Shown here piece after piece: positions 1 through 32,000 of a stretch of DNA of 32,000 nt; the first letter of the stretch is position 1, and each line of letters starts with the position of its first letter. Made by a program: the position numbers and the translations under genes. The stretch comes from Dehalococcoidia bacterium (GTDB lineage Bacteria > Chloroflexota > Dehalococcoidia > UBA6926): the NCBI GenBank assembly GCA_963666115.2, contig CAXXET010000004.1:339208-371207 (forward strand), written 5' to 3'. The notes under the pieces are model-generated. The model did no database searches. It saw only the letters and a list, made by a program, of their open reading frames with translations, and had not been told where the DNA came from.

Positions 1-55
1 TTCCGCCCAGGTGACGGAGTTTTTCGTACACGTCCGGCGCGCTCTTGATCAGCAT
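1..55 (-). CDS. 5' end of an unidentified gene running off the left edge (first 18 codons MLIKSAPDVYEKLRHLGG)
   Basis: ATG at 55-53 preceded by GGGAGG (rc of 62-67) at 6 nt spacing. The frame stays open to position 1. A consensus promoter and palindrome lie just upstream. Too short to assign a family. Confidence 0.45.
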   Translation of the reverse strand, partial: MLIKSAPDVYEKLRHLGG

Positions 56-71
56 GGCAGGCCTCCCTTAT

Positions 72-86
72 AGAAACATATGTTCT
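72..86 (-). promoter_or_regulatory. SOS-box-like palindrome AGAACATATGTTTCT (GAAC-N4-GTTT; Cheo-box type, one arm mismatch)
   Basis: Read on the minus strand it lies 2 nt downstream of the TATGAT -10 and upstream of the SD of the gene starting at 55. The core AACATATGTT is a perfect palindrome. Confidence 0.4.
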
Positions 87-88
87 AT

Positions 89-116
89 ATCATAGAGGAC
101 TCTCTGAGCCTGTCAA
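89..116 (-). promoter_or_regulatory. sigma-70-type promoter TTGACA-16 nt-TATGAT
   Basis: The rc of 111-116 is TTGACA and the rc of 89-94 is TATGAT, with a 16-nt spacer. Correctly placed upstream of the SD and ATG at 55. Confidence 0.55.
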
Positions 117-156
117 CCCCCTGTCAGGGTGAGCGGGGGGCACAATTGAGGCTTTA

Positions 157-204
157 GATTCTTCGCTGCGCTCAGAATGACATGAGGGCGGTTTCAGAAT
201 GACA
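157..204 (+). repeat. Repeat family A, copy A1 (GATTCTTCGCTGCGCTCAGAATGACA, 157-182) plus a partial second tail TCAGAATGACA (194-204)
   Basis: The identical 26-mer recurs at 4416, 23496 and 26128, all on the + strand. This copy is intergenic. Confidence 0.9.
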
Positions 205-213
205 TGGGGGCGG

Positions 214-1041
214 TTAGCGGAGGGTGTAGAGCCAGCCTTCGTCGTGGGCGAAGCCCTGTTGGGCGGGGTTTGGTTGGGTGAAGGCGTCGGGGTCGCGATG
301 CCATTGGAGGGCGCCGACCAGGTTGACGACGGCATCAAGGCAGTCGGCATTGGCGCGGGATGCCAGGCGGATGTGTTCCGGGAGGGGCGCGCCGATCCAC
401 TCTTCGAGCCGCGACAGGATTTCGTGGCGGCGCGACAGGCTGTTTTCGCCGTTCTTGTAGCCGACGCCTGAATCGGCGCGGGCGCGCAGGAGTTGACCGG
501 GCATCAGTTCGACGAGGGTCACGTCCCAGCGTGAGGAATTGGCTGGGAGGGGCGGAATGTGGAACCGGCCGCGGGCACGGGCCAAGAGCCGCCCGAGCAT
601 CGCCATGCCGTGGTAGGTCATCGGGACCATGTTTGGGTTGGTGACGTGGAGGGGGGAGAAGGCGGGGGCTGCATCGCTGGCGCGGCGGGGTTCGCCGTAG
701 GCGGCGACATACTCTCGCGCCACCTCTTCGAATTCGGCCTGGGGCGTGGTGGACATGCGGTCGCAGGAGTCCATGAGGCCCTCGCCCCACCTGATGAAGC
801 CTTGCGTGACGGCAAAGTCGGCCGGCAATCCGAAGGGGAAATCGAGGGCGGCGATGGCGGGGCCTTCGATGGTCAGCAGCATTTGTTCCAGATCGGCGCG
901 GCGGATGGGGAACGGGGTCTGCCACTCGATGCGGCCATCGTCGTCGCCGATGGCGGCCATAGCGATCCACGTGGCGTTATCGGCTTGGGAGCCGCTGAAG
1001 TCTACGCCGATGAGGGTGGTGGTTGGTGATGCTGTGGTCAT
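214..1041 (-). CDS. DUF429-like predicted RNase-H-fold nuclease (hypothetical)
   Basis: N-terminal LIGVDFSG and C-terminal NADCLDAVVNLVGAL resemble the two acidic motifs of DUF429 proteins. I prefer the ATG at 1041 over the TTG at 1059. Family assignment is from memory of motifs only. Confidence 0.55.
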   Translation of the reverse strand: MTTASPTTTLIGVDFSGSQADNATWIAMAAIGDDDGRIEWQTPFPIRRADLEQMLLTIEGPAIAALDFPFGLPADFAVTQGFIRWGEGLMDSCDRMSTTPQAEFEEVAREYVAAYGEPRRASDAAPAFSPLHVTNPNMVPMTYHGMAMLGRLLARARGRFHIPPLPANSSRWDVTLVELMPGQLLRARADSGVGYKNGENSLSRRHEILSRLEEWIGAPLPEHIRLASRANADCLDAVVNLVGALQWHRDPDAFTQPNPAQQGFAHDEGWLYTLR

Positions 1042-1130
1042 GCCGCCATTATGGCGCAAGTGGTTGTAGGACGCGACAGGGGAGGCGAAATCACGCGGTC
1101 CTTAAGCTGGGGGCGGTGTGTATTTTGCGA

Positions 1131-1136
1131 TATAAT
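1131..1136 (+). promoter_or_regulatory. -10 box TATAAT exactly 6 nt upstream of the ATG at 1143 (leaderless-type arrangement)
   Basis: gcgaTATAATcccccaATG. No Shine-Dalgarno lies between the box and the start. Confidence 0.45.
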
Positions 1137-1142
1137 CCCCCA

Positions 1143-1613
1143 ATGAATAAGAACGCCCTCATTCCGTACCTCCTCCTCTTTATCGCCATTGTGGCGCTTG
1201 CCATCTGGACGGTCTTCCACACCGTTCAGATCGCCCAGATAGACCAACTGGAAGAGAACGTGGAGGCGAATTCGGCGGCGGTAGCTGCGATTCCCTCGCC
1301 CGTTCCGACGGCCACAGCCGTTCCGACTGCGACGCCGGCGCCGACCTCGACACCCATGCCGACCGCAACCCCGGCCGTACAGGAGAACGTCACCACCCCG
1401 ACGGCTACGCCCCCGTCCGGCGATGACCTTGTTGACTCTCTCCCTCTGGAGGAGCAACTGGAGTTAGGTTGCCAAGTTTTGTTGGTCATGCGCGACCAAA
1501 ACCAGGATGTGAAGAACATGTTTCTGCTGGAGACCGGCCTCACACTGGATGAGTTCAGAGACGGAGTTTTCTGGTGCGAGTTGTTTGGCCCCACGTCTCT
1601 ACAGGATGAGTGA
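1143..1613 (+). CDS. Membrane-anchored hypothetical protein with a Pro/Thr/Ala-rich linker
   Basis: MNKNALIPYLLLFIAIVALAIW signal anchor, then PSPVPTATAVPTATPAPTSTPMPTATPA, then an approximately 70-aa C-terminal domain with 2 Cys. The track ORF 1023-1613 is trimmed to the ATG at 1143. Confidence 0.6.
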   Translation: MNKNALIPYLLLFIAIVALAIWTVFHTVQIAQIDQLEENVEANSAAVAAIPSPVPTATAVPTATPAPTSTPMPTATPAVQENVTTPTATPPSGDDLVDSLPLEEQLELGCQVLLVMRDQNQDVKNMFLLETGLTLDEFRDGVFWCELFGPTSLQDE

Positions 1614-1835
1614 TGGCCGGTCAAGCCGGGGGCGAGGGGCTGAGGGAGAGCGTGCCCATGAGAGAGCGCGAGACCCACCTTGCGGTCGAACAGGAAGGGA
1701 ACGTCGTCGCCCTGCTGTGCTGAGCGCGTTCGGGGGTGCTCTGTCACGCTTCGGGGGAGTAGCCCTTTCAATTGGTGGCCAGACAGAGATGGGAGCGCAT
1801 CACAGACGCGCAGATGCGTTAGGAGCTAGGCAAGA

Positions 1836-2033
1836 ATGAAGCAGGGCATGGCGATAATTCGATCCGTTGCGGCTCAACTGAGAACTGATCTGGGCAAACT
1901 GAGGGCTGAACTTGCAGAGTTGCGCAAGGTCTCTGCGAAAGACCCCCGCAGGGGGTTCAGCATCAACTTCATGCTGGCCCTGACGGTCTTTTGCGCTCAT
2001 TACGTTTTTGACCTGGGGGTTCGACTACGTTGA
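1836..2033 (+). CDS. Small hypothetical protein, possibly the N-terminal part of the next ORF (frameshift at a T5 run)
   Basis: ATG with TAGGAG upstream. Coiled-coil-like N-terminus then a hydrophobic tail. Overlaps the 2008 ORF in the +1 frame at TTTTT 2005-2009. Confidence 0.35.
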   Translation: MKQGMAIIRSVAAQLRTDLGKLRAELAELRKVSAKDPRRGFSINFMLALTVFCAHYVFDLGVRLR

Positions 2034-2763
2034 CGGACTATACGATAGGATCTTGGTGACTCTCGTTGCCCCGCTGTTTCCTGTGTCGGCGTTCATTGAA
2101 GCGGTCCGCCAGAAAGGTGGCGGCCATGAGTTTCCTTGGATCACGTTCAGTTTTGTGATAATGGTGGGCCTGGTTGCGCTTATGGCAATCGGCGTGCGAG
2201 AGAATTTCGATGCAGTGGTACTCAACGGAGCAGTACTGTATGTATCATTCCCATGGCTATTGATGGTCATACCCATGGTTCGACAGAAGAGGATACTGGC
2301 AGTTGGAATAATTCCAGGCGGGATTATATTGCTCTTGTATTTCACTACGGTCATATTCCCAGAAAGTGTAGATTTGAACGTCGCACTGCTTCCTTTGGCT
2401 CCAGTAGCGATAATCGTCGCTCTCTGGGCACTGCCACTCTGGATTCTATTCAAGGGGGTCGACAGGTGGCACGGACGTCCCATCTCGGGTCCAGGCATTG
2501 AGAGCGTCGCAATGTTCTTTTTGGCTGCACCCGTCGTGGTATCCGCGATGTTGGTCGTCAAAGCGTCTACCGATAACGACACTATGGTTGCGATCATCGG
2601 CGTACTTACCAGCCTTGTATTTAGCAGCGCAGTATCTGTGCCGTTCAGGGAGTTTCTCCGCGATCTGGGGAATCTCTCGGGGAATGACACCGCTCTGGAA
2701 GACGGCGAAGATGGTCAAGGCCATGGCGACGCGGCTGACAATGCGCACGATCGTCAGCGTTAA
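2008..2763 (+). CDS. Polytopic membrane protein, unknown function (low-GC islet)
   Basis: Six or more hydrophobic segments and an acidic C-terminal tail. Visibly lower GC than the flanks. The start is only a TTG, so it is uncertain. Confidence 0.55.
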   Translation: MTWGFDYVDGLYDRILVTLVAPLFPVSAFIEAVRQKGGGHEFPWITFSFVIMVGLVALMAIGVRENFDAVVLNGAVLYVSFPWLLMVIPMVRQKRILAVGIIPGGIILLLYFTTVIFPESVDLNVALLPLAPVAIIVALWALPLWILFKGVDRWHGRPISGPGIESVAMFFLAAPVVVSAMLVVKASTDNDTMVAIIGVLTSLVFSSAVSVPFREFLRDLGNLSGNDTALEDGEDGQGHGDAADNAHDRQR

Positions 2764-2769
2764 CGAGCA

Positions 2770-2804
2770 CCCCTCACCCTAACCCTCTCCCAGAGGGAGA
2801 GGGG
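2770..2804 (+). repeat. Repeat family C, copy C1 (CCCCTCACCCTAACCCTCTCCCAGAGGGAGAGGGGA)
   Basis: Near-identical element at 14971-15006. Contains a 9-bp hairpin CCCTCTCCC/GGGAGAGGG. Confidence 0.85.
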
Positions 2805-2810
2805 ATTTTC
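2783..2810 (+). terminator. Candidate intrinsic terminator formed by repeat C1
   Basis: A 9-bp GC-rich stem (2783-2791 / 2795-2803) with a 3-nt loop, followed by GATTTTC. Lies about 20 nt after the stop codon at 2761-2763. Confidence 0.45.
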
Positions 2811-2848
2811 TGGGTGTCGTTACTCGGTTGGATTACACTACGAGTTCT

Positions 2849-2873
2849 GGATTCCCGCTTTCGCGGGCAAGAC
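2849..2873 (+). repeat. Repeat family B, copy B1 (GGATTCCCGCTTTCGCGGGCAAGAC, degenerate tail)
   Basis: Family consensus is GGATTCCCGCTTTCGCGGGAATGAC, with hairpin TTCCCGC-TTTC-GCGGGAA. Confidence 0.85.
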
Positions 2874-2913
2874 GAGGCTGCTGGCCGGAACGAGGGGCAT
2901 GTGCATATCAAGA

Positions 2914-3168
2914 TTAATCATCCGGTTCCCACCACACGCCTGTGGGCGTAGTTTCGTCCTTGATCTCCGGCTTGCCCCGGAGGATTCGGTACGGGTCTGA
3001 GTTGTGCAGGTGTTCGTCCGGCCGGCTATCCGTGGAATCGCCTGTGTTATGGGGGAGGACGCGGGCGATGGGCTTGCCGCCATCTGTCACGATCAGGCCG
3101 TCCGTGTCCAGTTCGCTGAGCAGCGCGAGACACTCGTCTTGGAACTGCGAGGTTTCGATTGTCTTCAT
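2914..3168 (-). CDS. Phd/YefM-VapB-like type II antitoxin, with no adjacent toxin gene
   Basis: MKTIETSQFQDECLALLSELDTDGLIVTDGGKPIARVLP matches the typical prevent-host-death N-terminal domain. The C-terminal ILRGKPEIKD...WWEPDD resembles the toxin-binding tail. AGGAG lies 7 nt before the ATG. Confidence 0.6.
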   Translation of the reverse strand: MKTIETSQFQDECLALLSELDTDGLIVTDGGKPIARVLPHNTGDSTDSRPDEHLHNSDPYRILRGKPEIKDETTPTGVWWEPDD

Positions 3169-3201
3169 TGCGATGCTCCTGTTCGGGCAGGGCGGTTGCT
3201 T

Positions 3202-5646
3202 CTATCTCAGCGCGTCGGCGGCGGCGAGTTCGCGGGTTTCTTCCTGGCCGATGCCGAGAATCTCGGTGAGGATGGCGTCCGTGTGTTCGTTGAGCATGGG
3301 GGCTCGGCGGAGTTCGCCTGCGTATTCGCCGTTGACTTGCCAGGGGACTTTGGCGGTGCGGCGCGGGCCTGCCTCCGGGTGGTCGATTGTGGCGAAGAAG
3401 TTTCGCGCTTGGGGGTGGGGGTGTTCGACTACTTCCAGCGGGTCGAGGATGGGGGCGGCGGAGACGCCGACGGCGGCGAGTTCATCGGCCATGGTGTATT
3501 TGTCTCGCGACTTTGTCCACGCGGCGATGATGTCATCGAGCGCGGCCTCGTTCTGCTTGCGGGATTCAGGGGTGGCAAAGCGGCTATCGTTGGCAAGGTC
3601 GTTGATGGCGCTGGACAAGCCAGTCCATTCGGAATCAGTGCGGGCGGTTATGGCAATCCATTGGTCGTCACCGTTGGCGGGGTAGATGTTGTGGGGGGCG
3701 TGGAGGGGGTGGTGGGAGCCATCGCGTTGGGGCGTGTAGCTGCCCGTGGCGCGGGCGACCATCGGCTCCGTGATGAGCGTCATGAGGGCTTCGGTCATTG
3801 CGACGTCGACATGATGCCCCATGCCGGTGCGGCGGCGGTCGTGGAGCGCGGTCAGCGTGGCCATGGCGGCGTAGGTGGCGGAGACGACGTCCGGGAAGTA
3901 GGAGCCGAGCAGCCGCTGGTGGCCGCCTGCGTAGCCGGTGACGTCCGTGAGGCCGCAGAAGGCGTTGATGATGCTGTGGAGGCCGCTGTAGTCCTTGAGG
4001 GGGCCGCTCCTGCCAAAGGCGGCGACAGACGTGTAGATGACACGGGGGTTGAGGGGGGCGATGTCTTCATAGCCGAGTCCCCACCGCTCCATGAGGCCGG
4101 TGGAGAAGTTCTCAAGCACGATGTCCGCGGACGCACACAGGCGGCGGGCAACGCCCCTGCCCTCTTCGGTCCGGAGGTTGATGGGGATGGCGCGCTTGCC
4201 CATGCTGAGCGTGTTGTAGGCGCCGGCGCGGTTCATGCCGGGAATCTCATTGGCGAACGGGGGCGAGTTGCGGAAATCGGCGGGGTTCTCACGGCTCTCA
4301 ACCTGGATGACGTCCGCGCCGAGGGCGGCGAGCCACTTGGCGCAGTACGGGATGGCGATGTATTGGCCGAAGTCAATGACGCGGATGCCTTTCAGGGGGA
4401 GGGAGGGGGTGGGAGGATTCTTCGCTGCGCTCAGAATGACATCGTTTGCGTCAGTGGCATTGTTTGCGCCGTTGACTGATGTTGGCGCGGGGACGGAACC
4501 ATCGGCCTCCGGCTTGCCGGATTCGTTGCGGGGGTAGCCGGTGAGGATGAACGGCGCGCCGGTGAAAGGGACTTCCTGGCCGTCCTGCGTGGCAACCGCG
4601 CGGATGAAACGGCGCTCGCGGACGTGTTCGTGGGTCAGAACCTGGTCGAGGGTCGTGGACCAGAACGCGGGGATGTTGCGGGCTTGCAGCTCTTCTGTGA
4701 TTTCCTTGCCGGTACGCTCCATCGTCCAGTTGGTCATCAGGACGCTGACGACGTCCCAGTTCATGGCGCGCTTCGTGCCATCGTCGAAGTCCTCCGTGTA
4801 GGCCCACTCCGGGCTGCCCATGACCTCGGCGAACTGCTCCCAGTGGCGGGCGCTCATGGCGACGATGACGATCCAGCCGTCCTTGCACTCGATGTAGCAG
4901 TTGGGCTGGCGGGCAAGGATGTTGGGGCCGCGATCAAGCACACGCTCCAGGTATTCGCGCTGCAGAACGGGGTGGTAGTTGAGGGCGGTGACGGCCTCGA
5001 GTTCGGAGAGTTCGATGCGCGTGCCGGTGACGCCCGGCCCTGTTCCGTTGCCACTGCCGGATTCCGCGTAGAGCGTGGCGAGCGTGGCGACGACGCCGAC
5101 TGCGCCGGCCATGAGCGATGGGACGGACGCGCCGGTGGGCATGAGCGGCGGTTCATTGGGGAGATCATAGGTGGTGTCCGGCGGGCCGGGGGTGGTCCAC
5201 GCCATGCCGCAGAGCGACCACGTTGCGAGATCGCTGGGCGGGAGGTTCGCAAGCGGGCCGTCCGCGCCGTAGGGCGTGAGAGAGACGACGGTCAGATGGG
5301 GGTAGCGGGCGTGGATGGCGTCCCAATCAAGGAAGGAGTTGTCACCGTCGAACAGGCCAACGTCCTCGATGAGGATGTCCTGCCCATCAAGGGCTGCGAC
5401 CAGGGATTCCGGCGTGACGGTTTCGGCGTCAGTGTCAGAGCGGTGGGACTTGTTGGCGTTGAGGGAGCGGTGGAGCATGGGGTCCCATTCCGGCATTTCG
5501 CGTCCCTTGAGGCGGACGTAGAGGTTCCTCATGCGGCGGACGCGGTCGACGTCCGCGCCAAGCTCGCCGAGGAGGCGGGCGGCGTAGGCTCCGGCGAACG
5601 ATGCGGTGACATCGACAACTCGCAGATGCGACAGCGGACCTGACAT
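3202..5646 (-). CDS. Tandem-fused double family-III CoA-transferase (two CaiB/BaiF domains in one 814-aa chain)
   Basis: Domain 1 begins LRVVDVTASFAGAYAARLLGELGADV. Domain 2 begins LKGIRVIDFGQYIAIPYCAKWLAALGADVIQVE and shows ...NLRTEEGRGVARRLCASADIVLENF. AAGGGGG SD precedes the ATG at 5646. Confidence 0.8.
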   Translation of the reverse strand: MSGPLSHLRVVDVTASFAGAYAARLLGELGADVDRVRRMRNLYVRLKGREMPEWDPMLHRSLNANKSHRSDTDAETVTPESLVAALDGQDILIEDVGLFDGDNSFLDWDAIHARYPHLTVVSLTPYGADGPLANLPPSDLATWSLCGMAWTTPGPPDTTYDLPNEPPLMPTGASVPSLMAGAVGVVATLATLYAESGSGNGTGPGVTGTRIELSELEAVTALNYHPVLQREYLERVLDRGPNILARQPNCYIECKDGWIVIVAMSARHWEQFAEVMGSPEWAYTEDFDDGTKRAMNWDVVSVLMTNWTMERTGKEITEELQARNIPAFWSTTLDQVLTHEHVRERRFIRAVATQDGQEVPFTGAPFILTGYPRNESGKPEADGSVPAPTSVNGANNATDANDVILSAAKNPPTPSLPLKGIRVIDFGQYIAIPYCAKWLAALGADVIQVESRENPADFRNSPPFANEIPGMNRAGAYNTLSMGKRAIPINLRTEEGRGVARRLCASADIVLENFSTGLMERWGLGYEDIAPLNPRVIYTSVAAFGRSGPLKDYSGLHSIINAFCGLTDVTGYAGGHQRLLGSYFPDVVSATYAAMATLTALHDRRRTGMGHHVDVAMTEALMTLITEPMVARATGSYTPQRDGSHHPLHAPHNIYPANGDDQWIAITARTDSEWTGLSSAINDLANDSRFATPESRKQNEAALDDIIAAWTKSRDKYTMADELAAVGVSAAPILDPLEVVEHPHPQARNFFATIDHPEAGPRRTAKVPWQVNGEYAGELRRAPMLNEHTDAILTEILGIGQEETRELAAADALR
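4416..4441 (+). repeat. Repeat family A, copy A2, inside the CoA-transferase inter-domain linker
   Basis: Identical 26-mer. On the coding (minus) strand it is translated in frame as VILSAAKN. Confidence 0.9.
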
Positions 5647-5680
5647 AGCGCCCCCTTTGGCCGGTTGGTTACATCGCGGC

Positions 5681-7051
5681 CTACCCTACTGAACGATAAA
5701 TATAGCGTCCGTTGGCGGGGGATGCCACAATTTGGCCGTCCTGGGAGACGGTTTGGCCGCGGATGAGGGTGCGAATCGGCCAGCCGGTGTACTCCATGCC
5801 CTCGTAGATGGAGTAGTCGGCGCGGCCCTGCAGGCCGTCAATGGTGACGGTACGGGTTTCGTCGAGATCGATGATGGCGATGTCGGCGTCCGCGCCGACC
5901 TGGAGTGAGCCCTTTTGCGGCCACATGTTGAAGATCTGGGCGACGTTGGCGGATGTCACTTCCGCGACGCGCTCAAGAGGCAGGCCGCGCTCCAGGACGC
6001 CGTCATTGAGCAGGACGGGCAGTAGCATCGGCATGTTGGGCTGTCCCGGCGACGCGCTCCAGATTGTGCCCTGCTTGCGGTCGCCGAGGCGGGCGGCGTG
6101 GTCTGAGCCGATGGTATCGACGGTGCCGTCCGCGATGGCTTCCCACAGCGCATCCTGGTCATCGGGGCTGCGGAGGGGCGGGTTTTGCTTGCCAAATGTG
6201 CCGACGGGCGAGTCGTAGGTGTGGGAGAGGTAGTGGGGGCAGGTTTCGATGTAGACGCTGCCGCCCAGGGCGCGGAAATCACGCGCCGCCTCAAGCGTTT
6301 CGGCAGAGGTTGTATGCACGACGTATGGCGTGGAGCCGGTTTCGCGTCCAAAGAGCATGACGCGGACAGCGGCCTCGGCCTCCGTGAACGGCGGGCGCGA
6401 CTCATGCCACGCCTTGAGGTCATCCCTGCCCGACTCTTCCAGGCGCTTGCGGATGGACCACACGACTTCGATGTTCTCCGTGTGGACGCAGAGGACGGTT
6501 CCGGGGCGCTGGCCGAGCTTTTCAAAGATCTCGTACATCAGGCCGTCGTCGATAGGGGGCAGGCCGATGTACGCGCCTTCTTCGCCGCGGAAGCTCATGA
6601 AGAACTTGAAGCTGGTGATGCCGAACTCGTCCACGTAGCGGTCGATTTCCGCCAGCTGCTCACGCGTGGAGATGATGGCGTGGAGGGCGTAGTCGATCAG
6701 GCTCTGGGAATCGCCCCACTCGCGGTACTGCTGGTATTCGGCCTCGTAGGGGTCGTTGGACATCAGGAAGTGGATGAGGGTTGTGATGCCGTGGAGGGCG
6801 GCGGCGCGGGTTTCGGTGTCAAAAGCGGTTGCGGCGTCGCCGAGGTTCAGGTGGGTGTGGGGATCGATGACGCCGGGGATGATGAATTTTCCGCGGGCGT
6901 CTATGAATTGCCTGGCGTCGACGTCAGCACCGGGGTCGAGGTGGGCGGCGATACGACCGTCCGTGATAGCGAGATCGATACGGCGCTGGCCGCCGCCGTA
7001 GGGGAGGACGACTTCGGCACCGTGTATGAGTGTGTCGAATGCGAATGGCAT
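5681..7051 (-). CDS. Hydantoinase/dihydropyrimidinase-family cyclic amidohydrolase
   Basis: Metal-ligand pattern is DPHTH, then ITSFKFFM (the lysine expected to be carbamylated), CVHTEN, VVHTTS and GSDHAA. Length is 456 aa. GGAGAG SD is present. Confidence 0.85.
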   Translation of the reverse strand: MPFAFDTLIHGAEVVLPYGGGQRRIDLAITDGRIAAHLDPGADVDARQFIDARGKFIIPGVIDPHTHLNLGDAATAFDTETRAAALHGITTLIHFLMSNDPYEAEYQQYREWGDSQSLIDYALHAIISTREQLAEIDRYVDEFGITSFKFFMSFRGEEGAYIGLPPIDDGLMYEIFEKLGQRPGTVLCVHTENIEVVWSIRKRLEESGRDDLKAWHESRPPFTEAEAAVRVMLFGRETGSTPYVVHTTSAETLEAARDFRALGGSVYIETCPHYLSHTYDSPVGTFGKQNPPLRSPDDQDALWEAIADGTVDTIGSDHAARLGDRKQGTIWSASPGQPNMPMLLPVLLNDGVLERGLPLERVAEVTSANVAQIFNMWPQKGSLQVGADADIAIIDLDETRTVTIDGLQGRADYSIYEGMEYTGWPIRTLIRGQTVSQDGQIVASPANGRYIYRSVG

Positions 7052-7125
7052 AAAGACTCTCCGTTTGTCTTGTCCCGTTCGGGTGGCGTTAGAGGAATGA
7101 TAGCGGTTTGCGGAGAGTCAGGGGG

Positions 7126-7836
7126 TTACGGCACGTCCATGTTTTTGAGGCGGTGGAGGGTTAGGAGGGCGAAGAGGACGAGGACGATGGCTGCGCCGAC
7201 CAGGGCGGCGACGCCGTCGATTGAATTGGGCGTGAATATCTCGCCGTCGCTGGCCCATTCCATGACGGAGAGGGTGTAGCCGTTGATGCTGAGATACTTG
7301 ACGCCGGCGAGAATGTTTGAGGCAACGCCCTCCCACACGAATACGTACACGATGGCGAACGCGAGAGCCTGGCCGGTGACGAGTCCAAGCCACGTGAAGA
7401 TGGCGGAATAGCCGATGACGCCAATGGCGATGCCGAGAAGGAACGCGAGGAATGTCGTGCTCGCGGCGTCATAGACAAGCCAGCCGGTGACTACCGCAGA
7501 CACGCCCACCAGCGCGCCGCTCACGATTATGACGCCAACCAGCTTGGCGACCACGATCTCCCACCGCCCAATGGGCTTCATGGTGAGAAAGCCGAGTGTG
7601 CGATCCTCCACCTCATTGCCAAATGCCGGGGTGGCGGTGATAGCGACGGTCAGGGGCAGGACGATGGCAACGACGACCGCGCCGATGAACTCCTCTTCCG
7701 TCGCGGTGGTATCCGCATCGGACAACGCGCGAATCAGGAGCGTCACCCCTGCCGGAAGCAGGGCGAGCGCCAACAGGATGATCACCCGGCGAAGCCCGGT
7801 CACCTGCCGCAGCGTGAGCAAGAAGACCTGCATCAT
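7126..7836 (-). CDS. ABC-2 type (NosY-like) transporter permease
   Basis: Six hydrophobic segments. FGNEVEDRTLGFLTMKPIGRWEIVVAKL is typical of ABC-2 permeases. Last gene of the four-gene ABC unit. Confidence 0.7.
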   Translation of the reverse strand: MMQVFLLTLRQVTGLRRVIILLALALLPAGVTLLIRALSDADTTATEEEFIGAVVVAIVLPLTVAITATPAFGNEVEDRTLGFLTMKPIGRWEIVVAKLVGVIIVSGALVGVSAVVTGWLVYDAASTTFLAFLLGIAIGVIGYSAIFTWLGLVTGQALAFAIVYVFVWEGVASNILAGVKYLSINGYTLSVMEWASDGEIFTPNSIDGVAALVGAAIVLVLFALLTLHRLKNMDVP

Positions 7837-7853
7837 GTGTCTGTCCGCCTCGT

Positions 7854-8789
7854 TTACCGCGCCACCACGTAGGAGAAGACGCTTTCCAGCGATTCGTCGG
7901 TGGGTTCCACGCTGAATAGGGTCACGCCGCTGTCTTTGGCGGCGCGGGGCAGGAGCGACTGGAGGGCGACAATGTCCCGCGTCGTGATCATCACCGCGTC
8001 GTCCGGCTCCACCTTGACCGAGTCCACGGACTCATCGGCAAAGAGGGCGCCGGCCAATTGACGCGAGTCGCTTGCGCGGATCCGGATTTCATAGGGCCGC
8101 TCATCCAGCTTGGCGCGAATGGCGTGGAAGTTGCCGGAGGCGGCCAGGCGGCCGGCGACCATCAGGAGGATGGTGTCCGCGAGTTCCTCCACTTCTTCGA
8201 GGATGTGGGATGAGACGACGACAGCGCGGCCTTCCGCTGCCAGCCGGTGCGCCATGTCCTGGAACTCCAGTCGCTGGCGCGGGTCCGTGCCGTTCAACGG
8301 CTCATCCAGAACCAGGATGGGCGGGTCATGGACGAGGGTGGCAGCGAGGCGCATCCGCTGCCTCATGCCGCGCGAATAGGTGGCGAGCTTGCGGTCTTGC
8401 GCATCCAGCAGATTGACCGTGCTGATGGCCTTTTCGACGGCTTCATCCACGTTCGGGACCTTTTGAAGCTTCGCGTTCAGGGCCACGAATTGCCGGCCGG
8501 TGAGTTGATCATAGACGGACTGGTGCTCCGTCATCACGCCGATGCTCCGATACAGAGCCACGCTGCCGCGCACCGGCTGCCCCATGATCAGGATTTCCCC
8601 TCGGGAAACGGCAGAGAGTCCGGCGATCATGTGGAGGAGCGTCGTCTTGCCCGCGCCGTTGGGGCCCAGGAGGCCGGTGACGCCGGGGCCGATGTCCAAC
8701 GAGACCTCGTTGACGGCGACAAGGTTGCCGAACCACTTGGACACGCCGCGCACGGAGATCATCGGCTCCTGGGGAGATGTCGTCGTCAT
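7854..8789 (-). CDS. ABC transporter ATP-binding protein (intact)
   Basis: Walker A GPNGAGKTT, signature YSRGMRQR, Walker B ILVLDEP and H-loop SSH are all present. The start at 8789 forms an ATGA overlap with the upstream permease stop. Confidence 0.85.
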   Translation of the reverse strand: MTTTSPQEPMISVRGVSKWFGNLVAVNEVSLDIGPGVTGLLGPNGAGKTTLLHMIAGLSAVSRGEILIMGQPVRGSVALYRSIGVMTEHQSVYDQLTGRQFVALNAKLQKVPNVDEAVEKAISTVNLLDAQDRKLATYSRGMRQRMRLAATLVHDPPILVLDEPLNGTDPRQRLEFQDMAHRLAAEGRAVVVSSHILEEVEELADTILLMVAGRLAASGNFHAIRAKLDERPYEIRIRASDSRQLAGALFADESVDSVKVEPDDAVMITTRDIVALQSLLPRAAKDSGVTLFSVEPTDESLESVFSYVVAR

Positions 8790-9865
8790 TGCGTGAACCC
8801 CCGATAGCGCCACCACAGGATTCCGACGGGAATGAGCACGAGCGCGGCATACACGCCGGCCACGCCGATGACGGGCAGGTCTCTAATAAGCGGCGTCCAG
8901 AAGTCGCCCTGTTGAATCTCAGCTGACCGGTCCGAATCAAACATCCAGTCGATGAGGATGGTCACGGCGGAGTCGGGCGCTAACAACAGCAGCCATCCCG
9001 CGGCGTCGCCCGCGAGAGCGGTGCATTCCTGCGTGACGGTCACGCCCTCAGGAGCGTTGAGCTCCGCCAATTCGGATTCCGTGAGGCCCGGACTTCCGAA
9101 CTCGGTACTCGTTATTGTCCCCGTCACAACCATCTCTTCCGTCGCGGGGTCACGCTCCCGGGTAGTCGTCACCGTCTCGCATGTGGGAGACGCAAAGATG
9201 CCCGGGACGACGTTCAGCAGCAAGATGCAGGTGATCAGGGTAGCGGCCACGTAGACACGCCGGGCGAAGAACGTGGAGAGCGCCAAGGGAATGGTCGTGA
9301 TGAAGAGGGCAATCATCGCGACGGCGACGATGCTGAGGGGGATGTCGGTCCACTCGTCGCGGAAGCGTTCGGCGGGGTCAGTCGACCCGATATAGGAGAC
9401 GCCAATCATGACGGCGAGGCCAATACAGATGAGGATGAAAACTGCGCTGACGAATGCCAGCCACCGCATGGTCACGTAATCGAAGATGCCCAGGGGCCGC
9501 ACGAGGTAGAGGGAGAGGACGTTTTCGCGGCGGTCAGGGATCAGGAGTTCCGGCGCGCTGATAGACGCGAGCAGGAACAGGAGGAGGATGATCCCGCCGA
9601 AGTATTGCTGGACGGGCGGGAGGTTCACTTCTCCGCCGCCGCTGAACGCGACTGGGATGACGACCAGGATCAGGGCCATGCCGACAGTGACGACACCCAT
9701 GAGGGCGGGGAGCACCTTCGCGCGTCCGCCGCGGCCAATGCCGAAGACCTGCCGCACGCCGTTGACGTACAAGGCCAGCAGGGCATTGGCCCGCCCGGCG
9801 CGCGGGCCGTCGTACGGCTGGTAGCCGATGTCAAAGAGTTCGCCGGTTTGCTGCTGCTCGGTCAT
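8786..9865 (-). CDS. ABC-2 family permease-like membrane protein with a large extracytoplasmic loop
   Basis: Multiple TM segments and an approximately 80-aa hydrophilic Cys-containing loop (PTCETVTT...QECTALAG). ATGA overlap with the upstream ATPase gene. Confidence 0.65.
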   Translation of the reverse strand: MTEQQQTGELFDIGYQPYDGPRAGRANALLALYVNGVRQVFGIGRGGRAKVLPALMGVVTVGMALILVVIPVAFSGGGEVNLPPVQQYFGGIILLLFLLASISAPELLIPDRRENVLSLYLVRPLGIFDYVTMRWLAFVSAVFILICIGLAVMIGVSYIGSTDPAERFRDEWTDIPLSIVAVAMIALFITTIPLALSTFFARRVYVAATLITCILLLNVVPGIFASPTCETVTTTRERDPATEEMVVTGTITSTEFGSPGLTESELAELNAPEGVTVTQECTALAGDAAGWLLLLAPDSAVTILIDWMFDSDRSAEIQQGDFWTPLIRDLPVIGVAGVYAALVLIPVGILWWRYRGFTQ

Positions 9866-10548
9866 GCGGTGGCATCCCCGTTTTCGCCACGGAATATCTC
9901 GGTCAACATACGGCGGCGCGGGGCCATGCGCCGGATGGGCGCGCCGATCTCCAACACCGCGTCCAGCACAGTGTCATTGTGCAGGTTCGGCTCATCCTGC
10001 GGCACCAGCACGGAACTGCCCTCTATGGTGGCGGTGATGCCGCGCGCGGCCAATGCGGCCACGAGCGCTTCCTGGTTGGGTCCGACGTCCACCGCCAGGG
10101 TCTGCGTGTCTCCCGTGAATCCCTCGACGGAGCCTTCACGCGCAACCCGGCCGCCCTCAAGGACGATGATGTTTTCGCAAGTACGCTCAACCTCGCCCAT
10201 GAGGTGGGAGGAGAACACGACGCTGATGCCGAAATCCGTGCCGGTGCGCCGAACAAGGGAGAGCATATCGTCGCGGCTTTCCGGATCGAGGCCGGCGGTC
10301 GGCTCATCGAGCAGGATCAGCCTGGGGTCGTGGACAAGAGCCTGGGCGAGCTTGGCGCGCTGCTTCATGCCGGTGGAGTATTCGCCCATGCTTCGGAATC
10401 GCTCCTCGTGCATTCCGACGTGGCGGAGAGTATCGGATGCGCGTGAGCGGGCTTCGCCGGGCGGGAGGCCACTCACGCTATCGAGGGCAAGAACCCTGCC
10501 GTAACGCTTGGTCAGGTTGGTCGCTTCGAGGAGGGGGGCTGTTTCCAT
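9862..10548 (-). CDS. ABC ATPase homologue lacking Walker A and Q-loop (in-frame deletion; possible pseudogene)
   Basis: LLEATNLTKRYGRVLALDSVS runs directly into GLPPGEARSRASDTLRHVGM...YSTGMKQR...LILLDEPTAGLD...SSH. Compared with the paralogue at 7854-8789, about 75-80 residues including GxxGxGKT are absent. Confidence 0.7.
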   Translation of the reverse strand: METAPLLEATNLTKRYGRVLALDSVSGLPPGEARSRASDTLRHVGMHEERFRSMGEYSTGMKQRAKLAQALVHDPRLILLDEPTAGLDPESRDDMLSLVRRTGTDFGISVVFSSHLMGEVERTCENIIVLEGGRVAREGSVEGFTGDTQTLAVDVGPNQEALVAALAARGITATIEGSSVLVPQDEPNLHNDTVLDAVLEIGAPIRRMAPRRRMLTEIFRGENGDATA

Positions 10549-10554
10549 GAAAGC

Positions 10555-10583
10555 AGGATAGCGGATTCGGATTGTCAAGCCAA
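10555..10583 (-). promoter_or_regulatory. Candidate promoter TTGGCT-17 nt-TATCCT with the ATG 6 nt after the -10 (leaderless type)
   Basis: The rc of 10578-10583 is TTGGCT and the rc of 10555-10560 is TATCCT. gctttc then precedes the ATG at 10548. No SD is present. Confidence 0.4.
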
Positions 10584-10599
10584 TCCGAATCCGCTATCC
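10556..10599. promoter_or_regulatory. Perfect 19-bp inverted repeat GGATAGCGGATTCGGATTG-N6-CAATCCGAATCCGCTATCC (operator and/or terminator hairpin)
   Basis: Read directly from the sequence. Lies between the stop at 10627 and the start at 10548. Spans the -35 and overlaps all but the last base of the -10 of the candidate promoter. Confidence 0.6.
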
Positions 10600-10626
10600 G
10601 CACAAAATGATTATGACCATGCGTTC

Positions 10627-11493
10627 TTAAAGAGTTTCCTCTTCAAGCTGCTGCCAGTCCGAGAGGCCGAGGATTTCGTTGCGGGCGGGGAGGGGCATGA
10701 CTCGGTCAAGGAGGTTGGCGTTGCCACCCTGCCCCTTCAGCGCGTCGAGGCTGTCGGCGACGGCTTTGGCGGCTGCGCCGATGGCGAGGCCCGAATAGCC
10801 GATGAGTGTGTAGCCCATCTCAGCGAGATCGGCGGCGGGCAGGAGCGGAGTCTTGCCGCCTTCTGTGAGAACGACCATGAGCGTGCCTTTGCCCACGAGT
10901 TTGGGGAATTGTTCAAGCTCGTCGCTAGTTCCGGGGCCGGCGAGAAAGGCCATATCTGCTCCGGTGTCAAGGTAGGCGCGGGCGCGTTTCGCTGCGCCCT
11001 CTACGCCCTCGGTTTCGACGGCGTCCGTGCGAGCGATGACGACGAAATCGGGGCTGCGCCTTGCGCCCAGGGCGGCGCGGAGCTTGCCCAGCATGGCGTC
11101 TGTCGAGACCACGCGGGTTCCGGCAAGGTGGGCGCAGCGTTTCGGGTCTTCCTGGTCTTCCATGAAGAGACCGGCCAGGCCCGCGTCCTCCATGGCGCGG
11201 ACGGTGTGAGCGGCCTGCAACGGGCCGCCGTAGCCGGTATCGGCATCGGCGATGACAGGGATATTCACGGCAGCAGCGATGCGGCGGGCCTGCCCCACCA
11301 CGTCCTCACGTGAGAGAAGCCCGACGTCCGGCAGGCCGAATGCGGACGCAGCGACGGATGAGCCGCTGATGCCGGCGGCGGGGAAACCAGCCGCCTCGAT
11401 GAGTTTGGCGGAGAAGGCATCGTAGGCGAAGGGGACGACGAGGGGGGCGGGGGCAGCCAAGAGTTGGCGGAGGGAGTTTGGTTTGGTAGTCAT
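10627..11493 (-). CDS. Isocitrate lyase/PEP mutase superfamily enzyme (methylisocitrate-lyase / oxaloacetate-decarboxylase-like)
   Basis: IADADTGYGG, FMEDQEDPKRCAHLAG (a KRCGH-type loop) and VIARTDA are superfamily hallmarks. Confidence 0.8.
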   Translation of the reverse strand: MTTKPNSLRQLLAAPAPLVVPFAYDAFSAKLIEAAGFPAAGISGSSVAASAFGLPDVGLLSREDVVGQARRIAAAVNIPVIADADTGYGGPLQAAHTVRAMEDAGLAGLFMEDQEDPKRCAHLAGTRVVSTDAMLGKLRAALGARRSPDFVVIARTDAVETEGVEGAAKRARAYLDTGADMAFLAGPGTSDELEQFPKLVGKGTLMVVLTEGGKTPLLPAADLAEMGYTLIGYSGLAIGAAAKAVADSLDALKGQGGNANLLDRVMPLPARNEILGLSDWQQLEEETL

Positions 11494-11499
11494 GGTTTA

Positions 11500-11542
11500 G
11501 GTTCCCGCTTTCGCGGGAATGACGGATGGGGGCGGGAATGAC
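11500..11542 (+). repeat. Repeat family B, copy B2 (11500-11523) plus a partial tail GCGGGAATGAC (11532-11542)
   Basis: GGTTCCCGCTTTCGCGGGAATGAC. Intergenic. Confidence 0.85.
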
Positions 11543-11564
11543 GAATGGGTATTGTCGTCATGAC

Positions 11565-12284
11565 TTAGGTTTGGGCGCGGGCTGGGACGGCTTCGAGGAT
11601 GGGTTGGAGTTCGTCCAGGGGCATGACGTCTGCGTATTTCTGGGCGATGTCGAAGAGGTTGATGGCGTGGGACGCTTGGCCCCGATCCCATACGCAGTCC
11701 TCGGGAACGACGCAGCGGAAGCCGTAGCTCATGCCATCGACGACGGTGCCGCGCACGCAGCCGCTCGTGGTGCAGCCGACGACGATCAGGGTATCCGCGC
11801 CGGCGGCGACAAGCTGGGTGACGAGGTTGGTGCCGAAGAAGATGGAGGGGAATCGCTTGTAGATGATGACGTCTCCCGGCTCCGGCGTGAGCGGCTCCAC
11901 GATCTGCGCGCCGCGGCTGCCGGGCAGGTTGTAGTCAGCGGAGAGGGACGGAATTTTGTCCGTGTAGCGCGCGCCCTCCTGTACGCCGGTGCGCTCACCC
12001 TGCGCGTACATGACCGGCCAGCCCTTGCCGCGGAATGTCTTGACGAGCTGCTCGATGCGCTCCACGGCGCGCCACGCATCCTCACCGACGGCGGTGGCGT
12101 ACTGCTTCATGGCCTCCTGGATGGGAACGGGGCCTTCGCCGGTGGTGCGGTATTGGGCGTCGATGATGAGCAAAGCGGGGCGTTCGCCGACGCCGACGCT
12201 CGCGCCGAAGCCGGATTGGGCATAGATTTCACGGTCACGGTCGCTGATAAAGGCGTCCCAGGGGCGGGCGGTTTTGGTTGTCAT
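11565..12284 (-). CDS. Isochorismatase-family cysteine hydrolase (N-carbamoylsarcosine-amidase/RutB-like)
   Basis: PALLIIDAQY (Asp), IIYKRFPS (Lys) and LIVVGCTTSGCVRGTVVDG (nucleophilic Cys) form the family triad pattern. Confidence 0.8.
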   Translation of the reverse strand: MTTKTARPWDAFISDRDREIYAQSGFGASVGVGERPALLIIDAQYRTTGEGPVPIQEAMKQYATAVGEDAWRAVERIEQLVKTFRGKGWPVMYAQGERTGVQEGARYTDKIPSLSADYNLPGSRGAQIVEPLTPEPGDVIIYKRFPSIFFGTNLVTQLVAAGADTLIVVGCTTSGCVRGTVVDGMSYGFRCVVPEDCVWDRGQASHAINLFDIAQKYADVMPLDELQPILEAVPARAQT

Positions 12285-12292
12285 GGTGTTCT

Positions 12293-12976
12293 CTAGTTCT
12301 TGGAGATGAAGGGGTTGAGCTGGTCTGCGAGGGTTGCGATGGTGCGGGTCTGAACCCAGACCTTGCCCTTGCCGCGGAACTTCATGACCACGCCTTCGCC
12401 GCCCCCGATGAGGGACACGAGGCCGCCAACCTTGCCGATGGTGTACTCGACACCATCGGTAAAGGCGACAAGATGGCCGGTATCGACCACCAACTCCTGA
12501 TCGCCGGAGACGGTCAGCTCCTTGATCGCGCCAAAGCAGTTGCAGTAGACGACGCCGGTATCGCGCTCCACGTAGGCGCGGAGGAAGAAGAGGTTTTCGC
12601 CGCTGAACACGCCGCGCAATCCCTGGAACTTCGTGTCCAGCTCGACGTTCAGATTGGACGCGAGGAAAGAGCCGCCCTGGATGTAGAGATTCTGGCCGGG
12701 CTCAAGGTCAAAGGACTTGATGTCGCCGGGCACGGTGGGCGCGATGCCGATCCAGCCACCGCCGCGGCCGGCGGTGAAAGTATTCACGAAGAAGGACTCG
12801 CCGGCGACCATGCGCCGCAGCTTGCCCATGAATCCGCCGCCGGTCATGCCCGTGTGAAGCTCAAGGTTCTGTTGGGTGGCCATCGCGCCGGGCTCAACCC
12901 TGACTGCCTCGCCCTCGTCCAATTCCATGGTCAGAAAGCTGTATGCCGGAGCGAATTCGGTCGTTACCTTCATCAT
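12293..12976 (-). CDS. AIM24/TIGR00266 (DUF124) family protein
   Basis: MMKVTTEFAPAYSFLTMELDEGEAVRVEPGAMA...VDTGHLVAFTDGVEY...GEGVVMKFRGKGKVWVQTR is the typical family pattern. The start is trimmed to ATGATG at 12976 (GAGGGGG SD), because the longer track ORF would overlap the ribokinase gene. Confidence 0.75.
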   Translation of the reverse strand: MMKVTTEFAPAYSFLTMELDEGEAVRVEPGAMATQQNLELHTGMTGGGFMGKLRRMVAGESFFVNTFTAGRGGGWIGIAPTVPGDIKSFDLEPGQNLYIQGGSFLASNLNVELDTKFQGLRGVFSGENLFFLRAYVERDTGVVYCNCFGAIKELTVSGDQELVVDTGHLVAFTDGVEYTIGKVGGLVSLIGGGEGVVMKFRGKGKVWVQTRTIATLADQLNPFISKN

Positions 12977-13022
12977 GTCCCCCTCAGTCCAATCGTCCTG
13001 CCAACCGGCGATTGCCAGTCGG

Positions 13023-14021
13023 CTACTCAATCGTATCACTACGGACTGCGCCGCCCAACGCCCGCCACGCGTTAAGAACCGCGTCCAGTTCATCCGCAGT
13101 TGGAGCATCGCGCGTGCCGGGGCGCGAGACGTTGACGCCGGCGGCGGCAGTCGCGCCGAGCAGGACATCGGCAGCGTCATGTCCCTGCGCTTCGAGGGCC
13201 GCGAGCGCGCCGTGAAAGGCGTCCCCTGCCCCAACGCTGCTGACAGGGACCATGTCCAGTTCAGCGAGCGGGAGAGGCGGGACGCGCGTCAACTCATCGC
13301 GCAGCAGGTCGATGACGACCGCGCCCTGAGCGCCCTGTTTAAGGATGATGCGGTTTCGCCAGCCGTCGGTGCGGAGGCGTGCGGCGATTTCACGCGGGTC
13401 GTCCTGCCCAAACAGATCGGCGGTCTCTTCCTCATTGAGGAGGAGGGTATCGACGCGGCGGGCAAGGGGGACAACGATGGCGGGATCGGCGGCGGCAAGC
13501 ACGCCGGGGTCCCAGGAAACGCGGCAATCCGTGGCGGTGGTGATGTAGAGGATTTCCTCGATGACGGGCAGCGGCGGGTCTGTTATGGCGCAGTTGCGGG
13601 CGCGGGCGAGCATGGAACGGGCGGCGGGTTGGCGGACGTGGTCCGGCGTGAGGAGGGCGTTTGCGCCGAGGGCGCTGGCGATTATGTTCTGGCTGTTGGC
13701 GTCCACGAGGATGAACGCCTGGCCGGATTCGGCGTTGGAAATGGTCGGGACTGCATCCGTTCGTATTCCTTCGCTGTGAAGCAGTTCACTTTGTAGACCG
13801 GCGATTGCATCGTCTCCGAGCGCGCCGATGAATGAAACGCTCTGTTTGGGGAGGAGGCGGGCGGCTGCAACGGCGACGTTGGCGCCGGTGCCGCCGGGGA
13901 CACGGGCAACCTCGGAAACGGTGACCTCCTGGCCGGGCGCCGGGAGCGACTCCACGAAGAGTGTCACGTCCCAGTTGATGGCCCCCACCGCGACGACGAG
14001 GGGCGTAGTCGAGTTGGTCAC
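13023..14021 (-). CDS. rbsK: PfkB-family sugar kinase, ribokinase-like
   Basis: VAVGAINWDV, PGGTGANVAVAAARL and C-terminal VSSVGAGDAFHGAL are present. ATGA overlap with the nucleoside hydrolase gene. Confidence 0.75.
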   Translation of the reverse strand: MTNSTTPLVVAVGAINWDVTLFVESLPAPGQEVTVSEVARVPGGTGANVAVAAARLLPKQSVSFIGALGDDAIAGLQSELLHSEGIRTDAVPTISNAESGQAFILVDANSQNIIASALGANALLTPDHVRQPAARSMLARARNCAITDPPLPVIEEILYITTATDCRVSWDPGVLAAADPAIVVPLARRVDTLLLNEEETADLFGQDDPREIAARLRTDGWRNRIILKQGAQGAVVIDLLRDELTRVPPLPLAELDMVPVSSVGAGDAFHGALAALEAQGHDAADVLLGATAAAGVNVSRPGTRDAPTADELDAVLNAWRALGGAVRSDTIE

Positions 14022-14965
14022 GCTTCCTGTGTCAGGCGGGAGAAGACGAGTTCAAGGAAACGCGGGCCGTCGACGGCGGTGACGACGTTGACCTGCCTGT
14101 CGTCGGTTGCCGCTCGGCGCGGACGCCTGTCGGCGATGGTCTGGCCGCGGACGGAGCCGTCCTGCGTGACGATCTCAACGGGATAGGGGCGCGTTTCGAA
14201 GAGGGTGGGGTCGATGACATAGGCGATGGCCTGCGCGTCGTGGATATTGACGACGCCGAATCGTCCCAGGGCCTGGATGGTGATGAGGGCGGCGGTCTGG
14301 GCGTACGTGTCGGTGCTGGCGGCGAGGACGGCATGGCGCTCGGGGTTGATGGAGCTTGTGGGATCGGTGGTGACATCGAGGCCGACGGCGGTGATGGAGA
14401 TGTCTGCGGCGAAGAGCTCGGCGGCGGCTTCGGGGTCGGCCCAGATGTTGAACTCCGAGACGGTGGTGACGTTGCCGTGGCCATAGGGGGTGAGGGCGAA
14501 CGCGCCTCCCATGAGAACGATGTTGTTGAGCCGCGCAAAGGCATCCGGCGCCTCCCGCATCAGGTGTGCGACGTTGGTCATGGGGCCGGTGGGGATGAGG
14601 GTGATCTCGCCCGGTTCGCGCGCCATGACGATATCGGAGATGAACTGCACGGCGGGGCGGTCATCAAACGACATCTGCGTCGGTTGAGGGACAGGCGCGC
14701 CGCCGAGTCCATCGTTGCCGTGGACGTGTACGGCGTCTTCGGGTTCGCGGGTTAGGGGCTTGGCGGCGCCGCGCGCGACGGGGATTTCAGTGCGGCCAGC
14801 GGCTTCGAGGACGCGCAGGACGTTGTTAGCCGTGTGTTCAAGAGGAGCGTTGCCCGCGACAGCGGTGATACCGAGGATATCCAGTTCCGGAGAGCGGAGT
14901 GCAAGGAGGATAGCAAGGGAATCGTCGATGCCGACATCCATATCCAGAATGACTTTGGTGGGCAC
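14018..14965 (-). CDS. Nucleoside hydrolase (inosine-uridine preferring family)
   Basis: The N-terminal VILDMDVGIDDSLAILLAL is the DxDxxxDD fingerprint. GTG start with GGTGAGGGGG SD supplied by repeat C2. Confidence 0.85.
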   Translation of the reverse strand: MPTKVILDMDVGIDDSLAILLALRSPELDILGITAVAGNAPLEHTANNVLRVLEAAGRTEIPVARGAAKPLTREPEDAVHVHGNDGLGGAPVPQPTQMSFDDRPAVQFISDIVMAREPGEITLIPTGPMTNVAHLMREAPDAFARLNNIVLMGGAFALTPYGHGNVTTVSEFNIWADPEAAAELFAADISITAVGLDVTTDPTSSINPERHAVLAASTDTYAQTAALITIQALGRFGVVNIHDAQAIAYVIDPTLFETRPYPVEIVTQDGSVRGQTIADRRPRRAATDDRQVNVVTAVDGPRFLELVFSRLTQEA

Positions 14966-14970
14966 GATTA

Positions 14971-15006
14971 CCCCCTCACCTTAACCCTCTCCCCCAGGGA
15001 GAGGGG
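14971..15006 (+). repeat. Repeat family C, copy C2 (CCCCCTCACCTTAACCCTCTCCCCCAGGGAGAGGGGGC)
   Basis: Near-identical to C1. Hairpin spans 14985-15005. Overlaps the 3' end of the CDS 14981-15364 and supplies the SD of the gene starting at 14965. Confidence 0.85.
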
Positions 15007-15364
15007 GCTGTGAATTACCTTCGGCGCTCATCTGTATTTTCCTGCGACGGCGCTTACCGAACATTGGACGAAGCATCATCATCCACATTATCTGTAAACC
15101 ACGCCAGATATAGGCGACTGTAAAGACAATGAGCGCAACGACAAAGGGGTTTTCATCAAACCAACTCGTCTCCCAAATCATCCTTCCATCGCTGGAGTAT
15201 GAAGGTTCCAGAGCATATGCCAATGACCCACATAGTAGCCCAGCGACGAAGGCCCAATTGAACCACCCGAGCTCACTCGCAATTGCCCCAAATTGAGCCA
15301 TGACTGAATTGAAAGTGTCCTCGTAGACGCGCTGCGCGTGGCGCAGATCTCTCAGCAGCCTCAT
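14981..15364 (-). CDS. Small membrane protein, unknown function (low-GC islet)
   Basis: Starts MRLLRDL (GAGGAG upstream), 2 nt after the stop of the zinc-ribbon ORF. Two to three hydrophobic segments then KRRRRK. The last 11 residues and the stop come from repeat C2. Confidence 0.5.
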   Translation of the reverse strand: MRLLRDLRHAQRVYEDTFNSVMAQFGAIASELGWFNWAFVAGLLCGSLAYALEPSYSSDGRMIWETSWFDENPFVVALIVFTVAYIWRGLQIMWMMMLRPMFGKRRRRKIQMSAEGNSQPPLPGGEG

Positions 15365-15366
15365 TT

Positions 15367-15570
15367 TCACGCGCTCCTCACCAATACAATTGGGCCATGT
15401 ATAGCCCTGTCCCCCGAAATCGTGGACATAAGGTCGCGTGACCACAGACGTTCCGTCTCCGCGTCGTAACAGACACGGCAAAGATGCTCCACACCTTCAA
15501 AGCATGGCGCGTCCTTGTAGTGAAAGGTGGCGGGCTGGCCACAGTTATCGCATTCGACGACAGGATTCAT
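15367..15570 (-). CDS. Small zinc-ribbon protein (CxxC...CxxC), unknown function
   Basis: ECDNCGQ...LCRVCY. Strong AGGAGG SD 5 nt before the ATG. Low-GC relative to the flanks. Confidence 0.5.
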   Translation of the reverse strand: MNPVVECDNCGQPATFHYKDAPCFEGVEHLCRVCYDAETERLWSRDLMSTISGDRAIHGPIVLVRSA

Positions 15571-15614
15571 GGCGTCCTCCTGCTAGCTGCATCGCTACTT
15601 CCTCTGCGGCTTCT

Positions 15615-15639
15615 GGATTCCCGCTTTCGCGGGAATGAC
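15615..15639 (+). repeat. Repeat family B, copy B3
   Basis: GGATTCCCGCTTTCGCGGGAATGAC. Intergenic. Confidence 0.9.
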
Positions 15640-15674
15640 GGGTGGTGACTAGGCAACGGATTGCTCCTGACGCG

Positions 15675-17366
15675 TCAGTGCGGCGTGGTGGCGGTGTGAG
15701 AGGATTTGCCGTTGATGTACTCCTCGAACTCGTCACGGAAGTAGCGGATGGCGCTGTTCAGGACGCCGGGGGCGAGTTGACCGAGCCCGCAGAGGGAGCC
15801 CTGCACCATGGATGCGCCGACGTTCTGGAGCTTCTCAATGTCGCCGTCCTGGCCGTAGCCCTCCGTGATGGTGGCAAGGACGTGGGAGATGTGGGTTGCG
15901 CCCTTGCGGCAGGGGAAGCACTTGCCGCAGGATTCGGCGTCGATGAACTCGGCGATGTTCTTGACGAGATCGACGATGCTAGTGTCTTCGTCGAGGACGA
16001 GGATGCCGCCGGAGCCGAGCGGGCTGCCCTTGGCGGTCATGGCCTGGAACTCCGTGGGCATATCCATTTCAGCGGCGGGCATGATGCCGCCGAGCGGCCC
16101 GCCGCATTGGAGCGCCTTCACTTTCTTGCCGCCGCGAATGCCGCCCGCGACGTTTTCAATGACTCCGGCCAAGTTGATTCCAACGGGGATTTCCGCAATT
16201 CCGGGTTTATTTATGTGGCCGGAGAGGGAGAGCATGGCGGTGCCGGAGGCGTTCTCCGTGCCGATGGCGGCGAATGCCTCCGCGCCCATGTCAAGGACGG
16301 TTGGCACATACGCGATGGTCTTGACGTTGTTGATGGTGGTGGGGCGGCCAAAGATGCCGTAGGCGGCCGGGAACGGGGGGCGGGGGCGGGGCGCGCCGCG
16401 CTTGCCCTCGACGGACTCCATGAGCGCGGTCTCCTCGCCGCAGATGTATGCGTGGCCGGTGGCCTCGATCTCAACCTCGTGGGAGAAGTCCGTGCCCATG
16501 ATGTTGTGGCCGACAAGGCCGCGCTCCTCCATCTCATGGAGGGCGCGGCGGAGGCGTTCAAGCGGCAGCCGGTATTCGGCGCGGACGTGAATGTAGCTCT
16601 TGTTGGCACCCATGGCGTATGAGGCGATCAGGATGCCTTCCAGGAGGCGATGCGGGTCGTTTTCGACGATGGCGGCATCGGTGAACGCGCCGGGGTCGCC
16701 CTCCTCGCCGTTGATCGCAAGATAGCGGTCGCCGGGGCCGGGCGGGCCCATGAAGCTCCACTTGACGCCGGCGGGGAACAACGCGCCGCCGCGCCCGCGC
16801 AGGCCGGACTCGCGCACCATATCAACGACTTCCTGGGGAGTCATGTCATGGAGGGCTTTGTCGAGGGAGGCGAGGCCGCCGTTGGCGACGTAGTGGAGGA
16901 TATTGCCGGGCTCGATGAGGCCGAAGTTGGCCATGAGGAGGCGGAGTTGGTCGCGCATCCAGGGCTGCTCGGCCAGGAGGGGGATATCGACGCCGTGGAT
17001 GGGAGTTGCGCCATGGACGCCGAGGGCAAGATCGGGGCGAAGGTTGACGTCGACGAGGACATCGCGGAGGAGTTGGGGGGCAGTGTCGGCGTCGATATTG
17101 CCGTAGGAGACGCGGGGCATGTTTGGCGGGGCGATATGGACGACGGGGTCCGCCCATGAGAAGCCAATATCGCCGACCTCAAGGACGCGGGCCTCTATGC
17201 CGAGTTCGTCGATTGTGCGGCGGATGGCATTGAGGGTATCGCCCGCGCCGACGGTGAGGCTCGCGGCGGAGATGCCGACGCTGACGCGGGCAACGGAGGG
17301 ATCGTCCCACTGCGTCCAGGCGGCATCCGCCTCTTGCTTGAGTGATTGATAGAGTTCGGATGGCAT
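15675..17366 (-). CDS. NuoF-like NADH-binding FMN/[4Fe-4S] flavoprotein with an N-terminal thioredoxin-like domain
   Basis: GRGGALFPAGVKW, INGEEGDPGAF, YICGEETALMESVEGKRGAPRPRPPFPA and ESCGKCFPCRKG are present. The start is trimmed to MPSELY at 17366, 2 nt after the nuoE-like stop. Confidence 0.85.
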   Translation of the reverse strand: MPSELYQSLKQEADAAWTQWDDPSVARVSVGISAASLTVGAGDTLNAIRRTIDELGIEARVLEVGDIGFSWADPVVHIAPPNMPRVSYGNIDADTAPQLLRDVLVDVNLRPDLALGVHGATPIHGVDIPLLAEQPWMRDQLRLLMANFGLIEPGNILHYVANGGLASLDKALHDMTPQEVVDMVRESGLRGRGGALFPAGVKWSFMGPPGPGDRYLAINGEEGDPGAFTDAAIVENDPHRLLEGILIASYAMGANKSYIHVRAEYRLPLERLRRALHEMEERGLVGHNIMGTDFSHEVEIEATGHAYICGEETALMESVEGKRGAPRPRPPFPAAYGIFGRPTTINNVKTIAYVPTVLDMGAEAFAAIGTENASGTAMLSLSGHINKPGIAEIPVGINLAGVIENVAGGIRGGKKVKALQCGGPLGGIMPAAEMDMPTEFQAMTAKGSPLGSGGILVLDEDTSIVDLVKNIAEFIDAESCGKCFPCRKGATHISHVLATITEGYGQDGDIEKLQNVGASMVQGSLCGLGQLAPGVLNSAIRYFRDEFEEYINGKSSHTATTPH

Positions 17367-17368
17367 GG

Positions 17369-17848
17369 CTACGAGGGGCCTCCAAGGTTGGCTGCGAGTT
17401 GGGCGGCGGACTGGGGTGTGAGTTGGCCGCGCCACTGTTGATCATAGGCGACGACGGGGGCCTGGTTGCAGAGGCGGGGGCAGGAGATTGTTCGCACTTC
17501 AACGCCGCCGCTGCCGCCGGATTCGACGGCTTCGCGGATGGCGCGCTCGATGGAGCGGGCGCCGGTGACGTGGCAGGGGGCATCGATGCAGACGTCGATG
17601 AAGTGGTCGCTGCCCTGCCCGACTGAGAAATCGGAGTAGAAGGAGAGGACGCCCCAGACTTCAGGCTGGGAGTAGCCGAGAATCTCGGCGGCGTCATCGA
17701 CGGTGGTCTCAGGGATGTAGTTGAGCTGGTACTGGACGTCCAGCAAGGCCATGAGGAGCGCGCCCTTGTGGCCGACGTAGGCGGAGATGATGTCACGGGC
17801 GCGCTGGCGGGCGGCATCGGTGTTGTTGTTGGGTGTGGTGGTGGTCAT
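17369..17848 (-). CDS. NuoE-like thioredoxin-fold [2Fe-2S] subunit
   Basis: LSFYSDF plus the Cys pattern CIDAPCH ... SCPRLC. Length is 159 aa. Confidence 0.8.
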   Translation of the reverse strand: MTTTTPNNNTDAARQRARDIISAYVGHKGALLMALLDVQYQLNYIPETTVDDAAEILGYSQPEVWGVLSFYSDFSVGQGSDHFIDVCIDAPCHVTGARSIERAIREAVESGGSGGVEVRTISCPRLCNQAPVVAYDQQWRGQLTPQSAAQLAANLGGPS

Positions 17849-17854
17849 GTGGAC

Positions 17855-17860
17855 AGGATA
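17855..17860 (-). promoter_or_regulatory. -10-like TATCCT exactly 6 nt upstream of the ATG at 17848 (leaderless-type arrangement)
   Basis: The rc reads tgcTATCCTgtccacATG. No SD and no good -35. Confidence 0.3.
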
Positions 17861-17877
17861 GCAGAGGGCGGGTGCTC

Positions 17878-18165
17878 TTAGGGTGGGGCTTTTTGAGGGG
17901 GCGGAGTAGCGGTGATGGCGGCTTCCATTAGGAAGATGCCTATCGCTGTTAGCCAGAGGGCGGTGAGGGGTTGTTCGCTGAAGAAGAGGTTGTAGACGCC
18001 GTAGAGGATGAGGGCGGCTGCTCCCAGTTGGCCTATGCGGGCGGCGGTTCTTGTTGCGCGGTTTTGGTTGCCGGTGATTTTCCAGAGGGCGGCGGTGAGT
18101 AGGCGGCCGCCGTCCAGCGGGAAGAGGGGCAGCAGGTTGAAGGCTCCGATGATGAGGTTGGCCAT
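17878..18165 (-). pseudogene. 5'-truncated remnant of an M50 (site-2 protease) family gene
   Basis: Retains FNLLPLFPLDGGR and two C-terminal TM segments. No HExxH-containing N-terminal half exists. The upstream frame hits a stop at about 18244-18246 and the next gene starts at 18263. Confidence 0.6.
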
Positions 18166-18262
18166 GGCGATGTATTCAAGGGCACGTCCATGAGGTACAG
18201 GCCGATGACTTGGGATTGTACAATGTGGGGGCAGTGAGGGTAACTAACATTGGCGGGCGGTT

Positions 18263-19018
18263 GTGTTTGAGATAGATATTAGCTCCGGGGCGCTGGCGGC
18301 GCTGACTCTTGGCTTTTTGCTAGGGCTGAAGCACGCGACGGACGCTGATCACGTGGTGGCGGTTTCAACCATCGCGATGCAGCAGCGGAAGGTGTGGAGC
18401 GGGCTGTGGGTTGGCACGTCGTGGGGGCTGGGACATACGACGCCGCTGTTGGTCTTAGGCATCATCATCCTGATTGTGAAGGAATCCGTGATGAGCCGCT
18501 ATGAGGCGGTGGCGCCGGTTTTGGAGTTCGGGGTTGGGATCATGCTGGTGTTCCTGGGGGCGCAGGTGTTGTACAACCTGCGGCGGGGGCGCCTGCATAC
18601 ACACGTTCACACGGGGGAGGCGCAGCCGCACGTGCACGTTCACGCGACACACAGGCGGGCGAGCGATGATGAGCCGCCGGAGGAAGACGGGGCGCGTTCG
18701 CGGCCATCCGTGTTTCGGCTGCGGTCATTCGTGATCGGGACGGTGCATGGGCTGGCGGGGAGCGCGGCGGTGATGCTGGTGCTGCTGCCGAGCATCGACG
18801 GGTTCTGGGTGGGCGTGGGTTATCTGCTTTTGTTTGGCGTGGGGACAATCATCTCGATGGGAGCGATCACGATTTTGCTGGGGGTGCCTTCTGCGCTCAC
18901 TCAGGGGACGCGTCGGCTGAACCTGGCTGTGGCCGGGGTGGCGGGCATCGCCAGCCTGGGTTTCGGCCTGATGTTGATGAGCGACATTGGGCTGGGGACG
19001 AGCTTGTCGCCGTTATAG
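18263..19018 (+). CDS. Short NiCoT-signature (HX4DH) nickel/cobalt-type transporter with a His-rich loop
   Basis: GLKHATDADHVVAV in the first TM pair, the loop HTHVHTGEAQPHVHVHATH, and a second-half repeat GTVHGLAGS. GTG start. Confidence 0.55.
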   Translation: MFEIDISSGALAALTLGFLLGLKHATDADHVVAVSTIAMQQRKVWSGLWVGTSWGLGHTTPLLVLGIIILIVKESVMSRYEAVAPVLEFGVGIMLVFLGAQVLYNLRRGRLHTHVHTGEAQPHVHVHATHRRASDDEPPEEDGARSRPSVFRLRSFVIGTVHGLAGSAAVMLVLLPSIDGFWVGVGYLLLFGVGTIISMGAITILLGVPSALTQGTRRLNLAVAGVAGIASLGFGLMLMSDIGLGTSLSPL

Positions 19019-19026
19019 GGGAAGGT

Positions 19027-19101
<75 letters not shown>

Positions 19102-19142
19102 TCGGTGGTGAATACCTGTCCAGTATACGCGGTTGGCGCCGA

Positions 19143-19161
19143 AACAAGTGAATAGGTCAAG
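19143..19161 (-). other. 3' strand of the 23S rRNA processing stem
   Basis: AACAAGTGAATAGGTCAAG is the exact reverse complement of 22278-22296. Confidence 0.7.
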
Positions 19162-19226
19162 GGCGGTCATTTTGCACTGACCGGCGGTCTTTTCCAGTGG
19201 GTAGGAAACGAGGTTAAGTAGTAAGC

Positions 19227-22218
<2,992 letters not shown>

Positions 22219-22277
22219 CTACTTTGACTCGTTTCTTCTGCATTGTTGAAGAACCGCGGTCAGTACATACTGACCGT

Positions 22278-22296
22278 CTTGACCTATTCACTTGTT
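22278..22296 (-). other. 5' strand of the 23S rRNA processing stem
   Basis: CTTGACCTATTCACTTGTT forms a perfect 19-bp complement with 19143-19161, bracketing the mature 23S. Confidence 0.7.
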
Positions 22297-22344
22297 AAGG
22301 CGCAAACCATCATGCCGCCCGTCCGAGGACGGCGGCGGACTACC

Positions 22345-22374
22345 ACTATACGGACGCGGGGCGCGGGGTGTCAA
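22345..22374 (-). promoter_or_regulatory. rRNA promoter TTGACA-18 nt-TATAGT
   Basis: The rc of 22369-22374 is TTGACA and the rc of 22345-22350 is TATAGT. Lies about 125 nt upstream of the 23S 5' end. Confidence 0.6.
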
Positions 22375-22463
22375 TGAGCGCCCTTCGACAAGCTCAGGGT
22401 GACCGGAGGGTGGCTGGTAGAATTGGGGGGTAGCGACGGCCAGAAGGCGGCGAGGGGGGATGC

Positions 22464-23495
22464 ATGCAGCTTCGGAAACTATCCGGCGGACTCAAGGATG
22501 CGTACCGCGGGTCGAACGTCGCCGGCCGCGTGCGAGATTTCGACGGATGGCTCGCCAGGGCGTCCGCCGATGACGGGGACGGCTACGACCACGCGGCAAC
22601 GGTCAAGGAATACTACGACCTGTGCAGCGAGTTCATGGTGTACGGATGGGGCGAGTCCCTGCACTTCGCTCCCCTTTCGCCCACGGAGAGCCTGGAGGAG
22701 TCCAAGGCACGGCACCAGCGGTTGATGATCGAGAAGCTGGAGCTTGCGGAGGGGATGACGGTCATCGACGTTGGCTGCGGGCTGGGCGGGCCGATGCGCC
22801 GCGTGGTCAGCGAGGGCGGCGTCAGGGTCGTTGGAATCAGCAACAGCGAACTCCAGTTGGAGAAGGCGCGCGCGCTGAATGCCGAGGCGGGAATCGACGA
22901 CATGGTCGATTACGTGGCGTGCAACTTCATGGACATGGGCGTTATTGCGGACAACACGTTCGACCGGGGATACGCGATTGAATCCACGTGCCACGCGCCG
23001 GACAAGGCAGGCGCGTTCGCGGAGATCTACCGGGTGCTGAAGCCGGGCGCGCTGCTGTGGGGCCAGGAGATGTGCATGACGGACGCGTTCAATCCCGATG
23101 ACGATCAGCATCGCACCATCAAGCAGGACCTCATGCGCGGCATTGCGCTCAACGGCATCGCGACGACGCAGGAGGTGGACTGGACGCTGGAAGCGGTAGG
23201 GTTCGAGGTGATCGAGGGTATGGATCGGGGCGTGGTGGAGGACGATTTGGCGACGCCGTGGTACAGGCCGATGGAGAATCGGCACGGGACGGTGGGCAAC
23301 GCCCTGCGGAGGACGCCGCTGGGGCGCAAGGGGATCATGTGGGGGTCAAAGCTGGCGGAGTTGGCCAGGGTATTTCCCAAGGGGTCTACGGACGTGATCG
23401 GGCTGCTGGACCGGACGGCGAATGCGTACGTGGCGGGCGGGAAGACGGGGATATTTTCGCCGCTCTATTGTTTTTTGGCGCGGAAGCCGGGTTAG
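22464..23495 (+). CDS. Sterol 24-C-methyltransferase (ERG6/SMT) family SAM-dependent methyltransferase
   Basis: Colinear with yeast ERG6 across the whole length: YYDLCSEFMVYGWGESLHF (region I), VIDVGCGLGGP (SAM site), NTFDRGYAIESTCHAP (region III), YRVLKPG, PWYRPM, and C-terminal AGGKTGIFSPLYCFLARKP. GAGGGGGG SD. Confidence 0.85.
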   Translation: MQLRKLSGGLKDAYRGSNVAGRVRDFDGWLARASADDGDGYDHAATVKEYYDLCSEFMVYGWGESLHFAPLSPTESLEESKARHQRLMIEKLELAEGMTVIDVGCGLGGPMRRVVSEGGVRVVGISNSELQLEKARALNAEAGIDDMVDYVACNFMDMGVIADNTFDRGYAIESTCHAPDKAGAFAEIYRVLKPGALLWGQEMCMTDAFNPDDDQHRTIKQDLMRGIALNGIATTQEVDWTLEAVGFEVIEGMDRGVVEDDLATPWYRPMENRHGTVGNALRRTPLGRKGIMWGSKLAELARVFPKGSTDVIGLLDRTANAYVAGGKTGIFSPLYCFLARKPG

Positions 23496-23540
23496 ATTCT
23501 TCGCTGCGCTCAGAATGACAAGCCGCGCTCAGAATGACAA
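23496..23540 (+). repeat. Repeat family A, copy A3 (23496-23521) plus partial GCGCTCAGAATGACA (23526-23540)
   Basis: Identical 26-mer. The partial copy provides the last codons (LSF) and the TGA stop of the convergent peptidase gene. Confidence 0.9.
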
Positions 23541-24608
23541 AAGCAGGGCGCGGCAGAATTGGGCGCCCTGTTCGAGTTCTGAGATTTTGACGCTCTCACG
23601 GACGGTGTGGGCATCGTGCATGGCCGCGCCGACCACGACGGCCTCAATGCCGTTGAGGACGAAGACGTTGCCGTCCGTGCCGCCGCCGGAGACCGCCATC
23701 TGGGGGGTCATACCGAGCCGCGTCAGGGTGTCCTTGACGCGGGCGAGCGCGCCGGCGGATTCATCCAGGCGGTAGCCGATGAATTGCTCTCGGAGGTCGC
23801 AGTTGATTGTGGCTTCCGTCCATCGCCCCTGCGTGTCCTGCACGATATTGAGGAGATAGGAGCGGACGCGCTCAAGGGCATCCGGGTCATGGCTGCGGGT
23901 TTCGCCGGTCAGGCTCGCGTGTTCCGGCACGGCGTTGCGGACGCTGCCGCCCTCGATGAGGCCGACGTTGAAGGTGGTGTTTTCGTCCAAGCGGCCGAGC
24001 CGCATCTGGACGATCATCTCTGCGGCGATCTGGATTGCAGAGATGCCCTTTTCCGGCTCGACGCCGGCGTGGGCGGCACGTCCGGTAATGTCGATGTCAA
24101 AGGCCAGATAGGTGGGACTGCCCGTCGTGACCTGGTAGGCGGGGCCTTCGCCGTCAAAGACGACGGCTTCTTTGGCACGGAGCATGGAGAAATCAAGGTT
24201 CTTGGCGCCGACGAGTCCGATTTCCTCTTCGCGAGTGAGGGCGATTTCAACGGGGCGGCGGGGCGCGCCGTCCAGTTGGAGGGATTCCAACGCTTCGAGG
24301 ATGACAGACAGTCCGGCCTTGCAGTCGCCGCCAAGGACGGTGGATTGGTCGGTGTGGATGATGTCGCCATCGATGATGGGCCGGATGCCCCGCCCCGGCT
24401 CAACAGTATCCATGTGGGCGGAGAGGAGGATGGGGGAGTCGCCGGGCTCGGTGGCGATGACGTTGCCGTATGCGTCACGGGAGACTGTGAATCCGAGGGC
24501 TGCGAGGCGGGTTGAGAGGACGTCCGCGACGGCGGCCTCTTCGCCAGAGGGGCTGTCAATGCGGACGAGATCGGTGAATGTGGTGATGAGGCGGTCACGG
24601 TCAATCAT
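23529..24608 (-). CDS. M20-family metallopeptidase (peptidase T / YqjE-like)
   Basis: LLSAHMDTV, GGDCKAG, REEEIGLVGA, GRAAHAG and GGTDGN are present. AAGGAG SD. Confidence 0.8.
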   Translation of the reverse strand: MIDRDRLITTFTDLVRIDSPSGEEAAVADVLSTRLAALGFTVSRDAYGNVIATEPGDSPILLSAHMDTVEPGRGIRPIIDGDIIHTDQSTVLGGDCKAGLSVILEALESLQLDGAPRRPVEIALTREEEIGLVGAKNLDFSMLRAKEAVVFDGEGPAYQVTTGSPTYLAFDIDITGRAAHAGVEPEKGISAIQIAAEMIVQMRLGRLDENTTFNVGLIEGGSVRNAVPEHASLTGETRSHDPDALERVRSYLLNIVQDTQGRWTEATINCDLREQFIGYRLDESAGALARVKDTLTRLGMTPQMAVSGGGTDGNVFVLNGIEAVVVGAAMHDAHTVRESVKISELEQGAQFCRALLLSF

Positions 24609-24623
24609 TGGGAGGGTTCTCCT

Positions 24624-25733
24624 TTAGAGCATGATCATGGCGTCGCCGAAGGAGTAGAAGCGGTATTCGTTGGCGATTGCCTCGCGGTAGGCGCGATCCA
24701 CGAGGTCTTTGCCCGCAAAGGCGGCGGCGAGCATGAGGAGGGTGGAGCGCGGGAGGTGGAAGTTGGTAATCATCGCGCCAATCACGTTGAATTGGAAGCC
24801 GGGGAGGATCATGAGTTCCGTTTCGCCGATTTCAGGAGCGATTCTTCGTGGTCCACGCTGACCGGCGGTCGCTTCCTGGTTGATGGCTATCGACTCAAGG
24901 GCACGGACGGGTGTTGAACCAACGGCTACGATACGCCGTCCGTCTGCGAGCGCCTGTGAGATGGTCTGCGCCGCATCCTCCGGCAGCTCGTAGCGCTCCT
25001 GCCCCATGACGTGTTCGCGGGGGTCATCGACCTTCACGGGCCTGAACGTTCCGGGGCCAACGTCCAGCGTCAGGCGGGCAATGCGGACACCCTGTTCCTG
25101 CAGGCCGTCCATCAGTTCCGGCGTGAAATGGAGCCCTGCGGTTGGCGCGGCGACGCTGCCGGGCTTGGAGGCATAGATGGTCTGATAACGTTCGAGGTTG
25201 GGAATCTCCTGGCGGATGTAGGGGGGGAGGGGCACCTGGCCGACGTCATCGAGGACAAAGCCCTCCGGCAGGGTCACTAGGCGAGTGCCGTCCGTGTATT
25301 GCTGGCCGACGTGGACACGGGGCGCGCCGGGGGCGTCCAACTCAACGATGGTGTTCGCGGCGACGCGGCGCGATGGGCGCACCATGGCGGTCCACATGCG
25401 CTCATTGGCTTCGACTCCCTCTCCTGTGCCCGCGACAGGGCGGATGAGGAGAATCTCAACGTGTCCGCCGCCGTCTCGCTTGGTGCCCAGGAGGCGGGCG
25501 GGGATGACGCGGGTCTCGTTGACAACGAGGACGTCTCCCTCCGTGAGCACGGAGCCGAGTTCATAGAAATGCCTGTGCTCGATCAGGCCGGAGTCGCGGT
25601 GGACGACGAGGAGGCGGGACTGGTCGCGGGGTTCGATGGGCTGCTGGGCGATGAGATGCTCAGGGAGTTCAAAGTCGTAATCGGCCACCATGAAGGAGGC
25701 GGAGCCGCCGTTGCCGGAATCGTCGGATGTCAT
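24624..25733 (-). CDS. queA: S-adenosylmethionine:tRNA ribosyltransferase-isomerase
   Basis: DYDFELPEHLIAQQPIEPRDQSRLLVV, FHLPRSTLLML and YRFYSFGDAMIML are present. The alternative start MVADYDF at 25691 matches the E. coli N-terminus but has no SD. Confidence 0.9.
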   Translation of the reverse strand: MTSDDSGNGGSASFMVADYDFELPEHLIAQQPIEPRDQSRLLVVHRDSGLIEHRHFYELGSVLTEGDVLVVNETRVIPARLLGTKRDGGGHVEILLIRPVAGTGEGVEANERMWTAMVRPSRRVAANTIVELDAPGAPRVHVGQQYTDGTRLVTLPEGFVLDDVGQVPLPPYIRQEIPNLERYQTIYASKPGSVAAPTAGLHFTPELMDGLQEQGVRIARLTLDVGPGTFRPVKVDDPREHVMGQERYELPEDAAQTISQALADGRRIVAVGSTPVRALESIAINQEATAGQRGPRRIAPEIGETELMILPGFQFNVIGAMITNFHLPRSTLLMLAAAFAGKDLVDRAYREAIANEYRFYSFGDAMIML

Positions 25734-25741
25734 GAGTTCTG

Positions 25742-26227
25742 TCAGCCTTGCGCAACTGCCTGTACAGGTGATTCTACAACGGAGACGGTTCCCGTCATAC
25801 CGGGGTCCGAATGGCCGGGGATGGAGCAGATGAGATCGAATTCGCCGACCTTCGTTGGCGTGAAGCGAACTGTCTTCTTGGAACCAATCCGCATCGATCC
25901 CGTTGCGACGCTGAACTCCTCGATGACGAGATCGTGGTCGACGGTGCCGAGGTTCCTGAACTCGATGACGGCTTCCCGGTTCACGGGAATCTCGATGACA
26001 TCCGGTTCAAATGCCCATTCGGTGCCGACGACGATGTAGCTGCCGTCGGGTTGGAGGCCCGTCGCGCCGATGTCCTGGTTGTTGTTGCAGGCGGCGAGGG
26101 CGAGGGTGAGGAGAAGGAGGAGGGGGAGATTCTTCGCTGCGCTCAGAATGACATAGCCGATGGATTGCGGGGCCGGCCCGATGGATTCCGGCTTTCGCCG
26201 GAATGAGGGGAAAATACGTTTCGTCAT
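25742..26227 (-). CDS. Type-1 copper (cupredoxin) lipoprotein
   Basis: Lipobox LALAAC, then a single cupredoxin domain with ligands H (TVDHD) and C-x4-H-x4-M (CSIPGHSDPGM). The only in-frame start shares one base with the folD stop (TAATG). Confidence 0.7.
   Translation of the reverse strand: MTKRIFPSFRRKPESIGPAPQSIGYVILSAAKNLPLLLLLTLALAACNNNQDIGATGLQPDGSYIVVGTEWAFEPDVIEIPVNREAVIEFRNLGTVDHDLVIEEFSVATGSMRIGSKKTVRFTPTKVGEFDLICSIPGHSDPGMTGTVSVVESPVQAVAQG
26128..26153 (+). repeat. Repeat family A, copy A4, inside the cupredoxin signal-peptide region
   Basis: Identical 26-mer, translated as VILSAAKN in the same frame as copy A2. Confidence 0.9.
26183..26207 (+). repeat. Repeat family B, copy B4, with a compensatory stem change
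   Basis: GGATTCCGGCTTTCGCCGGAATGAG. The stem is TTCCGGC/GCCGGAA instead of TTCCCGC/GCGGGAA, so both arms changed and pairing is kept. Translated as FRRKPES in the cupredoxin ORF. Confidence 0.85.
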
Positions 26228-27108
26228 TAGGGGTTTTGGGCGCGGGCGGCGGAGACGGTGTTGCGGAGGAGCATGGCGACGGTCATGGGGCCGACGCCGC
26301 CGGGCACGGGGGTGATGGCGCTCGCCACTTCAGACACGGCGTTGAAGTCAACGTCGCCGACGATCTTGTAGCCGCTCTTTTGGCTCTTGTCCTCAACGTG
26401 ATTGATGCCCACGTCGATGACGACTGCGCCCGGCTTGACCATATCGGCGGTAATGCCTTCGGGGATACCGACGGCAACGACGAGGATGTCCGCCTGCTTC
26501 GTCATTTCACCGAGGTCCGGGGCCGTCCTGTGGCAGACGGTGACGCGCGGATAAAACTTTGGGTCGCCCTGCATCCATGCTGTGGCGATGGGTTTTCCAA
26601 CGATATTGCTGCGGCCAACGATGACGGCGTGCTTGCCGCCAAGCTGCACGCCCTCTCGCCGCAGCATCTCCATGACGCCGAACGGCGTGGCGGGAACGAA
26701 CTGCGAATCGCCGATGGCGAGGTGGCCGATGTTGAGCGGGTGGAAACCGTCTGCGTCCTTATCGGGCCGGACGGATTCGATGATGGCGTGTTCCTCGATG
26801 TGCGCAGGCAGCGGCAACTGCACGAGGATGCCGTGGACACGGTCTGCGCGGTTCAGCGATTCGATGAGGTCCAGCAGGCCGTCCTGCGACACAGAGGAGT
26901 CGATGCGATGAATCTCCGTGTAGATGCCGACCTCGCGGCAGGCGCGCTCCTTGTTGGCGACGTAGGTTTGGGAGGCGGGGTCATCGCCGACGACGACGGC
27001 GGCAAGGCCGGGCATGACGCCTTTCGCCTTGAGCGCGGCGACATCACGCGCGACTTCCCTGCGGATGTCTGCGGCGATGGTGCGTCCGTCAATGATGCGC
27101 GCGGTCAT
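26227..27108 (-). CDS. folD: Bifunctional methylenetetrahydrofolate dehydrogenase/methenyl-THF cyclohydrolase
   Basis: MTARIIDGRTIA, VVVGDDPASQTYVANKERAC, HGILVQLPLP, DADGFHP and VIVGRSNIVGKP are present. Trimmed to the ATG at 27108. Confidence 0.92.
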   Translation of the reverse strand: MTARIIDGRTIAADIRREVARDVAALKAKGVMPGLAAVVVGDDPASQTYVANKERACREVGIYTEIHRIDSSVSQDGLLDLIESLNRADRVHGILVQLPLPAHIEEHAIIESVRPDKDADGFHPLNIGHLAIGDSQFVPATPFGVMEMLRREGVQLGGKHAVIVGRSNIVGKPIATAWMQGDPKFYPRVTVCHRTAPDLGEMTKQADILVVAVGIPEGITADMVKPGAVVIDVGINHVEDKSQKSGYKIVGDVDFNAVSEVASAITPVPGGVGPMTVAMLLRNTVSAARAQNP

Positions 27109-27114
27109 AGGTTG

Positions 27115-27120
27115 AGTATA
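27115..27120 (-). promoter_or_regulatory. -10 box TATACT exactly 6 nt upstream of the folD ATG (leaderless-type arrangement)
   Basis: The rc reads cgcTATACTcaacctATG. No SD. Confidence 0.4.
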
Positions 27121-27181
27121 GCGTGGGGGCGGGTTCTGCCATAATTTGGGGGACTGCATCAACAGAGGAGCATCCACCAGT

Positions 27182-27571
27182 ATGTTGACCACCGGAATCG
27201 ATATGTGCGAGGTATGGAGAATCAGGGAGGCGCGTGAGCGGTTCGGACAGCGGTTCCTTGATCGCGTCTACACGGAGGAGGAGCAGCGGACAAGCCGGAT
27301 GCGAGACCCGGAGCTTGCGGCTCGGTTTGCCAGCAAGGAGGCCGTGATGAAGGCGCTGGGCACGGGGGCGCGCGGCGTCGGCTGGAAGGATATCGAGATT
27401 CTGCCGATGCGGGGCGGCAAGCCGGAGGTGCGGCTGCATGGGCGGGCGAAAGCCGTTGCGGAGCGGATCGGGTTGACGGATTTGGCGGTGAGCCAGACAC
27501 ATTCGATCGAGTACGCGCTGTCGATTGTGGTGGGGACGGCGGAGTATCCTTCGCCGTATCACGCGCCGTAG
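27182..27571 (+). CDS. acpS: Holo-[acyl-carrier-protein] synthase
   Basis: GIDMCEVWRI, FASKEAVMKALG, EILPMRGGKPEV and VSQTHSIEYA are present. Length is 129 aa. Confidence 0.88.
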   Translation: MLTTGIDMCEVWRIREARERFGQRFLDRVYTEEEQRTSRMRDPELAARFASKEAVMKALGTGARGVGWKDIEILPMRGGKPEVRLHGRAKAVAERIGLTDLAVSQTHSIEYALSIVVGTAEYPSPYHAP

Positions 27572-27576
27572 GGGGT

Positions 27577-27601
27577 GGATTCCCGCTTTCGCGGGAAAAA
27601 C
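27577..27601 (+). repeat. Repeat family B, copy B5 (tail GAAAAAC)
   Basis: GGATTCCCGCTTTCGCGGGAAAAAC lies between acpS and nnr. Confidence 0.85.
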
Positions 27602-27613
27602 GGAGGGGGCGGC

Positions 27614-29188
27614 ATGAGGGCGGTGACGGCTGCGGAGATGCGGCGTATTGAAGAGGGCGCGATAGCGCGGGGCGTCCCCGTTGAGGAACTGATGGGGCGA
27701 GCCGGGGGGGCGGTTGCGGATCATGTCGGCGACGTTCTCGGCGGACAGATTGCACAACGGCGGATTCTTGTGCTGGCAGGCCCGGGAAAGAACGGCGGCG
27801 ATGGCCTGATTGCTGCGCGGATACTGAGGCAACGGGGGGCAATCGTTTCGGTTGCGTGTCCCATTCCGCGAGCGGACGACCCGCTGCTGGAAAGATGCGC
27901 GGCAGCCGGTTGCTCAATCACCCAGGGTGATTTGGCCGATTTAGACGCGACTCCGGCTAAAGCCGAACTTGTTGTTGATGCGCTGCTCGGCACAGGGCAT
28001 TCTCGCGCCATCGAAGGGGCGATGCTTGAATCACTGAACCTCGTACACGGCGCGGAGAACAAGCCAACGGTTGTGTCAGTCGACGTGCCATCCGGCCTTG
28101 ATTCGGATACCGGGGAGGTGGACCCGGCCACTTTGCCAGCCGATGTGACGGTGGCGCTTGGCAACACAAAAATCGGCTGCCTGACCGTGAAAGGCGCGGA
28201 GTACTGCGGGGCCATCCACGCAGTCGAAATCGGGCTTGGTGGAGATGCGGATGACGGAGGCGGCGTCCACGTTCTGACCGCCGGAGACATCCAGGGGCTC
28301 CTGCCTGAGCGGCGAGCAACAAGCAATAAGGGCACGTTCGGGCATAGCCTCATCGTTGGAGGGTCGGAGGCGTACCGGGGCGCGCCGGCGCTGGCAGCGC
28401 GGGCTGCGGCGCGGGCAGGAGCCGGTACGGTTGCGATAGCCGCGCCGGAAACGATAACGGATTCTCTCGCGCCGATGGCGCCGGAGGCGACGCATATACC
28501 GCTCCCGCAGACGAACCAGGGTGGACTAAAATCACCGCAATCAGCTCAGAGGCTCTCCAGAACCTTTTCTGAGAGGAGGACTGCGGCTATCGCGATTGGG
28601 CCTGGGATGGGGCAATCCAAGCGCGTGTCGAATTTTCTCTCTGAACTTCTTGATGGTATTCCGGCGGATACGCCTGTCGTCTTTGACGCGGATGCTTTGA
28701 CAATTTTGTCGCAGATGCCGGAGTGGTGGACGCGGTTACGGGGGCCAGTTGTGGTGACGCCGCATCCTGGGGAGATGGCGCGGCTGTGCGGGATTTCGGT
28801 AGAGGACGTGCAGTTGGCGCGGGAAGGGGTCGCGGCGGAGAAGGCGAAGGAGTGGGGTGTGACCATCGTGCTGAAAGGCGCTTACACGATCATTACCGGC
28901 CCGGATCAAGAAACGGCCATTTGCCCGCTCACTATGCCCGCCCTTGCATCAGGCGGAACCGGCGATGCGCTTGCCGGAATCGTCACAGGCTTCCTGTCGC
29001 AAGGGCTGACAAACTATGCGGCGGCACAGGCAGGCGTGTACGTGCATGGGACTGCGGCGGCTTTGGCGGCTCAGGACAACGGCAACATGACGTCGGGCCT
29101 ATTGGCGTCCGACCTGATTGAGAAGATTCCGGCGGCGATGGGGTTGATTGCGCGGGGGGAAGGGCCGGTTCCGCCTCTGTTTGCCTAG
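27614..29188 (+). CDS. nnr: Bifunctional NAD(P)H-hydrate repair enzyme (epimerase + ADP-dependent dehydratase, YjeF)
   Basis: N-terminal domain has VLAGPGKNGGDG. C-terminal domain has GHSLIVGGSEAYRGAPALAA ... GGTGDALAG. GGAGGGGG SD. Trimmed to the ATG at 27614. Confidence 0.88.
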   Translation: MRAVTAAEMRRIEEGAIARGVPVEELMGRAGGAVADHVGDVLGGQIAQRRILVLAGPGKNGGDGLIAARILRQRGAIVSVACPIPRADDPLLERCAAAGCSITQGDLADLDATPAKAELVVDALLGTGHSRAIEGAMLESLNLVHGAENKPTVVSVDVPSGLDSDTGEVDPATLPADVTVALGNTKIGCLTVKGAEYCGAIHAVEIGLGGDADDGGGVHVLTAGDIQGLLPERRATSNKGTFGHSLIVGGSEAYRGAPALAARAAARAGAGTVAIAAPETITDSLAPMAPEATHIPLPQTNQGGLKSPQSAQRLSRTFSERRTAAIAIGPGMGQSKRVSNFLSELLDGIPADTPVVFDADALTILSQMPEWWTRLRGPVVVTPHPGEMARLCGISVEDVQLAREGVAAEKAKEWGVTIVLKGAYTIITGPDQETAICPLTMPALASGGTGDALAGIVTGFLSQGLTNYAAAQAGVYVHGTAAALAAQDNGNMTSGLLASDLIEKIPAAMGLIARGEGPVPPLFA

Positions 29189-30051
29189 CGCCAGCCGATG
29201 GCGCGGAGCCATTGTTCGAAGGTTAGGGTTGGGATTTGCCATTTGGATTTGAGGGCGGGGATGTCTTCGTCGTAGCCGTGGTTTTGGTACCAGCGTGTCA
29301 TGGCGATGGTTGACGGGGGGGCGATTTGGGGCCAGTTTTCTTCGGGGATTTGTTCGTAGCGGACATCGTGGCCTGTTACACGGCTTAGGGCGGCGGCGAT
29401 GTCGGTCATGGTGAGCGTTTCGGCGGCGATGTCGATTTCCTGCCCTTCGTATACGTCCGGGTTGTTGAACGCTGCGGCGGCGTAGGCTCCGATGTCATGG
29501 CCGGAGATGACCTGCAGGGTCTTGTCCGGGGTTAACATGCCGCGAATGACGCCGTTGTCGATGCCCTTGCGGTCTGCGACGTAGTTCTCCGCGAATGAGA
29601 CCGGGCGGAGGATGGTGTACGGGATGCCGAGTTGACGGACGTGGGCCATCACTTCAATCTTGGCGTCCCAATACGTGACGCCCCTGTTCGGCTCCTTCGC
29701 GCCGCAGGAGGCAGTGTAGACGAGGTGGCTCACCCCTGCCCTCTTTGCGGCATCCGCGATGGCGATTCCCTGCCGCGCCTCGTGCATCGGGTCGTCCTCA
29801 GCGGCCTGGTCCTGCACGGAGAAGACGCCGTACACGCCCTGCATGGCGGCATCGAGGGAGGCAACGTCGTCCATGTTTCCTGCCACGATCTCCACGCCGC
29901 GCTGGGCGAGCGCCTGCGCCTTTTCACCCTGGGGGGAACGGGTTAGGCCGCGAACATGCCAGTCCTTGGACGACAGCAGGTGGCCGACGAGGCCGCCGCC
30001 CTGGTTGCCGGTGGCGCCGATGACGAGGATTGCCCGGGTTGGGTTGGTCAT
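29185..30051 (-). CDS. NmrA-family NAD(P)-binding protein
   Basis: ILVIGATGNQGG Rossmann motif, 288 aa, AAGGAG SD. Confidence 0.75.
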   Translation of the reverse strand: MTNPTRAILVIGATGNQGGGLVGHLLSSKDWHVRGLTRSPQGEKAQALAQRGVEIVAGNMDDVASLDAAMQGVYGVFSVQDQAAEDDPMHEARQGIAIADAAKRAGVSHLVYTASCGAKEPNRGVTYWDAKIEVMAHVRQLGIPYTILRPVSFAENYVADRKGIDNGVIRGMLTPDKTLQVISGHDIGAYAAAAFNNPDVYEGQEIDIAAETLTMTDIAAALSRVTGHDVRYEQIPEENWPQIAPPSTIAMTRWYQNHGYDEDIPALKSKWQIPTLTFEQWLRAIGWR

Positions 30052-30112
30052 GTGTGGTTCTCCTTTTCCCCGATTGTTTCAGATTGGGGGGGTGGTGGAT
30101 AGACCTGGCGCG

Positions 30113-30118
30113 TATAAT
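30113..30118 (+). promoter_or_regulatory. -10 box TATAAT exactly 6 nt upstream of the coaX ATG (leaderless-type arrangement)
   Basis: gcgcgTATAATtgcgtgATG. No SD. Confidence 0.45.
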
Positions 30119-30124
30119 TGCGTG

Positions 30125-30892
30125 ATGCTGCTGGCGGTTGATATTGGGAATACGAACGTGAAGTTCGCCGTTTTTGACGGCGAGCGGATTGTCGTGTCCG
30201 ACCGGCTGCCGACGGGGGCGAGCAATTCGGCTGAGGAGATCGGCGCGTCTGTGTGCACCGCTTTGGCGCGGCACGGGGTCCGGGAATCCGCCATTGAGGG
30301 CGTGTCACTGTGCTCGGTTGTTCCGCCCGTGACGACGATGATGGAGCGCACGGCGTCGGATGTCTTTAAGGTTGACGCGCTGGATGTCAAGAAGGCCAGA
30401 AATCGGGGCATCACGCTGGACGTGGACAAGCCGGACGGGGTGGGGACGGACAGGATAGTGAACGCGGCGGCGGCATACGGGCTGTACAGCGGGCCGGGCA
30501 TCGTAGTGGATTTCGGCACGGCGACGACGTTCGACGTGGTAACAGCAGAAGGGGTGTTCATCGGGGGCGTCATCGCGCCGGGGATTGCGTTATCGTCGGA
30601 GGCGCTGACGGAGCGTGCGGCGCAGCTACCGCCCATCGAGCCGGTGTTTCCCGAGAAAGTTATCGGGAGGGACACGGACCAGGCGATGCGCTCAGGGTTG
30701 ATGTACGGGTATCTTGGGCTGATGGAGGGTGTCATCGGGCGGATACGGGCGGAGATCGGGTCCCCGGCGCGGGTGATCGCGACGGGCGGGCTGGTTGAGC
30801 ACATCGCGGAGCGGACGGAGATAATCGACGTGGTGGAGCCGGACTTGACGCTGCGGGGGCTGCGGCTTATTTGGGAGCTTAACCGGGGGTAG
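30125..30892 (+). CDS. coaX: Type III pantothenate kinase
   Basis: MLLAVDIGNTN, GTDRIVNA, VVDFGTATTFD and ATGG are present. Length is 255 aa. The longer track ORF from 29759 is antisense to the NmrA gene. Confidence 0.9.
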   Translation: MLLAVDIGNTNVKFAVFDGERIVVSDRLPTGASNSAEEIGASVCTALARHGVRESAIEGVSLCSVVPPVTTMMERTASDVFKVDALDVKKARNRGITLDVDKPDGVGTDRIVNAAAAYGLYSGPGIVVDFGTATTFDVVTAEGVFIGGVIAPGIALSSEALTERAAQLPPIEPVFPEKVIGRDTDQAMRSGLMYGYLGLMEGVIGRIRAEIGSPARVIATGGLVEHIAERTEIIDVVEPDLTLRGLRLIWELNRG

Positions 30893-30912
30893 AGTGGGCG
30901 AATAATGATTGA

Positions 30913-30971
30913 GATTCCCGCTTTCGCGGGAATGACGAAGGTGAGTGGGTTCCTGCTTTCGCGGGAATGAC
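30913..30971 (+). repeat. Repeat family B, tandem copies B6 (30913-30936) and B7 (30948-30971)
   Basis: B6 is GATTCCCGCTTTCGCGGGAATGAC. B7 is GGTTCCTGCTTTCGCGGGAATGAC, where the C-to-T change would give a G-U pair only in + strand RNA. Confidence 0.9.
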
Positions 30972-30987
30972 GGAATGGAAAGGCGTG

Positions 30988-32000
30988 ATGGAGGCGATTG
31001 CGGGCAAGCGGGTTGTGCTGGGGGTTTCGGGCAGCATTGCCTGTTACAAGGCGGCGGACATTGCGTCCAAGCTGATGCAGGCAGGGGCACTGGTGGACGT
31101 GGTGCTGACGCGGGCGGCTCAGGAGTTCGTGACGCCTCTCACGTTCCGGTCGCTGACGCACCGCCCCGTGATTACGGACATCTTCGACGCGCAGTCGGCG
31201 GACCCGCTGGAGCACGTGGAGATAGCGCACCGGGCAGACGCGGTGGTGATCGCGCCGACGACGGCGCACGTGATGGCCAAGCTGGCGCACGGGCTGGCGG
31301 ACGATGCGCTTTCGACCATCATTCTCGCGACGGATGCGCCCGTGATCGTCGCTCCGGCGATGGAACACCATATGTGGACGAACGCGGCGACACAGGAGAA
31401 CGCGGCGACGCTGCGGGAACGCGGTTTCACGTTCGCGGGGCCGGATGCGGGCAGGTTGGCGTCCGGGGCCGTCGGCAGCGGTCGTCTCGTGGAGACGGCG
31501 GATATTCTCGACGCCCTCAACGGGCTGCTGTCGAAGGATCAAGACCTGCTGGGGCGGCATATCGTCGTGTCAGCAGGGGGGACGCAGGAGCCGATTGACC
31601 CTGTGCGGGTGGTGACGAACCGCTCATCGGGCAAGCAGGGGTACGCGTTCGCTGAGGCGGCGCGGGACCGGGGGGCGCGCGTGACGCTGGTGACGGCGGC
31701 GGGGCTTGCGAATCCGGCGGGCGTGAACGTGGTCAAGGTGGAGAGCGCGCGGCAGATGCTAGGGGCAGTCTCGGACGCGCTGAACGACGCGGCGGACGCA
31801 CTTGTCATGGCTGCGGCGGTTGCGGACTGGGAGCCGGTGGCGGCGGCAGGGCAGAAGATGAAGAAAGTGGAGGGGCAGGACATCCTCACGATCGACATGA
31901 AAAAGACGCCGGACATCCTCGCGCAGGTCAGCGGCCTGCCAGGGGTCAAGGTGGGCTTTGCCGCCGAGACGGAGGACCTGCTTGCGAACGCGCGCGCCAA
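30988..32000 (+). CDS. coaBC: Bifunctional phosphopantothenoylcysteine decarboxylase / phosphopantothenate-cysteine ligase (3'-partial, runs off the window)
   Basis: My own translation gives MEAIAGKRVVLGVSGSIACYKAADIASKLMQAGALVDVVLT...VIAPTTAHVMAKLAHGLADDALS...SAGGTQEPIDPVRVVTNRSSGKQGYAFAEAA. It is not in the ORF track because there is no stop inside the window. Confidence 0.88.
   Translation, partial: MEAIAGKRVVLGVSGSIACYKAADIASKLMQAGALVDVVLTRAAQEFVTPLTFRSLTHRPVITDIFDAQSADPLEHVEIAHRADAVVIAPTTAHVMAKLAHGLADDALSTIILATDAPVIVAPAMEHHMWTNAATQENAATLRERGFTFAGPDAGRLASGAVGSGRLVETADILDALNGLLSKDQDLLGRHIVVSAGGTQEPIDPVRVVTNRSSGKQGYAFAEAARDRGARVTLVTAAGLANPAGVNVVKVESARQMLGAVSDALNDAADALVMAAAVADWEPVAAAGQKMKKVEGQDILTIDMKKTPDILAQVSGLPGVKVGFAAETEDLLANARA

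Follow-up and report, generated by a model that had tools for sequence, protein, structure and literature searches.

The window, by which we mean the whole 32-kb stretch of DNA that was analysed, carries an open reading frame (ORF) whose homologues align with its 343-aa product from residue 1 onward, and an NCBI/ENA contig of 536,711 bp encodes a protein identical to this product (P0001). The gene, its surroundings and the segments of its product that are discussed below are as follows, residue numbers being those of the product.

19225-22218, minus strand: 23S rRNA gene, 245 bp upstream of the ORF
22452-22459, plus strand: putative Shine-Dalgarno-like purine run GAGGGGGG, 5-12 nt 5' of the ATG, as read from the sequence
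22464-23495, plus strand: ORF of the SMT-like SAM-dependent methyltransferase, ATG start, 343 aa, stop codon included (ORF list, Pfam architecture)
22593-23216, plus strand: class-I (Rossmann-fold) methyltransferase core, residues 44-251 (Pfam CMAS, Methyltransf_11, Methyltransf_25 and others)
22626-22667, plus strand: Region I (sterol-binding segment) SEFMVYGWGESLHF, residues 55-68, with lineage-specific S55, M58 and L66 (alignments)
22767-22793, plus strand: Region II, SAM-binding motif DVGCGLGGP, residues 102-110, with the lineage-typical MRRV directly after it
22971-23000, plus strand: Region III YAIESTCHAP, residues 170-179, in which E173 corresponds to yeast E195 (alignments)
23064-23084, plus strand: QEMCMTD, residues 201-207, with M203 in place of the Trp of canonical YEW (yeast ~W225)
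23139-23150, plus strand: invariant G226-I227-A228-L229, with I227 aligned to yeast position 249
23304-23489, plus strand: Sterol_MT_C domain (PF08498), covering residues 281-342 (Pfam score 51.8 bits, cutoff 21.7)

A sequence-only reading of this DNA had described a full-length sterol 24-C-methyltransferase next to an rRNA gene, in a Chloroflexota-like context and with no other sterol gene in the window, and this description of the setting holds throughout. The 23S rRNA gene of the window is 97.8-98.3% identical to those of Dehalococcoidia MAGs, which also share 15-17 kb of synteny with the window at 81-84% identity, supporting a Dehalococcoidia (Chloroflexota) bacterium as the host of the gene. 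Pfam annotation of the ~38 ORFs in the 32-kb window revealed no OSC, squalene epoxidase, CYP51, ERG24 or sdmAB, and likewise neither the RND transporter nor the oxygenase partners that accompany many of the relatives. The dN/dS against relatives is 0.11-0.17, including the window's own orphan-context subgroup, indicating that the SMT-like gene is maintained and ruling out that it is a pseudogene.

Full-length colinearity with ERG6 was also borne out, since BLASTP against the yeast protein gives 35% identity over 333 aa (window residues 19-342, pairwise E 3e-67), and the four motifs that had been quoted are all present, namely YGWGESLHF at residues 60-68, DVGCGLGGP, YAIESTCHAP and the C-terminal GGKTGIFSPLYCFLARKP at residues 325-342. 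The numbering anchors of the yeast ERG6 sequence that served as reference were checked against the published paper. Identity to representatives of fungal ERG6, rice SMT1 and Poriferisocius SMT ranges from 31 to 39%, and the DxGxGxxGP pattern is present as DVGCGLGGP, invariant within the clade of the window protein. The match to PF08498 is far beyond chance, and because this C-terminal domain is specific for SMTs, the protein is neither a generic class-I methyltransferase, as the sequence-only reading had argued, nor a CFA or mycolate methyltransferase. Indeed, in the profile comparison with the CMAS family that this reading had called for, the Pfam CMAS match spans only positions 7-214 of the 273 in the profile, and with the CFA and mycolate models of NCBIfam, which have cutoffs of 390-650, the protein reaches 34-51 bits; together with the evidence of the C-terminal domain, this rules these identities out. 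NCBIfam cannot be used for SMT membership itself, since it holds no SMT model and fungal ERG6 matches generic methyltransferase models only. An AF2 model built from a diverse alignment reached a pLDDT of 92.3; an earlier model from a shallow alignment (71-88% identity), with a pLDDT of 63.7 and disordered pocket segments, was discarded. No SMT structure is available in the PDB, and Foldseek matches are thus limited to related small-molecule and alkene C-methyltransferases, namely MitM, RebM, TleD, GPP-MT, FPP-MT and CFA synthase, with TM-scores of 0.6-0.68.

The match in Region I is real, but it conceals two clade-fixed substitutions, Y81M and F89L in yeast numbering, at key positions of the sterol pocket. 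When the window protein is compared with the 25 residues common to every SMT shown to be active (Brown and Welander, 2025), 23 are kept, including H90, E195, D125, G127, G129 and P133, and two are changed, T78 to Ser and F89 to Leu; the equivalents in the window protein are S55 for T78, M58 for Y81 and L66 for F89. Leu occupies yeast position 89 in all 120 clade members, whereas canonical SMTs have Phe, and Met occupies position 81 in 119 of the 120, against none of the 68 canonical representatives in the A2 alignment, of which 61 carry Tyr (87/106 in another alignment set). At position 81 in Region I, functional C-24 SMTs are expected to have an aromatic residue (Tyr or Phe) that contacts the sterol side chain; it is missing from the window protein, which has lost Y81 and F89 and retains Y/F83, W85, H90 and F91. 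Similarly, Met is found at position ~225 in 15 of 16 members of the divergent group and Trp in 59 of 68 canonical representatives. Across 54 clade members, 84 positions are invariant.

Two precedents bear on the number of methyl groups that such a pocket would transfer. In bacterial SMTs, yeast position 249 governs the number of methylations, and a G249I exchange in one such enzyme retained just the first methylation, while in soybean SMT1 aromatic-to-Leu changes in Region I blocked the second. By analogy with both, the Ile at position 249 and the altered Region I suggest that the enzyme of this lineage would add a single methyl. A 3-residue insertion at position 249, seen in the pairwise BLAST, was rejected given that the diverse MAFFT alignment is gapless here and places I227 at 249.

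Phylogenetically, the window protein belongs to a separate lineage, supported in 198 of 200 neighbour-joining bootstraps, although the MitM core fragment that served as outgroup does not fix the root of this split (sister versus nested). Fungal ERG6, rice SMT1 and the named bacterial SMTs are all found opposite it, placing every characterised SMT, whether fungal ERG6, plant SMT1 or bacterial, outside the lineage of the window protein. The sequence-only reading had named a position outside the SMT clade, for example with cyclopropane-fatty-acid or mycolate methyltransferases, as evidence against its label; the tree agrees with the former as far as characterised SMTs are concerned and not with the latter, as the lineage does not group with CFA or mycolate methyltransferases. 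Relatives occur in 369 species genomes and in more than 2,300 protein clusters, and the metagenome matches with a traceable source are all on sponge-metagenome contigs. As far as sources are traceable, the lineage is confined to sponge microbiomes, and it is carried by, and probably also passed horizontally among, sponge symbionts labelled as four phyla. Among the other representatives with a variant Region I that were looked up, there were no algal TMTs.

It had been stated that bacterial SMT homologues are not without precedent, and the literature confirms this. Moreover, the published alignment blocks contain four inactive SMTs with GGPMRRV, the Region II signature of the window lineage, which are A. 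aerophoba JGIcombinedJ30088_10000835 gene 9 "2 of 2", Nitrospira MAG 2682229270 "2 of 2", P. ficiformis LXNJ01004423 and Theonella Chromatiales 2690456335 "2 of 2". Where the block is readable, FWGQ[E/D]M, which is likewise characteristic of the window lineage, is found as well in A. aerophoba gene 9 and LXNJ01004423. These assignments come from two OCR-read blocks of 26-29 residues (Region II and yeast positions 200-225), and the four inactive proteins, which carry the signatures, would accordingly be members of the window lineage; Brown's table lists three of them, with ~35% identity to ERG6, the same as the window protein. Proteins with the lineage signatures methylated neither desmosterol nor 24-methylenecholesterol (Brown et al., 2023; Brown and Welander, 2025), and all assays of lineage relatives are negative, leaving the lineage without a member of demonstrated activity. 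A lack of methylation of any delta-24 sterol in vitro was the other observation named beforehand as speaking against the label, and the published assays show it for two sterols and for signature-bearing relatives of the window protein. Given the separate lineage, the changes in the pocket and these inactive relatives, the annotation "sterol 24-C-methyltransferase" for the window protein is an over-call. On the A. aerophoba contig and in the Nitrospira MAG, the inactive "2 of 2" genes adjoin complete bacterial sterol-synthesis clusters, with a functional SMT, an SMO/OSC fusion, CYP51, ERG24 and sdmAB at a distance of 2-4 genes.

The neighbourhoods of 80 relatives revealed a recurrent set of partners. 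An MMPL/HAE3 RND transporter lies near the gene in an operon-like arrangement in ~53 of the 80 loci, and in ~45 it is adjacent and co-directional; it has a hit to the sterol-sensing domain, a Pfam match that is common among RND/MMPL proteins and is no proof of sterol transport. A GPP34-P450 fusion whose best PDB match is CYP51 is present in 53/80 loci, and a Rieske oxygenase that aligns over its full length to KshA in 47/80. None of the three, whether P450, Rieske protein or transporter, comes near the curated cutoffs for CYP51, SdmA, BstA and HpnN. The best curated matches of the transporter are HAE3 and HpnN, and a neighbouring FAD protein shows weak similarity of the HpnE/PPO type; however, with a BstA cutoff of 1400 bits the Dehalococcoidia transporter reaches just 26, and with HpnN models whose cutoffs are 752-1100 it reaches 59-102 bits, indicating a different family. 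The flanks of the 80 relatives (±10 kb) contain no OSC, CYP51, ERG24 or sdmAB, and no squalene/hopene cyclase genes. In five of the analysed loci a canonical SMT paralogue is located 1-8 kb away, and in Ca. Poriferisocius both SMT types apparently reside on a single 3.43-Mb contig.

Taken together, the likeliest reading, to which we give about even chances, is that the gene encodes a functionally diverged, active SAM-dependent C-methyltransferase of the SMT/ERG6 superfamily, belonging to a sponge-symbiont lineage and acting on a sterol-type substrate. Catalytic activity, sterol substrate, single methylation and sterol source are what we infer here, and the reaction may be pictured as follows. 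SAM would be bound at the conserved DxGxGxxGP site, while the remodelled pocket, with fewer aromatic residues (Y81M, F89L, W225M and Ile at 249), would hold a polycyclic sterol-type lipid, and an alkene or enol carbon acting as nucleophile would receive one methyl. We would expect a substrate other than desmosterol or 24-methylenecholesterol, with three candidates: what the canonical SMT paralogue produces (e.g., a delta-25 sterol), an early intermediate methylated at C-4, or a sterol oxidised to the 3-oxo form. In the Dehalococcoidia symbiont, such a sterol could come from the sponge host or be made by genes beyond the window. The nematode 4-SMT and the algal triterpene methyltransferases offer precedents for an altered specificity when Region I changes. 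A bolder version of this proposal, which we hold only tentatively and judge unlikely, is that the lineage represents an SMT with a new regiochemistry or substrate class, for instance methylating, at C-26/27, the delta-25 sterols that the canonical SMT nearby produces, or acting on oxidised sterols of the host that the linked RND transporter imports or exports. C-26/27 methylation of delta-25 sterols leads to the aplysterol-type 26-methyl sterols of sponges, and we know of no enzyme that has been identified for this step.

The proposal of a diverged sterol-type methyltransferase has to be weighed against a conventional sterol C-24 methyltransferase, in which case the relatives would have tested negative because they were poorly expressed in E. 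coli lysate or because they require a different delta-24 substrate, for example lanosterol, cycloartenol or zymosterol. Colinearity with ERG6, the SMT C-terminal domain and the 23 of 25 functional residues are what this explanation would predict. In its favour, too, the assays covered just two substrates, 4-desmethyl sterols in both cases, and their authors concede that others may be needed; plant SMT1 and some fungal SMTs favour 4,4-dimethyl substrates. Nevertheless, we regard it as distinctly improbable, since four independent signature-bearing proteins were inactive where most canonical bacterial SMTs worked, Y81, F89 and W225 are replaced clade-wide, and the placement is outside the clade of characterised SMTs. 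Furthermore, the presence of a canonical SMT in the same cluster as a lineage member argues against redundancy.

Instead, the enzyme might methylate an isoprenoid that is not a sterol (squalene, a hopanoid, or some other triterpenoid or polyprenyl lipid), with export of the product by the neighbouring HpnN-like RND transporter, an explanation that we find unlikely. The TMT-1/2/3 enzymes of Botryococcus give it a precedent (PMC3533583), and it draws on the HAE3 and HpnN matches of the linked transporter, the weakly HpnE/PPO-like FAD protein, the terpenoid C-methyltransferases TleD, GPP-MT and FPP-MT among the top structural neighbours, and the absence of OSC from all 80 flanks. All Hpn similarities, however, are far under their cutoffs, the flanks are free of squalene/hopene cyclase genes, the best structural and sequence matches of the partners are the steroid enzymes KshA and CYP51, and two published genomes place the lineage in de novo sterol clusters beside a functional SMT. 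That the protein is not an enzyme at all, and is a decaying paralogue or has a regulatory or chaperone role in which it binds sterol or SAM, would agree with the lack of activity found for relatives, the alteration of two of the 25 "functional" residues and the detachment of the window copy from pathway genes. We deem this very improbable, given the invariance of the SAM-binding and proposed catalytic residues (D125, G127, G129, P133, H90 and E195), the strong purifying selection (dN/dS 0.11-0.17), the conservation of the lineage in 369 species genomes and the confident AF2 model; moreover, clade-fixed substitutions are not expected of a decaying gene.

As the oldest chemical traces of animals (sponges), researchers use the 24-alkyl and 26-methyl steranes, and bacterial SMTs already complicate how steranes are read. 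What emerges here is a second SMT-like lineage that is very abundant, under strong selection and tied either to sterol clusters or to genes for transport and oxidation of the steroid type. Identification of its substrate would reveal either an unrecognised methylation of sterols or triterpenoids by sponge symbionts, possibly of host sterols, or that many "SMT" calls made for sponge metagenomes in databases are not to be counted as a capacity for 24-methylation. If the tentative idea of a new regiochemistry is true, steranes held to be sponge-specific would have a bacterial enzymatic source.

Several known systems resemble this lineage in part. Like BstA and HpnN (PMC10942540), the linked transporters of the relatives are MMPL-family RND proteins beside triterpenoid-pathway genes, but they score far below the cutoffs of both and are missing from the window. 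The nematode and dinoflagellate 4-SMT/STRM-1 has a remodelled Region I, is inactive on 3-beta-OH sterols, needs 3-oxo sterols and acts at a different carbon (PMC6997595, PMC9136925); compared by description, it has ~21% identity to ERG6 and no Region I aromatics, whereas the window protein has 35% and keeps the aromatics in part. The TMT-1/2/3 of Botryococcus braunii resemble SMTs, have variant sterol-binding domains and reportedly methylate squalene or botryococcene in place of sterols (PMC3533583, summarising Niehaus et al., 2012). A variant Region I is also seen in the window protein, set beside the TMTs by description only, and the TMTs differ in being eukaryotic (algal) enzymes of linear triterpenes. 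Of the inactive "2 of 2" homologues, two reside in complete de novo sterol clusters, while the window copy has a 23S rRNA gene and housekeeping genes as its surroundings. The comparison with these homologues is by published alignment blocks, and within these GGPMRRV is common to all four inactive proteins and the window protein. From the canonical SMTs, namely ERG6 of yeast, SMT1/SMT2 of plants and the bacterial enzymes found to be active in Brown et al. (2023; PMC10070321), the lineage differs by Y81M, F89L, T78S/G/N, W225M and Ile at 249, by neighbours that are usually an RND transporter, a GPP34-P450 and a KshA-like Rieske protein instead of OSC, CYP51, ERG24 and sdmAB, and by the inactivity of its signature-bearing proteins on desmosterol and 24-methylenecholesterol in the published assays. 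At the same time, it shares with them the class-I methyltransferase core joined to PF08498, ~30-40% full-length identity, the SAM motif, H90, E195, G217, W286 and the C-terminal G/F/P residues, and some members of the lineage occupy the same gene clusters as canonical SMTs.

The sequence-only reading had described the SMT-like gene as a full-length sterol 24-C-methyltransferase (SMT) homologue, and the frame, with its surroundings, is as follows.

22464-23495, + strand: SMT-like ORF, ATG start, 343 aa, as first described
5-12 nt 5′ of the ATG: Shine-Dalgarno-like run GAGGGGGG, read from the sequence
19225-22218, − strand: bacterial 23S rRNA gene, just upstream of the SMT-like gene
19027-19101, in the − strand region 19027-22218: tRNA-Met, also just upstream
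Downstream of the SMT-like gene: M20 peptidase, QueA, cupredoxin, FolD, ACP synthase, Nnr/YjeF, NmrA-like protein
Upstream side (i): CoA-transferase, amidohydrolase, ABC transporter genes, PEP-mutase-like protein
Upstream side (ii): AIM24, PfkB, nucleoside hydrolase, NuoF

All of the motifs quoted for the protein are found in it, and in more than 120 homologues the alignment starts at residue 1. BLASTP aligned residues 19-342 with yeast ERG6 at 35% identity over 333 residues; the ERG6 sequence used reproduces every literature numbering anchor. Pfam placed a class-I methyltransferase core at residues 44-251 and found the SMT-specific C-terminal domain PF08498 at 51.8 bits (cutoff 21.7). The claim of SMT/ERG6 homology is right, but the functional label 24-C-methyltransferase is unsupported in view of pocket substitutions, a separate lineage, and relatives without activity on the standard substrates desmosterol and 24-methylenecholesterol. 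Cyclopropane-fatty-acid or mycolate methyltransferase identity was rejected, the NCBIfam model scores being far under cutoffs. A 536,711-bp contig in NCBI/ENA encodes an identical protein.

The window protein keeps 23 of the 25 residues that are conserved in every active SMT, the changed ones (yeast ERG6 numbering) being T78 to S and F89 to L (Brown and Welander, 2025, preprint). Among 120 close homologues, L89 and Ile at 249 are found in 120/120 each and Y81 is replaced by Met in 119/120, and a diverse alignment shows Met in the divergent lineage in place of the canonical “YEW” Trp (M203 in the window protein). Positions 81, 89, 249 and the “YEW” Trp are each conserved within both groups and different between them. 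Nearly all models of the same preprint have Y81 and residue 249 no more than 5 Å from the docked sterol, and G249I in a bacterial SMT left only the first methylation there. In soybean SMT1, Region I aromatic-to-Leu changes caused loss of the second. When 119 SMT-family representatives were placed on a tree, the window clade grouped with its 40-55% relatives (proteins P0121-P0126) in a separate lineage, recovered in 198/200 NJ bootstraps, and in 200/200 with a MitM outgroup that left the position of the root ambiguous; fungal ERG6, rice cycloartenol-C24-methyltransferase and bacterial proteins named “sterol methyltransferase” by NCBI occupy the opposite side. In NCBI annotation the canonical bacterial paralogue goes under “sterol methyltransferase” or “sterol 24-C-methyltransferase family protein,” and the divergent lineage has no name more specific than “class I SAM-dependent methyltransferase” or “methyltransferase domain-containing protein.” Pipelines of the JGI/KEGG style would probably label both types ERG6, and tallies of 24-methylation capacity in sponge metagenomes could be too high for that reason.

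Published assays bear on the lineage through the accessible part of the alignment in Supplementary Figure 1 of Brown and Welander (2025), whose last 11 rows were taken as the no-activity group because the text counts 11 inactive SMTs and names four among those rows. In this group “A. aerophoba JGIcombinedJ30088_10000835 2 of 2” and “Nitrospira coral-reef MAG 2 of 2” read ...GGPMRRV.REAGVRVVGIN, and “P. ficiformis LXNJ01004423” and “Theonella Chromatiales MAG 2 of 2” read GGPMRRVARESG..., where the divergent clade consensus is VIDVGCGIGGPMRRVVREAGVRVVGVN; in contrast, all active SMTs in that part of the alignment carry GGP.R[ES]IARFSGA. The block that follows has APDK..AFAEIFRVLKPGA.FWGQ[D/E]M in the A. 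aerophoba and Petrosia proteins and APDKAGAFAEIYRVLKPGALLWGQEM in the window protein, whereas the canonical SMTs there end in ...YEW. The A. aerophoba copy is gene 9, 35.2% identical to ERG6 and two genes from a propylating SMT (gene 11), which is followed by an SMO/OSC fusion, ERG11, ERG24, sdmA and sdmB (genes 12-16), and the Nitrospira MAG has the same arrangement (Brown's Supplementary Data 1). These signatures and clusters indicate, as far as the accessible alignment goes, that the divergent lineage has been assayed and is inactive on standard substrates, yet is embedded in sterol pathways.

ORFs were clustered within ±10 kb of the gene in 80 genome loci (L numbers), those of the best 80 relatives. 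An MMPL/HAE3 RND transporter with sterol-sensing-domain and Patched matches occurs at 53/80, directly upstream and co-directional in about 45, together with a GPP34-cytochrome P450 fusion (53/80), a Rieske/KshA_C oxygenase (47/80), a FAD amine-oxidase-like protein (29/80), an LppX/LprG-type lipoprotein (17/80) and an MFS transporter (17/80).

L008:6322-14691 and L010:3853-14721: module conserved in sponge-associated Dehalococcoidia; also at about 50 other loci (e.g., L077, L069, L050)
L069:11076-13103, − strand: fusion of N-terminal GPP34 (GOLPH3-like, PF05719) and P450

The module comprises the lipoprotein, MFS, Rieske/KshA-like, MMPL RND and SMT-like genes, with GPP34-P450 convergent and a FAD amine-oxidase-like gene; the L008 Rieske, MMPL and SMT genes follow one another in operon-like fashion, overlapping or directly adjoining. 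The best solved relatives of the unusual GPP34-P450 fusion are CYP51s (sterol 14-demethylases), at only about 70 bits, and the Rieske protein aligns with KshA over its full length (E 5e-27). None of the module proteins scores above a curated family cutoff, those for CYP51, SdmA, BstA and HpnN included, no OSC/SHC signature motifs occur in the ±10 kb flanks of the 80 loci, and a description of the module was not found in the searchable literature. A third conserved context (L009, L011, L012, L013) has sarcosine-oxidase-alpha-like and DAO flavoproteins upstream and a carboxyltransferase and MFS downstream.

At five of the 80 loci a canonical SMT paralogue lies 1-8 kb from the divergent copy, all on the − strand.

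L024:17229-18242, −: canonical paralogue
L040:18083-19096, −: canonical paralogue
L071:14444-15454, −: canonical paralogue
L093:8130-9014, −: canonical paralogue
L095:6208-7092, −: canonical paralogue

They are 39-40% identical to the window protein, with T-Y/F-Y/F-F in Region I and Gly at yeast position 249, reported necessary for 24-isopropyl formation. A 3,431,372-bp Ca. Poriferisocius contig also appears to hold both types.

Relatives are encoded by 369 GTDB species genomes; the 80 best are 71-87% identical and labeled mostly as Dehalococcoidia or SAR202 MAGs, otherwise as Ca. Poriferisocius/Acidimicrobiia, Ca. Dadabacteria and Rhodospirillaceae. The copies labeled as other phyla, L053 and L074 (Ca. 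Poriferisocius), L035 and L075 (Acidimicrobiia), L058 (Ca. Dadabacteria) and L067 (Rhodospirillaceae bin65), are 71-74% identical to the Dehalococcoidia protein and nest among Dehalococcoidia copies in an unbootstrapped NJ tree, suggesting that the gene has moved horizontally among sponge symbionts. The L053 copy lies on a closed 3.57-Mb chromosome; short-contig loci could reflect mis-binning. In L058 and L067 as well, MMPL is directly upstream. A scan of 241 million metagenome records gave 39 matches, all on contigs with sponge-traced or untraceable prefixes: LXNJ is Petrosia ficiformis, LXNI Sarcotragus foetidus, and JGIcombinedJ30088, Ga0209021, Ga0209754 and Ga0209544 Aplysina aerophoba (tables of Brown et al.), and the source of MKWU, Ga0209543 and JGI2479x was not traced. 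SMT/ERG6 homologues and ERG24-CYP51-OSC clusters have been reported as enriched and horizontally transferred in sponge MAGs, Dehalococcoidia included (Kelly et al., 2022), so a bacterial homologue in this setting is not new in itself; the sequence-only reading had likewise called bacterial SMT homologues not unprecedented.

The host is a Dehalococcoidia bacterium, since the 23S gene is 97.8-98.3% identical to that of MAGs L001, L002, L005 and L007, with which the window is syntenic over 15-17 kb at 81-84% identity; the proposed Chloroflexota context and position beside an rRNA gene both hold. Neither 16S nor 5S adjoins the 23S, and tRNA-Met occupies the usual place of 5S, so the rRNA genes appear unlinked. 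The order 23S-SMT is kept in L001-L007, which make up a monophyletic subgroup together with the window and the contig of P0004, with its own fixed context (23S rRNA, SMT, M20, QueA, ...) and genomes of about 1.9-2.1 Mb. Module partner genes are absent near the SMT-like gene in this subgroup, and ORF annotation of the 32,000-nt window revealed no sterol-pathway genes, in line with the initial statement. dN/dS within the subgroup is 0.11-0.17, and the gene is under purifying selection here too. An ABC-transporter block (7126-10578, −; ABC-2 permease, ATPase, unknown protein, ATPase) lies 12 kb upstream; its homologues are directly upstream of the MMPL-SMT pair in L025, L036 and L079, and it may be a remnant of an ancestral arrangement. 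An 814-aa protein (3202-5646, −) has two CoA-transferase family III stretches, and a member of this family (L074:11070-12407; homologous ORFs in L053 and L075) is directly downstream of the SMT-like gene in Ca. Poriferisocius/Acidimicrobiia loci. Some members of the family act in the metabolism of steroid and bile-acid side chains.

We prefer, with about even confidence, the reading that the protein is catalytically active and methylates, with SAM, a lipid of sterol type that is not one of the standard delta-24 substrates; this lipid would come from the host or through genes outside the window, and probably a single methyl would be added. Precedents for a shift of specificity in the SMT family when Region I changes are the nematode 4-SMT, which requires 3-oxo sterols and shows no activity on 3-OH sterols, and the Botryococcus triterpene methyltransferases, which act on squalene or botryococcene. 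The latter are also a parallel for a non-sterol triterpenoid methyltransferase, which we regard as unlikely beside the sterol clusters that hold two published lineage members and the KshA and CYP51 matches of the partner proteins. The AlphaFold2 model (diverse alignment; pLDDT 92.3, pTM 0.91) is confident; no solved SMT structure is in the PDB, and the nearest solved folds, at TM 0.6-0.68, are MitM, RebM/AtmM, TleD, GPP and FPP C-methyltransferases and CFA synthases, which fits an alkene or enol C-methylating enzyme without discriminating between substrates.

A conventional 24-SMT using another delta-24 substrate, such as lanosterol or cycloartenol, would go with the 23 retained residues and is unlikely beside the clade-wide changes at 81, 89 and the “YEW” Trp, while a non-catalytic protein would account for the inactive relatives and is very improbable for a gene under such selection. 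Within the preferred reading, a sterol-type substrate might even be methylated with new regiochemistry toward unusual sponge sterols, for example at C-26/27 of the delta-25 sterols that bacterial canonical SMTs produce; the basis of this unlikely reading is co-location and general sponge-sterol chemistry.

The searchable literature does not treat the variant as a subfamily of its own that is confined to sponge symbionts and has a transporter and oxygenases as linked genes. The window gene belongs to a known superfamily, but is a distinct variant of it, with negative assays on members.
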